From a virus (Duplodnaviria; Caudoviricetes), in IMG/VR virus record IMGVR_UViG_3300005545_000008, positions 7,529-71,528 of that record: a stretch of DNA of 64,000 bases. One strand, 5' to 3'. Shown in pieces: positions 1 through 64,000 of the stretch. A program made the translations under genes and the position numbers. Positions within the stretch are counted from its first letter, which is position 1, and every line of letters starts with the position of its first letter. The notes below the pieces were generated by a model. That model saw nothing but the letters and a program-made list of their open reading frames with translations. It was not told the origin of the DNA and ran no database searches.

Positions 1-831
1 AATGAGACGTACGTTGTTTTGAACGAGCACACCGGAGAACAGCTACAGGTCGGTTCAACGTGTCTGAAAGACTTCCTTGGATGGTCTGGCACGGTCGCGT
101 TCCTCACTGATGACGATGTTGAACGTGAAGTCATCGGCTACGTGGGTTCAGGTTCTCCGGTCTACACAACGGAAAGCATTCTCGCCGTTGCTTGGGCCTG
201 CGTGACCACGTTCGGGTACGCCAAAGCGCATGAGGACAATCCCACTAAGGCGACTGTCTACACGGTCATTGCCGCCAGAGAAAACCGATACAACCGAGAA
301 CTGAAAGCGCGAATTGCACCTGTCGCCAAGGATGCTGTTCCGATGGCACAGAAGCTCCGTGAATTCATTCTCTCTGATGAATTTGGTCCCGCCAATAACG
401 ACTACGTCCAGAATCTCAAGACGTACTGTGCAGCCAACACGAACACGGCGCGGTCGTTCGGATTTCTCGCAAGCGTGCCACAAGCATACGCACGGCATCT
501 TGAAAAGACTCTCATCAGAGAGCGTGCCAACGCCAACCGAAAGAACGAATGGATTGGCACGCTCAGAAAGCGTCAGACATTCAAGGTCAAGGTTCGGGCC
601 GTCAAGTGGTTGGAAGACTTCTACAGCCCGTACGGTGGCTCTAAGCCCCTCTACACGCTGATCACAGAGGACGGCTACACACTCAAGTGGTTTGCTTCCA
701 ATGACAGCGTGTTGGGAAAGGACGTCACACCGGAAGATCAGGACTTCTTTGACCTGGTTGGAACCGTTGTGAATCATGAGGAGTATGAAGGTTATAAGTC
801 CACTTGTATCAACCGATGCAAGCTTGGCTGA
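1..831 (+). CDS. Hypothetical phage protein, 5'-truncated; probable C-terminal OB-fold-like domain
   Basis: Frame is open from base 1 (NETYVVLNEH...). QVGSTCLKDFLG motif. Beta-rich C-terminus (KRQTFKVKV...LKWFAS...LVGTVVNHEEYEG) resembles OB folds. Confidence 0.75.
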   Translation, partial: NETYVVLNEHTGEQLQVGSTCLKDFLGWSGTVAFLTDDDVEREVIGYVGSGSPVYTTESILAVAWACVTTFGYAKAHEDNPTKATVYTVIAARENRYNRELKARIAPVAKDAVPMAQKLREFILSDEFGPANNDYVQNLKTYCAANTNTARSFGFLASVPQAYARHLEKTLIRERANANRKNEWIGTLRKRQTFKVKVRAVKWLEDFYSPYGGSKPLYTLITEDGYTLKWFASNDSVLGKDVTPEDQDFFDLVGTVVNHEEYEGYKSTCINRCKLG

Positions 832-845
832 CAAAGGATGATGAG

Positions 846-1001
846 ATGAACAACGCTAAGACCTATTCACAGTTCCTCGCTGGTCTCTCGCCGGACGAAC
901 GACGCAAGTACTACGAACGTCCTACCCCGCTGGACAAGCGCATTCCGACCGGGGTCACTGAATGGGACGCGTCGATTGGCCGTCACGTGGTGATCCGCTA
1001 A
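846..1001 (+). CDS. Small hypothetical early protein (51 aa)
   Basis: AAAGGA RBS upstream of ATG 846; codon style matches neighbours. Confidence 0.6.
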   Translation: MNNAKTYSQFLAGLSPDERRKYYERPTPLDKRIPTGVTEWDASIGRHVVIR

Positions 1002-1037
1002 AACAAATGTCCTGGGTATGACGTTAAAAGGCCTAAG

Positions 1038-1125
1038 GGGAAGTTTTATCGCTGGTCGCGATACTCAGCCAAATACGCTGATGGGATATGTGCGCACATA
1101 TCGGGTTCGATTCCCGAACTTCCCA
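1038..1125 (+). ncRNA. Non-canonical type-II tRNA-like cloverleaf (loop CAAATAC, discriminator A, no encoded CCA)
   Basis: Acceptor GGGAAGT/ACTTCCC; D arm TATCGC-TGGTC-GCGATA; TCAGC-CAAATAC-GCTGA; long variable arm TATGT-GCGC-ACATA; T arm TCGGG-TTCGATT-CCCGA. Confidence 0.7.
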
Positions 1126-1146
1126 CTCCCTAAGAAAGGCAAAACA

Positions 1147-1608
1147 ATGCTCACCATCATTGTTACTGACTGCACTACGGGCAAGGTCACCAACGTTCAG
1201 CCGTTGGACAAGTACATGCCGATTCTTGAGGAGTTCGAGGGTTGGTGCACCAGCCTGACTCGCCTTGGCGGCACGCACGGCCGAGTGACGCTCTGGGACA
1301 CCGAAACGAACATGTCTCAAGGCTCACGTGAGATCAACGTCCCGCGTACGGACATCCGGACCGCCACGACGGATGAGATCCGCACTTGGGTTCGTGATGA
1401 GTGTGGTGAGGAGTACCGCGACAACAAAAAGATTGTTGCCATTAAAAAGACTCGCACGGCGTTCGGCGTCGAACGTGGTTTTGTGCAGCTGGGTTTGAGG
1501 GACGCAAAGGAACACGTTGAAGCCGTGTTCGCGGAACTAGACCAGGAAAAGAAGAAGCTCGCACCGTGCGGTTCACCGAATTGCACTGATATGAATTGCG
1601 AATACTAG
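1147..1608 (+). CDS. Early protein with ribosomal protein bL12 (L7/L12) C-terminal-like domain
   Basis: AGAAAGG RBS before ATG 1147. NKKIVAIKKTRTAFG...LGLRDAKEHVE matches the bL12 CTD pattern KIxxIKxxRxxxGLGLxEAKxxVE. Confidence 0.6.
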   Translation: MLTIIVTDCTTGKVTNVQPLDKYMPILEEFEGWCTSLTRLGGTHGRVTLWDTETNMSQGSREINVPRTDIRTATTDEIRTWVRDECGEEYRDNKKIVAIKKTRTAFGVERGFVQLGLRDAKEHVEAVFAELDQEKKKLAPCGSPNCTDMNCEY

Positions 1609-1637
1609 AAAGACGTCGGGCGGACGTTAAGCGCCAC

Positions 1638-1717
1638 GGGCCGTGTCTTGGGCACAAAGTCAATTCTCATTCCGGAATGGGATTGCACTTAGAGAGGTTC
1701 GATACCTCTACGGTCTA
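1638..1717 (+). ncRNA. Second tRNA-like element (acceptor plus T arm, no anticodon loop)
   Basis: GGGCCGT(1638-44)/ACGGTCT(1710-16) with two G-U pairs; AGAGG-TTCGATA-CCTCT T arm; central long hairpin CAATTCTCATT-CCGG-AATGGGATTG. Confidence 0.5.
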
Positions 1718-2124
1718 CTACCTCCGCATTCCCCGCCAAGAGTGGCCGGGCAACCAATATAAGTCGGAGAGGATTAAGACATGCGACAATGGAACTTTTA
1801 ATTAAGGGGAGTTGGCGGTTATATCAGGCTATTGGTACGTCTGATAGCGAGACCAATTCATTACCCGGTTCTGGCACCTCATGTCTGTGAATCCATTATG
1901 AATAGGGCAGCATTGAATCTGACTGGATTGCGTTTGAACCACGCTGACCAATAGTTACCCCTCGCAATAGTGGGCGGTATCAGTAGGGGCAAAGCATGGG
2001 AGCATGTGAAGGGTTGACGATTCATTGCTAACCTAGGCCATTTGAAATAGGGAAAGCTAAAGGGATTATGACTAGTGTTGGCCACACAGTCCCCTGAACC
2101 TTTCCCGCTTACTTTGGAGTCACA

Positions 2125-2505
2125 ATGTCGGGAAGCAAGATTACCCCGCAAGACACCTACAGCATTTTCGTTGGTTCGGGTGCGCTCTCCTACCCTTGGT
2201 ACGAGATGATCGCATTCAACAACATGGGTGAGGACATTGACCCGCTTGACGATTGGTCAGTGACTTTCGAACTTCCTAGTGAGTTCGCAGAGAATGAGGG
2301 GAAGCGCTACACGCTGAGCCACGCCCTGATTATGCGCACGGTTCACAAGATTGTTCGCGGAGCACAAAAGGGAATCAGTCTCAATGGCGAGGTAAGGAAG
2401 GAATGCCGCGCTATGCTGAGAGATGTTGAGGATTGCGACTTTGACGCGGGAACGGCTGATTGTGTTCTACAGGCGGCGGCGTTCGATGACGTCATCTACT
2501 GCTGA
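2125..2505 (+). CDS. Acidic hypothetical early protein (C-terminal DAGTADCVLQAAAFDDVIY motif)
   Basis: GGAG RBS; C-terminal motif type recurs in phage early proteins of unknown function. Confidence 0.7.
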   Translation: MSGSKITPQDTYSIFVGSGALSYPWYEMIAFNNMGEDIDPLDDWSVTFELPSEFAENEGKRYTLSHALIMRTVHKIVRGAQKGISLNGEVRKECRAMLRDVEDCDFDAGTADCVLQAAAFDDVIYC

Positions 2506-2806
2506 GACGTTCGCCCGATATCTGACAATCGCTTTACTACTAAAGAAGAAAAGTAAAGCGATTGTCAGAATCAATGGTCAGTTGTACAACCCAATTGATG
2601 CCGCTAGGCACTATTGCGGTAGCGAGTCCCTGACACGTGCGGGCGTTCTCGCTGACTACACACGCTGGTTGCGTGCTGGAATCAGGTAGTGTCGTTTAGG
2701 AGGCTGTACAGTCCGCAAAGGGGTGTACAGCCGATAGGGGACACGAACCTACCCCTGAACCAATTGATCTTGTTAGAGAGCAACTGAGAGCCCAAAGGGG
2801 ACTATC

Positions 2807-2980
2807 ATGGCACTGTTCAACGTCAAGGTGACCATTGCTGAGACGGGTAAGCCGACCGTTCGCAGGTTCGAGGGTGACGACGTGCACGCGGCTATTGCAT
2901 GGGGTGAGACGCTGGGACGGGTGAGTGAGGTCGCTCAGGTTCTCGCCGTCTCGCGTACCACGCTTGAAATCATCGCTTAA
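2807..2980 (+). CDS. Small hypothetical protein (57 aa; absent from ORF track)
   Basis: AAAGGGG RBS, ATG 2807, MALFNVKVTIAETGK..., TAA 2980. Confidence 0.65.
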   Translation: MALFNVKVTIAETGKPTVRRFEGDDVHAAIAWGETLGRVSEVAQVLAVSRTTLEIIA

Positions 2981-2984
2981 GGTG

Positions 2985-3230
2985 ATGGATGCAAACAGCC
3001 TAGATCTTTGGCTGAGATGGAATGAGCGTGTGGAATCGGTGCTCATGCATCACAAACCACACACACGAGATGAATTGGACTTGCGTCTAGGGCAAAAGCT
3101 TTTCAACATGCTTGGCGCTTACAGTCCGAATGTTCAAGACAAAATCAGGGGATCAATTGTGGACCCGTTTCACAATGATGATATGGTTCCCGCATTTCTT
3201 GAAAAGGTGGATGAACTGTGGATGCTCTGA
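2985..3230 (+). CDS. Hypothetical protein
   Basis: AAGGTG RBS, ATG 2985 five bases after the previous stop. Confidence 0.65.
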   Translation: MDANSLDLWLRWNERVESVLMHHKPHTRDELDLRLGQKLFNMLGAYSPNVQDKIRGSIVDPFHNDDMVPAFLEKVDELWML

Positions 3231-3448
3231 CTCAGGTTGAGTGGACTGTTGCTGGGGAAGTCATTGACGAGTTTGGCGCTGAGCTGGACGGCATTGTCAA
3301 GAACGGCACCTACGTTGACACCACTTCTGCTGGTTTCCTCATGCACTTCACAAACGCGTTGATTGGGCGTATCGACGCTCACCGCGCGGAGGAAAGCGCG
3401 GCATGGGACATGCACAAGAACAAGAACGATCCTGACGATTGGGTCTAA
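3218..3448 (+). CDS. Acidic hypothetical protein
   Basis: Overlaps previous stop; early-gene codon style. Confidence 0.65.
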   Translation: MDALTQVEWTVAGEVIDEFGAELDGIVKNGTYVDTTSAGFLMHFTNALIGRIDAHRAEESAAWDMHKNKNDPDDWV

Positions 3449-3551
3449 GGAGTCCTGTAGTTAGGCAGACTGGGCAGTCTCAATGAAAGTGATTGGGACT
3501 GTCACAGTCACTGGGTTACAGGAACCCTTTTAAATAACAAAGGATAATGAA

Positions 3552-3935
3552 ATGGCTAAGCTTTCTGACGCGCAGATCAACGCTCTCAAGTTCTATGCGA
3601 ACAATGAGGGTGAGCAGCCGCGAAAGAACACGCGTGATGCCCTTCTCAAGAACGGCTTTCTGACTGATGACAACGCTCTGACTGATGACGCTTTCGACGC
3701 GCTTGGTTGGGAGCGTCCGAGCACGGTTGTTGATGAGATCACCGAACTGTTGAGCACGAACCCTTGGGACGCTGAGATCACGCTCCCTGCTGGTTGGGAC
3801 ATGCGCAAGCGCAACCGCGCGGCATGGGAGGGTCTGACTCAGGAGGAGATCAACGCGGACATCGCTACGGCACGTCCGGTTGCGAACCGTTCAGACATCC
3901 GTTCGGGCAACGTTCTCAAGTCCAAGCACTTCTAA
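3552..3935 (+). CDS. Hypothetical protein, possible N-terminal winged-helix-like domain
   Basis: AAAGGA RBS; LSDAQINAL...NTRDALLKNGFL pattern. Confidence 0.7.
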   Translation: MAKLSDAQINALKFYANNEGEQPRKNTRDALLKNGFLTDDNALTDDAFDALGWERPSTVVDEITELLSTNPWDAEITLPAGWDMRKRNRAAWEGLTQEEINADIATARPVANRSDIRSGNVLKSKHF

Positions 3936-3997
3936 TCGCCCACAAACCAATCAATCAATGACCGGTAAATAACCGGTTCCGTTAAAGGAGAAATGAA

Positions 3998-4729
3998 ATG
4001 TCTGAGACCACTGCTGTTGAGACCCCCGCCGTTGTTGCTGTTGAGACCCCAGCAGTTCGGGTCATCAACATCACCTCAAAGGAGGAGTTCGTCAAGGTCG
4101 CGAGCGAATACGGAATCAAGGTCGGTGAGCGTGGCAATCTTCCCCGTCGTGCCCTGTTCGCTGCTGTTCTGTCGGACATCGTTGACGGAAAGGTCAAGCT
4201 CATCCCCACGGGCTACCTTTCGCCGGACGTGCAGAACAAGACTCCGCGTGAGGCAAAGGTCAAGCCCGTTGTTTCCTACGTGATCACTTACAAGATGGTT
4301 GCGGATGGTGCTCCGTCTGGTGATGACCTCACGCTGTCTCTGACGGAGAACGAAGTTCGTTCCTACCTGCCTCATGTCAAGGGTCAGGTGTCCGCCGCAT
4401 ACGCAACGATGGTTCTTGCCCTGTTCCACAGTGAGGAGAGCACGTCTGTTGCGTCGGTGCTCAAGTACGCTGTGAGTGATGTGGAGCGTGTGGAGTCGTT
4501 CCCCGTCTCTGAGAGCGTCGCAGAGACCACGGAAGAGGCTCCCAAGGGTGATGACACTCAGGAGACGAACACGGACGCTGACAAGACTCCTGAGACCGTG
4601 GAAGAGGTGCACGCGTCGGAAGAGATGATCAACGCTGCCATCGCCGCCGGTGAGGAGGCAGCCAAGGCTGCTACCAAGCCTGCCGCCAAGCCGCGTGCGT
4701 CGCGCAAGACTGTCAAGGCGAACGCCTGA
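3998..4729 (+). CDS. Lsr2-like DNA-binding protein with acidic linker and basic AK/P-rich tail
   Basis: AAAGGAG RBS. EFVKVASEYGIKVGERGNLP resembles the Lsr2 CTD (...GxxVxxRGRIP); tail AAKAATKPAAKPRASRKTVKA. Confidence 0.6.
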   Translation: MSETTAVETPAVVAVETPAVRVINITSKEEFVKVASEYGIKVGERGNLPRRALFAAVLSDIVDGKVKLIPTGYLSPDVQNKTPREAKVKPVVSYVITYKMVADGAPSGDDLTLSLTENEVRSYLPHVKGQVSAAYATMVLALFHSEESTSVASVLKYAVSDVERVESFPVSESVAETTEEAPKGDDTQETNTDADKTPETVEEVHASEEMINAAIAAGEEAAKAATKPAAKPRASRKTVKANA

Positions 4730-4743
4730 TAGTTGTTGAACTT

Positions 4744-4781
4744 TGAGGGAGGAGCGCTAAGACAGGCTCCTCCCTCATTGT
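4744..4781 (+). terminator. Terminator-like hairpin
   Basis: 12-bp perfect stem TGAGGGAGGAGC/GCTCCTCCCTCA, loop GCTAAGACAG, followed by TTGTT. Confidence 0.65.
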
Positions 4782-4823
4782 TGAGCAATTCATGAGGAAT
4801 TGTCAAAAGGAAAGAGATTAAAA

Positions 4824-5075
4824 ATGAATGGCACTGTTTCTGACACGTTCACCATTCAGTACGATTTTGGTATTGAGGGGGCGACAGAGGAAACGGCACG
4901 GTTCGCAGAAGTGTGGGACGGACCCATCATCATTGCTACTTTGATGCGAAAGGGTGGTGATGAGTGGTTGATTGATCATGTTGACACTGACTACGTGGAG
5001 TCGGACCACATCGCAGACGACTACGCAACTGTTGCTGAGTTCGTCGCTTTCATTCATGAGGAGTTGAACGCATGA
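4824..5075 (+). CDS. Acidic hypothetical protein
   Basis: AAAGGAAAG RBS, ATG 4824; ATGA overlap with next gene. Confidence 0.65.
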   Translation: MNGTVSDTFTIQYDFGIEGATEETARFAEVWDGPIIIATLMRKGGDEWLIDHVDTDYVESDHIADDYATVAEFVAFIHEELNA

Positions 5076-5341
5076 ATTACGTTCAAGTAGCGCAGGCTAC
5101 ACGCTGTCATGTTGGAAACAGATTCTTTCTTCAAGCTCAAGCGCAACAAATTGAAGTTCATAGGCACACACGCTCTCTCAACAGTGCCATTGAACACTCA
5201 CGTTTCAGGTTCATTCCCATCAATCGAACAAGGCTTGAGAACGCTAAGGCGGAAGTCAAGAAACTGATTTCATTGTTTGAAGCTCACATGAGTGAGTGTG
5301 ACCGTTGTGCACCTATGAACAAGGTTTTGGAGACGGTGTGA
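5072..5341 (+). CDS. Hypothetical protein
   Basis: ATGA-coupled; HxxxCxxC near the C-terminus. Confidence 0.65.
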   Translation: MNYVQVAQATRCHVGNRFFLQAQAQQIEVHRHTRSLNSAIEHSRFRFIPINRTRLENAKAEVKKLISLFEAHMSECDRCAPMNKVLETV

Positions 5342-5544
5342 ACGCACAGACGGAAAAGGAAACGCGGGACTACTTCCTAAAAGCGTTGTATTACGCATGG
5401 GGTAGGCAGGATGCGGGGGCTGATGTAAACGCTATAGCTTTCGCCAACTGTTACCGTGACAACGCGGCATGTGGACGTGTCATTGGGGTCAAAGACTCCT
5501 TTGACATGTTCATGAATGGCAAAAGAGATTTCAGGCGCGACTAG
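5338..5544 (+). CDS. Hypothetical protein
   Basis: GGAG RBS; GTGA coupling with upstream stop. Confidence 0.6.
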   Translation: MNAQTEKETRDYFLKALYYAWGRQDAGADVNAIAFANCYRDNAACGRVIGVKDSFDMFMNGKRDFRRD

Positions 5545-5577
5545 GAATAAAGTTTTTCAAAGTTACTCCATTTGCGC

Positions 5578-5607
5578 TTGCATAAAGGCTCTGTAGTTGG
5601 ATAAGCT
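5578..5607 (+). promoter_or_regulatory. Housekeeping-sigma-like promoter overlapped by an 11-bp inverted repeat
   Basis: TTGCAT-18-TAAGCT; CTCTGTAGTTG(5589-99)/CAACTACAGAG(5616-26) brackets the -10. Confidence 0.5.
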
Positions 5608-5640
5608 CATGCCAACAACTACAGAGTGAGAGGCCAAACA

Positions 5641-6138
5641 GTGAACAAGGTCAAGATTGTCCAAGCCATTGTGAAGCTCTATTTCATTGGAGCACTGGCA
5701 GGCAGTTTTGTTCACATCATTTCCGCCGCTGAAAAGCTGGGACTGAGTGGCTGGGAGTCATGGTCAACCCCATTCATGATCGACGGGTTGGCACTGATTG
5801 GGATGGTGCTCCGATCAGAAGACTTCTCAGAAGCAACCCGCAAGCTGGGTTTCCGAGTCCAAATGGTGATGGGAGCGTTCAGCCTGGTTGCCAACGTCTA
5901 CGCGGCTAAGAGCATCGGCGGAGTGATTTACGGAGTCATGATCGTTGCTCTCTACATTGCCGCTGAGTGGATCACCGACCGGGTGGAAAGCTCACAGGTA
6001 GACAGAGACCGTGAAACGGCAGTCAAGCGCAGTGAGGCAGCACAGAAAGCGGCACAGACACGCAAGAGCAATGCACGAAAGGCTAAGGCAGCGCGAACCA
6101 AGCAAATCAACCAACTTGAGAAGCAACTCAAGAGCTAG
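5641..6138 (+). CDS. DUF2637-like multi-pass membrane protein (Spd/spread-like)
   Basis: About 4 TM segments; SFVHI...GLSGWESWSTPFMIDG motif; basic coiled-coil tail; GAGAGG RBS before GTG 5641. Confidence 0.65.
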   Translation: MNKVKIVQAIVKLYFIGALAGSFVHIISAAEKLGLSGWESWSTPFMIDGLALIGMVLRSEDFSEATRKLGFRVQMVMGAFSLVANVYAAKSIGGVIYGVMIVALYIAAEWITDRVESSQVDRDRETAVKRSEAAQKAAQTRKSNARKAKAARTKQINQLEKQLKS

Positions 6139-6144
6139 GCAACC

Positions 6145-6178
6145 AGCCCCCATCGCTTAGACAGGATGGGGGCTTTTG
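6145..6178 (+). terminator. Intrinsic terminator
   Basis: AGCCCCCATC/GATGGGGGCT stem plus TTT; loop GCTTAGACAG. Confidence 0.8.
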
Positions 6179-6282
6179 CATGCCCTTAACAGGGTCTGAG
6201 AGAGCCCTACAGCGTTTTAACGATGCTGCCTAGTGTCAAGACACCCGACAAATATTCGATCTTGTTAGAAAGGCGTACAGAC

Positions 6283-6708
6283 ATGCTTGTCTACGGTGTG
6301 AGCGCTCATGAGGTCAGAACGGCCGTTGAGACTGTCTCAGCTGATTGGGATGACAACGTCGAACTCAAGAGCTTGACGGACATGAGCAACAGCCGTGGTG
6401 GTCGCGCTAGCTATGCGTTGCGTGCTGTCAGTTCGCGCAAGAGTGGTGCACGTCGCAGCCATTCAGGCAGGGCAACTATCGCGTCATGCTGGCACGTTCA
6501 CCGTGATGTGTTGCGCGAGTTGTTCAAGATCAACCCGAATGCCCGTGTGGTGTCTGGTTTGGGTGAGCGAGTTGACGGTAAGTTCAAGCGCACTGTTTAC
6601 AAGGGCAGTGATGGTTTTGAGCGTGACTTCCCCGGTACCGCGTGGATCAACGTTGGTTCTGATTGGTACCCCGCTTACATTGGTCAGCTTTGCGATTGTG
6701 GAGAGTGA
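6283..6708 (+). CDS. Hypothetical protein
   Basis: AGAAAGG RBS, ATG 6283; CWHVH and terminal CDC motifs. Confidence 0.7.
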   Translation: MLVYGVSAHEVRTAVETVSADWDDNVELKSLTDMSNSRGGRASYALRAVSSRKSGARRSHSGRATIASCWHVHRDVLRELFKINPNARVVSGLGERVDGKFKRTVYKGSDGFERDFPGTAWINVGSDWYPAYIGQLCDCGE

Positions 6709-6712
6709 AGAA

Positions 6713-7072
6713 ATGTCTTTCGACATTAACGCGTGGTTGCAAGAGAACGCCGATTACCAGTCTGACGATGTGATGTCAGAAAAGGGTCTTGACTATTTCG
6801 AGATTCTTTTGGTTCTTGGCTACATGGTGGAAAACTGCTATATCAATCCGGTGAGCTACACGGAATGGGACGTTAGCCGTCTCCTGAAAGACCTTTCCTT
6901 TGAGGTTCACGCCACAAAGGAAGCGTATGCAACCAGCGTTTTGGTTGCTCAAGAGGAACGCATTCCTGCCGGGGTTTCAGTGGATTGGAACGCAACGGCC
7001 GACTACTTCCTGACTGATCTTCCTCATTACGAGTTGGAAGATGGCAGGGTGGCTGTGTGGCAGGACAACTAA
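6713..7072 (+). CDS. Very acidic protein resembling the ArdA antirestriction C-terminal domain
   Basis: ATG 6713; roughly 24 D/E versus 6 K/R; VDWNATADYFLTD...ELEDGRVAVW resembles ArdA IDxExxARDL...xDG. Confidence 0.5.
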   Translation: MSFDINAWLQENADYQSDDVMSEKGLDYFEILLVLGYMVENCYINPVSYTEWDVSRLLKDLSFEVHATKEAYATSVLVAQEERIPAGVSVDWNATADYFLTDLPHYELEDGRVAVWQDN

Positions 7073-7193
7073 AAAACTAAGTGCTTAGCGCGTGCGCTCA
7101 TTCAAACGCCTTAAATTAAAAAGCCGAAAAGGCGGGGGCAGGGAATGAGCGTAGGCATAATTGCTTAGCAGACACTTAGAAAGGAAAAGAACA

Positions 7194-7421
7194 GTGAGGC
7201 TACTACCTCAAAAACATCGCATCAGCGTAGAGAAGTGGAAGACACTTTATGAGGACGGTGCACCACTTGATTGCGCGGAAGACAGGATCATCCTTTACCA
7301 CATCGAACACATTTGGAAAGAGGAAGCACGCTACGGTAAAACAGAAGACCTGAAAGCATGGTTGGACAAGATGTCAGAGTGGTACGAATTCTTTACTTCA
7401 AACTCGAATTGGGGCGGGTAA
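7194..7421 (+). CDS. Hypothetical protein
   Basis: GAAAGG RBS before GTG 7194. Confidence 0.6.
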   Translation: MRLLPQKHRISVEKWKTLYEDGAPLDCAEDRIILYHIEHIWKEEARYGKTEDLKAWLDKMSEWYEFFTSNSNWGG

Positions 7422-7424
7422 GAA

Positions 7425-7757
7425 ATGAAGTCTTTCAAATTCGATTACAACAACTATCAAGTGCAATACAACGATGGTGAAGTTGAAATCGAGGAACACG
7501 ACCAATGGGGTACTTATGTTGGAAGCGTGACACTCCCCATGCCTGCCTTACTTGAGATTCACGCTAAGGTGGATGAGTTGTATCCATTCCACAATCCCAG
7601 CTGTAATGAGGTCTCAGCGGCACGCGGGGCGTTAGAGAGGGCTAGGGACGTACGTAACGTAGCCAAGCCAGATGCAGTGTTTGAGGAAGCTCTCAGAGCC
7701 TATATGGACATCACCAGTAGGCATAAGGAAGCGTTTGACTGTCAGATCTTCCACTGA
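7425..7757 (+). CDS. Hypothetical protein, N-terminal domain paralogous to next gene
   Basis: FKFDYNNYQVQYNDGEVEI...GSVTLPM..L.EI..KVDELY. Confidence 0.7.
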   Translation: MKSFKFDYNNYQVQYNDGEVEIEEHDQWGTYVGSVTLPMPALLEIHAKVDELYPFHNPSCNEVSAARGALERARDVRNVAKPDAVFEEALRAYMDITSRHKEAFDCQIFH

Positions 7758-7769
7758 AAGGGAAGTGAA

Positions 7770-8150
7770 ATGTACGGCGAATTCAAATTCAGCCACAAGA
7801 ACTATGACATCGAATGGAATGCCGGAGAGCTGACCATTATCGAGTCATACGACGATACGCACATGGGTACCGTCAAGGTCAGCATGAATGACCTGCGAGA
7901 CATCTACCGAAAGGCTGATGACCTTTACAGCTCTTTTGAGCTTTCGCCGGGGGATAGAGTGGTGTTGTCTGATGAGTACCTTTCCAATGGTGGAACAATC
8001 GTCAACCGGTACCGCAATACCATTGGTGTAGTAGAAGAAGTCTTGACGGAATGGGAAGAGAAAGACCCTATCTGCTGGGACTTCCATATCAGGTTCGGAA
8101 ACAATGAGTATTCCAGTGGGGTGCATTGGGGAGATGTAAGGAAGATCTAG
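7770..8150 (+). CDS. Hypothetical protein, shared N-domain plus SH3/KOW-like C-domain
   Basis: FKFSHKNYDIEWNAGELTI...GTVKVSM..L.DI..KADDLY then LSPGDRVVL...IGVVEEV. Confidence 0.7.
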   Translation: MYGEFKFSHKNYDIEWNAGELTIIESYDDTHMGTVKVSMNDLRDIYRKADDLYSSFELSPGDRVVLSDEYLSNGGTIVNRYRNTIGVVEEVLTEWEEKDPICWDFHIRFGNNEYSSGVHWGDVRKI

Positions 8151-8350
8151 ATAGTGCATAACTAACATATAGGTAGGGTGCCTATATGCACTATGACATC
8201 AAAATAAAGCACTAAATATGTAAACTAACACGTGTAAGGTTAAATTTAATTTTGGAGAAAACATGGTCTGACCTGCGCAAATAAATAAAAATATTGTGAC
8301 GAAACTCCAAATAAAAGCCAAAAAAGTCAAAGAAAAGAGAAAAAAGAGAA

Positions 8351-8545
8351 ATGTCTTCCGTTTCTGCTTACACGACCCCTATTTCTACTACTAGCACTGG
8401 AATTGTTGAATGTCCTGAGTGTGGTGGGGAAATGCATGTCTCTATGGATATGTGTGGGGAATGCATTAATGAGGGTTCTTTCTTTCTAGCCAGGGGTAAT
8501 AGGGTACTTACTTCTACCCGCCGTTCTTTTAATTACGGTAATTAA
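8351..8545 (+). CDS. Small zinc-ribbon protein
   Basis: CPECG...CGEC motif; strongly T-ending codons. Confidence 0.55.
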   Translation: MSSVSAYTTPISTTSTGIVECPECGGEMHVSMDMCGECINEGSFFLARGNRVLTSTRRSFNYGN

Positions 8546-8546
8546 G

Positions 8547-8654
8547 ATGGGTAGGATTATAGGGGCTCTAATTCCTATTATCTTCCTAGGCTGTGTGCTA
8601 GGTGGTGTGGCCCTATTGTTTTTGCTAGTGCCTGTGATGGCTGCACTAGTATAG
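8547..8654 (+). CDS. 35-aa hydrophobic membrane peptide
   Basis: MGRIIGALIPIIFLGCVLGGVALLFLLVPVMAALV*, starts 2 nt after the previous stop. Confidence 0.45.
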   Translation: MGRIIGALIPIIFLGCVLGGVALLFLLVPVMAALV

Positions 8655-8755
8655 CCCTAGATGGTCCTGTGTGGAACGTAGGGGTATTGAACGGGGGTAG
8701 GTTGTGTGATGCCTACCCCCTGTGTATGTGATCTTGTTAGAGAGGGTATGAGCCT

Positions 8756-8851
8756 ATGGGTATAGGTACAGCATGTGCACTACTACTGTTATGTGTGGTG
8801 TTGGTAGTAGCTATTGCGCTCACACATAAGGACGATAATGAAGAGTATTGA
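8756..8851 (+). CDS. 31-aa single-TM peptide with acidic tail
   Basis: MGIGTACALLLLCVVLVVAIALTHKDDNEEY*; AGAGGG upstream. Confidence 0.4.
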   Translation: MGIGTACALLLLCVVLVVAIALTHKDDNEEY

Positions 8852-9038
8852 TGAGTTATGTAGGGGAGATGTTCTATTGCTTCCCTACTATGGAGAGGTC
8901 AAGGTTATTAGACTCTTCTTTGACCCCGCGCATAATAGAGAATTCATCACACTTATTTTATTATGTGATGAGAAAGAATTAAAGCTCACATGCACGCGCA
9001 ATATGTGCTTTCAATATGTGCGCTTTGACTTGAGTTAA
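8838..9038 (+). CDS. Hypothetical protein
   Basis: TAAGGA RBS, ATG 8838; last rightward ORF of the block. Confidence 0.5.
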   Translation: MKSIDELCRGDVLLLPYYGEVKVIRLFFDPAHNREFITLILLCDEKELKLTCTRNMCFQYVRFDLS

Positions 9039-9085
9039 TGAATGGCGTTGATGTTTTGATTTAAATGCGCCATTCATTTTCTATT
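9037..9085 (+). terminator. Terminator at the convergence of the rightward and leftward blocks
   Basis: AATGAATGGCG/CGCCATTCATT 11-bp stem followed by a T-rich tract. Confidence 0.55.
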
Positions 9086-9202
9086 CTTTATATTTGTTTG
9101 ATATATGTGCTCACTAAAAATTCATTTTTATTCTTTCACGGCCTACATCATAGACTTTACGGAAAATCTAACATTTTGACCTATTGAATTCTAAATAGTG
9201 CG

Positions 9203-9619
9203 CTACCTTCCTTTTGAAAACCTATCATCCATATTATCTTGTTGAGTCCCTAATCTGAGATGTTCTGGGTTAAAACATCTTGTGACATCACAGCTGTGCA
9301 ATACGTAGAGACCTTCTGGAATGGGACCCTTATATAATATATATCCCCATTGGTGAACGTTTTTCCTGACACCTTTGTATTGAAAATCGGGGTATCTTCT
9401 TTTAAGGCTGAACGGCCATATCCAGCAGTCATTTAATTCTGGATATGGCGCGGGTGTCAGCTCTTTGATTCGCTCAAAGTATTCTTTTGGAGTTTCAATT
9501 TTTGTCAGGATTCTACGGTGTGTGGTGTTCTTTTCATCATGGCGTTGTTGGCCATAATGAGGAATGCACCAGTAGCGAATTGCTACTTCTTCAGTGCACC
9601 AATCAATCCTGCACTTCAC
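9203..9619 (-). CDS. HNH homing-type endonuclease
   Basis: CWIWP...RYP...HQWGYILYKGPIPEGLYVLHSCDVTRCFNPEHLRLGTQQDNMDD; N-terminal CxxxxC...CxxH. Confidence 0.9.
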   Translation of the reverse strand: MKCRIDWCTEEVAIRYWCIPHYGQQRHDEKNTTHRRILTKIETPKEYFERIKELTPAPYPELNDCWIWPFSLKRRYPDFQYKGVRKNVHQWGYILYKGPIPEGLYVLHSCDVTRCFNPEHLRLGTQQDNMDDRFSKGR

Positions 9620-9752
9620 TTAATTTTCTCTCCAATTCTTTTACCTTTAGCTCTAAGGCTTCAATATTTTTATCTGTTGCGCTAGCAATTGCCTTTAACT
9701 GGGCTTCAAATCCCATATTTTTTTGATTGTCTAATGCTCTTCTGACAGTCAA
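9603..9752 (-). CDS. 49-aa coiled-coil protein (absent from ORF track)
   Basis: AGAAAGGAGG RBS, TTG start; ...DKNIEALELKVKELERKL. Confidence 0.6.
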   Translation of the reverse strand: MTVRRALDNQKNMGFEAQLKAIASATDKNIEALELKVKELERKLSEVQD

Positions 9753-9789
9753 GTCGACTTCCTCCTTTCTTAGAGATATTTATACTACA

Positions 9790-10227
9790 TCAGCAAGCAT
9801 AGTAAGCGCCTTCATTGTCTGACTTTACATTACCTTTTTCTCCTGTCCATTCTTCATAGGCTCTTTCCGCCGCCACTAAATTCGGCGCGTAGATTGTAGC
9901 TTCTAGACCAGTCCAATATATTTGAGCTTCATCATTCATGTAGTTGGGCAAGACCGTATTATCAAACTTTACTAGGAAGTCAATCCATTCTTTGTATCCC
10001 TCTTCTATCAATACTGAGTGAATCATAGTAAAGAACTTCTTTTCAATTCCTTCTTGAGTTGTTTCTGTTATCACCATGTCTTGCTCATGCAAGACTACAT
10101 CTGTATAAGCGATGCAAATCCTATAAGTCCAAGTGCGGTCAAAGTCTGCTCTGACTGATACTGAATAAGGTGGATCTGTTGTTACTTTTCTTAATGCATT
10201 TTTTGCCATTATGTTTAGATTGCGCAT
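9790..10227 (-). CDS. Hypothetical protein
   Basis: Abuts upstream stop in a tightly packed leftward operon. Confidence 0.65.
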   Translation of the reverse strand: MRNLNIMAKNALRKVTTDPPYSVSVRADFDRTWTYRICIAYTDVVLHEQDMVITETTQEGIEKKFFTMIHSVLIEEGYKEWIDFLVKFDNTVLPNYMNDEAQIYWTGLEATIYAPNLVAAERAYEEWTGEKGNVKSDNEGAYYAC

Positions 10228-10503
10228 CTAATCTGTCCCGTCATATTTGAATGTCCATTTGATTGCTGTTACTTCATCAACCTTGTCTTGAATATAGACT
10301 CTGTAGTCTACTGGAATATCCGGGGGATCTCCCCATTTATTGCAGGGTACTGCTGGAAATACTATTTGTCTTTCTTTATACTCTAACATTAATAGAAAAC
10401 CATTACGATAAGTCTTTACTTCCACCCCGCGTTTTTCGGCCGCTTCTTCAATATAAGATGAGGTGTGTTTACGCCACCCATTAAGCCAATCAAGTACGTT
10501 CAT
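10228..10503 (-). CDS. Hypothetical protein
   Basis: Overlaps neighbours in the leftward operon. Confidence 0.6.
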   Translation of the reverse strand: MNVLDWLNGWRKHTSSYIEEAAEKRGVEVKTYRNGFLLMLEYKERQIVFPAVPCNKWGDPPDIPVDYRVYIQDKVDEVTAIKWTFKYDGTD

Positions 10504-10675
10504 CTTCTAGCTCCTTAAGTTTTCTTTTAGCATTCAGGATGTCGATCTGGTAGTTATAAATCTTACCTCTGATGTCATCAATTCTGTCACCCAAACGATT
10601 GATTTCCTCATGAGCATCTTGAACTTCGTCTTCAGTCTCATGAATAATTGCTCTTAATTTTTCTATTTCATTCAT
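10490..10675 (-). CDS. Coiled-coil hypothetical protein
   Basis: Heptad-rich; ATGA coupling. Confidence 0.6.
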   Translation of the reverse strand: MNEIEKLRAIIHETEDEVQDAHEEINRLGDRIDDIRGKIYNYQIDILNAKRKLKELEDERT

Positions 10676-10845
10676 TTTGTCGCCTTGTATTCTCTTCCGT
10701 CTTCGTCAATCTTCTTGACATTTTTTAATTTGTATTGTCCTGGATATACTTCTTCTAGTAACATCCATGCTTCTTTATGACTGATCCAATGGGGAGCTTT
10801 CACTGTTGCCCCGGTGGAATCTCTGACTATTTTGATGCTTCTCAT
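10672..10845 (-). CDS. 57-aa hypothetical protein (absent from ORF track)
   Basis: MRSIKIVRDSTG...; ATGA overlaps at both ends. Confidence 0.55.
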   Translation of the reverse strand: MRSIKIVRDSTGATVKAPHWISHKEAWMLLEEVYPGQYKLKNVKKIDEDGREYKATK

Positions 10846-11120
10846 TGCGCCGCCCTTATAATTGATTCTGCTAGATTTCGTATGTATGCCATGACAGCAT
10901 TGGGATGTATCATTGATATGTTTTCATGATCTATAGTGTGTATTCTGTATGGTTTTGAATTATATATTACCCATGCATCACCCGGTGTTTTTTCTAGAAC
11001 TCTTGTTTTCCTTACATCTTTTCTTGCTAGTTCGAATGCTGCGTACCAATACATATCAAAGCTGATGTCTCTATACCCGGCTCGCTTTAGTTTTAGTAAA
11101 GCGAGTGCTCTAAAGATCAC
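10842..11120 (-). CDS. Hypothetical protein
   Basis: Packed leftward operon. Confidence 0.55.
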   Translation of the reverse strand: MIFRALALLKLKRAGYRDISFDMYWYAAFELARKDVRKTRVLEKTPGDAWVIYNSKPYRIHTIDHENISMIHPNAVMAYIRNLAESIIRAAQ

Positions 11121-11397
11121 TGTTCAACTCCTCCCACTTGGCATGCTTGAGCTTGATTGATTCCCAAGACATATCACGTAGCCATACGGCCACTTTGAAA
11201 GACAATTCGAATACCGTGCCATCTTCAAGATCAACGCTTATTGATTCGGCACAGTTGTAATCCTTGTAATTAAGCCATACAAATAGCTTCATCGTGCCCG
11301 GAGACACGGTATTTATAGTGAAGCCTTCCGTATTTACATTGCTTTCTCTGGTGAAGACATCGAAACATTCCTGTACAACAGCCTTATATTTTTTCAT
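11110..11397 (-). CDS. Hypothetical protein
   Basis: GGAG RBS, ATG 11397. Confidence 0.65.
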   Translation of the reverse strand: MKKYKAVVQECFDVFTRESNVNTEGFTINTVSPGTMKLFVWLNYKDYNCAESISVDLEDGTVFELSFKVAVWLRDMSWESIKLKHAKWEELNSDL

Positions 11398-11464
11398 ATT
11401 TTCTCCATAATGTAAGACCCTCGATTTTCACCGAGGGTCCTTTGTTAATCTTCGCTTTGCTAAG

Positions 11465-11728
11465 TTACTTCTTTGATCTAGTTGTTGTCTTTCTTGCTGA
11501 TTGATCAGCTTCTGCTGCCACCGATGTTGATGCTGGTGCATTTGTTCTATTTGATTCACTAGTTACAACTGAATCAGAACTACCAGCGAAGTCACGCAGA
11601 TGTCTTTCTAGATCTTTTACTCTTTTCTCTAAAGCATCAATTGTTGAATCAGCCTTTGCCAATACTTTTGATACGGCTTCTTCAGCATCGTGTCTATTTG
11701 CTTCAAAGAACTCATGTAGTCTACCCAT
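11465..11728 (-). CDS. Coiled-coil protein with low-complexity basic tail
   Basis: GGAGGTG RBS before ATG 11728; TIDALEKRVKDLERHL. Confidence 0.65.
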   Translation of the reverse strand: MGRLHEFFEANRHDAEEAVSKVLAKADSTIDALEKRVKDLERHLRDFAGSSDSVVTSESNRTNAPASTSVAAEADQSARKTTTRSKK

Positions 11729-11787
11729 ATTTTCACCTCCCCGCGCGAGGGGTATTAATAGAGTACCACAATATGAACTAATGTAAA

Positions 11788-11940
11788 CTACCCTGTGTAT
11801 GGATTTCTCCATACACCACTTATAACAATTCTTTTTTGATAAGTAGTCTCAGTTCTGCATTTTGAACACATAATATACGTCTTGCCTTTACGGCGTGCAT
11901 TATATGTTACTGCGCCACAACATTTTGATTTCTTACTCAT
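11788..11940 (-). CDS. 50-aa zinc-finger-like protein (absent from ORF track)
   Basis: MSKKSKCCGA...MCSKCRTE. Confidence 0.5.
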   Translation of the reverse strand: MSKKSKCCGAVTYNARRKGKTYIMCSKCRTETTYQKRIVISGVWRNPYTG

Positions 11941-12036
11941 TTCTTTTCAACCAAATCTCTCAGTTTTATTTTCTTATTGCAATTAGAACATATGTTTGTT
12001 TGCTTTCCACCATTCCATTTTATTGCAATTCTTCTC

Positions 12037-12438
12037 TTACAACACTTTGTTACTAATGCCATTACGATCCTCGAATATAAGTATATAACCAATATTTTTA
12101 ATTGAACGACGCTTATTATAGGTTGGGTCCCATACCACCTTTAGATTATTATCGACCAATACGGCATGGTCGTTATTTCTTCCTGATGGAGATCTTCCCA
12201 CACCTACCATTTTGTCAGGCAAATCAATCATATTGATTTCATCATCAAACAGTATGCTCATCTTGAAGCCTTTTTTATTTGCCCAAATCTTTAGCTTGGC
12301 TAACCAGTCCTTGGATGCTGATTGCTTGCCATAGAAGGGCACCTCGTCATAATTGATATCAAGAAGCTTAGATAAGCATGCTGTTAGACAACCGTCTTTT
12401 TTATAGTAGGTGATCCAATCACTTCTTCTTTTTGGCAT
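12037..12438 (-). CDS. Putative papain-fold (C39-like) peptidase
   Basis: DGCLTACL (Cys), GRSPSG..DHAVL (His), VWDP (Asp) spacing. Confidence 0.5.
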   Translation of the reverse strand: MPKRRSDWITYYKKDGCLTACLSKLLDINYDEVPFYGKQSASKDWLAKLKIWANKKGFKMSILFDDEINMIDLPDKMVGVGRSPSGRNNDHAVLVDNNLKVVWDPTYNKRRSIKNIGYILIFEDRNGISNKVL

Positions 12439-12631
12439 CTTTCTTTAGCTTTCCTATATCCCTATTGAGCAACTTTATTTGTTCTTCTATCTGTCGCTTA
12501 AGTCCTACTGCCTCATTAAGTAATTTTTGATTTACTGGATTACCTTTTTGTAGAAGATTGATTGTTCTGATAGCAAATTTAAGATTTGCTTGATTCTTCG
12601 CTAGCTCTGCTTTCAGACTTCTCAGGTTCAC
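12419..12631 (-). CDS. Basic coiled-coil protein
   Basis: Heptad K/L-rich ORF overlapping neighbours. Confidence 0.5.
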   Translation of the reverse strand: MNLRSLKAELAKNQANLKFAIRTINLLQKGNPVNQKLLNEAVGLKRQIEEQIKLLNRDIGKLKKDAKKKK

Positions 12632-13076
12632 TCAAAGGCTCCTTTGTGACATCAACTTTCGCGGGGAACGGAACTCTTACTGGTTGCCATCTAGGACTTA
12701 CAGGAACCTTATCAAGCCAAGGATAGACAGCCCACTGATCCCATGTAGCAGTAAGAGTGATCTTCTGTTTTACATATTTCACTGGCCATTTTTTGACAAT
12801 CCAACGCATAAACCATGTATCAGCATACATGTCTTTGAAAAACTGCCATGGATTCTTTGGAGTATTCAATACTTCTGTTCTTGTCTCAGTAAATGATGGA
12901 AGCTTTTTACCTAGAACCCTCGCATTAAGTTTATACAGAGATTGATCTCTAAGAAAAGACCAAGAATCTTTTACTATTGATTGCTCATACGTAACCCCTG
13001 GAAGCATTTCATTTTGAACGTACCTCGCTTCTTGAAATTGCAACCATTCAAAAATTTCTTCTTTAAAATAATCCAT
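12579..13076 (-). CDS. Hypothetical protein
   Basis: ATG 13076 in TAATG overlap with the exoribonuclease stop. Confidence 0.65.
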   Translation of the reverse strand: MDYFKEEIFEWLQFQEARYVQNEMLPGVTYEQSIVKDSWSFLRDQSLYKLNARVLGKKLPSFTETRTEVLNTPKNPWQFFKDMYADTWFMRWIVKKWPVKYVKQKITLTATWDQWAVYPWLDKVPVSPRWQPVRVPFPAKVDVTKEPLSEPEKSESRASEESSKS

Positions 13077-13603
13077 TATTTGTATGTTTCCCAAACTCTC
13101 TTGTTCCACTTTGCATCATACAAAGCGTGATGTTCGATTTCTGGTTTGAAATCAATTTTTCTATCTTTGATAATTTCTGTCTTCAAATCATGAGAAAACA
13201 TCGGAATAGGTTGAGGCAGTTTGATCATTGGTCCAAAAATCTGAGCGAGTGCTACATGATCATAAGATACATAATAGCCCCAAAGTTCTACATGCTTTCT
13301 TTCGAAATATGTCCCACCATCTGAAATGAAATCGAGAACGTGTCCTCCCCAATTTTCGTAATCAACTCCATATCTATAAATGTCTTCTTGAGTGATGTGA
13401 TCGCACACATTTACACAAAGCCAATTTGTTAAAACGGATGGATGCCCTCTCCATTCATATCCTTCTAAATCAATATAGGATTGCATGTACCCCCTATTGA
13501 TTAAATATAAATCGCGGCCGTCTTCCGATGTCATTCCGAGCGAAATTGGAATAATTGTTGTTCCATCTTCCTCAAATTCTAAGTCATAAAAATATCTCTG
13601 CAT
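13076..13603 (-). CDS. DEDD 3'-5' exoribonuclease, RNase AS/Rv2179c-like
   Basis: YFYDLEF...ISLGM..EDGR...WGYYVSYDHV.L.QIFGPMI.LP..IPMF..DL...EHHALYDAKW; GAGGAG RBS before ATG 13603. Confidence 0.88.
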   Translation of the reverse strand: MQRYFYDLEFEEDGTTIIPISLGMTSEDGRDLYLINRGYMQSYIDLEGYEWRGHPSVLTNWLCVNVCDHITQEDIYRYGVDYENWGGHVLDFISDGGTYFERKHVELWGYYVSYDHVALAQIFGPMIKLPQPIPMFSHDLKTEIIKDRKIDFKPEIEHHALYDAKWNKRVWETYK

Positions 13604-13683
13604 TGCGCTCCTCGCGTGTATGCGCTGCCTGGTGCTCGTCCGCACACCCGATAGCGCAGTCGTATAATTGTTATTTTCTGTTA

Positions 13684-13800
13684 GGGGTGACGTCACCCTC
13701 AGTTTTTATAGGCTTTTCATGCGTCACCCCCAGGTGACACGTCGGGTGACATGCTATTTTCCTGGGGGTGACAACAAGGGTGACGTCGGGTGACGTCACC
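13684..13800. repeat. clt-like repeat array directly after the traB-like stop
   Basis: 9 copies of GGTGAC/GTCACC in 116 nt (five exact GGGTGAC at 13685, 13744, 13766, 13778, 13788); GC-rich island in AT-rich DNA. Confidence 0.8.
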
Positions 13801-13801
13801 A

Positions 13802-15664
13802 TCACAGCACTATCGTATAGGTGAAATCATCCTTTGTCAAGGACCCATCGGCTACCAATTTACCTAGCTGCTTATGCAACCATGCTCGTGATCTACCTGT
13901 TACAGTCAATACGTCTGATAGGTCGGGTGCATTGAATTGCATGACTCCAGATTCCTTAAATTCTGATATGCGTTCTTTAAGAACTTTGAGTGCTTCATCT
14001 GAAGCCATCTCTGTTTCTGCTTCATCAAATTTTAAGAAAACATTTTCAAACTGAGATTCCAATTCTTTTAATTCCTCTATCTCTATTACTATATCTTCTT
14101 TAAAGTCGTCATCTTCGACATCAACAATATGTGTTGGTTTAACAACAGTTTCAGACTTTTTACTAGCCTCGAATATATCTGCTAGACTTTCCATTGTAAT
14201 TGGATCAATCGGTTCCATCTTATGAGCATTTGCTGCGTCATAAAGTTGTTGATCTGTTATCAAAGAGCACCTGAGTGCCTCTGTCCACATTTCTTGATCA
14301 ACTTCTGGATGAACCAAATACGCATATCCAGGCTTACTATTGCGCCATACAGATGGATCTGCACCAGCATCTACAACGTCATCAGGGAGCGCAAATTGCG
14401 CATCTGCGATATCTTGAACACCAAAACACATAACAGCTGAGAATTGTGCTCTAGCTGCTGTATCAATTGCTACATAACTTGCTCTTTGAAGAGAAGCAGT
14501 AATTGCAATCCCAACAGAACGTGCCGTCTCCATCATTTTGATGAAGGCTGGATTATTGGCGATAAGCCCTGATGCCTCTTCAATATGAACATACAAGAAT
14601 GTAAGTCCTGATTCTTCGTCCCATTTAGTCTTATTCATACTACCAAGTTTATCTGCACGATCCTTAATTGTTCTAGCAAATCTCTTGAATAAAGCCTCTG
14701 CAAGTGTTTCTTCTGATATAACTAGATGGATTCCATTTCTTGCAAGATTAAGAGTCTGATTCCCCTTGGTGATATCAATAACAATGAGTGCTGATTTTCT
14801 ATGATTGAAGGCTCTTGCAAATATTACTTTTGCGCCTTCAGATTTACCAGATCCATTCATACCCTGGATTAACATGTGAATACCACCAAGTCGCTCTGAG
14901 TGTAGATTAAATTCAGCTGGATCACCAGTCTCATACTTACCTACAATAAATTTATCATTAGCGCTTGTTCTTTGTGTATCTGGTATATATGGAACTATTT
15001 CATTTAGTAAATCTCTTTTTGTTATTGTGAAATGACCTCGCGATGCATCATTTCTATCTGGTTTTATTTTTACTGCATTTTTTGGAGCCTTGAACAAACT
15101 AGCAAGATGCGTCTTATACTTTTGCGCATCATCAATTGTATTTTTTCCTCTTTTAACTTGGATTATGCCTTTAAATCTATCCTTTGTGTTTTCTAAAATA
15201 GTAGTCTTGGTGTCATCCAAGCCATGATCCTTAAAGAAGTCTCGCATTGGATCATCACGCTTCTCTGATTTAATAGCTCCTCGAATATTCCAAGAGCCAC
15301 AGAGAGCTAGTCCAAACACAAGCCATACGAGCGATACAATTGGATTCCATGGGGCGTATAGAACGGCAAAGCCTAGCCATATGCCTACAGATGCCAACGT
15401 AAATACCGCATGAAATCTTCCAAAATCACGACGGGTTCTAGAGGCACGCCACATAAATATTCCAAGTGAGGCAGTACATGCTAGAACACCAATAACTATC
15501 CAGTTGTAGGGATTATCAAAATAATCAATATGCCCTACCAACCACAAAACGATAGATAGTATCGCTGTTCCTATCCAAGCTAGATATGGTTTTAACAACA
15601 CCATACCGCTTGAGGTAATACTATCTATCGCCTTGTATTTTATACGTTTTGCTAAATAACTCAC
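13802..15664 (-). CDS. traB: TraB-like FtsK/SpoIIIE DNA translocase
   Basis: About 4 N-terminal TM helices; Walker A GMNGSGKS; Walker B YVHIEEA; ARSVGIAITASLQR; C-terminal wHTH (DLSDVLTVTGRSRAWLHKQLGKLVADG). Confidence 0.8.
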   Translation of the reverse strand: MSYLAKRIKYKAIDSITSSGMVLLKPYLAWIGTAILSIVLWLVGHIDYFDNPYNWIVIGVLACTASLGIFMWRASRTRRDFGRFHAVFTLASVGIWLGFAVLYAPWNPIVSLVWLVFGLALCGSWNIRGAIKSEKRDDPMRDFFKDHGLDDTKTTILENTKDRFKGIIQVKRGKNTIDDAQKYKTHLASLFKAPKNAVKIKPDRNDASRGHFTITKRDLLNEIVPYIPDTQRTSANDKFIVGKYETGDPAEFNLHSERLGGIHMLIQGMNGSGKSEGAKVIFARAFNHRKSALIVIDITKGNQTLNLARNGIHLVISEETLAEALFKRFARTIKDRADKLGSMNKTKWDEESGLTFLYVHIEEASGLIANNPAFIKMMETARSVGIAITASLQRASYVAIDTAARAQFSAVMCFGVQDIADAQFALPDDVVDAGADPSVWRNSKPGYAYLVHPEVDQEMWTEALRCSLITDQQLYDAANAHKMEPIDPITMESLADIFEASKKSETVVKPTHIVDVEDDDFKEDIVIEIEELKELESQFENVFLKFDEAETEMASDEALKVLKERISEFKESGVMQFNAPDLSDVLTVTGRSRAWLHKQLGKLVADGSLTKDDFTYTIVL

Positions 15665-16002
15665 TTTATCGTGAAGTCCGGCTTCACTGCTTTCTTTACA
15701 GAAGCAGCCTCGGATAGTTCCATGGCAAAACGATTCTCAAATAGAGTCCAAGTTTTTTGCACACCACCGCCTGCTATTTTAAAGGCTTCAGCGACACCTT
15801 TTAGTGCAGTCGCAACAATTCTTGCTCGTGCAGTGTTTTTGATTCCTTTAACATTAGCCAGCCTTTGCTGTAGCATCTCGGCTGACCATGAGACTTCAGT
15901 GTAGAGGTCATAACACAAAACTTTTAGAGTGTCCAGGTATCTCTTCAGCGCAATATTGTCGCTGAGATCTATCTCTCCCAGTTCATCTATTCTTTTTGAC
16001 AC
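15661..16002 (-). CDS. TraA-like plasmid transfer accessory protein
   Basis: AAGGAGGTG RBS; GTGA coupling to traB; RARIV...LKGVAEA...F...F..EL pattern recalled from actinomycete TraA proteins. Confidence 0.55.
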   Translation of the reverse strand: MSKRIDELGEIDLSDNIALKRYLDTLKVLCYDLYTEVSWSAEMLQQRLANVKGIKNTARARIVATALKGVAEAFKIAGGGVQKTWTLFENRFAMELSEAASVKKAVKPDFTIK

Positions 16003-16026
16003 TTCTTCGTGTCACCTCCTTATGCG

Positions 16027-16055
16027 AGCGTAACATACATGATTATGTATGTCAA
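16027..16055 (-). promoter_or_regulatory. Consensus promoter with palindromic operator for traA-traB
   Basis: TTGACA-17-TACGCT; ACATACAT-N4-ATGTATGT (16033-16052) fills the spacer and overlaps the -35. Confidence 0.75.
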
Positions 16056-16062
16056 CAAATAA

Positions 16063-16377
16063 TTATGTACGTGGTGCTGATATTGGCGTAGCAGGTTTAT
16101 CAGGTAGAACGATGCTCGTGTCTAGGTAGTCAGACGCTTGTCTAGTCTCCAATAACCTCTTACCTTCACGAAGAATATTTACAGCTACCTGATCAATTGT
16201 ATTTAAGTCTGGTATTGTTGAATATTCTGGTAAAACTGTTGTGCCCTTGGACATTTTCGCCCAAAAGAGATTTGTATTAGTCTGATATGATAATTCAACA
16301 GTGTAAACACCTTGATCAACACCTGCTATACGACACCATTCTGATACAACAGCTGGTTTAATTCCATATCTAGGCAT
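16063..16377 (-). CDS. Hypothetical protein
   Basis: Overlaps upstream stop; ends just before the tra promoter. Confidence 0.65.
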   Translation of the reverse strand: MPRYGIKPAVVSEWCRIAGVDQGVYTVELSYQTNTNLFWAKMSKGTTVLPEYSTIPDLNTIDQVAVNILREGKRLLETRQASDYLDTSIVLPDKPATPISAPRT

Positions 16378-16579
16378 CTAGCCACTCCACGAGTGTCAGA
16401 CCATTGTGGCCATGTATTCCTATGGCGTCTTCTATATTTTTCCAGAATACCATTGATGGTCTCTCACCGAGCCACCTTAAAGCCACAGTTCCATCTGTGA
16501 ATTCAACACCTTCTACTACTACACCAGTGCCGGATACTCCACTGACGTCTTCCTTCCTATTTAAAACAAATCTTCTCAA
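16370..16579 (-). CDS. Conserved actinophage hypothetical protein
   Basis: RFVLNR.EDVSGVSGTG.V.EG..F.DG....RW...HGH.G.T family motif. Confidence 0.75.
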   Translation of the reverse strand: MRRFVLNRKEDVSGVSGTGVVVEGVEFTDGTVALRWLGERPSMVFWKNIEDAIGIHGHNGLTLVEWLDA

Positions 16580-16609
16580 TTAATTTAACATTCCTTTTTC
16601 TAAATTTCA

Positions 16610-17053
16610 CTATGAAGTGAGTATATAATCTTTCTTAAATTCTTCACTACCTACAAACACAACTGCTCCATTGGATTCAAGAACAATCCATTCCCCATAG
16701 TGGATATCACCATGTTCTGTTGTAATCCCTAGGCCACTAGCATCCGCATATTCAAAATTACCTTCGCTAGTCATCCATGCCCTGACAGAATCAACGTTTT
16801 CTTTGCTAAGTAATACGCAATCATAATTTAGTTTTGGTGAACAGCTTTCCCAATTAATGCGGTCTGGCTTAGATTGTGTCGTGACAAAAATCTGAGGGAA
16901 TAAAAGATCCTCTGCGATTTTTGTCATAAGATCAAACTTTTTCTCTAATTGCAATTTGTCTAGATATTTTCCAATTTCCTCAAAAGAAGTCATTTTAGAT
17001 ATATCCTCCATCGTTCTTCCATCTAGTAATATACTCAACCCATTCTGGATCAT
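16610..17053 (-). CDS. Hypothetical protein (GEWIV...EEF..Y C-terminal motif)
   Basis: Distant resemblance to 20857-21363. Confidence 0.6.
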   Translation of the reverse strand: MIQNGLSILLDGRTMEDISKMTSFEEIGKYLDKLQLEKKFDLMTKIAEDLLFPQIFVTTQSKPDRINWESCSPKLNYDCVLLSKENVDSVRAWMTSEGNFEYADASGLGITTEHGDIHYGEWIVLESNGAVVFVGSEEFKKDYILTS

Positions 17054-17228
17054 ATTGTTTTACTTCTAAATACTCTTCCCATTGCCAGGAACACTGCTCA
17101 CATGGATACTCCTGCTTCGCCCCAGCGACGACAGTACAATTATTCTTCCAGTCACCATATTTACAGCCATGCCATTTACAGCAATGTGCTGTATGTGCAT
17201 CGCCTTTATTCGAGTCCAATATTGCCAT
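16995..17228 (-). CDS. Cys/His-rich small protein
   Basis: HCCKWHGCKYG...C...CEQC. Confidence 0.6.
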   Translation of the reverse strand: MAILDSNKGDAHTAHCCKWHGCKYGDWKNNCTVVAGAKQEYPCEQCSWQWEEYLEVKQYDPEWVEYITRWKNDGGYI

Positions 17229-17517
17229 CAGCAGCCTCTACAATCTCCTTTAGAATGGTCGCAAAATCAAAGCAGGCCAAATCAATATCATAGCTTACAT
17301 ATCTTCCTTTGTTGGTGTAAGCAGAAATTGATACTTCAGCACTTGGCGGGGTCGCAAATGAACAATAACAATCTGGGTCTCTTCCTGCACAACAAGAATA
17401 TCCCTCAGAGAAATTCATGTATACATCAATCTTGCCAATATCAACTTTTTCGCTCTGTTTAATATAAGGCTTCAATTTAATGAATCCCCATGTTTTCAGC
17501 GCCATATCATAATGCAT
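17206..17517 (-). CDS. Hypothetical protein with CC...CYC motif
   Basis: EGYSCCAGRDPDCYCSFA. Confidence 0.65.
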   Translation of the reverse strand: MHYDMALKTWGFIKLKPYIKQSEKVDIGKIDVYMNFSEGYSCCAGRDPDCYCSFATPPSAEVSISAYTNKGRYVSYDIDLACFDFATILKEIVEAADGNIGLE

Positions 17518-17740
17518 TATCCATCCAATGTTAGGGGGCCGTAATCTCTTTCAACTACTGGCCATTTTAAACCAACATAAGCGAGGATGTGTTCAAAGTT
17601 TCTCATGGTCCAGCCATGATTGCGCTCATCCCATTTCCATCTATATCCATCGCTATCTCTAACCACATTGTCATGCGTTGGCTCTTGCATACTATCATCC
17701 TTATCCCCAAACTATATCGAGGATTGTAAAACTAGTATTA

Positions 17741-17932
17741 TTATTCTTCAAGTATAAATGGAAGAGGACCCCACTGCCCAAGATTTTCATGCAATTCAAG
17801 CAATTGTTTCGCCGCTTCTTCATCGAAATGCAAAAGTAAATGCATGAGAACATCATAATTTCTCATCTGTTGAATGAGCAATAGGGTTAATAACTCTTCT
17901 GGATCTGGTTTTTGCTCTTTTAATTCACTCAT
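17741..17932 (-). CDS. Hypothetical protein
   Basis: LLxxQxMRxYDVL motif; leftward operon. Confidence 0.6.
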   Translation of the reverse strand: MSELKEQKPDPEELLTLLLIQQMRNYDVLMHLLLHFDEEAAKQLLELHENLGQWGPLPFILEE

Positions 17933-18238
17933 GACTATAGACTAGTCATCTGACTCTTCAATGTCAAGATACAAATCGTCTTGAATCATATCATTGCCCT
18001 TATCAAGGGCGTCATATCTGTCATCAGCATCAACATAATATGATGTAATAAGAATTTCTTTTACATACACATTGACTTGAAATTTAGGCATCTAGGTCTT
18101 CGATCTCCCAGTCATATTCATGATGAACATCAGAGACCCACACGTCAAGTGCCATTTCTGGATCTTTGAGGAATTCTTCCTCTGTAATATCACCTAGATC
18201 ATATGTTTCAACAATTTCTGGGAATGTCACTGTTACTT

Positions 18239-18520
18239 TCATTCATCTTCCTCTATTCTAGGCGGGATAGCAATAGGAATTGACCATCTCCATTGATTAA
18301 TATTAATCTTACCTTTAGGCTTTAATCTCAAAAGAACTTCTTGCAGTTCATTTTGAGTCATTACATCTGCAAACTTTCTTCTACTGAAGATATTCTCTTC
18401 AAACCTATCAGTCTTTATGGTAGGTGGCTCTAACTGACCTTCCATACTTACCTTGTAATCACCAACTTCAATAGTGATTTTGGCTTCTTGGTAATCTTGA
18501 CCGAATACATCTCCCAACAT
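18239..18520 (-). CDS. Hypothetical protein
   Basis: Starts directly after the thyX stop; GGAGG RBS. Confidence 0.6.
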   Translation of the reverse strand: MLGDVFGQDYQEAKITIEVGDYKVSMEGQLEPPTIKTDRFEENIFSRRKFADVMTQNELQEVLLRLKPKGKININQWRWSIPIAIPPRIEEDE

Positions 18521-19240
18521 TTAACCTCCAAATATTGTCTTGAAGGTAACAGGGAATAGAGGTTCTGTCAAGTCCCTAAGGGCTTCTGCATATAATTGAA
18601 ATTCCTTTTGTGCTCCGTGCTCAAGACGTTCTTGCAATAAGTGTATGAGCGCTGCGAGAGATATTGTGGTGCGTACACGAACATACATGCCATAGGCAGG
18701 AAGGAAGAGACGAGCTTGCTCAGCGCAGACTCCCATTTTCATCCAATATTCGTAAAACTCTACACCTCTTTCTACATATTTCATTAATTCATCAGTAGCG
18801 ACCTGTCCAATTCTTGGATCTACTTGATCACCAGATCCTTGTTTGGAATTCATTGGGGCCTCGCGCCATTCAGTTAATTCAGGAATATAGAATGTGGGCT
18901 CTTCTGTCACATATCGACGTGATGTCTCATTCATACAAACGCCATCATCAATATGAGCAGCACCTACAATATATTTCCAATACTGGCGGGCGACCATGAG
19001 GGGCATATAAATCTCGAATTGTAACGTAGCCTGACGAAATACAGACATCTCGTTTTTGCGTACTAGATACGCCATCAAACGTTCATCACGTTCGGCAAGC
19101 GTTCCATCCTCATTTGGCTGGCACTCTTTATCATAAGAAACTCTAGCCGCTGAAATAATACTAGCATCATTTCCCATGTGGTTTAATAGGCCCACATAAC
19201 CTTTATCAAGTACCTGGATATATCCATCAGGTAACGTCAC
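18521..19240 (-). CDS. thyX: Flavin-dependent thymidylate synthase, divergent motif
   Basis: MGND..I..AARVSY; VARQ...NETSRRY; EQARLFLP; ER...AQ.E. The RHR motif is replaced by KYI. Confidence 0.85.
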   Translation of the reverse strand: MTLPDGYIQVLDKGYVGLLNHMGNDASIISAARVSYDKECQPNEDGTLAERDERLMAYLVRKNEMSVFRQATLQFEIYMPLMVARQYWKYIVGAAHIDDGVCMNETSRRYVTEEPTFYIPELTEWREAPMNSKQGSGDQVDPRIGQVATDELMKYVERGVEFYEYWMKMGVCAEQARLFLPAYGMYVRVRTTISLAALIHLLQERLEHGAQKEFQLYAEALRDLTEPLFPVTFKTIFGG

Positions 19241-19790
19241 TATAATTCTTCCTTTTCACTATATTAAATATACACTGAGAGGTGACATTAAATTCTTCAG
19301 CAATTTGCTTGTAAGTCTTTGCTGGATAAGAATCTCTGATGTATCTGACCTGATCAGCGGTAAAAATGCTATTTTTTGCTCTATAGCCTTGAGCTGCTCG
19401 TGCCTTTTTGGCGCTTGCACTACGAACTTCTGCAACCTTGTCATACTCATTTTGCTGGTGTGTGCCAAGTGCTATATTGGACTTGGAAAAATCCAAGGTG
19501 TTGCCGTTCAGATGACGGACGCATTCAGCGCTTATAGCTTCTTCACCATAAAAACAATAAGCTGCATATTTGTGTATTGGAATACCAAATACTCCATATT
19601 TATTACTAACTCCATCAAATCCAGCCACGCTGAATGTAGGATAGCGTTGTTCTCCAAAAAGTTTAACAGTTAGCGGTTTTCCCATCAATCCAATAAGATC
19701 ACCGCTTTCCGTCACTCTGTATCCTTTTTGATATGCAAATTCAATTGCATTCCACATTGTGCTCATATACCATATGATATCACGCTGCAT
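19227..19790 (-). CDS. HNH homing endonuclease with C-terminal HTH
   Basis: IPIHKYAAYCF...VRHLNGNTLDFSKSNIALGTHQQN; C-terminal YKQIAEEFNVTSQCIFNIVKRKNY. Confidence 0.85.
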   Translation of the reverse strand: MQRDIIWYMSTMWNAIEFAYQKGYRVTESGDLIGLMGKPLTVKLFGEQRYPTFSVAGFDGVSNKYGVFGIPIHKYAAYCFYGEEAISAECVRHLNGNTLDFSKSNIALGTHQQNEYDKVAEVRSASAKKARAAQGYRAKNSIFTADQVRYIRDSYPAKTYKQIAEEFNVTSQCIFNIVKRKNYSDVT

Positions 19791-19803
19791 TTATTTATGC
19801 AAG

Positions 19804-20058
19804 TCACCAGGAATAATTCTGCACTAGATGTGCTATTTCTGCATTGTTTTTTACAATTGTGAACATATGCTTATTTCCAATACCTTTTGGTTTTCCAACC
19901 TCTTGCATGGCAAGAAACTTAATGTCTCTTTCATTTTCCTCAGGTTTGAGTGCAGGATTCCATGATTGTCTAAATGTTAATTTCTTTACAAAATCTCTAC
20001 TTAAAAACCAGTCATGTCCACTACCTTCGCAAACGAGAACTTCTACGTCTTCCATCAC
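19804..20058 (-). CDS. Hypothetical protein
   Basis: GTGA overlap with upstream gene. Confidence 0.55.
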   Translation of the reverse strand: MMEDVEVLVCEGSGHDWFLSRDFVKKLTFRQSWNPALKPEENERDIKFLAMQEVGKPKGIGNKHMFTIVKNNAEIAHLVQNYSW

Positions 20059-20357
20059 TTCACGGTCCTATATTTAATAATAGTTTGTTCGTATGGTTCT
20101 ACTTCTTCAATTGAAATATTGGAGTCTGGGTCTTGGTATTCAGTTGATCCCTCTTCCCAGGTAATTTCAACGAATGAGCCATCATCAAACTTCCATACGG
20201 CGCTTTTATATGTTGACCATCTGTCTTGACCAGCAAGGTCAAATGAGTCATCTAGGTAGCCATGAGGGTCAAAGAAGTCAACATCAATATCCCACATGTC
20301 TGTGTCATACGAACCATTCTTTTCGAACCATGCAATTAACTCTTGTGCTTTATTCAT
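20055..20357 (-). CDS. Acidic hypothetical protein
   Basis: RWS....VWK..DG.F..I.W..G.TEYQ motif common in phage proteins. Confidence 0.7.
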   Translation of the reverse strand: MNKAQELIAWFEKNGSYDTDMWDIDVDFFDPHGYLDDSFDLAGQDRWSTYKSAVWKFDDGSFVEITWEEGSTEYQDPDSNISIEEVEPYEQTIIKYRTVK

Positions 20358-20616
20358 TACTAGTTTTCTTTTCCTCCGATTTAATTAAGAGACCAGCTCT
20401 TTGTAGTTCGTCTACGATTTTTGGTGTTAGATGAATCCAATAGTCTTCTAGGGCACCTTGCACATTGAGTATACCTCGATATGTTTCATCATTATCATTC
20501 GTTGCCTTGGCATGCGCAATTGCGCCCTGGATAAACTTATGCACCAGGGCGTCAACTATGCGATTGGCTAGTGGCTCATGTCTGGAAATCTTTTCCTTAT
20601 TGGTGTTATACTTCAT
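20350..20616 (-). CDS. Hypothetical protein
   Basis: ATGA coupling. Confidence 0.6.
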   Translation of the reverse strand: MKYNTNKEKISRHEPLANRIVDALVHKFIQGAIAHAKATNDNDETYRGILNVQGALEDYWIHLTPKIVDELQRAGLLIKSEEKKTSNE

Positions 20617-20891
20617 TCTTTACCGAATCTTCCCATGAAATGATTCTCCGCTGCGAGCAATGTTGCATCCAGCACATCAAACCATTCATCATATTTTCTA
20701 TATGACTTGTCTCCATACCAGCTTTCTAAGGCACGGATGCCAGTCAAATAGTACTCAAAAAGGGTCCAGTGGCGTTGTGACATATTGTCCATAAAATATT
20801 CAGGACTTTGTAAGTCCTCGCATAGACCCATTTCGAGGTAAGATTCTAGATATTCGTCACCAGACACTAAATCCATCTTCCCACATCTCAA
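20613..20891 (-). CDS. Acidic hypothetical protein
   Basis: Packed operon; start may be ATG near 20876. Confidence 0.55.
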   Translation of the reverse strand: MRCGKMDLVSGDEYLESYLEMGLCEDLQSPEYFMDNMSQRHWTLFEYYLTGIRALESWYGDKSYRKYDEWFDVLDATLLAAENHFMGRFGKE

Positions 20892-21363
20892 TAAACTCTG
20901 TTGAGTCTGCTACAATCTCTTCGACTTGAGCCAAGGAGACAGCACCATTCTTCTGAATAAGCTCAAGTACATCTCTAAGAACATTACAGACATTGTCAAC
21001 ACGAGGATCGTCGTAGCCGTCTGGCATGCCTTTAACACCCTCAAGCAGCTTCTCAATCGTGAGAACTGGATCAACAATCGTGTATTTCATCTCCATGGCC
21101 TCAGACTCACAGGGATAAAATTCACCCTTGAGACCTTTAACTAGCCAATGGCCAGCAGGGACATTGAGCCACTGCTCTTCTAGATCATTGTATACTTTTA
21201 GGTACGTTGTGGCAGGATAAGTCTCAATCTCAGTGTACTGAAGTTTATCCTGAGGAACAAAGTCCAGCAGCTCTAGATAGCTTTCATAGGTTCCATCCCA
21301 TCGGTATGGGGCAGACTGAATCTGAACCTTTTTTGTTTCCCAGGTAAGTGCCTTGTTGGTCAT
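20857..21363 (-). CDS. Phage protein of the GxWxxKGxKGEFYPC family
   Basis: VPAGHWLVKGLKGEFYPCESEAMEMKY; GGAG RBS before ATG 21363. Confidence 0.7.
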   Translation of the reverse strand: MTNKALTWETKKVQIQSAPYRWDGTYESYLELLDFVPQDKLQYTEIETYPATTYLKVYNDLEEQWLNVPAGHWLVKGLKGEFYPCESEAMEMKYTIVDPVLTIEKLLEGVKGMPDGYDDPRVDNVCNVLRDVLELIQKNGAVSLAQVEEIVADSTEFIEMWEDGFSVW

Positions 21364-21857
21364 TTCTTCTCCATTAGTTGTTGTTGAATCTTTTCGATTC
21401 GGTTTAATGTGGACTTTAAACCTTCGTCTACTTCTCTGCGCCATGCAAAGGCAAGTTTTGCCTTAAGCTCAAAGATAGTATTTGAGGCACGTGCATATTG
21501 CTTATTAATGTGGCGCAGTTTGATCTTCGTATCATACAGTTCTTGCACTAGTTTATTAGTGATAAGAAGTTTTTTAATGTACTCACGGGCATATCCAGCG
21601 TTGTACATCGCCTTAACACCCAACACATGATTCACAAGCATTTTGGAATAACTAGATGAGATCTTCATGTCTTTGGTGAGAACTGTAAAGAGCTTTTCTT
21701 TTGCATCCTCAAGTTCGGATAGAGTAAGATGCTTTGAACTCCATCCTATTGTTTGATCCAACGAGGTAATTTCAGGAAAGTCCTCATATTCAATAGTCTC
21801 TGGCTCTTTTTCATCCAACGTTTGTCCACCGAAAAATATTCTTTTAATTGCTTTCAT
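21360..21857 (-). CDS. Hypothetical coiled-coil protein
   Basis: TAATG coupling with upstream gene. Confidence 0.65.
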   Translation of the reverse strand: MKAIKRIFFGGQTLDEKEPETIEYEDFPEITSLDQTIGWSSKHLTLSELEDAKEKLFTVLTKDMKISSSYSKMLVNHVLGVKAMYNAGYAREYIKKLLITNKLVQELYDTKIKLRHINKQYARASNTIFELKAKLAFAWRREVDEGLKSTLNRIEKIQQQLMEKK

Positions 21858-22045
21858 TATCCCATTTCCATATCCCTAGCAATGATGGCATCATATTGAT
21901 CCCATTCTGATTGCTCTACTTTGGCAGCGATTTCATCCAATCTATCTGCCCACCCTCGTATCTCATCTCGCGGGGGTACGATGGGTTCACTATAGTACTG
22001 TCTGATGTCATGCGCAAGGTCTCGTAACCGATCTGAGATGTTCAC
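21857..22045 (-). CDS. Hypothetical protein
   Basis: GTG start; packed operon. Confidence 0.55.
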   Translation of the reverse strand: MNISDRLRDLAHDIRQYYSEPIVPPRDEIRGWADRLDEIAAKVEQSEWDQYDAIIARDMEMG

Positions 22046-22163
22046 TTACGCCCCCAGATCTTACATCCACAAAATTCCTTGACAATCATCTTAGTGCTGC
22101 AAACACTACATTGCCATTGAAGTCCCACTTTAGTAGGTTTAGGTGGTCTACATTGATGTGCCA

Positions 22164-22322
22164 TTATTTCTTCTTCCAAACTAGTAATTTAAAAGTCTTG
22201 CTTAATGGTTGGGCAACCCACACCTGACCACAATCAAAACTCTTACACTTCCACTCAGAACCTTCTTTAAAGGTTCTTTTTCCAGGTATCATTTTAGGTG
22301 TCTCACACCTATGAAGAGCCAT
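22164..22322 (-). CDS. Small zinc-binding protein
   Basis: HRC...G..W.C...CGQVW; AGGAG RBS before ATG 22322. Confidence 0.6.
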   Translation of the reverse strand: MALHRCETPKMIPGKRTFKEGSEWKCKSFDCGQVWVAQPLSKTFKLLVWKKK

Positions 22323-22498
22323 ATTACTCCTAGAATGGCGGGGGATCAATGGCCCCCGCCCTATAATTGCGATACATTTGTAAAAACTCCATTATTTGTT
22401 CTGGAGTATATCTATTGAATTTGATATCACGTTCATCACATAGTTTCTCAAATTCTTTTAAAAGATCTATAAGTTTGATTACGTCATTGCGTGATATC

Positions 22499-22615
22499 TT
22501 AGCGCTCATTCAGTAGCGCTTCCTTACAAAGGGGATGATATTGCTTTTTACCAAAAGGCTTTGGATTATTTTTAATCGGCTTATGGCATCTCGCGCATAT
22601 AATTGTTTTAGGCAT
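22499..22615 (-). CDS. 38-aa CxxC...HxxC zinc finger (absent from ORF track)
   Basis: MPKTIICARCHKPI...YHPLC; TAATG coupling. Confidence 0.55.
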   Translation of the reverse strand: MPKTIICARCHKPIKNNPKPFGKKQYHPLCKEALLNER

Positions 22616-22812
22616 TATTTCTTACTTCCCGTTCCACCTTGTAATGGATTTTGAATGTTTCGCCTTCTCTTATTCAGCATTTCTTTATTCTTTTGTTCCC
22701 AGTCATAATTTCTTGCACATTTAGGATGGAAAATCATTTGAATTGAATCTCTGTAAATAAAATTTCTTCCTACTTCTTGCCTACATCGAGAACACTTTAT
22801 CTTTTTGGGCAT
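22615..22812 (-). CDS. CxxC...HxxC zinc-finger protein
   Basis: MPKKIKCSRCRQEV...FHPKC; AAGGA RBS. Confidence 0.65.
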   Translation of the reverse strand: MPKKIKCSRCRQEVGRNFIYRDSIQMIFHPKCARNYDWEQKNKEMLNKRRRNIQNPLQGGTGSKK

Positions 22813-22873
22813 AATTATCCTTAACTCTTAAAGATCTAACGATCTTCGTACTTTTCGTTGTCTTTCTGATTTT

Positions 22874-23340
22874 AGATACAACTCTGTACCCCCCTAGACT
22901 GGGGAGACATACACATAATATAGAAAATGTATGTCTTATGAGGACCACCGGTATGGTGGTGTCTCCCGGAACCAAGTCACTTAGGCCATCCCTCCTACCT
23001 CAGGAGCACGGTATTAATCGTACGGAGCGGGGTATCAGTACTTCATTTACTCACGTGTCATTCTTACTGAAGGGATGACTTCAATGTTGTCCAGTCTATC
23101 CTTTCGGACCCACACCAATCCTCGACTGTCAGATTTCTCTACCCGGTACAGTGGCTCTGGGATATACACGGGGTGACTGGTGGATACTGTATCGTAAAGT
23201 ATACGGAACGCATGTATTTCTCACTAGGAGAATGCCTACTCGCCCGTTAGGCCCCGGATTTAGCTGTATCGCAAATGCGAGCATCACCTTCGGTCGCTAT
23301 GACGGGCGAACCCCGTTTGTTTTTAAATTAAGTTGTATCT
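22874..23340 (-). ncRNA. Large (~467 nt) structured ncRNA candidate
   Basis: Ends pair through perfect AGATACAACT/AGTTGTATCT; many internal helices; G-U pairs fit the minus strand; no credible ORF. Confidence 0.65.
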
Positions 23341-23348
23341 GGGCATAG

Positions 23349-23392
23349 CAAAAGCCCCTAGAGGAATTCGTGGTAGGAACTCTAGGGGCTTT
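23349..23392 (-). terminator. Intrinsic terminator with 16-nt loop (possible attenuator)
   Basis: 13-bp stem AAAGCCCCTAGAG/CTCTAGGGGCTTT plus T tract. Confidence 0.75.
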
Positions 23393-23398
23393 CAAGTA

Positions 23399-23425
23399 TT
23401 AATTGTACCTCAGGCGTCCCACCAC
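23399..23425 (-). CDS. Putative 8-aa leader peptide (MVGRLRYN)
   Basis: GAAAGG RBS then GTG GTG GGA CGC CTG AGG TAC AAT TAA, between promoter and terminator. Confidence 0.4.
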   Translation of the reverse strand: MVGRLRYN

Positions 23426-23439
23426 GTCAACCTTTCGTT

Positions 23440-23468
23440 AGTCTAGCAGACTGGTCCGTCAGTGTCAA
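23440..23468 (-). promoter_or_regulatory. Leftward housekeeping-sigma (HrdB-type) promoter
   Basis: TTGACA-17-TAGACT. Confidence 0.8.
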
Positions 23469-23479
23469 GCCATAGGGCA

Positions 23480-23508
23480 TTGCTATTGCAAACGGATCAT
23501 GCTACTAT
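23480..23508 (+). promoter_or_regulatory. Rightward divergent promoter
   Basis: TTGCTA-17-TACTAT, back-to-back with the leftward promoter at the strand switch. Confidence 0.55.
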
Positions 23509-23564
23509 AGCAGTATGCCTGTTTGCGCAGGTCAAGGATAACACAACGGGACGGAAAAATCAAT

Positions 23565-24548
23565 ATGGATATCAGTTTTTACTGTGCAGAAGGAGACAGA
23601 CACCTAAATGGTGGTTATGGTGTCGCTTCATATGGAATTACTACTTCTTTACAAAAATTAGGACATCAAGTTTATTTAAACTCTAGAAAACCACCAGTTC
23701 AACTCTTTTTTAGTTTTCCCAGCTTTTATTCAGATTTTATAATTAAGAAACAACATAAAATCCACTTACTTGTATGGGAGTCTACAGAATTTCCAGAGGG
23801 GTGGCAAGAGATACTTGAAGAAGTAGACGAGATATGGACTGCCTCTGACTGGTGTAAACAAATGGTAGAAGCTAATGGTTTTAAAGTTTCTCAAGTTTAC
23901 CCACATGGAATTACAAGACAATGGAAACCGCTTAAAAGGAAGCCTCAAAATAAATTAAAGTTTCTTCATGATGGTGAACCAGCAGTACGTAAAGGTGGGC
24001 AATTGGCCTTTGATGCCTTCAAGGCAGCATTTGGTGATCAAGATGATGTAGAGCTGACAATTAAAGCTAAAAGGTCATCAAATATTAGAAAATACGATCT
24101 ATATGGTTCAATAATCGGGGTCCCAGATGGTAATGTCAAAATCAGACCAGCCATCTTAGACATAGAGCAGATGCCTAGTCTATACCATGAACACCATGTA
24201 ATGGTATGTCCATCGTTTGGGGAAGGTTTTGGGCTCCCAGCATTACAAGGTCTGGCAACAGGCATGCCAACCATTGCAACATCAGAATGGGCACATTATA
24301 GAGATTATCTGGGGGACTTGGGAGTAGAATCACAGTATGTAGATTCCCCCTGGCCACTTGTACATCCTGGCAAAGTAATCAAGCCTGATTTCGATGATCT
24401 TGTCGATAAGTATAGATTTGTCTATGACAACTATGATAGTCTGAGCAGCAAGCACTTCAACCAAGCCTTCGATATACATGAAGAATATGATTGGTTAAAA
24501 TTGACAGAAAATTCTTTTAGAAATGTTACAGAGCAATTTGGCTCATAA
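23565..24548 (+). CDS. GT-B (family 4-like) glycosyltransferase
   Basis: WESTE.P..W, RKGG, PSFGEGFGLPALQGLATGMPTI motifs. Confidence 0.88.
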   Translation: MDISFYCAEGDRHLNGGYGVASYGITTSLQKLGHQVYLNSRKPPVQLFFSFPSFYSDFIIKKQHKIHLLVWESTEFPEGWQEILEEVDEIWTASDWCKQMVEANGFKVSQVYPHGITRQWKPLKRKPQNKLKFLHDGEPAVRKGGQLAFDAFKAAFGDQDDVELTIKAKRSSNIRKYDLYGSIIGVPDGNVKIRPAILDIEQMPSLYHEHHVMVCPSFGEGFGLPALQGLATGMPTIATSEWAHYRDYLGDLGVESQYVDSPWPLVHPGKVIKPDFDDLVDKYRFVYDNYDSLSSKHFNQAFDIHEEYDWLKLTENSFRNVTEQFGS

Positions 24549-24573
24549 ATAGAAGTGGTATAATCAAAAGACG

Positions 24574-24945
24574 ATGGAAGAAGAATCAAAACTTTGTTAT
24601 TTGTGTGAAAGGACTTTAAATTTAACTGAATTTCACAGCAAAAGACGAGAGTGCAAAGACTGTTCTAAAGGTTTAAAATTGTTCTATAGATATGGTATAA
24701 CTATGCTTCAATATCAAGAGCTATTGGAATCTCAGAATGGTGTTTGTGAAATATGTCAGCGAAGCCCAGAAGAAGTTGGAGTTTTAGCCGTAGATCATGA
24801 TCATAGGTGCTGCCCAACAGAAAAAACATGTGGAAAGTGCATAAGAGGACTTATATGTACCTGTTGCAATGTTTCCATCGGAAGATTTAATGATGATGTG
24901 GCTCGTTTAGAGCGTGCAGCGCAATATTTAAGAAATTATGCTTGA
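24574..24945 (+). CDS. Endonuclease VII-like nuclease
   Basis: YGIT..QY..LL..Q.G.C.IC...LAVDHDH.CC...CGKCIRGL.C..CN. Confidence 0.88.
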   Translation: MEEESKLCYLCERTLNLTEFHSKRRECKDCSKGLKLFYRYGITMLQYQELLESQNGVCEICQRSPEEVGVLAVDHDHRCCPTEKTCGKCIRGLICTCCNVSIGRFNDDVARLERAAQYLRNYA

Positions 24946-25003
24946 TTGGGACGGGGTGTCCAGGATGCCCTGTCTATTTTTATCTTTAAAAAAGGGGACC
25001 ACT

Positions 25004-26956
25004 ATGGTTAAAATTAATGAAAATGGATATTTAGATAATCCATACCAGCAATTTATGGCTACATCACGTTATGCCCGCTGGAATGACGAATTAGGTCGAA
25101 GAGAGACCTGGGTCGAAACAGTAGACAGATATATGACTTTTATGCGTGATCACTTAAAGTCAAACAATGATTACCTGATTGCAGATGAGGAATACAATGA
25201 GGTTAGAGAAGCAATTCTCAATCTACAAGTTCTCCCAAGCATGCGTGCGCTAATGACAGCAGGACCAGCATTGAAAAAAAATAACATTGCTGGATACAAC
25301 TGTTCTTATGTTCCTGTAGATTCTCCAAGGGCATTCGATGAGACACTTTATATCCTTATGCATGGTACTGGAGTAGGATTCTCAGTTGAGTCAAAATATA
25401 CAGAAAAACTACCCGTAATCGCAGATGAGTTTGAAGAGACTTCAACCATTATTGTTGTAGAGGATTCAAAAGAAGGATGGCAAAAATCCTTCAAGGAGCT
25501 TATTGCAATGCTTTATGCAGGAAACCTTCCTAAATGGGATGTTTCAAAAGTTAGAAAAAAGGGATCGAGACTGAAGACCTTTGGTGGACGTGCTTCTGGA
25601 CCGGAACCATTGGTTGATCTGTTCGAATTCTCAACAAAGCTTTTTCAGAAAGCCAGGGGACGCAAGTTAACAACTCTTGAATGTCATGATCTTATTTGTA
25701 AGATAGCAGATATCGTTGTTGTTGGAGGGGTCCGTAGAAGTGCGTTGATCAGTCTCTCTGACTTAAAGGATGATGAAATTGCTCGTTCAAAGGTAGGTGC
25801 TTGGTGGGAGGCAAATGGTCAAAGAGCATTGGCAAACAATTCAGCAGTCTATGAAACAAAGCCAAGTCTTGGAACATTCTTGAGGGAATGGACAACCCTT
25901 TATGACTCAAAGTCAGGTGAAAGAGGTATCTTTAATAGAGAAGCCTCAACAAAAGCAGCCGCGAGATCAGGAAGGCGTCAAACAGAAGGAATTGAATTTG
26001 GGACTAATCCATGTTCAGAAATTAATCTAAGACCATATCAGTTCTGCAATCTAACAACAATAGCAGCATATGCAGAAGATGATTTGGATACCTTACATAA
26101 TAAGGTACGTATCGCCTCGATTCTTGGCACTTGGCAGTCCACGCTGACTAACCTAAAGGGACTTAGGGCAATTTGGAAAAAGAATACTGAAGAGGAAAGA
26201 TTGTTAGGTGTTTCTTTTGCTGGAGTGTTTGGCAATCCATTACTTAATGGCACTAAGAAGGGCCTAGATCAGCGTTTGGAAGAATTAAAATCAACTGCTG
26301 TATATACCAATTCGATTCATTCAGAAAAAATAGGTATACAGGCATCTACAGCAATTACATGCGAAAAGCCAGATGGCAATAGTGGTCAATTCTTAGGTAT
26401 CCCATCTGGAATTCATCCAGATTTTTCACCTTTCTTCATCAGGACAGTAAGATCTGATAAGAAAGATCCACTCGGAAACTTTATGGCTGATGTTGGTGTT
26501 CCTCGTGAGGATGATGTGATGAATCCAGAAACTGGAGATGTGTTTTCTTTTCCAAGAAAAACAGCAAAAGGATCTATTACAAGAGAACAAATAACTGCTA
26601 TTGAACATCTAGAACTGTGGCTTACCTATCAGAGACATTGGTGTGAGCATAAGCCATCTGTAACAATTAATGTTAAAGAGCATGAATGGATTGATGTTGC
26701 AGCCTGGGTTTATAAAAACTTTGATGAGGTCACAGGTGTAAGCTTCCTTCCGTATTCTGATCATACTTACAGACAGGCTCCATACCAAGAGATTACAGAA
26801 GAAGAATATGTTGAGGCAATGAAAACAATGCCAGAGACTATTCCATGGGAATTGCTTTCTCATTATGAAGAAGACGATGCAAATGTAATCGGTGGTAGAG
26901 AACTAGCATGTAGTGCAAACACTGGTTGTGAAGTAGTAGACTTAACAAGCAAGTAA
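25004..26956 (+). CDS. nrdJ: Class II (adenosylcobalamin) ribonucleotide reductase
   Basis: GYNCSY, VGGVRRSA, TNPCSEI, C-terminal CSANTGC; AAAGGGG RBS before ATG 25004. Confidence 0.93.
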   Translation: MVKINENGYLDNPYQQFMATSRYARWNDELGRRETWVETVDRYMTFMRDHLKSNNDYLIADEEYNEVREAILNLQVLPSMRALMTAGPALKKNNIAGYNCSYVPVDSPRAFDETLYILMHGTGVGFSVESKYTEKLPVIADEFEETSTIIVVEDSKEGWQKSFKELIAMLYAGNLPKWDVSKVRKKGSRLKTFGGRASGPEPLVDLFEFSTKLFQKARGRKLTTLECHDLICKIADIVVVGGVRRSALISLSDLKDDEIARSKVGAWWEANGQRALANNSAVYETKPSLGTFLREWTTLYDSKSGERGIFNREASTKAAARSGRRQTEGIEFGTNPCSEINLRPYQFCNLTTIAAYAEDDLDTLHNKVRIASILGTWQSTLTNLKGLRAIWKKNTEEERLLGVSFAGVFGNPLLNGTKKGLDQRLEELKSTAVYTNSIHSEKIGIQASTAITCEKPDGNSGQFLGIPSGIHPDFSPFFIRTVRSDKKDPLGNFMADVGVPREDDVMNPETGDVFSFPRKTAKGSITREQITAIEHLELWLTYQRHWCEHKPSVTINVKEHEWIDVAAWVYKNFDEVTGVSFLPYSDHTYRQAPYQEITEEEYVEAMKTMPETIPWELLSHYEEDDANVIGGRELACSANTGCEVVDLTSK

Positions 26957-26963
26957 AATCACC

Positions 26964-26995
26964 AAAAAGAGGCACCCAAAAGGGTGCCTCTTTTT
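26964..26995. terminator. Bidirectional intrinsic terminator
   Basis: AAAAAGAGGCACCC-AAAA-GGGTGCCTCTTTTT. Confidence 0.9.
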
Positions 26996-27006
26996 GTTTG
27001 ATCAAC

Positions 27007-27034
27007 TTGACTTTTATCTGAATACGCCTACAAT
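27007..27034 (+). promoter_or_regulatory. Promoter for endolysin
   Basis: TTGACT-16-TACAAT; GAGAGG RBS downstream. Confidence 0.6.
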
Positions 27035-27061
27035 AGAAATAAAGAGAGGTGTATTTATTAA

Positions 27062-28210
27062 ATGGTATGGAGTCCAAATCATTCATCTAGAAATGGAGCC
27101 ACTGTAAAATATGTTGTAATTCATACAGCAGAAGGTGCAAGAACAGCAGCTTCTTTAGGTAATTACTTTGCCAACCCATCAGTTGATGCAAGTTCACATG
27201 TTGGAATTGACAATGGAACTATTGAGCAATATGTGCCATATGACAGAGCGGCATGGACACTATTAAATGGCAATCCAGTAAGTGACAACGCAGAATTGTG
27301 TGCATTTGCTAGATGGTCAAGAGATGAATGGTTTCAAAATCAAGGAATCTTAGATAGAGCAGCACAATGGATTGCTGATCGCTGTAGAGCGCGCGGTATT
27401 CCAATTAGAAAAATAACGCCCGGACAGATTGATGCGGGCTGGACAGGTGTTATCGGCCATGCTGATTGGACATATTCAGCAATTGGTGAAGGAGATCACA
27501 CAGATCCAGGACCTAACTTCCCTTGGGACTATGTAATAGCAAAAGCCCAAGGACTAAATCCAACTCCAGGTGGGGGCGGAACAGGTGGGGGTGGAGGACC
27601 AGTAACTGGCCCAGCAACCACATTCCCTCTTCCAAGAAGTGAATATTTTGGTCTAATAACAGGTCCAGATGAATCACATGGTGGATATGGAGCACAAGAG
27701 CAGGTTTGGGTAAAGCAAATCCAACAAGCTCTACAAGCTAAAGGATTTGCACCGAAAGATGCTGGTTGGGCTGATGGTGTTTATGAACAACCAACTGCTG
27801 ATGCGGTTGCTGCTTGGCAGAGAGCAAATATGCCAGGTACAACAAGATTCGGTGAAGTTTGGTGGGATGACTGGGAAGTATTGATTCAAGGAAAGAGCGG
27901 ATCAAATCCAGTACCAACACCACCAAGTAATGTTCCAGCATGGCCCTTGGCACGAGACCACTACTTTGGTTTGGTTACAGGTCCTAACGAGTCTCATGGT
28001 GGATACTACCAGAACGAGCGTCAGTGGATTAAATTAATTCAGCAGGCCCTGCAACGTAAGGGATTTGCCCCTAATAACCCAGGATGGGCTGATGGGGTAT
28101 ATGAGCAGCCTACTAAGGACGCTGTAGCGGCGTGGCAACATGCATCAATGCCAGGCACTACCAGATTTGGAGAAATTTGGTGGGACGATTGGGCAGAACT
28201 GCTTAAATAA
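27062..28210 (+). CDS. Endolysin: Amidase_2 domain plus two tandem peptidoglycan-binding repeats
   Basis: VIHTAEG, ELC, GH.D...HTDPGPNFPW; Gly linker; duplicated ~90-aa module (FG..TGP.ESHGG...IQ.ALQ.KGF...WADG.YEQPT..AV.AWQ). Confidence 0.93.
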   Translation: MVWSPNHSSRNGATVKYVVIHTAEGARTAASLGNYFANPSVDASSHVGIDNGTIEQYVPYDRAAWTLLNGNPVSDNAELCAFARWSRDEWFQNQGILDRAAQWIADRCRARGIPIRKITPGQIDAGWTGVIGHADWTYSAIGEGDHTDPGPNFPWDYVIAKAQGLNPTPGGGGTGGGGGPVTGPATTFPLPRSEYFGLITGPDESHGGYGAQEQVWVKQIQQALQAKGFAPKDAGWADGVYEQPTADAVAAWQRANMPGTTRFGEVWWDDWEVLIQGKSGSNPVPTPPSNVPAWPLARDHYFGLVTGPNESHGGYYQNERQWIKLIQQALQRKGFAPNNPGWADGVYEQPTKDAVAAWQHASMPGTTRFGEIWWDDWAELLK

Positions 28211-28281
28211 GATATAATATATGTACCGGTCCCGTTGGACGGCGGAAGTTCGTGTGAATTTCGACTATTGTTTAGGATACA

Positions 28282-28305
28282 AAAGAGGCCTTCGGGCCTC
28301 TTTTG
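28282..28305. terminator. Intrinsic terminator with cUUCGg loop
   Basis: AAAAGAGGCC-TTCG-GGCCTCTTTT. Confidence 0.9.
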
Positions 28306-28339
28306 CTTTATCTATTAATGGTTGTTATAATCAAATTAT

Positions 28340-28747
28340 ATGAATATAGAGGACAGAGTGAATCGCATGTCGATTGACTTGGAGAAACTTGTACAGAAGG
28401 CTGAGATATGGCAACTGTTATTTGATGAGTGCCCAATTGGAGTGGTGGTATTCACGGCAAATATGAAGTTCTTTCTAATCAATCCAGCATTTACAGAGAT
28501 GTCAGGGTATTCAATAGATGTCCTGGGGAAAGATATAAAAGAAATAATTCCATCTAGATTTAGAAAGTTTCACAGAAAAATGGAAAAGCAATATGCAGAC
28601 AGTCCAGAAAAGAAGGTCAATAGACATGGACTTGAGCCATATTTGCTCAAATCTGATGGAACTGAGATGAAAGTGGATATAGATTTATCATATATACAAT
28701 ATAATGCCAAGATATACTATGTGGCATTCATTAGAAGGATCACATAG
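28340..28747 (+). CDS. Stand-alone PAS-domain protein
   Basis: LFDECPIGVVV...INPAF.EMSGYS...LGKDI..IIP...H...KSDG.E..VDI.LS...VAFIRRIT. Confidence 0.85.
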   Translation: MNIEDRVNRMSIDLEKLVQKAEIWQLLFDECPIGVVVFTANMKFFLINPAFTEMSGYSIDVLGKDIKEIIPSRFRKFHRKMEKQYADSPEKKVNRHGLEPYLLKSDGTEMKVDIDLSYIQYNAKIYYVAFIRRIT

Positions 28748-28766
28748 GAGGTGTTATAATAACGAT

Positions 28767-29204
28767 ATGGCAAGTACTTTTACTATTCAATTACCAGCGG
28801 GTACAAATGTTACAAAATTAATAAACTTTCCTACGACAGGTTCGTGGTTAGGTGCTGTTGTTGTTTCTTGGGTAACACATACTACAAGTTTAACTGTTCA
28901 TGAAGCAATATTTATAAATGAATATGTTCCAGGAAATCCAAATGTAAAAGGATATAGGCATGTCAATTATGATGGCGTGGGACCGACCTTTGATAGTTGG
29001 ACACTTCCAGCAGAAACACGTATATGGAAGGTTATGTTCGCAGGAGAAACAATGTTTAAGCTAAGATATACATGTTCTAATGATGTTAGCGTTTCAATTG
29101 AAACAACTCAGACTAAATGGAATTCTGCAACATATCCATCATATTCAGCAACTCCGCCAACTCTATATAAGTATGATGGTAGATTAGAATGGGTTAATAA
29201 GTAA
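28767..29204 (+). CDS. Hypothetical beta-rich protein
   Basis: AGGAGG upstream; ATG 28767. Confidence 0.6.
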   Translation: MASTFTIQLPAGTNVTKLINFPTTGSWLGAVVVSWVTHTTSLTVHEAIFINEYVPGNPNVKGYRHVNYDGVGPTFDSWTLPAETRIWKVMFAGETMFKLRYTCSNDVSVSIETTQTKWNSATYPSYSATPPTLYKYDGRLEWVNK

Positions 29205-29212
29205 GTGATTAA

Positions 29213-30778
29213 ATGAGCAATTATGATAGAATCGCTATTTCTGATAAACCAGACCTATATTTTTCCTCGAATTCTTCAAGTGATCAGTCTGGTACCCTAC
29301 TTTATTCTCTGACTAATGGACTAAGTAACGTTGGACAACCAATCATCATCGGAAATCCATCATCTTGGAGAGTGTCCCCTACCGAATCATTGGTTATAGA
29401 TGATAATCCAATTTTCTTTAGATCAAATACTCATCTAGAAGTTGTAATTCAAATGATACAGCCAACTCAAACTGTATGTGTATTTGGTGATTCTTCAGAA
29501 TTTAATGGTATATTTCTAAGTCCAACCAGTGCAGAAATTAGATTTATAGATGCAGATTTAATTCAACGTTCAGCATCATTGTCATTTGATAAATGGCCAG
29601 AGAAGATGTACTTAACATTAGTATTTGATGAAACTTATTGCACATTAAGAATAAACGATAAGATAGCTCAAATAAGATATAGAGAGACTGATCCAGCATC
29701 TATTGCATCCATATCATTTAAGACTAGTAGCGGAAACACATATTACATTGATGGTCTTGGAGTATATTCTTCAAAATTCACAGAAAAGTCAGATTATATC
29801 AATGAGTTATATTTTGATTATCTAGATTTCATCAATAAGACTTTTTCAGCCACAGGAACACTTTTTGATGGATATAGAGAATTGTCAAGAAGACAGATAT
29901 CAAGTACACAATTTTTTCAAGATCCAGTGGATAGTGATTATTATGTTTATACTATGACATTTCCGCTGGGCAGTGATGAAGATTTCAGTTCAATATCTAT
30001 TGAGTCTAACTATAGAAGCATGGATATGCAGTATCAAACAAACGATGTGACTTGGGCATCTTTCGTTGGCCATGTATCTTTCACTCCATCCAGTGATTTT
30101 TTCTTATTACAAATAAGAGCAAAAACTGTAGATGTTCGTAGATCATTTATCTTAGATGTCTGCTCTACCTATGACGATAGAATCATGACACATAGTCCTG
30201 CAAAAATGACACCAAATGGTGGTCCACTTTATCCTGAGACTCATACGCTTTCTATTGTTAATTTTCCGGACGGTGTTGAACTATATAACATTTCATATCA
30301 GGGACAATGGATAGAATATATTCCCAATAGTGTAGAAATAGTCTTTATGCCAAAAGATTCGGGGAAGACTATTATCTTTGAAAGTTCTGATGGATCGGTT
30401 TCATGTGGTACTGGCGGATCAATCAGTGGATTTACAGCATATCTAAATGGTGTTCTTGTGACAGATTTAGATGATGTAAGATTAAATCAATGGAATCATT
30501 TAATAATTACCAAGATATCTACTGCTGCCAGTACATTTTATTTAAATAGCGATTCATCAAGAGCACAGCAAAATATCATAGAGTATTGCTTCTTGGCATC
30601 ATATCCATCTGTCTTATCACTTGGTTCTGCTTCTCAAGCATATGCAATAATTGGTGGATTTCATAAAGCATCAATTACAGAAAATCCATCAGATATTGTA
30701 GAGGGTGAACTAGATGGAGTATCTCCATTTAAGGCTTATACGTATGCATGGGCTATTATTGGTGGTGGAGGAATATAA
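29213..30778 (+). CDS. Beta-rich protein with LamG/concanavalin-like domains, possibly virion-associated
   Basis: YDRIAISDKPDLYF N-terminus; WNHLII; IDGLGVY. Confidence 0.6.
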   Translation: MSNYDRIAISDKPDLYFSSNSSSDQSGTLLYSLTNGLSNVGQPIIIGNPSSWRVSPTESLVIDDNPIFFRSNTHLEVVIQMIQPTQTVCVFGDSSEFNGIFLSPTSAEIRFIDADLIQRSASLSFDKWPEKMYLTLVFDETYCTLRINDKIAQIRYRETDPASIASISFKTSSGNTYYIDGLGVYSSKFTEKSDYINELYFDYLDFINKTFSATGTLFDGYRELSRRQISSTQFFQDPVDSDYYVYTMTFPLGSDEDFSSISIESNYRSMDMQYQTNDVTWASFVGHVSFTPSSDFFLLQIRAKTVDVRRSFILDVCSTYDDRIMTHSPAKMTPNGGPLYPETHTLSIVNFPDGVELYNISYQGQWIEYIPNSVEIVFMPKDSGKTIIFESSDGSVSCGTGGSISGFTAYLNGVLVTDLDDVRLNQWNHLIITKISTAASTFYLNSDSSRAQQNIIEYCFLASYPSVLSLGSASQAYAIIGGFHKASITENPSDIVEGELDGVSPFKAYTYAWAIIGGGGI

Positions 30779-30836
30779 TATTTATAAAAATGGTGACAAT
30801 TTGCCTCATTTTTATAAATATTGGTATAATCTGGTT

Positions 30837-31175
30837 ATGAAAAAGAATAAAAGTAAGATATCTGCGGTATCTGAAACTAATCTAGGTGTATATGTATGGC
30901 AATTGCCTGATGAAACATTTGTATCAGATGGTCAGGCAAATGTTATGAGTATCTCTGCTTTTAGAGGTGACTTGGCGGCAATTAGTGCAATAAGAAAAGC
31001 AGCAAATCATTATGGATTTGATGAGGGAACACCCGTCTTCCTGGAGGGTGCGAGAAAGATCACAGACGAAGAGCTTCAAGAACAGATATATAGAATGAAT
31101 GAAGGTCTAGTCCCTGACCCATATGATATTGGTGTTTATAAGGAAGAGATGAGAAATGCCAATAGAAGAAGATGA
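30837..31175 (+). CDS. Conserved hypothetical protein upstream of portal (probably leaderless)
   Basis: TTGCCT-18-TATAAT ends 6 nt before ATG 30837. Confidence 0.75.
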   Translation: MKKNKSKISAVSETNLGVYVWQLPDETFVSDGQANVMSISAFRGDLAAISAIRKAANHYGFDEGTPVFLEGARKITDEELQEQIYRMNEGLVPDPYDIGVYKEEMRNANRRR

Positions 31176-32739
31176 AGATAGCTTTAAGCAAAGTGAATTA
31201 GTTCATGCTTACAGATCAAGATCAGCAAAGCTTGTATACAAGGGCGACGATTCAGATTTTGATATATTTACGCAACCCGGCGTCAGAAAGATGCAAGGGC
31301 TTGATAAGAACTTTATCCGTAGAAAGGATAGGGAACTTTCAAAGGCGTATACAAATCAATCTGGAAAAGCCAAGTCAAAACAGATAAATGTTGATGACAT
31401 GTATGGCTATGATTATCTTGAATGTATTACTCCACCCTACAATATGGATTATCTAGCTAAACTATATGAAATCTCTCCTGCACATATGGCAGCTGTTGAT
31501 GCCAAGGTTGAAAGTGTATTTGGACTTGGATATGATTGGATTGAATCTAAGAAAACAAAATCAGCAAGACAAAAAGTGAGAACAGCTTCAGGACTTAAGT
31601 CTTTGGACAAGGCTGTCCAGGATGCCAGAGATAATATTGAGGTATGGCTTGAAGATTCTAATAAAGAAGATGTCTGGGAAGAAGTCATGCGTAAAGTTGG
31701 AAAAGATTATGAGACAATGGGAAATGCTTATGTTGAAATTGGCAGGGATAGCCAAGGAAGAATAGGCTATCTAGGACACCTACCAGCTAAGTATGTGAGA
31801 GTAAGACGTAATCGTGATGGCTTTGTGCAGATCTTTGGAAATCGAATTGCATATTTTAGAAATTTTGGGGAGAAGACTTCAAATCCCATAGGAAGCGACT
31901 CCAATCCAAACGAGGTTATTCACTTCAAGAAATATTCACCCAATGACAACTACTATGGCATTCCAAATATAATCGCTGCCAAGAATGCACTGGCAGGGAA
32001 TGAATTTGCTTCCAGATACAATCTTGACTATTTTGAGAATAAAGCAATTCCAAGACACGTTATTATTACGAAGGGTGCAGCATTATCAAACCCGGCTATG
32101 AACACTCTTGTTGAATTCTTTGAGACAGGTTTAAGAGGACAGCACCACAGAAGTGTCTATGTTCCCCTTGGATCAGTAGATGCAGAGATAGAATTTCATT
32201 CAATTGAAGCAGGCAAACAAGATTCCTCATTTGGAGACTTCAGGGAGTCAAATAATGAAGAGATCTTTATGGCCCATAGAATTCCATCCACACGTGCTGG
32301 AGTATTTAGTGGGAAGAGCACTTCTCTAGCAGCATCAAAAGATGCGGATAAGGTTTTCAAAGAATCATACTCACGACCAGAGCAGGCGATCTTTGAAAAG
32401 AAAATGAAGAGAGTTTTCAAAGAAATAACTGATATAGTTGAATTTAAACTCAACGAACTATCACTTGTTGACGAAGATACTCAATCTCAGATTGATGATA
32501 GAAATGTCAAAAATGGCACTTTGGTTCCTGATGAGGTTCGAGCACGTCGTGGACACCCAGCCCGACCAGACGGTAAGGGTAATGAGCCTATGGTTATGAG
32601 CGCTCAACAGCAGGCAGATGAAAAGGCAAATGCTATGAAGACAAGAGAGCGTGATACGCAAAGATCCAATAACACTTCAGATTCTGCCAATTCAAAAACT
32701 GGCAGGAATGCAAAGGGTGAAGGAAGGAAGACTCCATAA
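31156..32739 (+). CDS. Portal protein
   Basis: GNAYVEIGR, VIHFK...YYGIP, YFENKAIP, EEIFMAHRIP; first gene of the head module. Confidence 0.92.
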   Translation: MPIEEDEDSFKQSELVHAYRSRSAKLVYKGDDSDFDIFTQPGVRKMQGLDKNFIRRKDRELSKAYTNQSGKAKSKQINVDDMYGYDYLECITPPYNMDYLAKLYEISPAHMAAVDAKVESVFGLGYDWIESKKTKSARQKVRTASGLKSLDKAVQDARDNIEVWLEDSNKEDVWEEVMRKVGKDYETMGNAYVEIGRDSQGRIGYLGHLPAKYVRVRRNRDGFVQIFGNRIAYFRNFGEKTSNPIGSDSNPNEVIHFKKYSPNDNYYGIPNIIAAKNALAGNEFASRYNLDYFENKAIPRHVIITKGAALSNPAMNTLVEFFETGLRGQHHRSVYVPLGSVDAEIEFHSIEAGKQDSSFGDFRESNNEEIFMAHRIPSTRAGVFSGKSTSLAASKDADKVFKESYSRPEQAIFEKKMKRVFKEITDIVEFKLNELSLVDEDTQSQIDDRNVKNGTLVPDEVRARRGHPARPDGKGNEPMVMSAQQQADEKANAMKTRERDTQRSNNTSDSANSKTGRNAKGEGRKTP

Positions 32740-33131
32740 TGTTTGATAAGGCTGCTAGTAAGATGTTAAGTCCTATTAATACTGCTGCTGTAAGCATATT
32801 AGGATTCTTTAATATACTCATGGGCATCTGGATCTCATTACCATTTGATTCACTATATGCTCCAGATAGTTTTCCAGAATGGATAATAGCAGCCGGGATG
32901 CTAATAATTGGCACCTTTATAATAAGTGGCTCAATTAAAGAAATATATAGAACATTAATAATAGGGACACAATTGAGTTTCTATTACTGGTTTCTTGCGA
33001 TGGGAGGCCTACTGTTTGTAAATTGGCATGATCCGTCATGGATAGTAGCGTTGATGATAGCATCATATAGTTTATTCGTAGCTGTCAATATTAAAGTGAA
33101 CAAGGATAATTTGCCTTTTAAAAAACAGTAG
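32739..33131 (+). CDS. 4-TM membrane protein (holin candidate)
   Basis: Four hydrophobic segments, basic C-terminus. Confidence 0.55.
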   Translation: MFDKAASKMLSPINTAAVSILGFFNILMGIWISLPFDSLYAPDSFPEWIIAAGMLIIGTFIISGSIKEIYRTLIIGTQLSFYYWFLAMGGLLFVNWHDPSWIVALMIASYSLFVAVNIKVNKDNLPFKKQ

Positions 33132-33148
33132 TTTATAATCAAGCCATC

Positions 33149-34408
33149 ATGAAGATAGAAAAAGCTCTATTGACTGCCACAGAGAATGAGATCAATATTA
33201 GTGTACCTTTCACTAAATTTGACAAGGCGAACAGAAAAGTTTCTGGGTTTGCTACTCTAGACAACATTGATCAATCTGGTGATGTTTTAACATCGGAAGC
33301 CAGCATTCAGGCATTTGAACAATTCCGTGGAAACATCAGAGAGCAACATGACAGAAGCAAGGCCATCGGTAAAATGGTTAGCTTTCAACAACAAGACTTT
33401 TATGACCAAGAGACCAATAAAATGTACAGCGGTATTTATGTTACCGCGTATGTATCAAAAGGAGCACAGGACACTTGGGAGAAAGTACTTGATGGCACTC
33501 TTAGTGGATTTTCTGTCAAGGGTGCAATTGTAAAGCAGCATACAGAATATATCCCACAAGAAGATAAGTCTATTCGTTTTATTGATGCCTATTCGTTAGA
33601 AGAATTGAGTCTTGTAGACTCTCCTTGCAATCAACTTGCTAATGTCTTTTCTATTGAGAAAACAGCTGATGGCGTAGAAATTAACGTCACAAATGAAGTT
33701 AATCTAGAAAACGTCTTTTGGTGCGACGAAGACGCAATTGCTGTACTAAGTGAAAATGAATCTGCTAATTGCAGCAAGTGTGAGACTCCAATGAAGAACG
33801 CAGGTTGGTTTGAGTCTGTCGCCGGAGAAGATAAGGTAGAAAAGATGAAGGAAGTATTGATTGCTTCTGGATTTACAAAAAGCGACAACGATCTGCGTGA
33901 AATGAAAGGAGGTCCAAAAATGGCGGATGAAGTAAAAAATGATGAAGTTGTAGAAAAGGCTGCTGAAGATACAGTTGAAGAAGTTGTAGAAGAGGTAGAA
34001 AAGTCAGCTTCAGAAGAAGTTGAAGATGGTACAGAAGTTAAAGAACCAGATCTTCAGGGAATTGCAAAGGCTCTTGATGAGATTAAGGCTACACTTGCAG
34101 GCGTAACAGCGGCAGGTAGTGAAAAAGAAACAGCCATTGCAGATATTAAGACTACCGTAGAAGGTGTGCAGAAGAGCGTTGAGACACGCATGGAAGATCT
34201 TCTAAAGGCACACACAGAACTTGCCGACGACTTTAAGGCACTTAAGGAAGGCCTAGGTGGTGTTGAAAAAAGACTAAACATGGTTGAGTCTTCTTCAGCT
34301 ATCAAGAAGTCTGCGGATGTTGAGACTGGCTCCACATTGGAGAAGTCACACAAGCAAGAACAAAAGCCCTTCTGGTCAAATGCATTCCTTCCTAATGAGC
34401 TTGACTAA
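33149..34408 (+). CDS. Prohead protease with C-terminal scaffold-like coiled coil
   Basis: GFATLDNID, IREQH, GFSVKG, ELSLVDSPCN; acidic helical C-half. Confidence 0.88.
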   Translation: MKIEKALLTATENEINISVPFTKFDKANRKVSGFATLDNIDQSGDVLTSEASIQAFEQFRGNIREQHDRSKAIGKMVSFQQQDFYDQETNKMYSGIYVTAYVSKGAQDTWEKVLDGTLSGFSVKGAIVKQHTEYIPQEDKSIRFIDAYSLEELSLVDSPCNQLANVFSIEKTADGVEINVTNEVNLENVFWCDEDAIAVLSENESANCSKCETPMKNAGWFESVAGEDKVEKMKEVLIASGFTKSDNDLREMKGGPKMADEVKNDEVVEKAAEDTVEEVVEEVEKSASEEVEDGTEVKEPDLQGIAKALDEIKATLAGVTAAGSEKETAIADIKTTVEGVQKSVETRMEDLLKAHTELADDFKALKEGLGGVEKRLNMVESSSAIKKSADVETGSTLEKSHKQEQKPFWSNAFLPNELD

Positions 34409-34441
34409 GAATAAAAATATGGAAAGAAAGGAGAGTTATAC

Positions 34442-35434
34442 ATGAGCGAAAATATTCTTGAGAAAGTAATTCGTACTACCGAAGTTGGTTCGGGTGGTGG
34501 TGGTCTACTTGCTCCAGAACAAAGCAATAAGTTCATCGACTATATGTTTGATGCTACTGTTATGCTTAACGACTGTAGAACCATTAGAATGCGCTCTGAA
34601 GTAGCAGAAATCGACAAGATTGCAATTGGTCAGAGACTAATCCGTGCAGCAACAGAAGCGGTCGACACTGGTGAGAACGTTGGTGTAACATTCAGCAAAA
34701 TCTCTCTAGTAACTCGTAAGATTCGTCTAGACTGGGAACTTTCAAGTGAGTCACTTGAGGACAACATTGAAGGAGATGCCCTTGAAGACCACATTGCTAG
34801 ATTAATGTCTACACAGTTTGGTAACGACCTAGAAGATCTTGCTATCAATGGTGACACAACATCATCAGACAAGACTCTGAAGATCTTTAATGGTTGGTAC
34901 AAGCTAGCCCTAGCGGGTGCTCACGTTGTAGATGCTGGTGGTGCACAACTTGACCTACCAATCTTCAACAAGGCTCTAAAGGCTATGCCAAGAACATATA
35001 TGCAAAAGCGTGTCGGTTTGAAGTTCTACACAGGCTCAAACTCAATTCAGGATTACCTATATGCTCAGGCACAACAGGGTAATGGTGCATGGACAGGTCC
35101 TATTTCAGATAGAATTAGAGAGCAGGGTCCAGTACGTACTGAAGGTGCTAATGGATTTGTAGCCGGACGTCCGTTCGGTGTTACATTGCAAGAAGTTCCA
35201 TTGTTCCTAGAGTCAGAAAATGCAACTTACTCAGGTGGTACAGGTGACCACGGCCACGTGGAACTAACATTCCCGCAGAACCGTGTAATGGGTATCAAGC
35301 GTGAAGTGCAGGTATTCCGTGAGTTCCAGCCAAAGAAGGATGCGATTGAATATACAACATACATCCGTGCTGGTGTAAACTGGGAAAACCTAGACGCAGC
35401 AGTTATCGTTAAGAACGTTAAATTAGCAGCGTAA
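34442..35434 (+). CDS. Major capsid protein (HK97 fold)
   Basis: GGLLAPEQS..FIDY, RLDWELSSESLEDNIEG, DLEDLAINGD; strong RBS and codon bias. Confidence 0.93.
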   Translation: MSENILEKVIRTTEVGSGGGGLLAPEQSNKFIDYMFDATVMLNDCRTIRMRSEVAEIDKIAIGQRLIRAATEAVDTGENVGVTFSKISLVTRKIRLDWELSSESLEDNIEGDALEDHIARLMSTQFGNDLEDLAINGDTTSSDKTLKIFNGWYKLALAGAHVVDAGGAQLDLPIFNKALKAMPRTYMQKRVGLKFYTGSNSIQDYLYAQAQQGNGAWTGPISDRIREQGPVRTEGANGFVAGRPFGVTLQEVPLFLESENATYSGGTGDHGHVELTFPQNRVMGIKREVQVFREFQPKKDAIEYTTYIRAGVNWENLDAAVIVKNVKLAA

Positions 35435-35451
35435 TATAAGTTTGGTCGGTG

Positions 35452-35476
35452 AAAGCAGGACTACGGTCCTGCTTTT
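35452..35476 (+). terminator. Intrinsic terminator after capsid gene
   Basis: AAAGCAGGAC-TACG-GTCCTGCTTTT. Confidence 0.85.
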
Positions 35477-35512
35477 CCCATTTCTATGATACAATCAATG
35501 ACGGAGGTAATA

Positions 35513-35878
35513 ATGTCATTTACAAATATGAAATTAGAAGATCTGCAAAAAGCAGCACATTTTTTTGAAATAGAAATAACAGAAAATGATACCAAGAAAG
35601 AAATTATACTAAAACTGCAAGAGAGTGGCAAAACATATGCCATGTGGAAGAGATTCACAGAAGGTGAAGAAGAGGCTAAACCAAGTGAGGTTGAATTCAA
35701 ATCTACGTTATTGCTTAAGATGACTAGACAGAATCCTTCATTTGAAGTATTGGGATATAAATTTACTAGATCACACCCATTTCAAGTTATGCCTCAAGAA
35801 GATGCTCAAAGAGTAATGGATTTGTATGATGGCTTTGCAATCGCAACTCCAGATGAAGCGAAATCTTTCTATAGTTGA
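35513..35878 (+). CDS. Small head-associated protein with HeH/Rho-N-like N-terminus
   Basis: GGAGG RBS; LEDLQKAA..F.I......KKEII..L. Confidence 0.7.
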   Translation: MSFTNMKLEDLQKAAHFFEIEITENDTKKEIILKLQESGKTYAMWKRFTEGEEEAKPSEVEFKSTLLLKMTRQNPSFEVLGYKFTRSHPFQVMPQEDAQRVMDLYDGFAIATPDEAKSFYS

Positions 35879-35949
35879 TAAAAGTCCCTCAAGCAGGGGC
35901 TTTTGCCTTTTCTGGGGTGCTATGTTAAAATGACTGTGGTGAACTATAA

Positions 35950-36840
35950 ATGAAAGAACTTTTAGTAAATAATTTATCTACGGTAGAATATATAATATAT
36001 GTAGATGGAATAGAAACAAATGCTGATGGATCAGTAATCGCAAAGGCATTTTTAAATGGTGCTACAAGTAGTACTACTCTTACAGTAACTTCCCCTTCTA
36101 CTGGAAAATACAAGGCTCTAGTGCCTATGTCTATGGTTCTGGAGGAAGGCGAGGTTAGAATAGAGTGGTCGTTTGCTTTACAGTCTAATCCAGTAGTTCT
36201 TTCAGAATATTATGCAGTAGTGACACCGTACGCCCCTTGGAGTTATTTTAAGGGTAAAGCACCTTACGCTGATTATCTAGAATGTGAGCGTGTAGCCAGA
36301 AAAGTTATTGATTGGTATTGTGGTCAAACTTTTGGAAAAATAGATGCAACATATTCAGTAGAAGGATCAGATACTAACGGATTAAGACTACCAAAGAGAT
36401 TGATATCTCTAGTTGAGGTAAGATGGGAAGATGTATACACCAATCCTTCAGTTATAGTCGCGCCAAGTCCTTACGATGGATGGGTTGAGTATACTTGGGA
36501 AGTTGTAGCTGATGGATGGATTTTAAGAACTCCTAGATCAAGAAAGAGAATTGATGCTGTTTATCCATCAATATTTTCATTCAAGAGAAATACTACCTAT
36601 AGCGTAGAAGGTATGTGGGGTTATAGCTCTGTTCCTACAAATGTAGAAGAAGCAGCTAAAATAATTATTGCAAATCTTCTCTGTAAAGATCAAAAATATA
36701 GAGATAAATATCTAGAATCTATTTCAACCGGGGACTGGGATATTAAGTTTATGAAAGATGCCTTTGAAGGAACAGGAAGCGTAACAGCAGATCAGTTGCT
36801 CAAAGATTATAGAATGTTCCCAGGAATAGGAGTAATCTAA
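35950..36840 (+). CDS. Head-tail adaptor with N-terminal Ig-like domain
   Basis: ARKVIDWYCGQTF...GMWGYSSVP..VEEAA..II..L; position after capsid. Confidence 0.8.
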   Translation: MKELLVNNLSTVEYIIYVDGIETNADGSVIAKAFLNGATSSTTLTVTSPSTGKYKALVPMSMVLEEGEVRIEWSFALQSNPVVLSEYYAVVTPYAPWSYFKGKAPYADYLECERVARKVIDWYCGQTFGKIDATYSVEGSDTNGLRLPKRLISLVEVRWEDVYTNPSVIVAPSPYDGWVEYTWEVVADGWILRTPRSRKRIDAVYPSIFSFKRNTTYSVEGMWGYSSVPTNVEEAAKIIIANLLCKDQKYRDKYLESISTGDWDIKFMKDAFEGTGSVTADQLLKDYRMFPGIGVI

Positions 36841-37286
36841 TGCTCGGAGGATGTCTTTTTTCTACGCGATATACAATGACAGCCGAAGTATACAGAAAAG
36901 ATCGTACCACTACAAAATCTGGTCAGGTAAAATCAATATGGGTATTGGATACAACTGTAGGAACAGCCGGGGTTATAGATTGTATAGTCATGCCATTCCT
37001 CTCTGATAGTTTTACAAGACAAGGAACTGGAGAAGAATTTGGAGGAAAATATCTAAGCATTGAATTCCTACAGATGACAAGTGGGGTCAATCTGCCAAAG
37101 AGCACTCAAATAGCTAATATAAAAAATAAAGCCGATGGTGTTCTCATCTATAAAGATCTGGAATTTAATCCAACCCCAGGAACTTGGTTTAATACGTCGG
37201 GTTCTGCACCAGTCATAGGTCCGTTTGGTGAAATATCAGAATATAAGACCTTATTATCAAGAGCGGAGACACAAGGTGGTGTTTAA
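36840..37286 (+). CDS. Head-tail stopper
   Basis: Synteny; TAATG coupling. Confidence 0.65.
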   Translation: MLGGCLFSTRYTMTAEVYRKDRTTTKSGQVKSIWVLDTTVGTAGVIDCIVMPFLSDSFTRQGTGEEFGGKYLSIEFLQMTSGVNLPKSTQIANIKNKADGVLIYKDLEFNPTPGTWFNTSGSAPVIGPFGEISEYKTLLSRAETQGGV

Positions 37287-38100
37287 TATAAAAGCAGAGC
37301 TTGATAAATTTAGAGAAGTTGGGGTCGCTGTTAGTACTATCGAGGCCACATTGAAATCTGACAGACATGTAAGTTCTCTTATTAAAGCGGCACACGAAGT
37401 GACAGCAGGTGAGTTCGTTGCACACATGTCAGGAGAGGCCTTGAGGAGTCCACAGACATTATCTCATATGTATGAGTGGGGTCAGGTGGGCGACCCAAAT
37501 GGAAAACTGTGGAGACACATTATGAAGGGCAATGGAGCCAATAGATCTGCTTTCTTTGAATTCAAAGCCTCGAAGAAGATAGTGCCCGTCGATCCAAGAT
37601 TACAAACTGTTGGAGTAAAAAAGATACATGTCTTTGTATGGAAAGCTATGGTTTTAGAAAATGGTCTTCCAGTAAAGATATCCCCAAAACTTGCTAAGTA
37701 TCTTGTATTTATCTCAAAAGATCAGACATCAAGAGCATCAAGTTCAGGAAACGGATTTGTAAAAAATGGTATTGTATACTTTAAAGGAACAATCTCAATC
37801 GCGAGAGCTGGAAATCAGAGAATCAATGGTTCATTTACTAGGGAGTGGACTGAATGGTGGAGGAGTGGCCAGCCTGAATTAGCAATCAGGAAGAATCTAA
37901 CAAAACCAGCGCTTGATGCAATTAAAAAAACCTTTGCTGAGAAAGTAAAGAGTTTTGCTAATTTAAAGGAAAAAGAAAAGAACTTTACAATTACAGCAAT
38001 TGTTCCAGATAGATTGATGGAGCAAAAATTTCAAGAAACCTTACAGAAAAATTATATAGCAGCAGCTGCTAGTAGAAGGAGTCTGATGGAAGATGGCTGA
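37279..38100 (+). CDS. Neck/tail-completion protein
   Basis: LSHMYEWG..G.P.GKLW motif; synteny; start GTG 37276 or 37279. Confidence 0.65.
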   Translation: MFNIKAELDKFREVGVAVSTIEATLKSDRHVSSLIKAAHEVTAGEFVAHMSGEALRSPQTLSHMYEWGQVGDPNGKLWRHIMKGNGANRSAFFEFKASKKIVPVDPRLQTVGVKKIHVFVWKAMVLENGLPVKISPKLAKYLVFISKDQTSRASSSGNGFVKNGIVYFKGTISIARAGNQRINGSFTREWTEWWRSGQPELAIRKNLTKPALDAIKKTFAEKVKSFANLKEKEKNFTITAIVPDRLMEQKFQETLQKNYIAAAASRRSLMEDG

Positions 38101-38692
38101 TCCAAAATGGAAAGAAAAGTATGGTGATTCTCCAGTATATTCCATTAATAAATTTATTCAAGATAAACTTATTGAGATGGAATTTATTGATATGACAAAG
38201 TATGTCAGTGATTTTACTGGGGATGCGAATACAGTTCTTCCATTCCTAATACCTGGGCAAGAATTACCTGAAGTAGAAACTATCTATGATCAAGATGGAT
38301 ACAAGGATCTAGCATATGGAATTTACTCAGTATCACATAGATACAGCCCAGATGAACCATATATGATGTGTGGACAGATATCTTACACATTCTATCATGG
38401 AGATATAGATACATTGATGGGTCTGGCTGATTATATTGTTGATATATTGTCAAGAGAAGATTGGGCAGCAAATGATATAAATTATCATTTTAGATCAGAT
38501 TCGACATATCCATTTGAATTCAAAACAGTATGTGTACTTACTTCTGCTGGACCTGCACCCTCAGAAGACGAGGGTGGAAGAAATTCCTTTATGATTGTAG
38601 TAAGATATGACACTACTTATGAAGGCACAGGAAGAACATTTACCATGAATCTTCCTAATGGATCTATTTATATAGAGCAAGGCATGAGATAG
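38093..38692 (+). CDS. Tail terminator
   Basis: Acidic; immediately upstream of tail tube. Confidence 0.65.
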   Translation: MADPKWKEKYGDSPVYSINKFIQDKLIEMEFIDMTKYVSDFTGDANTVLPFLIPGQELPEVETIYDQDGYKDLAYGIYSVSHRYSPDEPYMMCGQISYTFYHGDIDTLMGLADYIVDILSREDWAANDINYHFRSDSTYPFEFKTVCVLTSAGPAPSEDEGGRNSFMIVVRYDTTYEGTGRTFTMNLPNGSIYIEQGMR

Positions 38693-38779
38693 ATTTGCAC
38701 AATAATTCTTGCGATGAGATAATTTACTTTAGGAAGAATGCAAGACTTTAAGGATATAAAATAGGAGGTGAAATTCTAA

Positions 38780-39487
38780 ATGGCAAGACAGGATCGTAAT
38801 ATTCTTGTTGGAGCTGCTGCGGTATTCCTTTCAACAGATGACTCAACAGAGGCAGGATGGGACACAGTAGCGTTACCAGCAACATCAAGTGGTGTTCCAT
38901 ATGCAGACACCCTGAGAAATGATGCGGATTGGGTGTACACAGGTTATACATCAAACGGTGTTGAATATACATATACCCCTTCTTATGGTGAAGTAGAAGT
39001 TGACCAGTTGCTTGACGCTGCGAAGTTGTTCAAGCAGAAGATGACTGCTTCAGTTAAGACTGAATTTGCTGAGGCTACACTAGAAAATCTATTGGTGGTT
39101 TGGGCACAAGGTGGATCTTCACTAAGATCACCACAGGGTAGTCCAACAGCGGTAGACCTTACTGGTAGAACAGTAGATCAGACAAAAGACTTTAATGGCG
39201 TTACAGTTCCAGCGGACGAACAAGTTCTAGGTATGGAAGCTGGTGCGCTTGGTATTGACCCAGTAGAACGTCAGTTAGTGTTCGTTGGTAATGCACCACG
39301 TACAGCCGTAGGTAATAAGAAGAGAGAGCGTATTTATCACTTAAGACGTGTTATCTCTGTAGAAGCATCTACGCACGGTCTAAAGCGTAATGACTCAACA
39401 CGTTTCCCAGTTAATTTCCGTTTGCTACCTGCTGAAATATCAGGTGCAGAATATGGAACAATTAGAGACAGAGTAATTACTCCGTAA
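38780..39487 (+). CDS. Major tail (tube) protein
   Basis: NILVGAA.VF, GYTSNGVE..Y.P...EVEVDQLLD, AEATLENL. Confidence 0.85.
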   Translation: MARQDRNILVGAAAVFLSTDDSTEAGWDTVALPATSSGVPYADTLRNDADWVYTGYTSNGVEYTYTPSYGEVEVDQLLDAAKLFKQKMTASVKTEFAEATLENLLVVWAQGGSSLRSPQGSPTAVDLTGRTVDQTKDFNGVTVPADEQVLGMEAGALGIDPVERQLVFVGNAPRTAVGNKKRERIYHLRRVISVEASTHGLKRNDSTRFPVNFRLLPAEISGAEYGTIRDRVITP

Positions 39488-39499
39488 TTTACTTAAGCG

Positions 39500-39528
39500 A
39501 GACCCCTACCAAACGGTAGGGGTCTTTG
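39500..39528 (+). terminator. Intrinsic terminator
   Basis: AGACCCCTACC-AAAC-GGTAGGGGTCT-TTG. Confidence 0.8.
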
Positions 39529-39586
39529 CTATTTGCACATTTGGTTACCCCATGTTAAAATTATTTCATAAATGAAAGGGGTTTAA

Positions 39587-39907
39587 ATGACCAAGAAGGT
39601 TTATGAAGAAGACCAGGTAAAGCTACAAGGGTGGCAAAAACCAATTGTAATTAGACCATTAGTTATTAAACAATTTAGAAGAGTAGCAAAAGTTTTAGAT
39701 AATATTACAAATCCAGATGAAGAACACAAGGATTCAGTAGTTGTAGATATCTTGCTAGAGGCTACAGCAATAGCAATGGAAACATTTGAACCAAAGCTAT
39801 CTAAGGTTGAAGACCTAGAAAATCATGTAGACATGGCAACAATGGAACATATTCTTAATGTTGCAACGGGCGTGAAGCTAAACGACCCAAATCAGACAAC
39901 GGCGTAG
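39587..39907 (+). CDS. Tail assembly chaperone (short form)
   Basis: Between tail tube and tape measure; ends ...LNDPNQTTA. Confidence 0.8.
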   Translation: MTKKVYEEDQVKLQGWQKPIVIRPLVIKQFRRVAKVLDNITNPDEEHKDSVVVDILLEATAIAMETFEPKLSKVEDLENHVDMATMEHILNVATGVKLNDPNQTTA

Positions 39908-40215
39908 GCGATGAAATAGATTTAGTCGATTTAGAAGCTGAAATCTTATATTGCTATCCAGGCATGTTTAAGAATTTTGATGATCTGGAAGCAAATCTTA
40001 CAAGGCAAGAGATCGTTAAAATGCTAGAGAAATCGAGAGAGAAAAAATATGATGATCAAAGATTTGCAGCGTCCTTGAAAGGAATAGATCTTGAAGAAGG
40101 ACGATCCACAGAATTTGATGAAATCAAACGTCGCGCCGAAGCAAAAGCAATGGGAATATCCGAAGAGCAATATGAACTCTCAGGGCATTTCAATATTATA
40201 GTAGAGGATGAATAA
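39886..40215 (+). CDS. Tail assembly chaperone -1 frameshift extension
   Basis: Slippery C CCA AAT at 39886-92; the -1 frame is open from 39859 to TAA 40215. Confidence 0.75.
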   Translation, partial: PKSDNGVGDEIDLVDLEAEILYCYPGMFKNFDDLEANLTRQEIVKMLEKSREKKYDDQRFAASLKGIDLEEGRSTEFDEIKRRAEAKAMGISEEQYELSGHFNIIVEDE

Positions 40216-40271
40216 GAATTACTGAAAACATCAGCATAAGGTTTACCGGCTCAGCCGATTTTAGCCAGGCG

Positions 40272-43200
40272 ATGGCAGAGCTTAATGCTCTTAATGCTAC
40301 AGCCGGAAATCTAGAGAAACGACTACAGACTTTAGGCACTAGTCGTTTAGCTGGTGGTACTCTTATTCGTGATTTACAGTCTGTCGCAGCACCTAAATTC
40401 CAATGGGATGAGGGTTTGCGACAGACTGATCTATTTGTAAAGAATCTACATCGTGGCAAGATGGAACTCCAAGGAATTACAGATTTCATGGAGAAATATA
40501 GAAATCAATCTAGAGATATTGCAGAGAATCAAACTAGACTTGCGAATGCAGTTTCTAGAACAGGCTCAAGTGGACAGACCCAGATGTATCTTCCATCAGT
40601 CTCTGATGTTAGAAACTCTACTATGGCATTAGAAGCCAATAATAGACAAATAGGTATTCAAAATGAGATGCTTAAGGTTGCCTCTACTGAAGTTCAAAAC
40701 TGGGGTAAGAATATGCAGTGGGCTGGTAGACAGCTCATGGTTGGTTTCACTATTCCATTTGCAGCAGCAGCAGCCGCTGCTGGTGTTTATGCTTATACTA
40801 TTGATAAAGAGATAACCAACATTGCTAAGGTTTATGATGGAGCAAAAGAAGAAGTAAAAGGACTAGCAATGTCTACCTCGCAATTTGTGACATCAACAAT
40901 GGGAGCAACTTCTAAAGCCACATTGGATGTTATGGCACAGCTTGCTGCTGTTGGTTTAAAGGGTGAAGAACTAAAGCAGTCTACAATAGAAGTTCAGAGA
41001 TTGGCAACACTTGGTGAAATGGATTCAAGTGTTGCAATGAAATCAGTTATTGCTTTACAAGCAACATTTAAAATGTCTGTTAAAGACACAGCAAATGCTA
41101 TCAACTATATGAACTCTGTAGAAAATGCTACATCTCTACAGATGCAAGACTTTGCTGAGGCTATTCCAAGAGCAGCGGCTCCAGTTGCCCAATTGGGTGG
41201 AAGTTTGCAAGATCTTGGTACAATTCTAGTTGCATTAAAGGAACGTGGTGTAGACGCAGCCGAAGGCGCGAATGCTATTAAGACTTTAATGAACAGATTG
41301 ATTAATCCTGCTGAACAAACAAAGCAGGCGTTTAAGTCATTAACTGGAAAAGATTTACCTGAGTTTATCAAAGAAACAAAAGGCCAGTTGATGCCAACTA
41401 TGCAGAAACTTTCTGAAATCATTCACAACGGTAATCTTAGCCTCCTAGAGCGTCAGCAGCTTATTGGTAGATTGGGTGGTGCCTACCAGGTAACCCGCCT
41501 AACAGCAATTTTAGATGGGTTGTCTGATAAAGGTGGCCAAGTCGAGAAGGCCTTCCAAGTTGCCGCAGAAGGCGAAAGCAAGTGGGCTGCTGTAGCAGCA
41601 CAGGAGCTTGCAACAAAGACTTCAAGTATATCAGGTCAATTTACAATTGCTGTTCAGAATTTTAAGAATCAACTTCAAGGTTTTGGTGAGGTTGCACTTA
41701 AAATGGCAACAGGATTAATAAACATAGTAACAGATATCTTTGGAGCATTAAATAAACTACCAGACGGACTTAAGCAAGTTCTCATTTTTGGTGCAAGCTT
41801 TTTAGCCGTAGCTGGTCCTCTAGCTATGCTTGTTGGTATTTTTGCAAACTTCGCGGGTACGATTGGTAGAGGTGTTGCTTGGATTTCTAATCTTAGCTCT
41901 AAGCATAAGAGCTTAACTATTGAACAGAAGGCTGCTGCAATAGCTTCTGGTGATCTGAAGAATAAATTTATGTCAGAATCAGAAACTGTTCAAGTACTTG
42001 TTTTCCAGCTGGAGAAGCTACAAAAGGCATATCTTGAAACTGCACAGGCTTCAGCAGTGGCTAGTACATCATCAGTAAAAACAGCACAATCTCAGAATCT
42101 AATGAGAGCTTCAGATAAAGCTCTTGATAGAGAAAGAGCTGAAGCACAAAAGCTTGCATTGCTTATGTCTCAGCAGCAAGAATTTGTTAGTAGGAATAAA
42201 GGTGTTCCGAGCCGTGGTGAAATCGACCAAGCGGAAAGAATGGCTTATTTAGAACAAGCAAGAAGAGATATACTTGCTAATCCAAAATATACTGCACAAA
42301 AAACAGGTGCGATTTTCGATCCTGAAATGCGCAAGAAATATGATGATCTTGGTAAAGAAATGGCTACTGCTGATGGAATGCTTCTTGCCGAACAGAGGAA
42401 GCGTCAGAATGCATATCTTGATCAGCAAAATAAATTAACGCAACAGATTAAAGATCAAGAGAATGTCCTGACTGGAGCTATTAAACATAGATCGCAAGTC
42501 ACTAGAGAAGCATTAGCTGCTGAAAATGCAATGCTTATTACTGGTCTAAAGGAACAGGCAGGACATGCCGCTGCTCTTTCACAAGCACGTACTGGTTCAA
42601 ATCCAAATGAAGTTATGTTCAATGGAGCAAGATATTTCCAGTCAGCTGGTGCATGGAAGAAAGAAATGGACGGCAAGATAATGGCTGCCCCAGTTGAAGA
42701 AGCAAAGGCTTTAAATTCTGGATTCCAAACAGTTGCAACAACAACTGGTAAAGTAGCGGATAATATTGAGAAGTCTAGCATAATGACTAAAGTATTTAGT
42801 CAGGAAGCTTTGCTTGCTGTATCTGCTGTTACAGCCATTGGTGCTCAGGTAGCAGGAACAAATAGTGGTCTTGCATCATGGCTAAACTGGATTGCCATTG
42901 GAACTGGAGCATTATCAATAATGATGCCTCTATTCGAGAAGATAAATCTCTTTTCAAGGACAAGCAACTTTTTTGAGAATATGCTAGGCGGCCCTGATGG
43001 AGGTAAATCAAAGATCGCCAAGTTGGGTTCAAATCTTATGGAGAAAATGTCCACTTTTGGTAAGGCAGCGGCAGGATTGTTCTTTAATCCATGGACTCTT
43101 GCGGTTGCAGCAGTAGGTATTGGAGCATTTGCAGTCTACAAACTTGTTACCGCTGAAGGCGAAAGAAATCTTGAACACATGCAGAGACTTGCAAATACAA

Positions 43201-46200
43201 CTGATGGATGGATGAAAACTCTTGGAATGGCTCAAGTAAAATGGGGACAGATCAAGGATTCAACTGGCCAAGTAAAAGACGATATGCAGGCTATGGTTCA
43301 AAAGGTTCGTCAGGACAATGCTGACCTTGTAACTGAAGTGAATAGAAGAAGCGGTGCAGGACTTGATGATCTTCTAAGAAGCCAGGTTTACAGATTACAG
43401 GGTCAAGGGCTAAATCAGCAGGACATCATGAAAAGCATGGAAACTCTTCTAATTGCAGCTGGAAAAACTAGACAAGACGTTGATAAAATACTTGGAAATA
43501 TCAAGGTGACGTTTGACTTCAAAACACCAATATCAGATCTTGATGTGTTCTTAAAGGATGCAAAAGATAAGATGTATGCTGCTGGAATTTTCCGAGGAGA
43601 ATTCCAAGGAAAAGAAGGAATCTTTGAACAGGGTTTCAACCCTACTCGTCAAGGTAGTGCACGTTTAGATCAACTTACATCAGATATTATGGGTAAAATG
43701 GTTGGTCTAGACGATACTATGCAAAAGGCAGTGGCGGAAAAACTTGCTCAACAACTAAGCTCTGCAATGGAACAAGGCTTCAAGGATTTAAAGAGCAAAT
43801 ATGGAGATAAACTAAAGAATACTTGGCAGGAGTCTGCACAGGATCTTCTAGAATTTACTCCAGGTAGTGGATACTTCCCTAAGCAAAGAGAAAATGCAAA
43901 TGGTGGCAGGGCACCAGTAACTCCAGTGCAAAGAGATTTGGCTCTACAGCTTAATACAAATAGAGATCTTGCATTAAAGCTTGCAAAGGCTATGAATATT
44001 CCAGATGATGTTGCTAAGAAGTTCAAGACATTTAATGATATTCTTCCAATGATTGGAAATAGCACAAAGAGTGCAACAGATGTTCAGAAGCAATATAACG
44101 ATGCAGTAGAGAAAGCAGAAAAACTTGGTGGTAAATTAACTGAAGAGCAGAAGAAGCAAATGGCCGCTGCCTATGCAGCAGCTAGAGGCTTGGATGCTGC
44201 AAAATTAGCTGCAAACGGATACTCTCAAGAAATTGATAAGAATGCTGATGCTATTAGAGAAAATAACCGTGGTATTGAATTGTTCTTAAGCAACTTAAGA
44301 GAAGTTCAAAATGAACATGGCAATTTTGATGGAGTAATCAGTGGTTCAAGTTCTTTCTGGGAAAATAGAGCTGACTCTGAATCAGGTTTTGGTGGTTTAA
44401 GTGGTTCACCAGAACAACAGGGAACCATGCTCAATGATCTAATGAAGAGCGCTTATGGTAACACTATGAATACCGCCTTTGATCTTGCCTCTATGCAGGC
44501 TGAACGTCAGTATCAAGCGCGTATGGATGGAATTACTGGTTATTATGAGGGCATTAGAGATAGACTTCAAAATGAGTCTAAAGCTTTAGATAAAGGCTGG
44601 CAGGATAGAATGCAAGCCTTCTCTGACTCATGGAAAGATCGAATTGATTCGACAAAGCAAAGTTTTGAAGACCGCCGCGATGCAATACAGGCGGAGATTG
44701 ATGCGATTGAAGATCAAAGAGATGCAAATAAAGAACTTGATGATCAACGTCAAAAGATGTTCGAAGCGGAAGAGAAAAGAGTTGAAAGGCTTACTGAGCT
44801 TGCCAACGCAAATATCAAGTATACTCGCGCCCTAGCTTCAGGTAATCTAGATGAAGCAGCAATGGTAATGAATAATACTGAGCGACTGCAAAGTGCTTGG
44901 GGTTCTCAGGATTCGAAGGCCTCTGCTGATGATAAGTCAAAGGCTAGAGATAAGGCCGATAAAGATCGTATTGATGCCTTGAAGAAAAAGCAAGATTCTC
45001 TTAAGGATGAAGAAGAGGCTGTGATGAAGTCTCTTGATAAGCAACAAGAGATGGAGAAGCGTGCACTTGAGCAGCAGAAAGATAATGAGCGTGAACGACT
45101 ACAGAACCGTATTGAAGGACTAGCAAAAGAGCAGCAGGCTGTTGAACAGTCAGAAAGAAGAAAACAAGAGCTTGATAGAAAGACTCTTGAAATTCAACTT
45201 GCCACTTTAAAAGCTTTTGTTCCAATGAATGAGACACAACTTTGGGAGCACATTGCCAGAGTACAAGGTGCCTATGGTCAACACGGAGTTCAGTTGCAAT
45301 TTAAAGGTACACAGTGGGGTCAGATTGTAGGATCTGCGCTGTACAATAACGTAGAATCTGCACGAGTACAGTTGAGCAATAACTCTGCTTGGCAGCAGTC
45401 AGGTGCTGCTATTGGTGATGCCATTTCAAAGGGTGCATTTGGTCTAAGCTTAGGTGACTTCTTCAATATGATCATTACTGGTCAGCCACCAGCAGGTTGG
45501 AGACCGCCAGGTTCAAGCGCAAGCTATATACCACAGACTCATAGTACGGGTGGACCAAATAAGTTCTACCACACAGGTGGTGTGATTGGTTATGATCCAG
45601 GTGGACGTAATGGTATGGGAGGACAGCTTAATTCAGATGAGATTCCTATAGTTGCACAACGTGGTGAGTTTATGATGTCAAAGTCCGCTGTTGATAGACT
45701 TGGTCCGCAAACATTACGTGATTTGAACGCCGGTAAGATTGGTATGGGTGGAGCTGACTTAGGTTTTGCTGCAATTGGCGCTGGTGTAGGAATAGCACTC
45801 ATGAGGGCTATGATGAACGCTGTATTCCTTGGCTCTCAAAGGCAACAAACAGAAGGTAGCGTCATGGGTATTGCTGAACCAGGAATATATGGAAATGTTA
45901 AACTAGATGCTGATCAACTAAGAAATGCAAGTATTATTGCCAGTGTTGGTAGATCAATGGGTGCAAGTACAAGAGATATTGTCATTTCATTCATGACAGC
46001 AATGCAAGAGTCAGGTCTAAGAAACCTAAATTATGGTGACCGTGACTCACTTGGTTTATTCCAGCAACGTCCATCAATGGGTTGGGGCACACCTGCTCAG
46101 GTGACAAATCCTGAATACGCTGCTAGAAAGTTTTTTGAAGGACTATTAAGAGTTCAAGATAGAGGAAGCATGCCGCTGACTCTAGCTGCTCAAGCTGTTC

Positions 46201-46970
46201 AAAGGTCAGGATTCCCTTATGCGTACGCAAATTGGCAGTCAATGGCTGAGGCACTTGTAGGATCTATGGGATCAGATCCCAATCAATTAGCTGGATTTGG
46301 CATGTTTGCCAGAATGGCAGCAGCTTCAGGAGGAGGAACAGGTAAATATGTAAGACCTGCTTCAGGTCCAGTAACTTCTGAATATGGTATGCGTTGGGGT
46401 AAGCTTCACGATGGTATTGACATTGGAGCACCAATTGGCACTACTATTGTTGCAACTGATACTGGTAGAGTACTTTCAGCGGGGTGGAATAATGGTGGAT
46501 TTGGTAACTGGACCCTGATTGATCATGGCGCCGGAATGGTTTCTGGTTATGCTCACCAAGATAGAGTTGCAGTGTCTGGAGGCCAGCAAGTACAAAGAGG
46601 ACAAACAATTGGTTATGTAGGTAATACTGGTTTTTCAACTGGTCCTCACTTGCACTTCCAGATGGGTGGCGGTCCAGGTCGATTCCAGAACCCTAGGAAC
46701 TGGATTCCTAGCCTTGGTATAGGAGGTACGGTTAATTATGATAATGTTCTGGCAAATCTACACAAGGATGAAACTGTATTAACATCACCTTTAAGCGCCG
46801 CATTGGAGAGAGGCATCAATCAGCTTGACTCTGGTGTCAGCAATGTATATCATGTAAGTATGCAAATTGATGCATCAGGAATGTCTCCTTCAGAACTAAA
46901 GAAAACAATATCAGATGTATTTGAAGAGAAGAGAATAAAGGAAGCTAGAAAGGTGGGTAAGATCAGGTGA
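40272..46970 (+). CDS. Tape measure protein with lysozyme-like and M23 peptidase domains
   Basis: 2232 aa helical; TP901-type TMP region; TAMQESGLRN...GLFQQRPSMGWG; HDGIDIG...YAH...STGPHLHF. Confidence 0.95.
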   Translation: MAELNALNATAGNLEKRLQTLGTSRLAGGTLIRDLQSVAAPKFQWDEGLRQTDLFVKNLHRGKMELQGITDFMEKYRNQSRDIAENQTRLANAVSRTGSSGQTQMYLPSVSDVRNSTMALEANNRQIGIQNEMLKVASTEVQNWGKNMQWAGRQLMVGFTIPFAAAAAAAGVYAYTIDKEITNIAKVYDGAKEEVKGLAMSTSQFVTSTMGATSKATLDVMAQLAAVGLKGEELKQSTIEVQRLATLGEMDSSVAMKSVIALQATFKMSVKDTANAINYMNSVENATSLQMQDFAEAIPRAAAPVAQLGGSLQDLGTILVALKERGVDAAEGANAIKTLMNRLINPAEQTKQAFKSLTGKDLPEFIKETKGQLMPTMQKLSEIIHNGNLSLLERQQLIGRLGGAYQVTRLTAILDGLSDKGGQVEKAFQVAAEGESKWAAVAAQELATKTSSISGQFTIAVQNFKNQLQGFGEVALKMATGLINIVTDIFGALNKLPDGLKQVLIFGASFLAVAGPLAMLVGIFANFAGTIGRGVAWISNLSSKHKSLTIEQKAAAIASGDLKNKFMSESETVQVLVFQLEKLQKAYLETAQASAVASTSSVKTAQSQNLMRASDKALDRERAEAQKLALLMSQQQEFVSRNKGVPSRGEIDQAERMAYLEQARRDILANPKYTAQKTGAIFDPEMRKKYDDLGKEMATADGMLLAEQRKRQNAYLDQQNKLTQQIKDQENVLTGAIKHRSQVTREALAAENAMLITGLKEQAGHAAALSQARTGSNPNEVMFNGARYFQSAGAWKKEMDGKIMAAPVEEAKALNSGFQTVATTTGKVADNIEKSSIMTKVFSQEALLAVSAVTAIGAQVAGTNSGLASWLNWIAIGTGALSIMMPLFEKINLFSRTSNFFENMLGGPDGGKSKIAKLGSNLMEKMSTFGKAAAGLFFNPWTLAVAAVGIGAFAVYKLVTAEGERNLEHMQRLANTTDGWMKTLGMAQVKWGQIKDSTGQVKDDMQAMVQKVRQDNADLVTEVNRRSGAGLDDLLRSQVYRLQGQGLNQQDIMKSMETLLIAAGKTRQDVDKILGNIKVTFDFKTPISDLDVFLKDAKDKMYAAGIFRGEFQGKEGIFEQGFNPTRQGSARLDQLTSDIMGKMVGLDDTMQKAVAEKLAQQLSSAMEQGFKDLKSKYGDKLKNTWQESAQDLLEFTPGSGYFPKQRENANGGRAPVTPVQRDLALQLNTNRDLALKLAKAMNIPDDVAKKFKTFNDILPMIGNSTKSATDVQKQYNDAVEKAEKLGGKLTEEQKKQMAAAYAAARGLDAAKLAANGYSQEIDKNADAIRENNRGIELFLSNLREVQNEHGNFDGVISGSSSFWENRADSESGFGGLSGSPEQQGTMLNDLMKSAYGNTMNTAFDLASMQAERQYQARMDGITGYYEGIRDRLQNESKALDKGWQDRMQAFSDSWKDRIDSTKQSFEDRRDAIQAEIDAIEDQRDANKELDDQRQKMFEAEEKRVERLTELANANIKYTRALASGNLDEAAMVMNNTERLQSAWGSQDSKASADDKSKARDKADKDRIDALKKKQDSLKDEEEAVMKSLDKQQEMEKRALEQQKDNERERLQNRIEGLAKEQQAVEQSERRKQELDRKTLEIQLATLKAFVPMNETQLWEHIARVQGAYGQHGVQLQFKGTQWGQIVGSALYNNVESARVQLSNNSAWQQSGAAIGDAISKGAFGLSLGDFFNMIITGQPPAGWRPPGSSASYIPQTHSTGGPNKFYHTGGVIGYDPGGRNGMGGQLNSDEIPIVAQRGEFMMSKSAVDRLGPQTLRDLNAGKIGMGGADLGFAAIGAGVGIALMRAMMNAVFLGSQRQQTEGSVMGIAEPGIYGNVKLDADQLRNASIIASVGRSMGASTRDIVISFMTAMQESGLRNLNYGDRDSLGLFQQRPSMGWGTPAQVTNPEYAARKFFEGLLRVQDRGSMPLTLAAQAVQRSGFPYAYANWQSMAEALVGSMGSDPNQLAGFGMFARMAAASGGGTGKYVRPASGPVTSEYGMRWGKLHDGIDIGAPIGTTIVATDTGRVLSAGWNNGGFGNWTLIDHGAGMVSGYAHQDRVAVSGGQQVQRGQTIGYVGNTGFSTGPHLHFQMGGGPGRFQNPRNWIPSLGIGGTVNYDNVLANLHKDETVLTSPLSAALERGINQLDSGVSNVYHVSMQIDASGMSPSELKKTISDVFEEKRIKEARKVGKIR

Positions 46971-47392
46971 TATTACCAATTTGGTGTGGTTTAACTTTTG
47001 CCAGACCATCAGATCCACAATACGGATCAAGAAAATTGTCAGATCATAACAGATCTCCCATTAGCATTAATTTTGAAAAAATAGAGAATAAAGAAAGAAT
47101 GGCAAACGGCACATTAAGAAAATTTGTTGTAGCCACAAAAAGATCAATAAAGGTATCGTGGGATGATCTGCCAAGGCAAGATGCACACACTGCGGATAAG
47201 TTTTGGGGAGCCAATTCAATAAAGAATTTTTATAATTCAAATGGTAATCAGGCTTTTTGGGTAACAATAAATTATGGTGATGGAACTAATGAGTCAATTC
47301 AGGTAATGTTTTCAGATTTTAATATGAAATTATCTAAGAGAAGTTTAGTAACAGATTTGTATAGTGTTGATTTTGGATTGGAAGAGGTTTAG
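46967..47392 (+). CDS. Minor tail protein (distal-tail-like)
   Basis: GTGA-coupled to TMP; RMANGTLRK.V...K....SW..LP. Confidence 0.7.
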   Translation: MILPIWCGLTFARPSDPQYGSRKLSDHNRSPISINFEKIENKERMANGTLRKFVVATKRSIKVSWDDLPRQDAHTADKFWGANSIKNFYNSNGNQAFWVTINYGDGTNESIQVMFSDFNMKLSKRSLVTDLYSVDFGLEEV

Positions 47393-50300
47393 TGCAGGTA
47401 TTAGATAGTCAGCTTGTTACAGCATTACAACAAGATCATGAAATGGTTGGTAAGCCAGTAGTAATTGCTGAATGGAATTTTAATAGATTAATGAATGTAA
47501 CGGCCAAAAACGTAAGCGATCCAAACAACAAATTATGGCCGTACACTGAGAGTCATTTTCCACCTTCTTCATTAGTAGAAGGTTTCAGACCCGATTCTGG
47601 TATGATATATGGTTTCACTGGTAAAGCTGTGCCAATTAATGATGCGCAGCTGGGTACTGGTGGAAAAAGATATTACTATTGCAGTAAAGATGCTGTATAT
47701 AAGTATTGGATTTCTCCTACGCCTTCACAAAACTCATACGATATATTGCTTATAGATGCTGCACCTAGTACATACTCAATACAAAATAGTAATCTATTAG
47801 TTGAGTATGAATCATGGATTAAGTCCAATAAAATAAAGGTTGTTTTTAATGGTGATGTTAGACCTAAGGTTTGGAGAATATCAGTATTCGATAAAATAAT
47901 CAACAACTGGGTAGTTGCATTCACTTCTCCAAATATCAATAGCATTACGGGACGTGCAGAAATTTGGTGGGATGGGTCTGCATGGGTTCAAACACAACAG
48001 CTAGATGTAACAAAATATAGAGAAATAAACAAAATAAGAGTAGAGATTGATAGCTTAACTACCCCATCCGATAGATTAGAATTGATAGAAATCGCGGGGA
48101 TGAGAGAGGTAGATCTTTCTGACCGTGTACAGAACTATTCAATTGAATCCTCAATGGATGACGTAGACTATATACATCCAATCGGTCAGATGAATTCTAA
48201 TGACGGATCAATATTATTAGATAATAGAGATTTAGCATTAGATATAACTGATGCATCTAAAGATTTCTATGGTTTAATGGATGGATGGTGTGAATATCGA
48301 ACATATGTAAAATTTGATATGTCAAAATATGCCACTTCAGATAAGCTAGTAAGAACTGGAACCATGTATTCAAACGGATGGGTTGGTAATAATCCATACG
48401 AATTTGAAATTCAATTATTTGATCTTGTAAAGATAATACAAGGTATTAAGTGTCCAGCCTTGCTTGTGGAGGGTAAAAGTATTGCAAGAATTATGTCAAT
48501 GGTATTGGATCTTGTTGGGATTGATAAATATGAGTTCAACTTTGAAGATTTTGATCCAACTGAGGCGATAAGATACTTCTGGACTGATGGAAATGAAAGT
48601 GTTTATGACGTATTGAATAGATTATGTAAATCACATCAATGTGTAATGTTTATAGATGAATTTGGTAAGTTACAGTTGATAACTAGGACTCAACTCGTAA
48701 ATGATGAAGATTCAGAAGATTTCACATTGAGCGCAGTTAATGATGGACTTAATCTTGCTAATATTATTAGTCTTCAGAAGAAATATGATATTTCTATAAA
48801 TGATGTAGAAATAAAATATAAAAAGCGTGAAGCAAATATTGACTCAACCGATGTAACAAATAAAGTGCTTACGTCAAAGGTTTGGGACACATCAGACCCG
48901 GTTGTCATAAGGGCGGCCCCTATGATGAGAACGCTAGGAGCCGACGCGGTACCTGAAGTTGATGTAGGACTTGATGTATTATGTGATGCCTGGATTCCAG
49001 ATGATAAAGTTGCAACCTGGCCATACAAAGGAACCATAAATATAGATGGTGAAATATTTCAATATGAAGGCAAGGGCTACGCTGTCATAGACTATTCAGA
49101 TGGTACTTGGGGAGAGAAAATAATAAATAGTGATGAGGATAAGAGAAAGTGGGACAAATTTACTTATGATTCATACACACCGATTCCTGGACCTCCTGGA
49201 GGTACTTCAGGACTTCCTGTTAATTCAGAGTTTAATAACGCTGGAACTATTATTAATAATAGATTGACAGGTAGACTTAGAGTGAAGAAGAGAGCCCAAG
49301 AAGGCTCAAAAGCTGCTGACCACCCCAAGAATGCAAAATATGGCTGGGCTGCCTATAACATTTGGATGGTTGAAGCAGGAAGCTCTGTGCACCCTGGTAA
49401 GTATATCGAGCCTGGCAATACTAATCCAAGCCTATCTGATCTTAGAGATACCAAGAATAAGCCTAATTGGAATATAGAGCAACTATCTTGGAGTAATTCT
49501 GGATCTATCATGAGCCATGATAATAGATGGAAAGGTGGAGGTTGGTATCTGTCATCTAGCCAGATCTATGAACTTGATGATACAGAATATAGGGAATTTG
49601 GCATGAGGTTCAGATTCACCGAAGGAATTCCAGCCGCTGGAATGGTATTTTGTTTGAGTAGTCAAGACGGCTATGCAGATGATCCATTTGAGACTGATGT
49701 CATGGATTGTGATAGGTTTTATGGAATAACATTGCACTCTACCGCTTTAATTGAGGCATCGGGAAGACAGTGCAATGAAGTAACATTGCAGGTAAAAAAT
49801 GGGGATTCTATAGTGGATGCCTTATCATTAGTTAAATCTAAAGAGGATACTGGAAAAATCCAACTAGATATGAATAGATGGCATGATGTTGATATTATAG
49901 TTCATGATGATGAAGTTCCTGGTAGCGTGGGATACAGAATGACAATTGAAATATTTATAAATGGTCAGTATTTTGAAACATTTTATACTTATGATGTAAT
50001 TCGTCCAACTAATTTTTTTGGAATAACTTCTAGATATCCAGGAAAGATTGATTTTGAAAATGTATATGCTACAACTTCAACTGGATTTAATAGAAAGAGA
50101 TATTCAGATGAAGAAGCATTTGGAACAGCAATAATAAACTTACCAGCAGGAACTGATATTACTGCTCCAATCAATTATCCTTCAGTTGGATCATGGCTTG
50201 GTAGTGTTGGTTTAAGTGTTTGTTCATTATCACAAATAAATATTCATTCATTCAATACATATGACTGGAATGGTCAAATTGTGAATAATCTTGGACCAGC

Positions 50301-51189
50301 ACAGATACCCGCCGAATCTCGCAAGATATGGTTTCCACCGGATAATTCAGTTAAAGCCAATATAAGGTATACATCTACTAGTGATGTCTCCCTATTAATA
50401 GAGACATCACTGTATGGAAGACTTCCTTATGTTGGATATAATGATATATATTTTCAATATGAAAATGATTTTGCGTATTGGAGTCATTTAAATGGAGGAT
50501 ATTATTCAACAAAACAGCAGTATATTACCACAAACAATACGACGGATTTTGATAAAGGATTTACTAACGAACTAACTGAATACATAGAGCCAAGAAAAGT
50601 TTTTTATGATGATTTTGGTTCAATTGTCAGGGAAATAAGAGATTTCGATGTAGAATACTCCACTTCTCCAGCAAAAGGAACAAGCGTATATGTTAGTAAT
50701 CCAGAAGTTGCTGTGTTATCTCATGATAAAAGTCCTGCTAGGGGAATCTTTAGGTTGATAAATATTTCTCATCAAGATCAAATAGTAAATGGTACAGAAC
50801 AAATAGATGATCAGAACAGCATTGAGCACACTTTAATGATATATGGATATGTGCTTATTGATAAAGAAGAAAAAACTAAGAGAATAAAAAATGATTCTTC
50901 TATAAGAAAACATGGTCCGTACCCAGTTCAATTAGATGCTGAATGGATTAATTCAGACGATGAAGCTACTGCTCTAGCAAATTGGATTGTTGATAATTGG
51001 GGAGGCATCATGGATACAATTGAAGTTAAAACATTCCTTACAGTTGCTGCTCAAATTGGAGACAAGGTTAAAGTTGTGTATCCTGATGCACAAATAGATA
51101 CAGACTGGTTGTTCCTTGTCTCAAGAATATCAAGAGATTATGATGATGACGGACTTGGAACAAATTTGACACTCCGTCGAGTCAGATGA
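47392..51189 (+). CDS. Large minor tail/baseplate hub protein
   Basis: 1265 aa; C-terminal SIRKHG....LDAEWI...A..LA.W...QIGD.V. Confidence 0.8.
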   Translation: MQVLDSQLVTALQQDHEMVGKPVVIAEWNFNRLMNVTAKNVSDPNNKLWPYTESHFPPSSLVEGFRPDSGMIYGFTGKAVPINDAQLGTGGKRYYYCSKDAVYKYWISPTPSQNSYDILLIDAAPSTYSIQNSNLLVEYESWIKSNKIKVVFNGDVRPKVWRISVFDKIINNWVVAFTSPNINSITGRAEIWWDGSAWVQTQQLDVTKYREINKIRVEIDSLTTPSDRLELIEIAGMREVDLSDRVQNYSIESSMDDVDYIHPIGQMNSNDGSILLDNRDLALDITDASKDFYGLMDGWCEYRTYVKFDMSKYATSDKLVRTGTMYSNGWVGNNPYEFEIQLFDLVKIIQGIKCPALLVEGKSIARIMSMVLDLVGIDKYEFNFEDFDPTEAIRYFWTDGNESVYDVLNRLCKSHQCVMFIDEFGKLQLITRTQLVNDEDSEDFTLSAVNDGLNLANIISLQKKYDISINDVEIKYKKREANIDSTDVTNKVLTSKVWDTSDPVVIRAAPMMRTLGADAVPEVDVGLDVLCDAWIPDDKVATWPYKGTINIDGEIFQYEGKGYAVIDYSDGTWGEKIINSDEDKRKWDKFTYDSYTPIPGPPGGTSGLPVNSEFNNAGTIINNRLTGRLRVKKRAQEGSKAADHPKNAKYGWAAYNIWMVEAGSSVHPGKYIEPGNTNPSLSDLRDTKNKPNWNIEQLSWSNSGSIMSHDNRWKGGGWYLSSSQIYELDDTEYREFGMRFRFTEGIPAAGMVFCLSSQDGYADDPFETDVMDCDRFYGITLHSTALIEASGRQCNEVTLQVKNGDSIVDALSLVKSKEDTGKIQLDMNRWHDVDIIVHDDEVPGSVGYRMTIEIFINGQYFETFYTYDVIRPTNFFGITSRYPGKIDFENVYATTSTGFNRKRYSDEEAFGTAIINLPAGTDITAPINYPSVGSWLGSVGLSVCSLSQINIHSFNTYDWNGQIVNNLGPAQIPAESRKIWFPPDNSVKANIRYTSTSDVSLLIETSLYGRLPYVGYNDIYFQYENDFAYWSHLNGGYYSTKQQYITTNNTTDFDKGFTNELTEYIEPRKVFYDDFGSIVREIRDFDVEYSTSPAKGTSVYVSNPEVAVLSHDKSPARGIFRLINISHQDQIVNGTEQIDDQNSIEHTLMIYGYVLIDKEEKTKRIKNDSSIRKHGPYPVQLDAEWINSDDEATALANWIVDNWGGIMDTIEVKTFLTVAAQIGDKVKVVYPDAQIDTDWLFLVSRISRDYDDDGLGTNLTLRRVR

Positions 51190-51201
51190 TAAAATTATTT
51201 T

Positions 51202-51549
51202 GTGAAGCAAATAAACTCAGATCAGATTGTTGATAATGGTATTCCAGAGAATACTGTTAAACCAATGCCAAGAGATTTAAGTGATGTGAAATCTAACGAC
51301 TCTGGTAAGTCTGGTCTGGGTTTTATTAATTCTGGCAGCACCCCAGTAGATGGACATTCTCCATCTACTGGCACACCAGCAAATCAAAAAATCATACCAG
51401 ATACACCAGCACTAATTGGCATCAAATCACAAACTGTAAAGATCAAAGATGATGGAACCTACGCCATTGATGTGATTATAGAAGTTAATGATGTAGCAAA
51501 TGTCTCAGATTATGAAGTAAGGATTTCAAAAGGTGCAGGGTCTATATAA
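51202..51549 (+). CDS. Minor tail protein
   Basis: Synteny. Confidence 0.6.
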   Translation: MKQINSDQIVDNGIPENTVKPMPRDLSDVKSNDSGKSGLGFINSGSTPVDGHSPSTGTPANQKIIPDTPALIGIKSQTVKIKDDGTYAIDVIIEVNDVANVSDYEVRISKGAGSI

Positions 51550-52417
51550 AATATACAAAGATGGCTTACTTATTCATGAGACATCTAATTTAATTACCAC
51601 TCAAGGTAAGAATAGGATAAGGCAAATTCTAGCTGGGAAGATGACAGGATTTGCATCATCCATTATGGTTGGAGTAGGTCCCACTACACCAACAGTAGAC
51701 GATACAGAATTAAAGTTCTCAGTTGATGGAGAGAGCATTCTAAATACAATGGTTGATGATGTAAATAATCAGGTATTTTTTAAGACATCATTACCAGTTG
51801 AGAAACAATATAAAATATATGAACTTGGATGCTTTGCCTCTAGTGCGAGCACAGCAAAACAATATCAGCAAAATTCATTGTTAATAACACTTGGTGAATT
51901 AACTACTTGGACTAGTTCATCTGGATCACATTCTCTAAATTCTACAAATACTAGGATCGGTGCATCTTCTATTAGATATTCGCTGTTAGCAGCCGGGGTG
52001 GGAAGAGGCTCAACACCATTCCAAATCTCCCTTGACCAACTACCATCAGATACTGTATTTAAGGTTGCATATTTTTCAAATAATATAGCAAATATAAAAG
52101 TTAGATTCAAAACGACTAGTGCAGACTATTTTGAATCAACTATTGTTCCTGCAACTAATAATGCATACAATATTTCACTAGTAAATAAATCAGACTTTGT
52201 GGAAACTGGATCTCCAATATGGTCAAGTATTACAATTGTAGAGATTCAAGCCACGGCAACAGGATCTGCTGGGACTATAGATTTAGATGCAATTCGATAT
52301 GATGCACCAGCTGGAAATACCTCATTGCTTTTAAGTAGAGCATTACCATCTTCTCCAATATTAAAACCAGCGGGATCAACCATGGATGTTGAATATTTGT
52401 TGGAAGGAATCGTTTAA
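51533..52417 (+). CDS. Minor tail/baseplate protein
   Basis: NLITTQGK..I...LAG...VG.G...PT..DT.L motif. Confidence 0.7.
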   Translation: MQGLYKIYKDGLLIHETSNLITTQGKNRIRQILAGKMTGFASSIMVGVGPTTPTVDDTELKFSVDGESILNTMVDDVNNQVFFKTSLPVEKQYKIYELGCFASSASTAKQYQQNSLLITLGELTTWTSSSGSHSLNSTNTRIGASSIRYSLLAAGVGRGSTPFQISLDQLPSDTVFKVAYFSNNIANIKVRFKTTSADYFESTIVPATNNAYNISLVNKSDFVETGSPIWSSITIVEIQATATGSAGTIDLDAIRYDAPAGNTSLLLSRALPSSPILKPAGSTMDVEYLLEGIV

Positions 52418-55400
52418 TGGAAATATTATTGCAAGATCTCTTACCTGGACAAGAGTATTTTTTCCAACTTAGATCAAAGAATCAAAATGGCGTATCCCAA
52501 TGGTCTAGAGCATATTCTTTTACTACAGATAGCGATATAACTGCACCTAGCCCTGCTAGTGGATTAACTTGGGTTGTGTCTCAATCAAGCTTTATTGGTG
52601 AATGGACAAAGCCAACAACAGATTCAGATGGTAAGCCTCTGAAAGATTTTAAAGACTTCAAAATAACTTTGACAGCAGACTCACAAACTGCTGTATTTTA
52701 TGTTGTTGAAGAAAGATTTGATTTTACACTAGAAAGGAATATAGGCTCATTTGGTTCACCAAAACCTACTGTAGATATAAAGGTTGAGGTTAGAGACAAC
52801 ATGAGTAATTTATCAACTTCTATAACCTCTAGTGCAACAAATCCAATACCACCAGATATTGTAAACTTTAATGCAGAACCAATTCTTAAGGGAGTAAGCA
52901 TATCGTGGGACCCTACAACTGCCGATGATTTGAAACAATATGAAGTGTATATGGCTACAAGTGGTCCAAGCTTCACTCCTGGTCCATCAAATCTGATTTT
53001 CTCTGGTAGAGCAAATCAGTTTGTATATACTACAGCAAACCAGATTGTTCATTATTTTAAAGCAAGAGTTGTTGATTTGTTTGATCAAGGTTCTGCTAAT
53101 TATGTATCTGATAGTGCGACCCCCCAAGGCACTGCTGATCTTGATACAACACCTCCTGATTCACCAACAACAGTTACTGTAACATCGAGTGCTGACACCG
53201 ATGGCTCCTCTCTGATTAATGTGAGTTGGACATCAGTTTCCTCATCAAATCTAAGAAATTATATCGTCAGATACTCCCTTGATCAGGTAACATGGCAGTA
53301 CATTACTGTACCATCAACTGCTACATCCACAACGATCACAGGGTTATTGCCAAATACTTCCTACTATATCGGAGTGGCTAGCTCAAGTTATTTAAGTACT
53401 AGATCTCTGTTTACCAATGCTGGAACATACCCAATAACAACAGCAGCAGATACAACAGCACCAAGCACACCATCAGCACCAACTGTTTCAACAAATACGT
53501 TTATGGCTCAAGTCAATCACAATATGACAAAAGCGGCGGGTGGGAACTTAGAGGCTGATGTTGAATATCTAGAGGTACATGCATCTACAACAACAGGATT
53601 TACACCAGATCTAACAACCTTAAGAGGAACAATAGTCAGTGGTGGCCAAGGCATAGCCGTATCTGCTGTATTTGAATTTTCTCCAACAGATTCGATGACA
53701 AACCTTTACTGGAAAGTCATCGCGGTTGATCGTGCAAAAAATAAATCAGTAGCATCAGCACAAGCAACAGGACTCCCTGGATTAATTGCAACAGCAAATA
53801 TTGCTAATCTAGCAGTCACAAACGCCAAGGTTAATGATTTAAGTGCTGTCAAATTAACAGCAGGAACAGCGTTTATTAATGATCTATTCATAAGATCAAA
53901 TCTTGTCATAGATAACTCTAGTGGTCATATAAAATCAAACAATTATGATGCAGGGGCACAAACAGGATGGACCCTAGATGAAAATGGTTTGGTAATATAC
54001 AATGGTACTATTTCAGCTTCCGCATTACAGTTGCAGGATTCACAGAATATAGCACCAGTCCCCTTCTCTGACTTTGAGTTTAATGAAGAGTATTATCATA
54101 ACTCTTCAAATATAGCCAATATTGTTACCTCAACAGTAACATCGGGCATGCTACTTGATATTCTGTCTACACCAAGAACTGGAAGACAGTCTATCAGGGT
54201 ATATAATGCTGCAATTACAAATCCTACAGTACATAATTATGTATTCGCACCAGATGGATTGACAGGTACAAATGCTAATGTTGAAGTAAATCCTGGTGAT
54301 TATATTCTATCAGTATATATGAAGAAAAATGGGACACCAAATCAGAATGTTAAGCTTGGGTTATATACAGATACAGCAACAGCGGTACAATCATCTGTGC
54401 AGTCTGTGACATCAACATCATGGACAAGATATAGTGCAGTATTGACTGTTCCGAGCGGTGCACAGAAAGTAAAGATTTACATTGAAATAGGACCACAAGC
54501 TTCAAATACTGGATATGACATCCTACTTGATTCAGTTCAGCTTGAAAGAAAAATGGCTGGATCAACAAGTCCTTCCCCATGGACTCCGCCATCAGAAACT
54601 AGAATTGATGGTGGAGCAATTGTTACTGGATCAATTAGATCATCTTCAGCGTCTGCAACTGTGCCAGGACAACCAGCATGGTCAATTAATACTGCCGGAA
54701 ATATGCAAATTGGTGATGCTTTAGTTCGTGGTAGTCTGACAGTAGGCGCTGGATCAGAAGCAGCATCAATTGTTCAATCTGGTAACTATGTAGCAAGTAC
54801 AACTGGTTGGATAATTAAAGGTGATGGTTCTGTAGAATTTAATGGTGGACTGTTTCGTGGAGAAGTCGATATTAGTACAGTTTTTGATTCAAAAACATTC
54901 TCTGTTGAAATGGGAAACATGCCATCAAGCTTTGTTTGGTATGATGGAGATCAACTTTCTGGTAATGAACCTACAATACTCTTCAGGGGTTGGTCGTTTA
55001 CACAAGATGGTTCAGGTGGATTTGATCCAGTTAGAGATGTGCAAACAGTAATGCGTTTAACACCACTTGGAGAGTTCCAATGGATTTTCGATCCTTCACA
55101 TACAGATGACGTTCTATCAGTTGACGGCAATAATAGAAGAGATGCTTCTGGAAATCAACTAGACAGATATTATGGCTGGGTAGATAAAAGAATGGGTCTA
55201 GGACAATGGAATGATACTTGGTATGAATCAAATGTTGAGGGAAGAACATTATTCAGTAACACATACTATCTTGATGAGGGTGCATTTTCCTATGCTCCAA
55301 CAAGCATGGGTGAATATACAGAAGCTTTTGGAAGAATAGATGGATATGGACAAGCAGATGGTTCACAGGGTGCATTTGATCCCAGTTCTCAACTCCACAT

Positions 55401-56721
55401 AAGAGCTTATGGATATGATGGCATAAAGGTAAGAAATATAATACCATCAGGATATGATTTATTTGATAATGGTGGTGGAGTTTCATACTACAATTCAAAT
55501 ACTCTAAGAAACAGAATTACTATCAACTCTGTTCAAAGCAATTTGAAATTTCACTCAACAACTATTGATGTTGATAGTCGTGCGAATACACATACTGGCT
55601 TAGATTGTACAATTACTGCGGCCGGTTCTGGGAATCCCTCCTTTGCATTTACACCAAATTCAACTACATATAATGTAACCGTGACACCAGGAGATCAGTA
55701 CTACTTGGCCTGGTATGGCTATAAGCCATCGGCACAGTCCTTGACAATGAGAACATTCATGAAATTGGATAATGGTACAACAATATATAGCACACCATGG
55801 ACTTTCTTTAGTACGTCAACAACAACGGATCTAATTCATAATAGCAATCATACATATGAACTAGATGACTTACTGATAGTGCCATCAGGTGTGACCTCAG
55901 CACACTTTGGTATTGAATTGATTGGAACAGTCTCAACTGATCGAAACTTTAGAATCAGTGGTGTACAGTTGATTAAGGTATTTTCATCAACAGGTGGAGT
56001 GAAGAAACTTGAAACAAACTTCAACTGGCGTCGTTTCTATCCAAGAGCAACAACATTTAATTATGATGCTGATGGTTTAGCCATGATTAGTTTAAATACG
56101 ACACCAGTACCTGGAAGCATAAGAGATATCAATAATCCAAAAATATTTAGACATGCCGAAATAGAATTCTGGGTTAGAGAGATGGACACAACACCAGGAA
56201 GCTTAGGCAGCAGACAAGCAGACATCAGAATAAATCCGCTTGGTATGAGAAAAGGTAATGATGGAGAATATAAGCTTGATCATGGTGAATTTAGGTCTTT
56301 GACATCATCTACCGCAGTTGCATTCAACTCTTTAACTAAATTAAGTTTTACAAATAATAAAATTTTAGATATGGTAACAGGTTCAACAATGGCTACATAT
56401 TGGGATGATATGGGTATTGTAATGGATAACACTGGAGGGTATACTACATTTGTACCACAGAGAGCTGGATTATTCTTAGTTTCTTTGTTCTTGAGCTGGT
56501 CACCAGCTGTAGGAACTGAATTTCATGTAGTGGAATTAATTAAGGATTCAAATGGTGCTGTACTAGGTTCTACACCTCTAATAGAAGGTCATACAAGACA
56601 AACAGCGTCATTTGTTGTTCCACTGTCTGTTGGAGAAAAATGTTATTTCCACGTCTACCATGTTGGCAGTACAAAAACTATTGATACAAACAGCAATGTG
56701 AGTTTCATGCAATTACTATAA
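52417..56721 (+). CDS. Tail fibre/host-range protein with fibronectin-III and CBM-like domains
   Basis: Repeated FN3 patterns (DTTPPDSPT.V.V...VSW...Y..RYS...TITGLLPNTSY); ANLAVTNAKV repeats; S/T-rich. Confidence 0.85.
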   Translation: MEILLQDLLPGQEYFFQLRSKNQNGVSQWSRAYSFTTDSDITAPSPASGLTWVVSQSSFIGEWTKPTTDSDGKPLKDFKDFKITLTADSQTAVFYVVEERFDFTLERNIGSFGSPKPTVDIKVEVRDNMSNLSTSITSSATNPIPPDIVNFNAEPILKGVSISWDPTTADDLKQYEVYMATSGPSFTPGPSNLIFSGRANQFVYTTANQIVHYFKARVVDLFDQGSANYVSDSATPQGTADLDTTPPDSPTTVTVTSSADTDGSSLINVSWTSVSSSNLRNYIVRYSLDQVTWQYITVPSTATSTTITGLLPNTSYYIGVASSSYLSTRSLFTNAGTYPITTAADTTAPSTPSAPTVSTNTFMAQVNHNMTKAAGGNLEADVEYLEVHASTTTGFTPDLTTLRGTIVSGGQGIAVSAVFEFSPTDSMTNLYWKVIAVDRAKNKSVASAQATGLPGLIATANIANLAVTNAKVNDLSAVKLTAGTAFINDLFIRSNLVIDNSSGHIKSNNYDAGAQTGWTLDENGLVIYNGTISASALQLQDSQNIAPVPFSDFEFNEEYYHNSSNIANIVTSTVTSGMLLDILSTPRTGRQSIRVYNAAITNPTVHNYVFAPDGLTGTNANVEVNPGDYILSVYMKKNGTPNQNVKLGLYTDTATAVQSSVQSVTSTSWTRYSAVLTVPSGAQKVKIYIEIGPQASNTGYDILLDSVQLERKMAGSTSPSPWTPPSETRIDGGAIVTGSIRSSSASATVPGQPAWSINTAGNMQIGDALVRGSLTVGAGSEAASIVQSGNYVASTTGWIIKGDGSVEFNGGLFRGEVDISTVFDSKTFSVEMGNMPSSFVWYDGDQLSGNEPTILFRGWSFTQDGSGGFDPVRDVQTVMRLTPLGEFQWIFDPSHTDDVLSVDGNNRRDASGNQLDRYYGWVDKRMGLGQWNDTWYESNVEGRTLFSNTYYLDEGAFSYAPTSMGEYTEAFGRIDGYGQADGSQGAFDPSSQLHIRAYGYDGIKVRNIIPSGYDLFDNGGGVSYYNSNTLRNRITINSVQSNLKFHSTTIDVDSRANTHTGLDCTITAAGSGNPSFAFTPNSTTYNVTVTPGDQYYLAWYGYKPSAQSLTMRTFMKLDNGTTIYSTPWTFFSTSTTTDLIHNSNHTYELDDLLIVPSGVTSAHFGIELIGTVSTDRNFRISGVQLIKVFSSTGGVKKLETNFNWRRFYPRATTFNYDADGLAMISLNTTPVPGSIRDINNPKIFRHAEIEFWVREMDTTPGSLGSRQADIRINPLGMRKGNDGEYKLDHGEFRSLTSSTAVAFNSLTKLSFTNNKILDMVTGSTMATYWDDMGIVMDNTGGYTTFVPQRAGLFLVSLFLSWSPAVGTEFHVVELIKDSNGAVLGSTPLIEGHTRQTASFVVPLSVGEKCYFHVYHVGSTKTIDTNSNVSFMQLL

Positions 56722-56729
56722 GGAGAAAA

Positions 56730-56957
56730 ATGGATCAGAATTTAGAAAGAAAATTACAAGTGTATAGAGTAAGAATTTCCAATTTGATTGATGAACATGC
56801 TGAAGCGCTAGTTCAAGCTCAGGAATTACATCAAAAATTGCAAGAAGAGCAAGAAAAAGTAAAAAACTTGGAGAAATTACTCAAGGAGAAAAATGTTCAA
56901 GAGAAAGAGCCATCAGTTACAATCATCGACCATGACATGGTCTCCGCCAAGAGATAA
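56730..56957 (+). CDS. Small coiled-coil protein
   Basis: AGGAG RBS; Q/E/K-rich. Confidence 0.7.
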   Translation: MDQNLERKLQVYRVRISNLIDEHAEALVQAQELHQKLQEEQEKVKNLEKLLKEKNVQEKEPSVTIIDHDMVSAKR

Positions 56958-57348
56958 GGTAAAGTATCCAAAATGGACATTTCTATATATTCCTGAAATC
57001 AATGAATATAGTTTGATATGGGATAAGACAAGGCTCATATTTATATCAGAAAGAGCATTTAGAAGTTGGAATAAAAATCCAGTAATTGCTTCAAAAGAAA
57101 GTGTGTCTGGTTATAAAATATGGAAAAGGATTGGTTTTGCCCCAGGCACAGTGATAGAGTCTGTAGTGGATGGAAAAAAATATTTTATAACTGGAAATAA
57201 ATTATTTGAGGAAGAAAAAATGTTGATTGCAACACCTGATTTCTATGACAAACTAGGGTTCAATCCGTCATTGGCAGTGTTGGCTTCAATGGAAGAAGTT
57301 AATTTTCATAAGGAAGGAGAAATGATAAATGACATCAGACATGTATGA
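56893..57348 (+). CDS. Hypothetical protein
   Basis: AAGGAG RBS; overlapping operon. Confidence 0.7.
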   Translation: MFKRKSHQLQSSTMTWSPPRDKVKYPKWTFLYIPEINEYSLIWDKTRLIFISERAFRSWNKNPVIASKESVSGYKIWKRIGFAPGTVIESVVDGKKYFITGNKLFEEEKMLIATPDFYDKLGFNPSLAVLASMEEVNFHKEGEMINDIRHV

Positions 57349-57760
57349 AAGAGTATCCTTTGGTCAGGGGCCGATTGATGAAGATTTATTGAATAAGTTA
57401 TCATCTAATCAAGATTATTTATATGAGCATATGATCACTGGATATTATAATATTCTCGGTGTAACACGTGAGACAGGCTTGACTGTCAGAGTTGGTCATG
57501 CTAAATTATTGAATCAAACTGATGCGCTTCAAGGTCATAATGTATATTTCAATAGGCCCTTCCTGCCTGGAACACGTCCAGCGGTATTCTTGACATTAAG
57601 TTCAAGCAGACATGGCATCATGGACTACTTTGCCATGGGGTTGGACGGAAGAGCTATCCCTGATCACAGAGGTTTTCATCTCATTGCTCACCAGGATCGT
57701 ACAGATCAGTTTGCGGAAGACCAGTACATCAGTTACTTAGCTATTGCACCTACTGGATGA
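57329..57760 (+). CDS. Hypothetical protein
   Basis: GAAGGAG RBS. Confidence 0.7.
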   Translation: MTSDMYERVSFGQGPIDEDLLNKLSSNQDYLYEHMITGYYNILGVTRETGLTVRVGHAKLLNQTDALQGHNVYFNRPFLPGTRPAVFLTLSSSRHGIMDYFAMGLDGRAIPDHRGFHLIAHQDRTDQFAEDQYISYLAIAPTG

Positions 57761-57814
57761 TTGTGGTACAGTTGCAACCAAGTCCCCAACTGGGGCAGAA
57801 GGATTGGTTACAGA

Positions 57815-58600
57815 GTGACTAACGATTTAAAATGGTTTATTATGAGCGACATCCATATTCCGATTCATTCGGAAAGGATGTTGTCTCTTGCTTTTGACGT
57901 AATTAAATGGTGGAAGCCAGATGCGATTGATATCGCTGGGGATCAAGATGATGCTTGTGGTACTTCAAGATGGGCTGATGGTTCTGTAGAAGAAGTAAAC
58001 AGCAGAGTTTTTGAAGATTCAATTTTATTAAAGAAATTTTCAGCGGATGTACGTGAGGCTGCCCCTAAGGCAGATCTTCATTGGCATGATGGTAATCATG
58101 GATGGACACGACACGACAGTTATATTAAGACGAAGGCAAAAGCCTTGGACGGTCTAATAACTCCTGACACCATCTATGATTTAAATAAAAATGGATGGAG
58201 CTGGCACCCATATCAAGGCCCACCCGTTCAACGTTTTGGTGAAATGCACGTTCATCATGGATTAGCAATTTCGAAACATGGTGGACAGTCAGTAAAGCAG
58301 GACGTTGAGGATTGGAACGTCTCTCTGATTAGAGGGCATTCACACAGACAGGCTTCTTATAGGAAATCAGTTGTCTTTAGTGATGACAGTCTAACTATCA
58401 CACAAGATCTAGAGGGATATGAGATTGGTCATCTAATGGATGTTTCCAAAGCTAAATATTCTCCTACTCACAATTGGCAACCAGGATTTGCTATTGCACA
58501 TGTTGAGAATGGCAAGAAGCCTCATGTTCAATTAGTTCCTATCCATATCACTGAAAATGGATATACATGCTATGTTGATGGTAGGCGTTTTTCGGCATGA
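57815..58600 (+). CDS. Calcineurin-like metallophosphoesterase
   Basis: SDIHIP, GDQDD, GNH, HHG, RGHSHR. Confidence 0.85.
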   Translation: MTNDLKWFIMSDIHIPIHSERMLSLAFDVIKWWKPDAIDIAGDQDDACGTSRWADGSVEEVNSRVFEDSILLKKFSADVREAAPKADLHWHDGNHGWTRHDSYIKTKAKALDGLITPDTIYDLNKNGWSWHPYQGPPVQRFGEMHVHHGLAISKHGGQSVKQDVEDWNVSLIRGHSHRQASYRKSVVFSDDSLTITQDLEGYEIGHLMDVSKAKYSPTHNWQPGFAIAHVENGKKPHVQLVPIHITENGYTCYVDGRRFSA

Positions 58601-59388
58601 TTCATAACACTCTTGTTTGGACAAAACGAGGGTGGAAGAAGTCAGATGAGTTGGCTATAGGAGATAAAATTATCTCCTATAGCCCTTCTCGTAACTGCAC
58701 AGAGTATGACGAGATATCTTCAATACAAATTGATTATGGAATAAAATCAATAATGGGACTCAGATCAAGCTCAATGAATATGTGCGTGACTCCGGACCAT
58801 CCTTTTATAGTTCTAGACAGTAAAATAAAAAAAACAGAAACGATAAGTATAAAAGATGTATTTCTTACCAACCTTTATAGTGGTAAAACTGCTTTATACT
58901 CATCCCCATTTGAGCCATATGCAATGAGTGGGAACCTAGATGATATCGCATGGTCCGCCCGAACGGCTGCTAGCTTTGGTAACGTTCTTGCAACACCTCT
59001 TGATATATTCCAGCGTACATGGAATGCTGTAGAAGACATCGGGGGCTATGAGGCTCAGCACTGGACAGATATATTTTTCCATTGGAGTATTTTACAACCA
59101 GGAACATATTGGTCCAAAGCAATTCCAATGAGCAATAAACAAACTGTGGAATTGGCATATCATGTTATACCACGCGCCGGGTTTGGAGTAAGATATTTAC
59201 GAAACCCAAGAAAAAACACAAGACAATGGATGTTAGGACTGTCAGTTAATAGCTCCCCAAGAATAGGTATAGAGAATTGGTATCAAGATAGAATAGAAGG
59301 ATTCTTTTTTAATATCAAGACGAAGAATGGAAATTTCTTAGCTAGAAAAACTGGTGGGACTTTCCTGTGCGCTTGTGAAGTAACATAG
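58597..59388 (+). CDS. Free-standing intein/Hint-like protein, predicted splicing-inactive
   Basis: NTLVWTKRGWK..EL.IGD; VTPDHPF; G.FFNIK.KNGNFLARK.G..FLCAC; no Cys1 and no terminal Asn. Confidence 0.7.
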   Translation: MIHNTLVWTKRGWKKSDELAIGDKIISYSPSRNCTEYDEISSIQIDYGIKSIMGLRSSSMNMCVTPDHPFIVLDSKIKKTETISIKDVFLTNLYSGKTALYSSPFEPYAMSGNLDDIAWSARTAASFGNVLATPLDIFQRTWNAVEDIGGYEAQHWTDIFFHWSILQPGTYWSKAIPMSNKQTVELAYHVIPRAGFGVRYLRNPRKNTRQWMLGLSVNSSPRIGIENWYQDRIEGFFFNIKTKNGNFLARKTGGTFLCACEVT

Positions 59389-59395
59389 GAGAGAA

Positions 59396-59608
59396 ATGCT
59401 TTTTTGTAAAAAATGTAATGGAAGAATATTTATTGATAGGGTTCACTCAAATAAAGGAGACATAGATCTTTTTTGTATAAAATGCGGGGCGAGGTGGATG
59501 TTACATAAAAGTAATCCAACAGCCCAACTTTTTACAAGGCTAGAAAAAATTAGGGAGAGATCATATTTTGGCTATCCAAATACCAGGAATGTTCTTCCTA
59601 GATGGTGA
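59396..59608 (+). CDS. Small zinc-finger protein
   Basis: CKKCNGRIFIDR...FCIKCGARW; AGGAG RBS. Confidence 0.75.
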   Translation: MLFCKKCNGRIFIDRVHSNKGDIDLFCIKCGARWMLHKSNPTAQLFTRLEKIRERSYFGYPNTRNVLPRW

Positions 59609-60053
59609 ACTCAATAAGAAAGTAAGGACAATTCCAAGCGAAAACGTATTAGTTGCTTGGAATTTTCCAAGAGAAGCAAGACTTCATTATAACTATCAGC
59701 AGGCTAGAAAAAGAATACAAAATGCTTATAACGTGAAAGAAGTAGCAGAATTATTAGAAGAGCCAGTTGATAGAATTAAAAAATTAGTGAGAAATAATAT
59801 CCTGAGTAGAGGCTCAGGAGCATCATACACCATTGCCACACGCCGCCCTGGTCCAGTATACTGGTCAGAAGACGACGTGCTAGACACACGCAATGAACTG
59901 TTTGCAATTGCAAAGAAGAACGTGTATGGTGAACCTCATGCAAGGTTCAAGCTTATAAGTGAAGCTGAGCTTGTGCACAAGATTCGCGGAGGCGAATCCT
60001 ATTACATCAGAAATAAAGATGGCGATTTTGTAAAGGTTTGGCGTGCTATATGA
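59588..60053 (+). CDS. HTH DNA-binding protein (MerR/Xis-like)
   Basis: YNVKEVAELL......IKKLVRNNIL...YWSEDDV. Confidence 0.7.
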
Positions 60054-60388
60054 GCGAAGAAGAAGTTAGAGAAGTTACATACGAACCGCTGGGAGCGAGT
60101 GAATTTGGTGCCGCAGAGATTTTTGCACAAGGTGCAGCAGCACTAGATTTAGCTGCCATTTTTGCTTTAGAGAGAAGAGACGTTGATGGTCTCGTCAAAG
60201 TTGCCAGAGAGTGGACCCGTATGGGAGCCGCTGTGCTCGAAATCTCTGGAGACGATGATACAAAAAAGACTCCCCTGAAATTTGGCTTCAGAGGAGAAAT
60301 TGCGGAGGAGGAAAAAAATGGAGAGCCAGGTAAGAGCATTAGTGAAGACAAGTTTCAAGTTGGGGGATTCAGACTACGTAAGCATTGA
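60050..60388 (+). CDS. Hypothetical protein
   Basis: ATGA coupling. Confidence 0.6.
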   Translation: MSEEEVREVTYEPLGASEFGAAEIFAQGAAALDLAAIFALERRDVDGLVKVAREWTRMGAAVLEISGDDDTKKTPLKFGFRGEIAEEEKNGEPGKSISEDKFQVGGFRLRKH

Positions 60389-60512
60389 GCTTGAAGTTAC
60401 TGATCATGTTAGAACAACTGATAAAAACACAGCTGCTGCAATTGATAGAGTTTATGGTTTAGTCCAAGATAAAGTGGCAGAAAAAGCACAGAAATTTATT
60501 GATAAGGTATGA
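60319..60512 (+). CDS. Hypothetical protein
   Basis: GGAGGAGG RBS; T.KLGD.DY.SI.L.V motif. Confidence 0.65.
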
Positions 60513-60853
60513 CAAGACGAAACGTTTTAGACGTAGCTAATGACATGATCACTCATTTTGTCAAATCCTACAATAGCAAGTTCAAAGAAAAGCCTATTGT
60601 AAATAGAGGAAAGATGAAGTATGCTATTGCTGAAATTCTTCAAGATTGGACTCAAGCAGAAATCAAAGATCTGCTGACATATTATGTAAATACAGAGTCG
60701 CGCCCTGATCTAAACGATTTCTGTAAGAGGTATGATGAAATAATAAGAGAAAAGCGCGTTGAAGCAAACGACCAAAAGATCAGGAAGCAGCTATTGAATG
60801 AGACGCGTCAGTCTGTATTGAAGTTTAGGGAGAATTATAAAGGTGCAAAATGA
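60509..60853 (+). CDS. Hypothetical replication-associated protein
   Basis: Directly upstream of the helicase. Confidence 0.65.
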   Translation: MTRRNVLDVANDMITHFVKSYNSKFKEKPIVNRGKMKYAIAEILQDWTQAEIKDLLTYYVNTESRPDLNDFCKRYDEIIREKRVEANDQKIRKQLLNETRQSVLKFRENYKGAK

Positions 60854-62099
60854 AATTAGATTGATCTCTGCGGTCATCAATGAACGTGATATTGCTCCAC
60901 TAATTAATGGCTCTAACATTGATCAACTCTTTACGTCATATGGTGATGTATGGGAATTCATCAAGGGATATTATTACAAACACAGAGAAATTGTGCCAAA
61001 AGATATCCTACAGGAGAAATTTACCGAGGTTGATCACAATTTCAAATTGATTGAAACCAGTGGTACAGTAAAGCACTATCTTGAGCAACTAAGGGATGAC
61101 TATAAAGCCAGTATGTTGGAGAGAATGGCACGCGGACTTGCTGGTGACCTTGGTAGAAAATCAAATGATGAGCTTATCCTGCAACTATCAAGACGTCTGA
61201 GTGAACTGACGAAAGTATCAACTGCGGTCCGTGATCTCGATATCACTGATCATGAGAAAGCAGTTGATCACTATACTGAAGTCAAAAGGATGATGGAGGA
61301 GAATGGAGGGGTTCTTGGAACAAGATTTGGTTATGATTCCATTGATGCCAATTATCCAACTGGTAAAGGATCTGGTCATTACATCATGATCTTATCTAGA
61401 ACTAACCAGGGTAAGTCGTGGCTGGCTCTAGATCTTGCCATTAATGCGTGGGCTCAAGGAAAGAAGATCCTATATGTATCTCTAGAAATGTCTCCAGAGC
61501 TAGTAAGAGACAGAGCATACTCCCTGATGTCATCAGGCATTTTTACCATGTCAGAATTATCAAGAGCACAAATCGACATAGGTCAGATGGAAAGCTGGTC
61601 AAGTAATAACTTAAAAGCTGATAGCTCGTTTGTGGTAGTTGGAAGTGATAGCATGGGAGACTTTACACCAGCGGCGATGCAAGCTAAGATTGATCAATAT
61701 GGACCTGATGAAGTTTATATCGACTACATTCAATTGATGAGTGACAACAAGGGCTCAACAGGTGCGACAGAAAGAATTCGTAACGTTTCAAAAGAACTGA
61801 AGTCCACTGCAATTATGAATGAGATTGCAGTGATTGGTGTTGCATCAGCTTCAGCACATGAGACTAAAGAATACTTTAGTCCTCCTCAAATTTATGAGGT
61901 TGCAGAGTCTAAGCAGTCAGCTTATGACTGCGATCTAGTGCTTGCTCTGATTTCTAAGAAGCAATCAGATGGCACAAGTCTAACTGAGATCATTGCCAGA
62001 AAGAATAGGCATGGTCCCCTATTCGATTTCATCTTGCGTATGGATATTGCCAATGGTAAGATCACTGAAGAATGGGTCATGGATGATGAAGAAGAGTAA
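60843..62099 (+). CDS. dnaB: DnaB-like replicative helicase
   Basis: SRTNQGKSW, YVSLEMS, YIDYIQLM, VSKELK..A, AYDCDLV, KNRHG. Confidence 0.92.
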   Translation: MQNEIRLISAVINERDIAPLINGSNIDQLFTSYGDVWEFIKGYYYKHREIVPKDILQEKFTEVDHNFKLIETSGTVKHYLEQLRDDYKASMLERMARGLAGDLGRKSNDELILQLSRRLSELTKVSTAVRDLDITDHEKAVDHYTEVKRMMEENGGVLGTRFGYDSIDANYPTGKGSGHYIMILSRTNQGKSWLALDLAINAWAQGKKILYVSLEMSPELVRDRAYSLMSSGIFTMSELSRAQIDIGQMESWSSNNLKADSSFVVVGSDSMGDFTPAAMQAKIDQYGPDEVYIDYIQLMSDNKGSTGATERIRNVSKELKSTAIMNEIAVIGVASASAHETKEYFSPPQIYEVAESKQSAYDCDLVLALISKKQSDGTSLTEIIARKNRHGPLFDFILRMDIANGKITEEWVMDDEEE

Positions 62100-62101
62100 A
62101 A

Positions 62102-62374
62102 ATGCACAAACCAGTAAAGACATTTAGCCAGGAGGGCCTGATCGCAGATGACAAAGATTTCATAAGGATTCGAAATGAATTCGAGAGATTGATCATTGAA
62201 CAGATGCGCGAACTTGGGTGCCTGCCTATTCATGAGTTAGGCACCCATTGGTCAACAAAATGGCTAGGAGATAAATATTCTTTCAAGCTCACCATCTATG
62301 GATGGTATGCTGGAAGAAAGAAAAGCAAAGAGTTTGACTTCTGGTGTGAGGGCAGGTTGGTTAAAAGTGGATGA
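62102..62374 (+). CDS. Hypothetical protein
   Basis: Between helicase and primase. Confidence 0.65.
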   Translation: MHKPVKTFSQEGLIADDKDFIRIRNEFERLIIEQMRELGCLPIHELGTHWSTKWLGDKYSFKLTIYGWYAGRKKSKEFDFWCEGRLVKSG

Positions 62375-63413
62375 AATTTTTACGCCTGGCCAAGTAGAAG
62401 CAGTGCTTAATGAAATAGGCGTCGATGTGCGAGGAGAGACAGATACAAATCTTCTGTGTCTATGCCCATTTCATAAAAACACGGATAGTCCAAGCTTTTC
62501 GGTAGCAAAAGACACGGGTTTATATCTGTGCTTTTCTCCGATTTGTGACGAACGTGGAACGCTGCCAAAGCTCGTGTCAGTAATGACAAGATCCAATCCT
62601 TTTGTTGTAAAGAGGATTATTAAGAAGCATGAAAAGCCAGGAGATCCTATTGCTAAACAAATTGAGGATCTCTTATCAAAAAGTGAAGACCTTCCAAAAT
62701 TCAATCAAGATACCATGAATAGACTCATGGATGATCTGTGGAATTCAAAAGGTGAAAAGTATCTAGTAGAAAAAAGAAAATTAACACCAGCAACACTAGC
62801 TCATTTCGGGGTTGGCTATTCAGTAAGAAACGATATGATTGCAATACCATTGCATGATTGGAATGGTAACCTGGTAGGTATTATTGGTAGAAGTACTGAA
62901 GGTAAGAGATTTAAAAACTCAGATAAGCTTCCAACCAGCAAGACATTATTCAATGTGCATAGGGCAAAGAGATTATCTGGACCATTGGTCATAGTTGAAG
63001 CTTCAATATCAGCGATGAGAGTGCATCAAGCGGGGCACCCAAAGGTGGTGGCTACAAATGGTGGATTCTTTACCGAACATCATAGACAATTGATGGAAAG
63101 ATATTTTGATGAAATAATCATCATGACTGACTTTGATGATCCAGAAGAACACAGATCCCCATTGTGCAAGAAATGTTTCAATACATGCCTTGGTCATAAT
63201 CCAGGCAGAGCACTTGGGGAAAAGATTGTAAGGGATCTGCCAAACAAAAGAATACGCTGGGGGTCCTATAGTCATCATATGATTTATCCAAATGGAGCAA
63301 AAGATCCTGATGCATTAGAAGACGATGAGATCATGACATGCATAAAAAATTCGATCTCTTCAATTGAGTGGAACTTTTGGAAGTCGGAAGACCACAGGTT
63401 CGCCTTGATCTAA
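62367..63413 (+). CDS. dnaG: DNA primase (CHC2 zinc finger plus TOPRIM)
   Basis: CPFH...PSF...LCF..C; GIIGRS...RFKNS; IVE; MTDFD; KDPD. Confidence 0.9.
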   Translation: MDEIFTPGQVEAVLNEIGVDVRGETDTNLLCLCPFHKNTDSPSFSVAKDTGLYLCFSPICDERGTLPKLVSVMTRSNPFVVKRIIKKHEKPGDPIAKQIEDLLSKSEDLPKFNQDTMNRLMDDLWNSKGEKYLVEKRKLTPATLAHFGVGYSVRNDMIAIPLHDWNGNLVGIIGRSTEGKRFKNSDKLPTSKTLFNVHRAKRLSGPLVIVEASISAMRVHQAGHPKVVATNGGFFTEHHRQLMERYFDEIIIMTDFDDPEEHRSPLCKKCFNTCLGHNPGRALGEKIVRDLPNKRIRWGSYSHHMIYPNGAKDPDALEDDEIMTCIKNSISSIEWNFWKSEDHRFALI

Positions 63414-63500
63414 GAGCTAGACTTTGCACAAGCAAAGTGCTATACTGGATTGGGCAGCGCAAGCGGAAGCCCAAAATAAAATGAAAAGAGAGTCTAACAA

Positions 63501-64000
63501 ATGGCATTTACACTAGATGATGTACTACGTAAAAAGCGTCAACAGCAAGAAAACGCCGATCGTCCAAAGATTGAATGGTTTGGTTTGGGTGGAAAAAACA
63601 AGAATCCGATCAAAGTTCAATTTCTTCAGGAATTTACTGAAGATGCAGATAACTATGATTCAACAAGAGGAACAATTTTGTTCCTAGCAGAACATGTCTC
63701 TCCTTATAATTTCAAACGTAAGGCAGAGTGCACAATCGACACTGAGGGTCGCTGCTGGCCATGTGAAATGGCAAAGGTTGAAAGCGAAGTAACTTACAAG
63801 GGAGAAACTACTAAATTCCCTTGGAAGCAGCGTAGCAATATGTATACATGGGTTGCGACTGAAGATGGAGAATTGAAGGTTCTTTCTCGTCCCGCACCTG
63901 GTGCATTCTTCAATCTACTTCATGACTACAGTGAAGACAATGGTGGAATCACCAATCAGACATTTAAGCTTTCAAAGGGTCCAAATAAGACAGACCCATG
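63501..64000 (+). CDS. Probable gp32-like ssDNA-binding protein, 3'-truncated
   Basis: Follows TAGACT-17-TATACT; KVQFL...EH......K...C......CWPC; open to window end. Confidence 0.65.
   Translation, partial: MAFTLDDVLRKKRQQQENADRPKIEWFGLGGKNKNPIKVQFLQEFTEDADNYDSTRGTILFLAEHVSPYNFKRKAECTIDTEGRCWPCEMAKVESEVTYKGETTKFPWKQRSNMYTWVATEDGELKVLSRPAPGAFFNLLHDYSEDNGGITNQTFKLSKGPNKTDP

Follow-up and report, generated by a model that had tools for sequence, protein, structure and literature searches.

It is poorly understood how phages make their way through multicellular mycelia divided into compartments, and the locus described here raises the question of whether a tailed phage could use plasmid-type conjugative DNA transfer for this purpose. 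The window, that is, the whole stretch of 64,000 nucleotides analysed, derives from a tailed phage genome of ~135–140 kb with 39% GC. The phage is distantly related to the Streptomyces BE-cluster phages, with a matching portal and gene order. G001, a complete relative of 132 kb, encodes a WhiB protein, a marker of actinobacteria. We infer an actinomycete host and assume that it grows as a mycelium. No tyrosine or serine integrase, ParA or GntR protein was found in the analysed record or in G001, and a TraR-type repressor was found in neither; the lack of an integrase in the window, reported by the first-pass annotation, thus holds for the complete relative as well. With neither an integrase nor a TraR repressor in the record and no spd-like ORF beside traB, the phage lacks the maintenance and control set of a self-transmissible plasmid or AICE (Rep or integrase, TraR, spd operon). 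Judged by gene content, the phage clade appears to be virulent and strictly lytic. The possibility that a block of 52% GC at positions 1–8200 stems from flanking host DNA or from a chimeric assembly was rejected, because the 92% relative L007 carries the same block, with 77–89% nucleotide identity and 49–57% GC. The features of the locus are listed in Table 1.

Table 1. Features of the putative transfer locus and of its surroundings (positions in the window)
Feature	Position	Strand	Description
traA-traB operon promoter	16027–16055	−	TTGACA 16055–16050, 17-nt spacer, TACGCT 16032–16027, TG one base upstream of the −10; read from sequence
traA-like gene, 113 aa	15661–16002	−	GTG start; stop overlaps the traB start in GTGA
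traB, 620 aa	13802–15664	−	Predicted membrane-anchored FtsK/HerA-type dsDNA translocase with C-terminal winged helix
clt-like array	13684–13800	−	Nine units of GTCACC(C)/GGTGAC, of which six are oriented as traB and three are inverted; 12–14 bp palindromes at both ends
Conserved non-coding tail	13604–13683	−	Unique word TACGACTGC (13656–13664), GC-rich leader, RBS GAGGAG
Rv2179c-like 3'-5' exonuclease gene	13076–13603	−	Pfam PF16473 E 3.8e-8; phrog_2259 E 8e-37
DUF2637 membrane protein, 170 aa	5626–6138	+	PF10935 E 3.2e-8; the score of 34.1 bits exceeds the cut-off of 22.8

The 620-aa protein is the core of the locus. It matches the NCBIfam model NF041214 (plasmid_TraB) with an E-value of 5e-107 and 359 bits, residues 24–613 aligning to positions 6–625 of the 639-position profile, while the next best family reaches only E 6e-4. 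On the same model, the TraB proteins of pSN22, pJV1 and pFP3 score 809, 784.5 and 428 bits, respectively, and an AICE TraB scores 423 bits, as compared to 54–58 bits, confined to the motor core, for the 'FtsK-like' gp10 of Streptomyces phage Gilgamesh and the FtsK of Bacillus phage Goe8. The curated equivalog cut-off of 800 bits is very narrow: it is reached neither by the phage protein nor by pJV1 TraB, and the proven Tra of pIJ101 shows no match to the model. In tblastn searches, the protein matched 52 actinomycete plasmids; for 27 of these, the match extends over at least 80% of its length, and the full-length matches include the TraB proteins of pSN22, pJV1 and pFP3. Among 50,697 phage records, it found matches to the motor core only, with E-values of 1e-3 or worse.

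The architecture of the protein is that of a membrane-anchored translocase. Four transmembrane segments are predicted within residues 22–127, and the Walker A motif GMNGSGKS (268–275), of the form GxxGSGKS, and the acidic pair E362/E363 show no variation among 38 homologues. The C-terminal domain (residues 555–618) has the order H-b-H-H-b-b and, when folded alone, a pLDDT of 94. The first-pass annotation, which had described an FtsK ATPase with N-terminal transmembrane helices, intact Walker motifs and a C-terminal winged helix, is therefore borne out. In the AlphaFold2 model of TraB (pLDDT 82), the best Foldseek matches are the FtsK motor structures 6T8O, 6T8B and 2IUS (E ~1e-16). The isolated winged helix retrieved winged-helix DNA-binding domains exclusively, with weak E-values (0.02 or higher) and no specific link to the FtsK gamma domain. 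A sequence search of the PDB returned no match, and the PADLOC defence models gave only generic matches to HerA or mad8 ATPase cores.

In a quick IQ-TREE run (46 rows, short search, SH-aLRT support only), the phage TraB proteins form a monophyletic clade (support 100), nested among actinomycete TraBs beside those of the AICE type (96). TraB and the phage clade together are split from the FtsK outgroups with a support of 100, and Gilgamesh gp10 groups with FtsK. Thus, by both profile and phylogeny, the ATPase falls with TraB, as had been proposed, and is closer to plasmid TraB than to FtsK or to other phage FtsK-like proteins. The clade spans ~41–92% identity with a conserved gene order; phage TraB proteins fall into some 60 clusters, and contigs of 135–140 kb and 37–42% GC turn up repeatedly, in several metagenomes. 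With a dN/dS of 0.06–0.12 for traB and 0.05–0.15 for traA, the cassette is under purifying selection (about 0.1). Given these profile, tree and structural data, the 620-aa protein is a full-length TraB, rather than a vaguely FtsK-like ATPase. A passenger from an AICE, selfish or in decay and devoid of phage function, is strongly disfavoured as an explanation of the cassette. Outside phages, its closest relatives are indeed the TraBs of AICEs or plasmids, but the phage proteins form this single clade with conserved gene order, the GC content of the cassette has equilibrated to the 39% of the phage, and reading frames and motifs are intact at that low dN/dS.

The small gene upstream of traB was correctly called as GTGA-coupled to it, and its assignment as a traA-like gene is also supported. 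Its 113-aa product matches NCBIfam NF041213 (plasmid_TraA) weakly, with E 6e-7 and a score of 29.7 bits, short of the cut-off of 80, and covers positions 52–149 of the 165-position model. Homologues match the same model (phage locus L010, E 7e-10; the AICE-like element L011, E 5e-9; pFP3, E 4e-6) and carry a match to Pfam PF28214 (TraA-like), as found in their precomputed annotations. The gene lies directly upstream of traB, and TraA is co-conserved with TraB.

The two genes are preceded by a host-type promoter. An RBS, AGGAGG at 16020–16015, precedes the GTG start at 16002, and the −35, the −10 and the RBS are kept in L002, L003, L004, L005 and L007. The −10 hexamer matches TATAAT at three of six positions, so that this is not the textbook consensus promoter of the first-pass annotation, although its elements lie where that annotation placed them; TACGCT does fit the actinobacterial TANNNT with an upstream TG. 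A generic promoter scan did not list the TTGACA-17-TACGCT combination. As for the proposed operator, an 8+8 palindrome, ACATACAT-N4-ATGTATGT, does occupy the promoter spacer (16052–16033), but it is specific to this genome and missing from the relatives that keep the −35, the −10 and the RBS. The sequence TTATACGACTGC, considered as the start of a T7-type promoter, was dropped: it is unique in the window, and a match of this kind is expected by chance.

Downstream of traB, the dense array of short repeats that had been noticed 1 nt past the stop codon is indeed present, beginning 1 nt after the TGA and extending over 117 bp. Seven of the ten GTCACCC sites in the window lie within 13685–13794; 3.85 sites would be expected in the entire 64 kb, and no shuffled sequence reached ten. 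Both copies of the 12-mer palindrome GGTGACGTCACC in the window are in the array (0.01 expected). Outside it, GTCACC occurs at about chance frequency and with no clear polarity when a KOPS-like distribution was looked for. An array is present at all ten related phage loci examined, in the form of TGT[C/T/A]ACC repeats downstream of traB, and its word is the most clustered 7-mer at every related locus. In five of the ten, the array starts 2–15 nt past the traB stop. Similarly, in L011, an AICE-like element of 71% GC, GTCACAGCC/GTCACACCC repeats directly follow traB. The array is thus placed as are the proven clt repeats of pSN22 and pJV1 and accompanies traB throughout the phage clade, in line with the clt originally suggested here, and we regard it as a putative docking site to which TraB would bind.

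If so, the recognition helix and the repeats might be expected to vary together. The repeat word is loosely linked to the residue that follows the SRAWL motif: His accompanies GTCACC in six loci, Arg accompanies TGTAACC (L026), Tyr accompanies a mixture of TGTTAC and GTCACC (L029, L025), and L028, with His, mixes TGTCACACC and TGTTACACC; these changes are few and confounded by phylogeny. As the motif family stays nearly constant while TraB diverges to 42% identity, covariation is only hinted at.

The array could instead be mainly transcriptional, acting as the traAB terminator and/or as the operator-promoter region of the exonuclease operon, bound by another regulator and leaving TraB with no dedicated site. 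The array is always linked to a conserved tail that runs into the RBS of the next gene and consists of GGTCTGACC, an AT-rich stretch, one inverted GGTGACA, TACGACTGC and the GC-rich leader. The tail accompanies the array even when the downstream gene is a different one (L028), and in L005, L025, L026 and L029 the array lies 0.65–1.3 kb from traB yet directly upstream of the next gene. Since the array is apart from traB in five of the ten loci while the tail is always kept, the array could equally belong to the control region of that gene. Moreover, its first palindrome, together with the following T's, scores as terminator-like, and its transcript would fold strongly (z −7.6). On the other hand, the gaps between traB and the array in these five loci are accounted for entirely by inserted HNH or GmrSD-type nuclease genes, and in L010 the array adjoins the traB stop although the exonuclease gene is 1.9 kb away. 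The orientation mix differs among relatives (6+/3−, 7+/1−, 5+/0−), implying that no RNA fold is conserved, and no known RNA family was detected in 13000–16500. The unrelated AICE-like element L011, with 71% GC, carries the same motif family directly after traB, and the proven clt repeats of pSN22 and pJV1 occupy the matching position (PMC3583192). On balance, we consider a mainly transcriptional array unlikely; it may, however, have a dual role, in transcription as well as in TraB docking.

The exonuclease gene itself, with a probable true start at the ATG at 13603, is a neighbour outside the transfer module. Other neighbouring genes include anti-defence-type families, namely an Acb5-like gene upstream and homing nucleases. 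No multi-TM spd-like ORF lies beside traB, and the classical plasmid-spread partners are absent there. A DUF2637 protein that has four hydrophobic helices and a tail rich in Lys and Arg is encoded 7.7 kb from traB, in the converging arm of 52% GC. Homologues occur on contigs of 138,790, 139,472 and 139,779 bp, the same sizes as the contigs with TraB homologues, and L058 has the same DUF2637/traB layout. DUF2637 genes also lie inside the transfer modules of pFP3 and L011. The domain was not detected in G001, and tblastn of the protein against the plasmid and phage collections gave no match. As pIJ101 SpdB and the pSN22 spd ORFs have no Pfam match to DUF2637, the protein is a possible analogue of the spread proteins rather than a recognised SpdB2 equivalent.

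Taken together, the data favour a genuine cassette of the Streptomyces plasmid/AICE type, consisting of traA, traB and a clt-like array, that was captured once by an ancestor of virulent, BE-related siphophages of ~135–140 kb and 37–42% GC and kept as a functional early-arm operon to pump phage DNA between compartments. We give this reading, as a whole, a probability of roughly one half. The operon would be transcribed from the host-type promoter with no TraR present, and none would be needed in a lytic phage. TraB would enter the membrane through its four N-terminal helices, form an FtsK-like ring and dock with its C-terminal winged helix on the GTCACC(C) repeats beside its own gene. The motor could then pump the dsDNA genome of the phage across septal cross-walls or hyphal contacts, so that fresh cytoplasm would become infected in the absence of virions. 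TraA would assist in this, possibly together with the DUF2637 membrane protein. A lytic phage that kills its compartment in one cycle leaves a short time for DNA export.

TraB might alternatively work within a single cell, as a membrane motor that draws in the remaining genome via the array after a first step of entry, or that partitions replicating genomes. BE-type phages have large genomes with long terminal repeats, the cassette belongs to the leftward early arm and has a host-type promoter in front of it, and an anchored, site-loading dsDNA pump would in principle suit either task. However, the sister Streptomyces BE-cluster phages lack the traA-traB cassette and manage without it, expression of traB requires that DNA is already inside the cell, and all family members that have been characterised transport DNA from one compartment or cell to another (PMC4447253). 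We therefore regard a role within one cell as very unlikely.

We see an equally poor case for a cassette that serves competition, by excluding or hijacking resident conjugative plasmids and AICEs, by exporting host or rival DNA, or by blocking superinfection at the membrane. Unregulated plasmid TraB is toxic, a Kil function (PMC4447253), and the phage has no TraR repressor and the anti-defence-type neighbours described above. Against this, a cognate-looking array on the phage's own genome, a hallmark of self-transfer, is found in every relative examined, and TraA is kept together with TraB.

Returning to transfer of the phage's own DNA, the genome carries traA, traB and the putative docking repeats, and its DNA may hence also spread without virus particles. 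In the fullest form of this proposal, a strictly virulent tailed phage would possess a second, virion-free route, in which early pumping of its own genome by TraA and TraB from the clt-like array evades resistance at the receptor level, suicide of the compartment and the limits that diffusion sets to virions in a mycelium. We advance this fuller claim tentatively, at somewhat less than even odds. The point of interest is that a bona fide plasmid TraB, with a TraA partner and a clt-like site, is under selection in phages without lysogeny genes. If phage DNA does move in this way between compartments or hyphae, conjugation-type dsDNA transfer would be a route of viral infection, the boundary between lytic phages and conjugative elements would blur, and plaque biology, receptor-loss resistance and abortive infection in Streptomyces-like hosts would need to be re-read. 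Comprising a promoter, two genes and a further 120 bp, the cassette might, moreover, make a compact tool for DNA mobilisation in actinomycetes.

Among known systems, FtsK and SpoIIIE, whose gamma domain reads KOPS or SRS, have the motor fold in common with the phage protein, as well as short DNA words read by a C-terminal winged helix. In contrast, phage TraB has no sequence-level match to FtsK models, and its words are grouped in a single array, not scattered along the genome with a polarity. Many actinophages encode 'FtsK-like' proteins with no assigned role (PMC11536984, 10.1101/2024.02.16.580700, PMC13587820), such as those of Naboo and Mandalore (10.1101/2024.02.16.580700). Gilgamesh gp10 has an FtsK/HerA-type core like that of TraB, but it matches the window protein with E 0.2, over the motor core only, and scores 54 bits as compared to 359. 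Proteins such as gp10 represent a lineage different from phage TraB.

The closest counterparts are the plasmids pSN22 (NC_001425.2) and pJV1 (NC_001759.1), in which promoter, traA, traB and repeats follow in the same order and the repeats begin a few nucleotides past the traB stop. Their TraB proteins align with the phage protein over 91–99% of the length, with only 23–25% identity, and plasmids and phage have in common the NCBIfam TraB and TraA models, the membrane anchor, the FtsK-like motor and the winged helix. The phage cassette differs in lacking the divergent GntR-type traR and an adjacent spd operon, and its TraA is shorter (113 aa). The repeat words are also distinct, GTCACC(C) with several inverted copies in the phage and CCGCACA[CG][CG] in the clt of the plasmids, as are the carriers, a large, apparently virulent phage of 39% GC and plasmids of ~70% GC. 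In general, published clt loci are arrays of 7–9 bp repeats, bound by Tra, that lie beside or overlap the 3' end of tra (PMC3583192, PMC4447253). That of pWTY27, with 7-bp direct repeats (TGACACC, CCCGCCC) and inverted repeats, overlaps the last 16 bp of tra and the adjacent 159 bp, is bound in vitro by its Tra and is needed in cis (PMC3583192). The phage array resembles it in size, position and mixed orientation, while the words differ.

Links between phages and plasmid-type transfer have been made before. SpdB2 homologues on actinophages were suggested to aid the spread of phage DNA (PMC4447253). pZL12 is a Streptomyces plasmid-phage with Tra-dependent conjugal transfer (Zhong et al. 2010, J Bacteriol 192:3747, as cited in PMC3583192, PMC4487206 and PMC7157519); as far as these accounts describe it, it is a temperate, circular plasmid prophage of ~90 kb and high GC with parAB, and its transfer needs tra and two adjacent genes. 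No pZL12 record is among the tblastn matches listed for the phage records. Both pZL12 and the present phage are actinomycete tailed-phage genomes with a tra gene; in those accounts pZL12 is temperate, whereas the present clade looks virulent, with neither integrase nor ParA. Going by what is reported of pZL12, Tra transfer by a temperate phage was already known, and what is new here is a TraB/clt-like cassette in phages that appear to be virulent.

The promoter, the 113-aa gene joined through GTGA to the 620-aa gene and the array beginning directly after the stop codon, all reported in the first-pass annotation, are present on the minus strand of 13684-16055. The same annotation described the promoter as operator-bearing. 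The palindrome within the promoter is genuine in its own genome, but is missing from relatives that keep the -35 element, the -10 element (TGTTACGCT) and the RBS. Given this absence, and since no TraR-type repressor was found in this record or in the complete relative genome G001, the operator reading is weak. A constitutive early promoter would suit a lytic phage, in which a toxic TraB would be no cost. The array word GGTGACA occurs once in the RBS/start region of traA (AGGAGGTGACAC-N6-GTGTCA), where a short inverted repeat also crosses the start codon. This arrangement is kept in four relatives but not in the related locus L005; it may serve autoregulation or be a mere by-product of the SD sequence and codons. 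Two genes upstream of traA lies a 69-aa gene whose homologues have precomputed Pfam PF26761 'Acb5' matches and whose position relative to traB varies, being downstream in another relative, L010.

Features of the transfer cassette and other elements located in the window
Feature	Position	Strand	Remarks
High-GC block	1-8200		rightward small genes
tRNA-Ile(AAT)	1038-1126	plus	89 nt; ARAGORN; overlaps start of an ORF of the high-GC block
DUF2637 protein	5626-6138		four hydrophobic helices and basic tail
Tail of array	13604-13683	minus	non-coding
Repeat array		minus	onset 1 nt past traB TGA stop
620-aa ORF (traB)	13802-15664	minus	GTGA overlap with 113-aa ORF
113-aa ORF (traA-like)	15661-16002	minus	overlaps 620-aa ORF via GTGA
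traA RBS/start region	16000-16020	minus	inverted repeat
RBS AGGAGG, then GTG start	start at 16002	minus	read from sequence
Promoter: TTGACA, 17-nt spacer, TACGCT	16055-16050 and 16032-16027	minus	read from sequence
69-aa gene	16370-16579	minus	matches phrog_7499

For the 620-aa protein, Pfam returned only a weak DUF87/HerA match; the NCBIfam plasmid_TraB model (NF041214) covers it end to end (E 5e-107). We calibrated this model with known TraB, phage FtsK-type and plasmid Tra proteins. The window protein scored 359 bits and other phage-clade TraBs 363-446 bits, beside 809 bits for pSN22 TraB, 785 for pJV1 TraB, 428 for pFP3 TraB and 423 for the TraB of L011, an AICE-like element of 71% GC. Gilgamesh gp10, an "FtsK-like DNA translocase", and the FtsK of Bacillus phage Goe8 matched in the motor core only (54 and 58 bits), and the experimentally proven Tra of pIJ101 gave no match. 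By tblastn, the protein matched 52 actinomycete plasmids, with pSN22 and pJV1 aligned over 91-99% of its length, and 50,697 phage records yielded nothing beyond motor-core matches (E 1e-3 or worse). In a quick maximum-likelihood tree, 20 phage-clade proteins form one clade (support 100) that falls within the actinomycete TraBs, with AICE-type TraBs as its neighbours (96), and a branch with support 100 splits this clade from E. coli FtsK, Goe8 FtsK and Gilgamesh gp10. On the grouping check set in the first-pass annotation, the ATPase thus stays apart from FtsK clades other than TraB and, judged by its sequence, is a TraB, as first proposed. TraB homologues with 23-37% identity also occur on some 27 additional viral contigs (IMG/VR loci L030-L055; 40-87 kb), many of them derived from genomes of actinobacterial isolates and several 79-87 kb long. 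These might be plasmid-prophages, like pZL12 (about 90 kb) and pSLE1 (86 kb).

The plasmid_TraA model gives only a weak match to the 113-aa protein (E 6e-7). Homologues of this protein in phages and AICEs score better on the model and have precomputed Pfam TraA-like matches, and the protein is accordingly read as TraA-like. The cassette is almost certainly homologous to a plasmid transfer module.

Seven of the ten GTCACCC sites of the 64-kb window are packed into 110 bp of the array (3.85 expected in the whole window; no shuffle reached ten). Both copies of the 12-mer palindrome GGTGACGTCACC lie in the array (0.01 expected), which ranked top in the window in an unbiased k-mer cluster scan. Ten phage loci (TraB identity 42-92%) carry six to nine TGT[C/T/A]ACC units downstream of traB, mostly traB-directed. 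The array follows the traB stop directly in five of them (the window, L022, L023, L027 and L028; offset 2-15 nt), after one HNH gene in two (L024 and L007; 246-320 nt) and after two genes in three (L026, L025 and L029; 0.65-1.3 kb), those of L029 matching a GmrSD_C/HNH-type nuclease and, weakly, a HAD-like family. Nuclease genes of the HNH/NUMOD4 or GmrSD_C type, which presumably encode homing endonucleases, have repeatedly entered this short gap (L004/L007/L024 and likewise L005/L025/L029).

Similarly, pSN22 and pJV1 have a divergent traR, traA and traB, then CCGCACA[CG][CG] repeats a few nt past the traB stop, repeats that were published as the clt of pJV1 (PMC3583192). In pWTY27, 7-bp repeats overlap the tra gene end and are bound by its own Tra protein (PMC3583192), and passages of PMC3583192 and PMC4447253 quoting Vogelmann 2011 state that TraB reads 8-bp repeats via helix 3 of its winged helix. 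The proposed clt thus stands as to its position, which is conserved with traB in the phage clade, whereas covariation of the TraB helix with the repeat word is only hinted at. Alternatively, the array may be chiefly transcriptional in role: its first palindrome is terminator-like, and a conserved tail runs from it into the next gene without exception in relatives. L010 and L011 are the discriminating cases on the association of the array. In L010, it remains at the traB stop with the exonuclease gene 1.9 kb off, and in L011, whose TraB is a near neighbour of the phage clade, GTCACAGCC/GTCACACCC repeats directly follow traB. The array is probably a TraB docking site, perhaps with a second transcriptional role. 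The tail, which accompanies the array in all relatives, combines an AT-rich stretch and an inverted copy of GGTGACA with the unique word TACGACTGC and a GC-rich, alternating leader.

The parent IMG/VR virus record (71.5 kb; completeness estimate 52%) belongs with near relatives on contigs of 132-140 kb, among which G001 (132 kb) has terminal repeats and is rated 100% complete. Among the gene products of the window are ribonucleotide reductase, an endolysin, and portal, protease and capsid proteins; a 2232-aa ORF occupies the place of the tape-measure gene, and ThyX and HNH genes lie on the leftward arm. The Streptomyces BE-cluster phages Karimac, Tomas, StarPlatinum and Coruscant share its gene order and have portals with 46-49% identity to its own. 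The lack of an integrase, initially noted for the window, extends to the whole record and to G001, where no tyrosine or serine integrase, large serine recombinase, ParA or GntR regulator was found. G001 also carries WhiB, a gene that marks actinobacteria and their phages. Given this gene content, the BE-like portal and gene order, the WhiB gene and the missing integrase, the carrier is best read as a virulent siphophage of an actinomycete, from a lineage of low GC (37-42%) that is sister to the BE cluster. The cassette was not found in BE-cluster phages; the simplest history would be that the low-GC clade captured it once, at its base. The high-GC block (52% GC overall; its genes, and those upstream in G000, 50-57% vs 37-41% elsewhere in the phage) was considered as host flank, which its presence in the 92% relative L007 rules out; this sharing marks the block as native to the phage.

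On this carrier, the TraB cassette would pump phage dsDNA from one hyphal compartment to another or between hyphae, a reading to which we assign a probability of about 0.5. In the AlphaFold model of TraB (pLDDT 82), four membrane helices at the N-terminus are followed by a small beta domain and a RecA-type motor, and a disordered linker (504-549) leads on to a C-terminal H-b-H-H-b-b domain. Folded alone, this last domain (pLDDT 94) has winged-helix DNA-binding domains as neighbours, with weak E values. The top Foldseek matches of the whole model are FtsK motor structures (E about 1e-16). Less probable alternatives are that TraB handles DNA within the cell and that the cassette serves competition. 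That the cassette is a functionless passenger is nearly excluded, with Walker A and the acidic pair invariant in 38 TraB homologues and dN/dS of 0.05-0.15 for traA and traB against four relatives, indicating purifying selection. For transfer between hyphae, the DUF2637 protein is a lead only. The contigs that bear its homologues (45-99% identity) match in length those with TraB homologues, L058 has the same DUF2637/cassette layout, and both pFP3 and L011 include DUF2637 genes in their transfer modules; the DUF2637 model matched neither pIJ101 SpdB nor the pSN22 spd ORFs, and DUF2637 was not found in G001.

Our literature search found no published description of TraA-TraB-clt in a virulent phage. 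Phage-borne plasmid-type transfer has precedents: according to passages in PMC3583192, PMC4487206 and PMC7157519, the plasmid-phage pZL12 depends on Tra for its transfer, and SpdB2 homologues in actinophages were already remarked on by Thoma et al. 2015 (PMC4447253). What appears new here is the apparently strictly lytic carrier, and it is this that raises the interest of the cassette.

Follow-up and report, generated by a model that had tools for sequence, protein, structure and literature searches.

What role does a dense array of short repeats play when it lies beside a gene for a conjugation-type DNA pump in the genome of a tailed phage? The question is posed by a 117-bp array at positions 13684 to 13800 (minus strand) of the window, the 64,000-nucleotide stretch of DNA analyzed here, taken from a 71.5-kb IMG/VR virus record rated by CheckV as about half complete. 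The array comprises nine (T/C)GTCACC units and begins 1 nt past the stop codon of a traB-like gene. Mycelial actinomycetes conjugate by a system, TraB and its cis-acting locus, clt, that needs one protein and transfers double-stranded DNA. We consider it probable, at about two chances in three, that the array is a phage clt, the cis docking site of a TraB-type dsDNA translocase.

On the positive strand, GGTGAC is found at 13686, 13733, 13745, 13767, 13779, and 13789, and GTCACC is found at 13692, 13723, and 13795. All nine hexamers lie within 13686 to 13800, in agreement with the number of units reported in the initial annotation. Read on the traB strand, six units are direct (13794-13789, 13784-13779, 13772-13767, 13750-13745, 13738-13733, and 13691-13686) and three are inverted (13800-13795, 13728-13723, and 13697-13692). 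Five of the direct units follow in succession, at spacings of 10, 12, 22, and 12 bp, and the sixth is part of a distal palindrome (13685-13698). A proximal palindrome (13789-13800) marks the other end of the array, and the word GTCACCCGAC occurs twice on the traB strand (13741 and 13785); both the palindromes and the repeated word had been described in the annotation. An AT-rich box, CTATAAAAA on the traB strand (13703-13711, minus), lies after the run of direct units and before the distal palindrome.

The annotation proposed a count of the motif across the genome. The 71.5-kb record contained 33 GGTGAC/GTCACC hexamers, nine of them clustered in the array and 24 elsewhere. The expected number per 117 bp was 0.04 as opposed to the nine seen, with a Poisson P of ~6e-19, or 4e-14 once multiplied by every window position. 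When the spacer that holds the array was shuffled 100,000 times, the maximum was 3 hexamers. The GGGTGAC heptamer occurred 10 times in the window as opposed to the 3.3 expected, a number reached in 0 of 100 shuffles; 7 of the 12 heptamers in the record were in the array, and their count elsewhere equaled the chance expectation. The record contained this one array and no second cluster.

The 198-bp spacer (13604-13801) separates two minus-strand genes, traB and a gene for a DnaQ/Rv2179c-like 3'-5' exonuclease (13076-13603, minus; Pfam PF16473, E = 4e-8; PHROG 2259, E = 2e-36). Judging from its homologs, the exonuclease most likely starts at the ATG at 13603 rather than at a GTG at 13696, which leaves the spacer non-coding. 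The GC content is 56% in the array, 55% in the whole spacer, and 39% in the flanks, and the earlier description of a GC-rich, non-coding array in AT-rich DNA was accurate.

The traB-like gene (13802-15664, minus) encodes a 620-aa FtsK-type dsDNA translocase. The protein matches the NCBIfam model plasmid_TraB (NF041214, E = 5e-107) end to end, with residues 24 to 613 aligned to model positions 6 to 625 of 639. The score of 359 bits is below the equivalog cutoff of 800, and the protein is classified from its sequence as a divergent TraB homolog, below the level of a certified equivalog. In a large protein collection, its nearest cellular relatives were Streptomyces plasmid transfer proteins TraB, with 26 to 32% identity over 90 to 98% of the length (E of ~1e-54). 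A tblastn search of plasmids with the window TraB matched 51 records, 45 of which came from Streptomyces. These matches included pWTY27 (NC_013667.2, E = 8e-38) and an 11,143-bp plasmid of S. phaeochromogenes, NC_001759.1, which is presumably pJV1. In a tree of TraB sequences, the phage proteins formed a clade of their own with a support of 100/100.

The AlphaFold model of the protein had a pLDDT of 86. The best PDB matches of the modeled motor domain were FtsK motor domains (E = 1e-16), with Walker A at residue 268, and four hydrophobic N-terminal segments were modeled as helices. Residues 555 to 620 were modeled as a helix-strand-helix-helix-strand-strand domain, which, folded alone, reached a pLDDT of 96 and gave winged-helix matches with Z up to 10.3. 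The predicted architecture is that of TraB: N-terminal membrane helices, an FtsK-type motor, and a C-terminal winged helix. For the C-terminal domain, modeling establishes the fold class alone. A specific identity with FtsK gamma was considered and dropped: the Foldseek match (70 residues) was weak (E = 0.02), and VIA-align returned generic winged-helix matches that did not single out the gamma domain.

The start of traB is overlapped by a gene for a 113-aa TraA-like protein (15661-16002, minus), which matches NCBIfam plasmid_TraA with an E of 6e-7, below the cutoff. Its ortholog in a related phage locus (62% identity) carries the Pfam domain PF28214, TraA-like. A direct BLASTP comparison of the window protein with TraA of pWTY27 gave no match, so the link to TraA comes from profile models only. 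A promoter-like TTGACA-17-TACGCT element with an internal palindrome (16027-16055, minus) was read 5' of traA-traB. The lone GGTGAC found 5' of traA (15990-16020, minus) is accounted for by an extended Shine-Dalgarno sequence (AGGAGGTGA) and does not count among the array units.

A gene for a DUF2637 membrane protein is located at 5626 to 6138 on the positive strand (Pfam PF10935, E = 3e-8, above the cutoff). The same family sits two genes 5' of traA-traB in pWTY27 and pFP3, from which we infer a link of the gene to the tra module. DUF2637 was undetected in a complete 132-kb relative of the phage; the full plasmid-like spread apparatus is therefore not conserved. The gene lies within a compositionally distinct part of the window: the GC content is 47 to 55% in positions 1 to 8000 as opposed to ~39% elsewhere. 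The high-GC first 8 kb also contains the sole tRNA-like element found (1038-1126), distant from the array.

From ~8 kb on, the window is phage DNA of 39% GC that carries genes for the portal, lysin, tail, and nucleotide metabolism. The portal protein is 46 to 49% identical to those of the cultured 120- to 134-kb Streptomyces phages Tomas, StarPlatinum, Karimac, and Coruscant. We take these phages to be lytic members of cluster BE. Contigs of the relatives that share the TraB-like protein reach ~117 to 140 kb, and one of them is a complete genome of 132,127 bp with direct terminal repeats. Neither a tyrosine nor a serine integrase was found in this complete relative. A partition centromere (parC/parS type) was also considered for the array and is disfavored, since no ParB_N or ParA-like (AAA_31) match was found in the complete relative or in the record of the window.

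A tblastn search with TraB gave no match among 50,697 GenBank phage records; the cassette therefore marks an uncultured branch. GenBank phages searched with the DNA and the proteins of the locus likewise gave no match, and structural genes such as the portal gene were the sole link to cultured Streptomyces phages. More than 60 distinct TraB sequences belong to the clade, and their contigs are up to 140 kb long. By sequence comparison, the TraB pump and the array belong to the conserved core of a phage clade that is widespread, uncultured, and distantly related to the 120- to 134-kb Streptomyces phages. The host is probably a mycelial actinomycete, as judged only from the nearest cultured phages.

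We then evaluated how widely the array is kept. The phage loci fetched for this comparison encode TraB proteins 42 to 92% identical to that of the window. Absence of the array beside the traB homologs of relatives, which the annotation had named as a result that would tell against it, was not observed: all 17 phage loci that extended far enough downstream carried an array, located 0 to 1.6 kb 3' of traB. When 13 phage relatives were scanned for clusters of 6-mers without reference to the motif, the array ranked first or second in density in 11, and the two exceptions, a degenerate array in L012 and a short mixed array in L036, were recognized by reading. Loci L010, L013, L016, and L017 were read directly rather than scanned. 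Overall, of the 23 loci reaching that far, 21 had one of their two densest short-repeat clusters 3' of traB, namely, the 11 phage relatives and all 10 actinobacterial loci. The sequence of L037 stops short of any array position, and L038, whose TraB is 31% identical to that of the window, displayed just a vague AT-rich repeat pattern. In the complete 132,127-bp relative, no second cluster with three units in a row was found.

When the window was aligned with five close relatives, the units were invariant and the invariant columns fell mainly within units; the spacers between units differed in both sequence and length. Units were retained down to ~42% TraB identity. The conserved unit, as read from these sequences, is (T/C)GTCACC and not CACCCGAC, the word whose likeness to 8-bp TraB recognition sites had been noted; that word is not conserved among the relatives. 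Over 24 loci, the distances between direct units peaked at 11 to 13, 21 to 22, and 32 to 33 bp. Given these peaks, with steps of about 11 bp or its multiples, the units would share roughly one helix face.

The array is not tied to the stop codon of traB. In many relatives, one to five genes (0.2 to 1.6 kb) separate traB from the array, including HNH/NUMOD4 homing endonuclease genes, a HAD-like gene, GmrSD-like genes, and small open reading frames. The insertions between the traB stop and the array were mapped to 5854-6100 in L007, 5863-6240 in L009, 5842-6222 in L011, and 5900-6985 in L008; in L009, the 3' end of the inserted gene runs into the first units of the array. Where genes intervene, the array remains directly 5' of a conserved block, which in the window (13604-13668, minus) consists of the word TACGACTGC, a GC tract of alternating purines and pyrimidines, and a ribosome-binding site, and which is shared with the phage relatives. 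The array thus stays with the downstream block rather than with the traB stop.

The TACGACTGC word is unique in the record. A similar word followed by an alternating GC tract, whose composition is prone to form Z-DNA, was read at 6336-6405 in L009, 7354-7432 in L014, and 6668-6745 in L015. The predicted RNA fold of the block was no better than that of shuffled sequence (z of -1.3 to +1.0), and an Rfam scan of 8 to 24 kb found no credible family in the spacer; an RNA element is therefore not supported. A T7-type promoter word, TACGACT, lies beside the array and is unique in the record; hence, it does not represent a repeated phage promoter. The last traB codons contain a promoter-like TTGACA-17-TACGAT element (13812-13840, minus; 10 of 12 matches) that, if active, would transcribe through the array. 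The conservation of this element could simply reflect the conserved C-terminal peptide of TraB.

The closest experimental counterpart of the array is the clt of pWTY27. In this plasmid, transfer requires, in cis, a 175-bp segment whose start lies 16 bp within the tra gene, and the Tra protein footprints four TGACACC repeats, the DC1 repeat of clt (Wang et al. 2012, PMC3583192). The protein is called TraA in that study and TraB in the annotation of NC_013667.2. Reading the plasmid sequence directly, we found four direct TGACACC units followed by inverted copies. The phage locus resembles it in having a homologous translocase, a traA-traB gene pair, and an array at the 3' end of the tra gene in which 7-bp units are direct on the tra strand and are followed by inverted copies, with the same orientation relative to tra. 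The plasmid unit, TGACACC, and the phage unit, TGTCACC, are one base apart, and the plasmid likewise has a DUF2637 gene near traA-traB. The two systems differ in their carriers. pWTY27 is a 14-kb Streptomyces plasmid with a GC content much higher than the 39% of the phage flanks and with four core units, whereas the phage array has nine units and belongs to a tailed phage with relatives of ~117 to 140 kb. Binding and the requirement in cis were demonstrated for pWTY27 only; the phage array is known from sequence.

The pWTY27 parallel is the strongest argument that the phage array is a homolog of clt and not a mere look-alike. This reading is supported by the protein homology, the conserved synteny, and the non-coding layout shared with the experimentally mapped clt of pWTY27. 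The same three points sustain the central proposal of the annotation, a clt-like array for the adjacent TraB translocase, and three details did not survive: the unit word, a tie to the traB stop, and the mixed orientation as a departure from known clt loci. As for the last of these, the clt loci of pWTY27, pJV1, and pIJ101 also combine direct and inverted repeats (PMC3583192), and actinobacterial traB loci likewise display direct units followed by inverted ones. The clt/TRS loci of pSVH1, pJV1, and pIJ101 are bound by TraB-family proteins as well, but their units are unrelated to those of the phage (e.g., CCGCACA[C/G][C/G] in pJV1).

Similar arrays accompany traB in actinobacterial genomes. 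In loci L018 to L028, the TraB proteins are 25 to 28% identical to that of the window (37% over a partial match in L025) and have a recognition helix with the conserved Arg-x-Arg-x-Trp core. The densest or second-densest repeat cluster again lies just 3' of traB, and the elements succeed one another as in the phages: first direct units and a TCTGACC word, then an AT-rich box with inverted units behind it, and finally an alternating GC tract before the next gene. The units are mostly TGACACC, with TGACGC or GTCACAC in some loci. The AT-rich box is of a TATAGG type at the same position, and an equivalent box was found at the matching point in the related phage loci read. An alternating GC tract similar to that of the phages lies at the corresponding place (e.g., L018 6010-6040). 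Four of the actinobacterial loci read differ from the phage in having a second array 5' of traB. These second arrays, built of CTGACACC units, overlap the ribosome-binding site and the start of traB (3885-3960 in L018, 3885-3950 in L021, 3870-3945 in L023, and 3835-3900 in L026). To judge from their placement, arrays that bracket traB in these elements may serve autoregulation.

Two further systems invite comparison. In FtsK, the C-terminal winged helix (gamma) of the motor reads a short DNA word, KOPS, and so selects the substrate, much as proposed here for TraB. However, KOPS are dispersed and polar over the whole chromosome, whereas the phage units are concentrated in one local cluster and show no enrichment elsewhere; a KOPS-like, genome-wide, strand-polar distribution was apparent neither from the heptamer counts in the record nor in the complete relative, with its single cluster. 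[quoted passage not shown] 2010; PMC3583192, PMC4487206). It resembles the window phage as a phage-forming replicon with conjugal transfer genes. It differs, according to the same citations, in being maintained as a plasmid and having ParA/ParB, whereas the complete relative of the phage shows no ParA-like, ParB, or integrase gene.

The predicted recognition helix comprises TraB residues 593 to 605, within the winged helix at 555 to 620. Its Arg-x-Arg-x-Trp core is invariant from plasmids to phages, and the variable residue two positions past the Trp (residue 597 in the window) tracks the fourth base of the unit. His597 was paired with TGTCACC at 10 loci, and Arg597 was paired with TGTAACC at 4 loci; Tyr597 was found with TGTTACC at 2 loci and with a TGTCAC-type unit at 2 others. 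The Arg/TGTAACC pair was first seen in L015, and three Arg loci fetched later carried the predicted TGTAACC. The Tyr locus L034 had TGTTACC, matching L008. In the TraB tree, the Arg loci fall into two non-sister lineages; thus, protein and DNA changed together at least twice.

The check for co-variation between the repeat and helix 3, which the annotation had suggested, showed that residue 597 and unit base 4 changed together in two or more lineages, with Tyr597 occurring alongside two different units. We regard the co-variation as suggestive of TraB binding. It falls short of proof because kinship alone yields such patterns for any phage-encoded binder and because Tyr is ambiguous. The natural series of units and helices (His/C, Arg/A, and Tyr/T or C) provides a ready test set for DNA reading by TraB winged helices.

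Would a function other than docking account for the array equally well? It could be purely a transcriptional control element, operator- or enhancer-like, that acts on the downstream genes and is bound by the TraB winged helix or another regulator. In eight sister-clade loci, the terminal inverted unit serves as a -35 element, with a TAnnnT -10 element at 17 to 18 nt, and the -35 hexamer follows the local unit variant (GTTACA where the units are TGTAACC). The distance of the array from traB, its persistence by the conserved downstream block when genes intervene, and the promoter that this block includes in sister clades fit a transcriptional role at least as well as docking, and the second, same-unit array over the traB start in actinobacterial loci suggests autoregulation. 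However, the clade of the window lacks the -10 segment, and no promoter was detectable there by the same rule. Because the array is fully maintained in this clade all the same, regulation cannot be the whole explanation there. In addition, five to nine phased direct units far exceed the needs of an operator, and the homologous region of pWTY27 is required for transfer (PMC3583192). A purely transcriptional array is thus unlikely in our estimation. The transcriptional and docking roles are compatible rather than exclusive, and the sister-clade sequences make a regulatory side-role likely in part of the family.

Direct repeats in phase, with inverted copies on either side and a short AT-rich box, are also reminiscent of iteron origins, in which case the units would be iterons of a phage replication origin and the box would be its unwinding element. 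Neighboring genes with products that act on DNA (exonuclease and ThyX) agree with this possibility, which we nonetheless judge to be quite improbable. The genes adjacent to the array are traB and the exonuclease gene and not an initiator gene, the AT-rich box is short (~9 to 20 bp), and the unit co-varies with a TraB helix. The GC-skew does not turn at 13.7 kb; its turn occurs at ~22 to 23 kb, where the direction of transcription switches. The homologous region of pWTY27 is not an origin either: the replication iterons of that plasmid are at 338 to 606, have a different sequence, and lie more than 9 kb from clt (PMC3583192). We give very little credence to the idea that the cluster terminates transcription, has a structural role, or signals packaging, or that it is a relic with no function at present. 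The proximal palindrome was flagged as terminator-like on the traB strand, but its hairpin has no T-run and is not conserved among relatives. A packaging signal would be oddly placed, as in the complete relative, whose genome has terminal repeats, the array is located mid-genome and distant from both the ends and the terminase gene. The units are also kept across TraB divergence down to ~42% identity.

If the array is a clt, the phage would make a membrane-anchored, TraB-like, FtsK-type ATPase, presumably a hexamer by analogy, whose C-terminal winged helices would recognize the 7-bp (T/C)GTCACC units, arranged as successive direct copies with inverted copies as their boundaries, around a short AT-rich box. 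From the homology with pSVH1 and pWTY27 (PMC3583192, PMC4447253), we infer that TraB hexamers assemble on the array through these winged helices. The bound array would mark phage DNA as the substrate, and the motor would pump the marked DNA through a membrane pore at the expense of ATP. In a mycelial host, replicating phage genomes could be moved in this way across septa or into adjacent hyphae without virions. In the sister clades, where the last inverted unit doubles as a -35 element, occupancy of the array would probably tune transcription of the downstream genes.

The analysis suggests that the cassette could allow an apparently lytic phage to move naked DNA, too, between host cells or compartments. 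A bolder proposal is that the clade keeps a working traA-traB-clt cassette that pumps replicating genomes across hyphal cross-walls or into neighboring hyphae during infection, as a conjugation-like means of virion-independent spread; this is tentative, with the odds somewhat against it. Outside plasmids and integrating elements, the sole published phage link that we traced is the plasmid-phage pZL12. The novelty lies in the carrier: the phages of this clade are large, and genes for lysogeny or plasmid maintenance were not detected in its complete member, which has terminal repeats. A second particular point is the clean natural series of unit variants. If the plasmid mode of action applies to the cassette, there is a second, particle-free route of spread for lytic-type phages of multicellular bacteria. 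Such a route would bear on plaque dynamics, the mycelial containment of infection, and phage-driven gene mobilization.

Two minor observations concern the surroundings of traB. In pWTY27, a gene annotated as a phage major capsid protein lies ~0.7 kb past clt (L029 4175-4812; pWTY27 10642-12102), which again points to exchange between TraB plasmids and phages. In the phage relatives, small genes with Pfam Acb5 or Acb2/Tad1-hairpin matches (anti-CBASS/Thoeris sponge families) were found a few kilobases from traB, at 3383-3589 in L009, 3040-3297 in L011, 7706-8032 in L012, 7964-8200 in L031, and 8647-8889 in L033. These neighbors place the cassette among early counter-defense genes.

Follow-up and report, generated by a model that had tools for sequence, protein, structure and literature searches.

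Introduction

Satellite phage P4 encodes the immunity RNA CI, ~70 nt long, which is processed from an early leader by RNase P cleavage. The pRNA of the phi29 family (~120-170 nt) serves the DNA-packaging motor of small podoviruses and keeps one fold across relatives. Large intricate RNAs with no assigned function are a rarity; several, ROOL and GOLLD among them, are phage-borne. The raiA RNA, of ~200-250 nt, is built from stems P1, P3a-P3b, P4, P5 and P6 together with two pseudoknots, PK1 and PK2 (PMC12968392).

We examined a 64,000-nt stretch of DNA, here called the window, taken from an IMG/VR virus record of 71.5 kb whose completeness is estimated at 52%. A first-pass annotation had proposed a large, highly structured RNA at 22874-23340, possibly an expanded member of the raiA/ROOL class with ~250 nt of additional sequence at the 3' end. 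This segment is a non-coding RNA candidate, probably on the minus strand, but it is no free-standing gene: it is part of an mRNA leader, with a terminator hairpin before it and a ribosome-binding site after it. The overall best explanation, to which we assign a probability of roughly 0.55, is a structured RNA domain of an early leader, designated type A; the wider claim, that the leader contains a functional structured RNA, we consider likely. Type A reads best as a new, rare and swappable structured RNA domain, predicted from sequence comparison and matching no Rfam family.

Locus and leader organization

By its sequence, the record is an uncultured soil-phage contig with the Stanwilliamsviridae phages of Streptomyces as distant relatives. 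The locus is a gene-free gap of ~710 bp. To its left lie small leftward ORFs, ORF65 (22812-22615) being the closest, and to its right the rightward genes for a GT4 glycosyltransferase, endonuclease VII, a class II ribonucleotide reductase and an amidase endolysin; the flip in gene orientation and the minimum of cumulative GC skew coincide with the position of the element. The glycosyltransferase is ~50% identical to those of cultured Streptomyces phages (Stanwilliamsviridae, genomes ~131-135 kb), of which Yaboi has the same divergent gene layout and an unannotated 552-bp gap. ORF65 does not belong to the RNA; other carriers lack it or have another gene in its place, and no homologues were found beyond its own protein cluster.

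On the minus strand the order is promoters, a hairpin termed T1, structured RNA, then a ribosome-binding site and ATG (22812) (Table 1). We best read 23350-22813 as a ~540-nt 5' leader of the leftward early operon of the phage. The conserved unit extends beyond 22874-23340, from about 23350 to 22813, and within it the central ~400 nt (about 23316-22940), which we call type A, is best read as an autonomous multi-helix domain with a predicted pseudoknot.

A consensus scan predicts the two promoters, P1 and P2, in tandem (23402..23468), directed leftward into the leader. P2 is kept in two other carriers of the element (L012 and L014, below), and the promoter region is homologous in four relatives that lack it (L002, L006, L007, L008). 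T1 is a predicted intrinsic terminator or attenuator when read as minus strand and not as plus strand; the structured RNA follows it. A G+C-rich hairpin followed by a U-tract and placed downstream of a promoter puts T1, and not the 400-nt domain, among intrinsic-terminator/attenuator leaders. Seven of the nine loci scanned have a T1-equivalent hairpin ~170-210 nt ahead of the glycosyltransferase gene, and in the window, L002, L007 and L003 it is the minus strand that has the U-tract. In each of the seven phages tested, 8-10 nt of the T1 loop are complementary to a segment that lies 28-41 nt upstream, and the pairing covaries, its sequence differing from phage to phage, so that entry of RNA polymerase into the leader looks regulated. 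T1 may halt most transcription ahead of the domain; there is no terminator between the domain and the ribosome-binding site. A second target of the T1 loop, within the element (GGUAGGAG), was rejected as not significant, since 15% of shuffles gave an equal one.

Table 1. Predicted features of the leader and its first gene (window coordinates)
Feature	Position	Strand	Description
P1, sigma-70-like promoter	23468-23440	-	TTGACA-17-TAGACT; 10/12 consensus matches
P2, sigma-70-like promoter	23430-23402	-	TTGACG-17-TACAAT; 10/12 consensus matches
T1 hairpin	23347..23392 (stem-loop 23392-23351)	-	perfect 13-bp G+C-rich stem, 16-nt loop, then UUUU
A/U-rich 5' linker	23302..23346	-	5' arm of terminal helix (23340-23331); invariant hairpin ACGGG-GUUCG-CCCGU (23316-23302)
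Domain I	23193..23288	-	invariant hairpin 23288-23262; 5' arm CCGGGGCC (23257-23250) of long-range helix; helix 23245-23236/23214-23206 closing hypervariable hairpin 23232-23218; hairpin 23205-23193
Domain II	23092..23189	-	helix 23182-23175/23120-23113; invariant 9-bp helix 23172-23163/23150-23142 with 12-nt invariant loop; invariant single strand AAAUCUGACAGUCGA; hairpin UCC-GAAA-GGA (23109-23098)
Pseudoknot domain	23036..23086	-	closing helix CAUU/AAUG (23086-23083/23047-23044); hairpin GUCAU/AUGAC (23079-23075/23061-23057)
Pseudoknot	loop CAGUA (23069-23065) + UACUG (23040-23036)	-	two compensatory doubles
Near-invariant core	22940..23034	-	helices 23034-23028/23002-22996 and 23023-23019/23010-23006; invariant segment GGUAGGAGGGAUGGCC; 3' arm GGUUCCGG (22973-22966) of long-range helix; hairpin 22965-22955/22949-22940
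3' module	22813..22935	-	hairpin GACAUAC.../...GUAUGUC (22935-22906); C4/G4 hairpin (22904-22891); small hairpin GGUACA/UGUAUC (22890-22875); A-rich linker; hairpin 22847-22830; Shine-Dalgarno AAGGA (22822-22818)
ORF65	22615..22812	-	first gene past the leader; small Cys-rich protein MPKKIKCSRC...; paralogue of the next, 38-aa gene

Distribution and conservation

The element is single-copy in the virus record. L012/L013, reached through the ORF65 protein cluster, carry it at 87% identity, and a scan of viral contigs with a conserved 21-mer led to L014, a mosaic relative with three insertions. Identity of the element to L012 and L014 is 80-99% per 100-nt segment, versus 63-80% for the glycosyltransferase gene, and reaches 99% to L014 over 23000-23099. 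Contigs that have the element at 96-100% identity come from rhizosphere, soil, freshwater and wastewater runs and differ in their flanks: X4 has no ORF65, its leader being joined straight to the 38-aa gene, while X5 has another MPK... gene at the left and a replaced right flank. L014 has lost the Shine-Dalgarno sequence and start codon beside the domain, which is still 80-99% identical there. The junction up to the first codons, ATGCCCAAA, is kept with three different downstream genes. Recent horizontal exchange, not selection, could account for part of the high identity between habitats.

Wider searches found few copies. BLAST of the region against 50,697 phage records gave no match, two conserved 21-22-mers had no copy in 185,579 prokaryote genomes, and five conserved 19-25-mers hit only L014, or nothing, among viral contigs. 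The element is absent from contigs of the glycosyltransferase relatives P0003, P0005, P0006, P0007, P0010 and P0012, and those of P0009 (L025/L026) yielded L014's copy only and no new variant. A single metagenome match to a 20-mer (L005) was dismissed as chance, as it lies within a protein-coding gene and has dissimilar flanks. We also rejected a MITE or other small transposable element: there is one copy in the record and, by those two 21-22-mers, none in the prokaryote genomes, the 10-bp inverted repeat at the ends of the element is not conserved in L012 or L014, and an 8-nt direct repeat, TGGGCATA, found on either side of the leader, is not next to the left inverted-repeat arm. None of the runs listed is a dependable RNA sample; one of them, X18, labelled as RNA-Seq cDNA (the label is a guess), contains two 151-nt contigs within the element; contigs are no proof of a transcript.

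Structure and covariation

Taken as a single sequence, the element is suggestive, not decisive. Its G+C content is indeed raised, at 0.46-0.49 versus 0.33-0.40 in the flanks, and, as the first-pass annotation had held, there is no credible ORF: the longest within the element are 40-65 aa, their frames are disrupted in L014 by insertions of 34, 14 and 24 nt, and exact look-up of five spurious ORFs showed none to be a called protein in a collection of 15 billion proteins. Perfect inverted 8-mers number 8 versus 2.0 in dinucleotide shuffles (p~0.02) and perfect inverted 7-mers 16 versus 7.6 (p~0.04). The terminal inverted repeat (22874-22883/23331-23340) is a perfect 10 bp, but a 10-bp inverted repeat occurs somewhere in the stretch in ~10% of shuffles, so that the terminal helix is not significant by itself, and the MFE z-scores are modest (-2.3 for the minus strand, -2.7 for the plus strand).

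Homologues add compensatory evidence. The window, L012 and L014 provide three distinct full-length sequences, beside which there are partial variants. RNAalifold run on the three minus strands gave ~140 pairs, and the corrected model has 135, with 98% of cells paired. The comparison among phage homologues that had been proposed as a check revealed an excess of compensatory double changes, 16 pairs versus 6.8 ± 1.9 in shuffles (0/500 reach 16) and 0-3 in slid controls (partners moved by 1-3 columns), in a structure partly derived from the alignment used for testing and at a statistical power kept low by there being only three full-length sequences, with L014 and X5 sharing some changes. Each of L014's three insertions folds as a hairpin on a helix tip. 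Together with conservation above that of the flanking genes, these results bear out the proposal of a large, highly structured non-coding RNA candidate.

The individual helices of that proposal can all be read in the sequence, and three of the hairpins covary, but two long-range helices are better explained by other pairings. ACCACC/GGTGGT has two compensatory doubles. TCC-GAAA-GGA shows a U-A to G-C change in L012 and gives way in L014 to a 9-bp hairpin with two G.U pairs, which forms on the minus strand only. AGACATACA/TGTATGTCT, a perfect hairpin in the window, preserves its stem while its loop varies. The long-range GTCATCCCT/AGGGATGGC helix is not supported: L012 changes one arm wholesale while the other is invariant, and the same changes preserve three pairings that replace it, GUCAU/AUGAC, CAUU/AAUG and CAGUA/UACUG, with 3, 1 and 2 compensatory doubles respectively (window versus L012) and every cell paired. 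Likewise, on the minus strand TCGCCCGT/ACGGGCGA fits less well than the local hairpin 23316-23302 and the helix 23245-23236/23214-23206. Alternative helices compete with CTGTACC/GGTACAG. They also compete with the terminal helix, which is perfect in the window but retains only 5-6 bp in L012 and L014; one competitor is the local hairpin 22890-22875, whose counterparts in other leader types differ in stem sequence.

Variation is distributed unevenly over the corrected model. The 5' linker is shortened in L012 and mostly deleted in L014, which has its 34-nt hairpin inserted directly past the invariant hairpin 23316-23302. In Domain I, helix 23245-23236/23214-23206 has G.U, A-U and G-C at four positions with zero mismatches, and variants at 23239-23244 and 23208-23210 in independent soil and freshwater contigs preserve it; the hypervariable hairpin that it closes has indels in X5, X8 and L014. 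Helix 23182-23175/23120-23113 of Domain II shows three compensatory doubles and the core hairpin 22965-22955/22949-22940 two. The putative long-range CCGGGGCC/GGUUCCGG helix, which includes two G.U pairs when read as minus strand, does not vary across the sequences, and the same is true of other large blocks.

Choice of strand

Watson-Crick compensation is strand-symmetric. We nevertheless hold that the minus strand is probably the functional one, as predicted from fewer broken cells, from G.U pairs, from the leftward context of promoters, T1 and ribosome-binding site, and from the loss in L014 of the plus-strand T-run. Unpaired cells make up 2.0% of the minus-strand model versus 5.1% (mostly C.A) of the best plus-strand model, and G.U pairs within covarying helices and in the L014 replacement hairpin turn into A.C on the plus strand. 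The earlier argument that G-U pairs favour the minus strand stands for the covarying helices, but folding energy and doubles about equally allow a plus-strand fold: the best one has 18 doubles and an alifold energy of -126.6 versus -124.1 for the minus strand, and single-sequence MFEs do not separate the strands.

A plus-strand antisense RNA of ~500 nt, ending at the hairpin 23301-23317 with its T-run or at T1 and opposing the leftward early operon, would draw on these equal or slightly better energies, on a terminator-like site at 23301-23321 and a weak promoter-like site at 22786-22815, and on C-to-T changes in TCGCCCGT that retain G.U pairing. We consider it improbable, given the excess of broken cells, the missing T-run past the hairpin in L014, the two G.U pairs that the L014 replacement hairpin forms on the minus strand only, and a promoter-like site that has 9/12 matches and lies inside the ORF65 start region.

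A leader scaffold with exchanged central domains

The closest IMG/VR phage, L002 (glycosyltransferase 80% identical), is collinear with the window on both sides and has unrelated DNA in place of 22629-23340, the right breakpoint falling exactly at 23340/23341. Other relatives likewise replace the element with unrelated DNA. The T1 region is kept in L002, L006, L007, L008, L015 and L024 with an unrelated central sequence, and the central domains of the sister phages measure 200-450 nt.

Most relatives examined, including the Streptomyces-phage-like L004, have a three-part scaffold in common. Its 5' module consists of the promoters, T1 and a short CAUGCCC motif (seen in L002, L006 and L024). The central domain is of type A in the window, L012 and L014, of type C in L006 and L024, and of other types in L007, L008, L015, L002 and L003/L004. 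The 3' module comprises an ACAUAC hairpin, a G-run, a small hairpin, an A-rich linker, the Shine-Dalgarno sequence and ATGCC(C/T)AAA; it is common to types A and C (L024, L006) and partly to L003/L004. An nhmmer profile of the element matched other loci only in the 3' module, and weakly (L003 with E=0.034 and L004 with E=1.9, both on the corresponding strand and at the corresponding place), and counterparts of the small hairpin at the equivalent position have the stems GAAUAG/CUAUUC and AUAGA/UCUAU. Full-length alignment of type A with type C or L003/L004 leaders gave no credible similarity beyond the 3' module, and no common fold was detected among central domains of different leader types. 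Type C has covariation of its own, with six compensatory pairs and zero broken pairs between L006 and L024.

A rival account takes the element to be non-functional mosaic DNA, made of decayed small genes or a recent insert, its similarity reflecting recent exchange and its helices chance. The locus is a hotspot of recombination, breakpoints being placed exactly at 23340/23341 and near 22628. ORF65 is gained or lost through recombination between paralogous gene starts, L027 has an HNH gene inserted at the same place, and the direct repeat TGGGCATA flanks the leader; the modest MFE z-scores also agree with this account. It is nonetheless hard to sustain, as changes are biased to keep pairs (16 doubles versus 6.8 expected, 0-3 in slid controls), indels are located at helix tips, the 13-22% divergence between carriers is enough to destroy unconstrained pairing, and the element is present once in the record and, by the two conserved 21-22-mers, nowhere in 185,579 prokaryote genomes.

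Equally, the sequence might work as DNA, as a replication origin or cluster of protein sites at the divergent early/late switch, with helices that are incidental or form in single-stranded DNA. Its place at the gene-orientation flip and cumulative GC skew minimum would suit this, as would a CCTNAGG-containing 9-mer and a 13-mer of the P2 region that recur within the element. We regard this as highly improbable: the analysis revealed no iterons, tandem repeats or AT-rich unwinding block, compensatory doubles, tip insertions and a pseudoknot are hallmarks of folded RNA, and sister phages swap the whole sequence for unrelated DNA while keeping the flanking genes. Both the DNA-level and the junk explanations fit the compensatory pattern poorly.

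Comparison with RNA families

At gathering scores, cmscan of the whole 64-kb window against the 4227 families of Rfam 15 returned zero matches. Run permissively (E<=10) on the region and on the two homologues, the scan yielded no raiA, ROOL, GOLLD, OLE, HEARO, group I/II intron, RNase P, tmRNA, 6S or riboswitch; the sole match in the window region was a hairpin-level one of ctRNA_pGA1 on T1, and the homologues added only sub-threshold 6A, whalefall-1 and mir-5045. A cobalamin riboswitch had been considered from a likeness seen by eye (GGUG...AAAUCC, GCCACUGUA, CCGGGAGAC) and was discarded, no cobalamin model matching at E<=10.

The suggested link to raiA or ROOL found no covariance-model match in either the permissive or the direct searches. 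The raiA model RF03072 (gathering score 101.3 bits) and the ROOL model RF03087 (99.1 bits) gave nothing at E<=10 across the whole 71.5-kb record; for RF03087 the control genomes gave no match either, which makes that single result weak, but the Rfam-wide scans are concordant. That the domain is a divergent, expanded member of raiA, ROOL or GOLLD was proposed from a supposed resemblance of short segments and a general likeness to large ornate phage RNAs. It is scarcely credible, as permissive scans of the three homologues are also free of any relevant Rfam family and the leader-embedded domain does not follow the P1, P3-P6, PK1/PK2 plan of raiA (PMC12968392): raiA stems could not be mapped onto a model with ~20 helices over ~400-540 nt and one pseudoknot of another layout.

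Discussion

If the leader is transcribed as predicted, RNA polymerase starting at P1 or P2 would enter the domain only through T1 read-through, so that the RNA would be produced early and under control. The domain would then act as RNA and independently of the neighbouring ORF, because X4 and X5 have a different ORF there and L014 has lost its start, while the domain is conserved. Cassette-like exchange between phages could reflect host-specific or arms-race adaptation.

Two modes of action have to be weighed. Tentatively, we suggest that the compact domain is freed, or survives, as a stable RNA and serves as a scaffold or decoy by binding a factor of the host or the phage; such a trans-acting product would need processing, because the domain is without its own promoter or terminator. 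Alternatively the leader may be purely cis-regulatory, sensing a metabolite, protein or temperature, or serving as an antitermination or stability element, and setting translation or stability of the early genes via the 3' module, with no separate RNA. The same lack of own promoter and terminator speaks for this second mode, as do the constant position between T1 and the ribosome-binding site in the same orientation, the junction to ATGCCCAAA preserved with three different downstream genes, the 3' module common to several leader types, and the resemblance of the upstream T1 module to a regulated attenuator. We find it rather doubtful, because L014 has lost the Shine-Dalgarno sequence and start codon with the domain still 80-99% identical, because ~400 nt and some 20 helices far exceed known sensor domains, because no Rfam riboswitch, T-box or leader family matches, and because no convincing pairing of the domain with the ribosome-binding site was found, the sole candidate being a 5-bp helix with two G.U pairs. 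Our preference is for a stable RNA that binds a factor and against a sensor acting purely in cis, although the data do not separate them.

More speculatively, and with little expectation that it holds in full, the early leader of Stanwilliamsviridae-like phages might be an "RNA slot" of promoters, loop-paired terminator hairpin and fixed 3' module, which receives large structured RNAs without kinship to one another (types A, C, D and others), in the way that anti-defence proteins are swapped by other phages; type A would be a new class of pseudoknotted RNA of ~400 nt that works in trans, neutralising or hijacking some factor of the host. Type A is in any case a candidate new member of the large intricate RNAs, in an unusual setting: a fixed early-leader slot whose control elements are conserved out to cultured Streptomyces phages and whose central RNA is swapped. 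If the slot pattern holds, phage early regions would contain accessory cassettes at the RNA level. Cultured relatives such as Yaboi make the leader scaffold testable; type A is known from metagenomes only.

Among known systems, riboswitches, T-boxes and the antitermination RNAs put and EAR likewise follow a promoter or terminator, precede the first ribosome-binding site of an operon and have conserved folding, but type A is several times larger, matches no such family and is conserved although L014 lost the adjacent translation start. Like phi29-family pRNA, the leader RNAs would be made from an early phage promoter and diverge strongly in sequence between related phages; pRNA is smaller and keeps a single fold, whereas the leader types here have no detectable fold in common. 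The CI RNA of P4 is likewise located within an early-operon leader, where pairing between a loop and the leader is tied to termination control, but it is an RNase P-cut RNA of ~70 nt, and here the 400-nt domain offers the T1 loop no significant target. With raiA, type A shares the character of a compact, pseudoknotted, conserved bacterial ncRNA with a closing stem, and raiA is known in Actinobacteria and Firmicutes, the cultured relatives of this phage infecting Actinobacteria; raiA is, however, a free-standing trans-acting gene, whereas type A is ~400 nt inside an mRNA leader and has another helix plan. ROOL and GOLLD resemble it in being very large, intricate, phage-carried RNAs with no associated protein domain; they are longer, at ~570-800 nt, whereas type A is rarer, sits between a terminator hairpin and a ribosome-binding site, and is interchangeable with unrelated domains.

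Loop pairing of the T1 hairpin

The loop of T1, the predicted terminator hairpin 5' of the type A RNA domain, shows on sequence comparison 8-10 nt of complementarity to a segment of the same strand, 28-41 nt upstream, within the spacer of the sigma-70-like promoter P2 (see table). The pairing is present in all seven phages compared, i.e. the window and the equivalents in L002, L004, L007, L008, L015 and L024, and the sequence pair differs in every one. As covariation, this argues strongly for a pseudoknot, or for pairing in trans of a short P2-T1 RNA with transcripts from the second such promoter, P1.

Locations of features in the leader region and in related loci
Feature	Location	Strand	Remarks
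T1 loop / upstream partner	window 23364-23379 / 23418-23427		same strand
Shared 13-mer and CCTNAGG 9-mer	window 22996-23023 and 23396-23414		order permuted between the two sites
Invariant segment GGAGG + G + AUG GCC UAA	window 22981-22995	minus	inside structured core
Small Cys-rich paralogues, MPKxIxCxRC...	window 22499-22615 (38 aa) and 22615-22812 (65 aa, ORF65)	minus	neighbouring
8-nt direct repeat TGGGCATA	window 22806-22813 and 23340-23347		minus-strand reading ATGCCCA; either side of leader
Type C structured leader domain	L006:1840-2287; L024:1340-1786	minus	same slot, unrelated to type A
HNH homing-endonuclease-like gene (NUMOD4 + HNH_3)	L027:1016-1510		directly upstream of glycosyltransferase gene
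Divergent gap, 552 bp, without annotation	Streptomyces phage Yaboi (L028), NC_048730, 17857-18410		between gp43 and glycosyltransferase gp44

Motifs within the RNA core

The invariant segment sets a strong Shine-Dalgarno-like block beside a two-codon start-stop frame, with spacing too short for normal initiation. Separately, two sequences from the RNA domain's invariant core recur in the P2 -10 region: a 13-mer (with one mismatch) and a 9-mer containing the palindrome CCTNAGG.

Leader types and gene content at the locus

Other phages carry different leaders at this position. The two type C copies are 81% identical and, between them, 6 of the 113 predicted pairs are compensatory and none is broken (n = 2 copies). 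A third leader type is common to L007, L015 and L008, and that of L002 is yet another.

The first gene after the leader, ORF65, and its 38-aa neighbour are paralogues; the homologue search found relatives of ORF65 inside its own 90% cluster and none beyond. The protein collection wrongly groups the 38-aa protein with zinc-finger proteins of fish. One copy of TGGGCATA is the start of ORF65, and the other directly follows T1, lacking a ribosome-binding site. Because the small genes at the locus start MPK..., the locus may have been shuffled by recombination between paralogous gene starts; in X4, a public-run contig with a type A leader, ORF65 is missing in exactly the manner expected of such an event. 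The HNH gene, an insertion found at this locus in one relative (L027), is further evidence that the locus is an insertion hotspot.

Comparison with a cultured relative

In the cultured relative, Streptomyces phage Yaboi, the divergent gap matches the arrangement in the window. At this gap, the related locus L003 has a hairpin resembling T1, together with the G-run motif at the 3' side.
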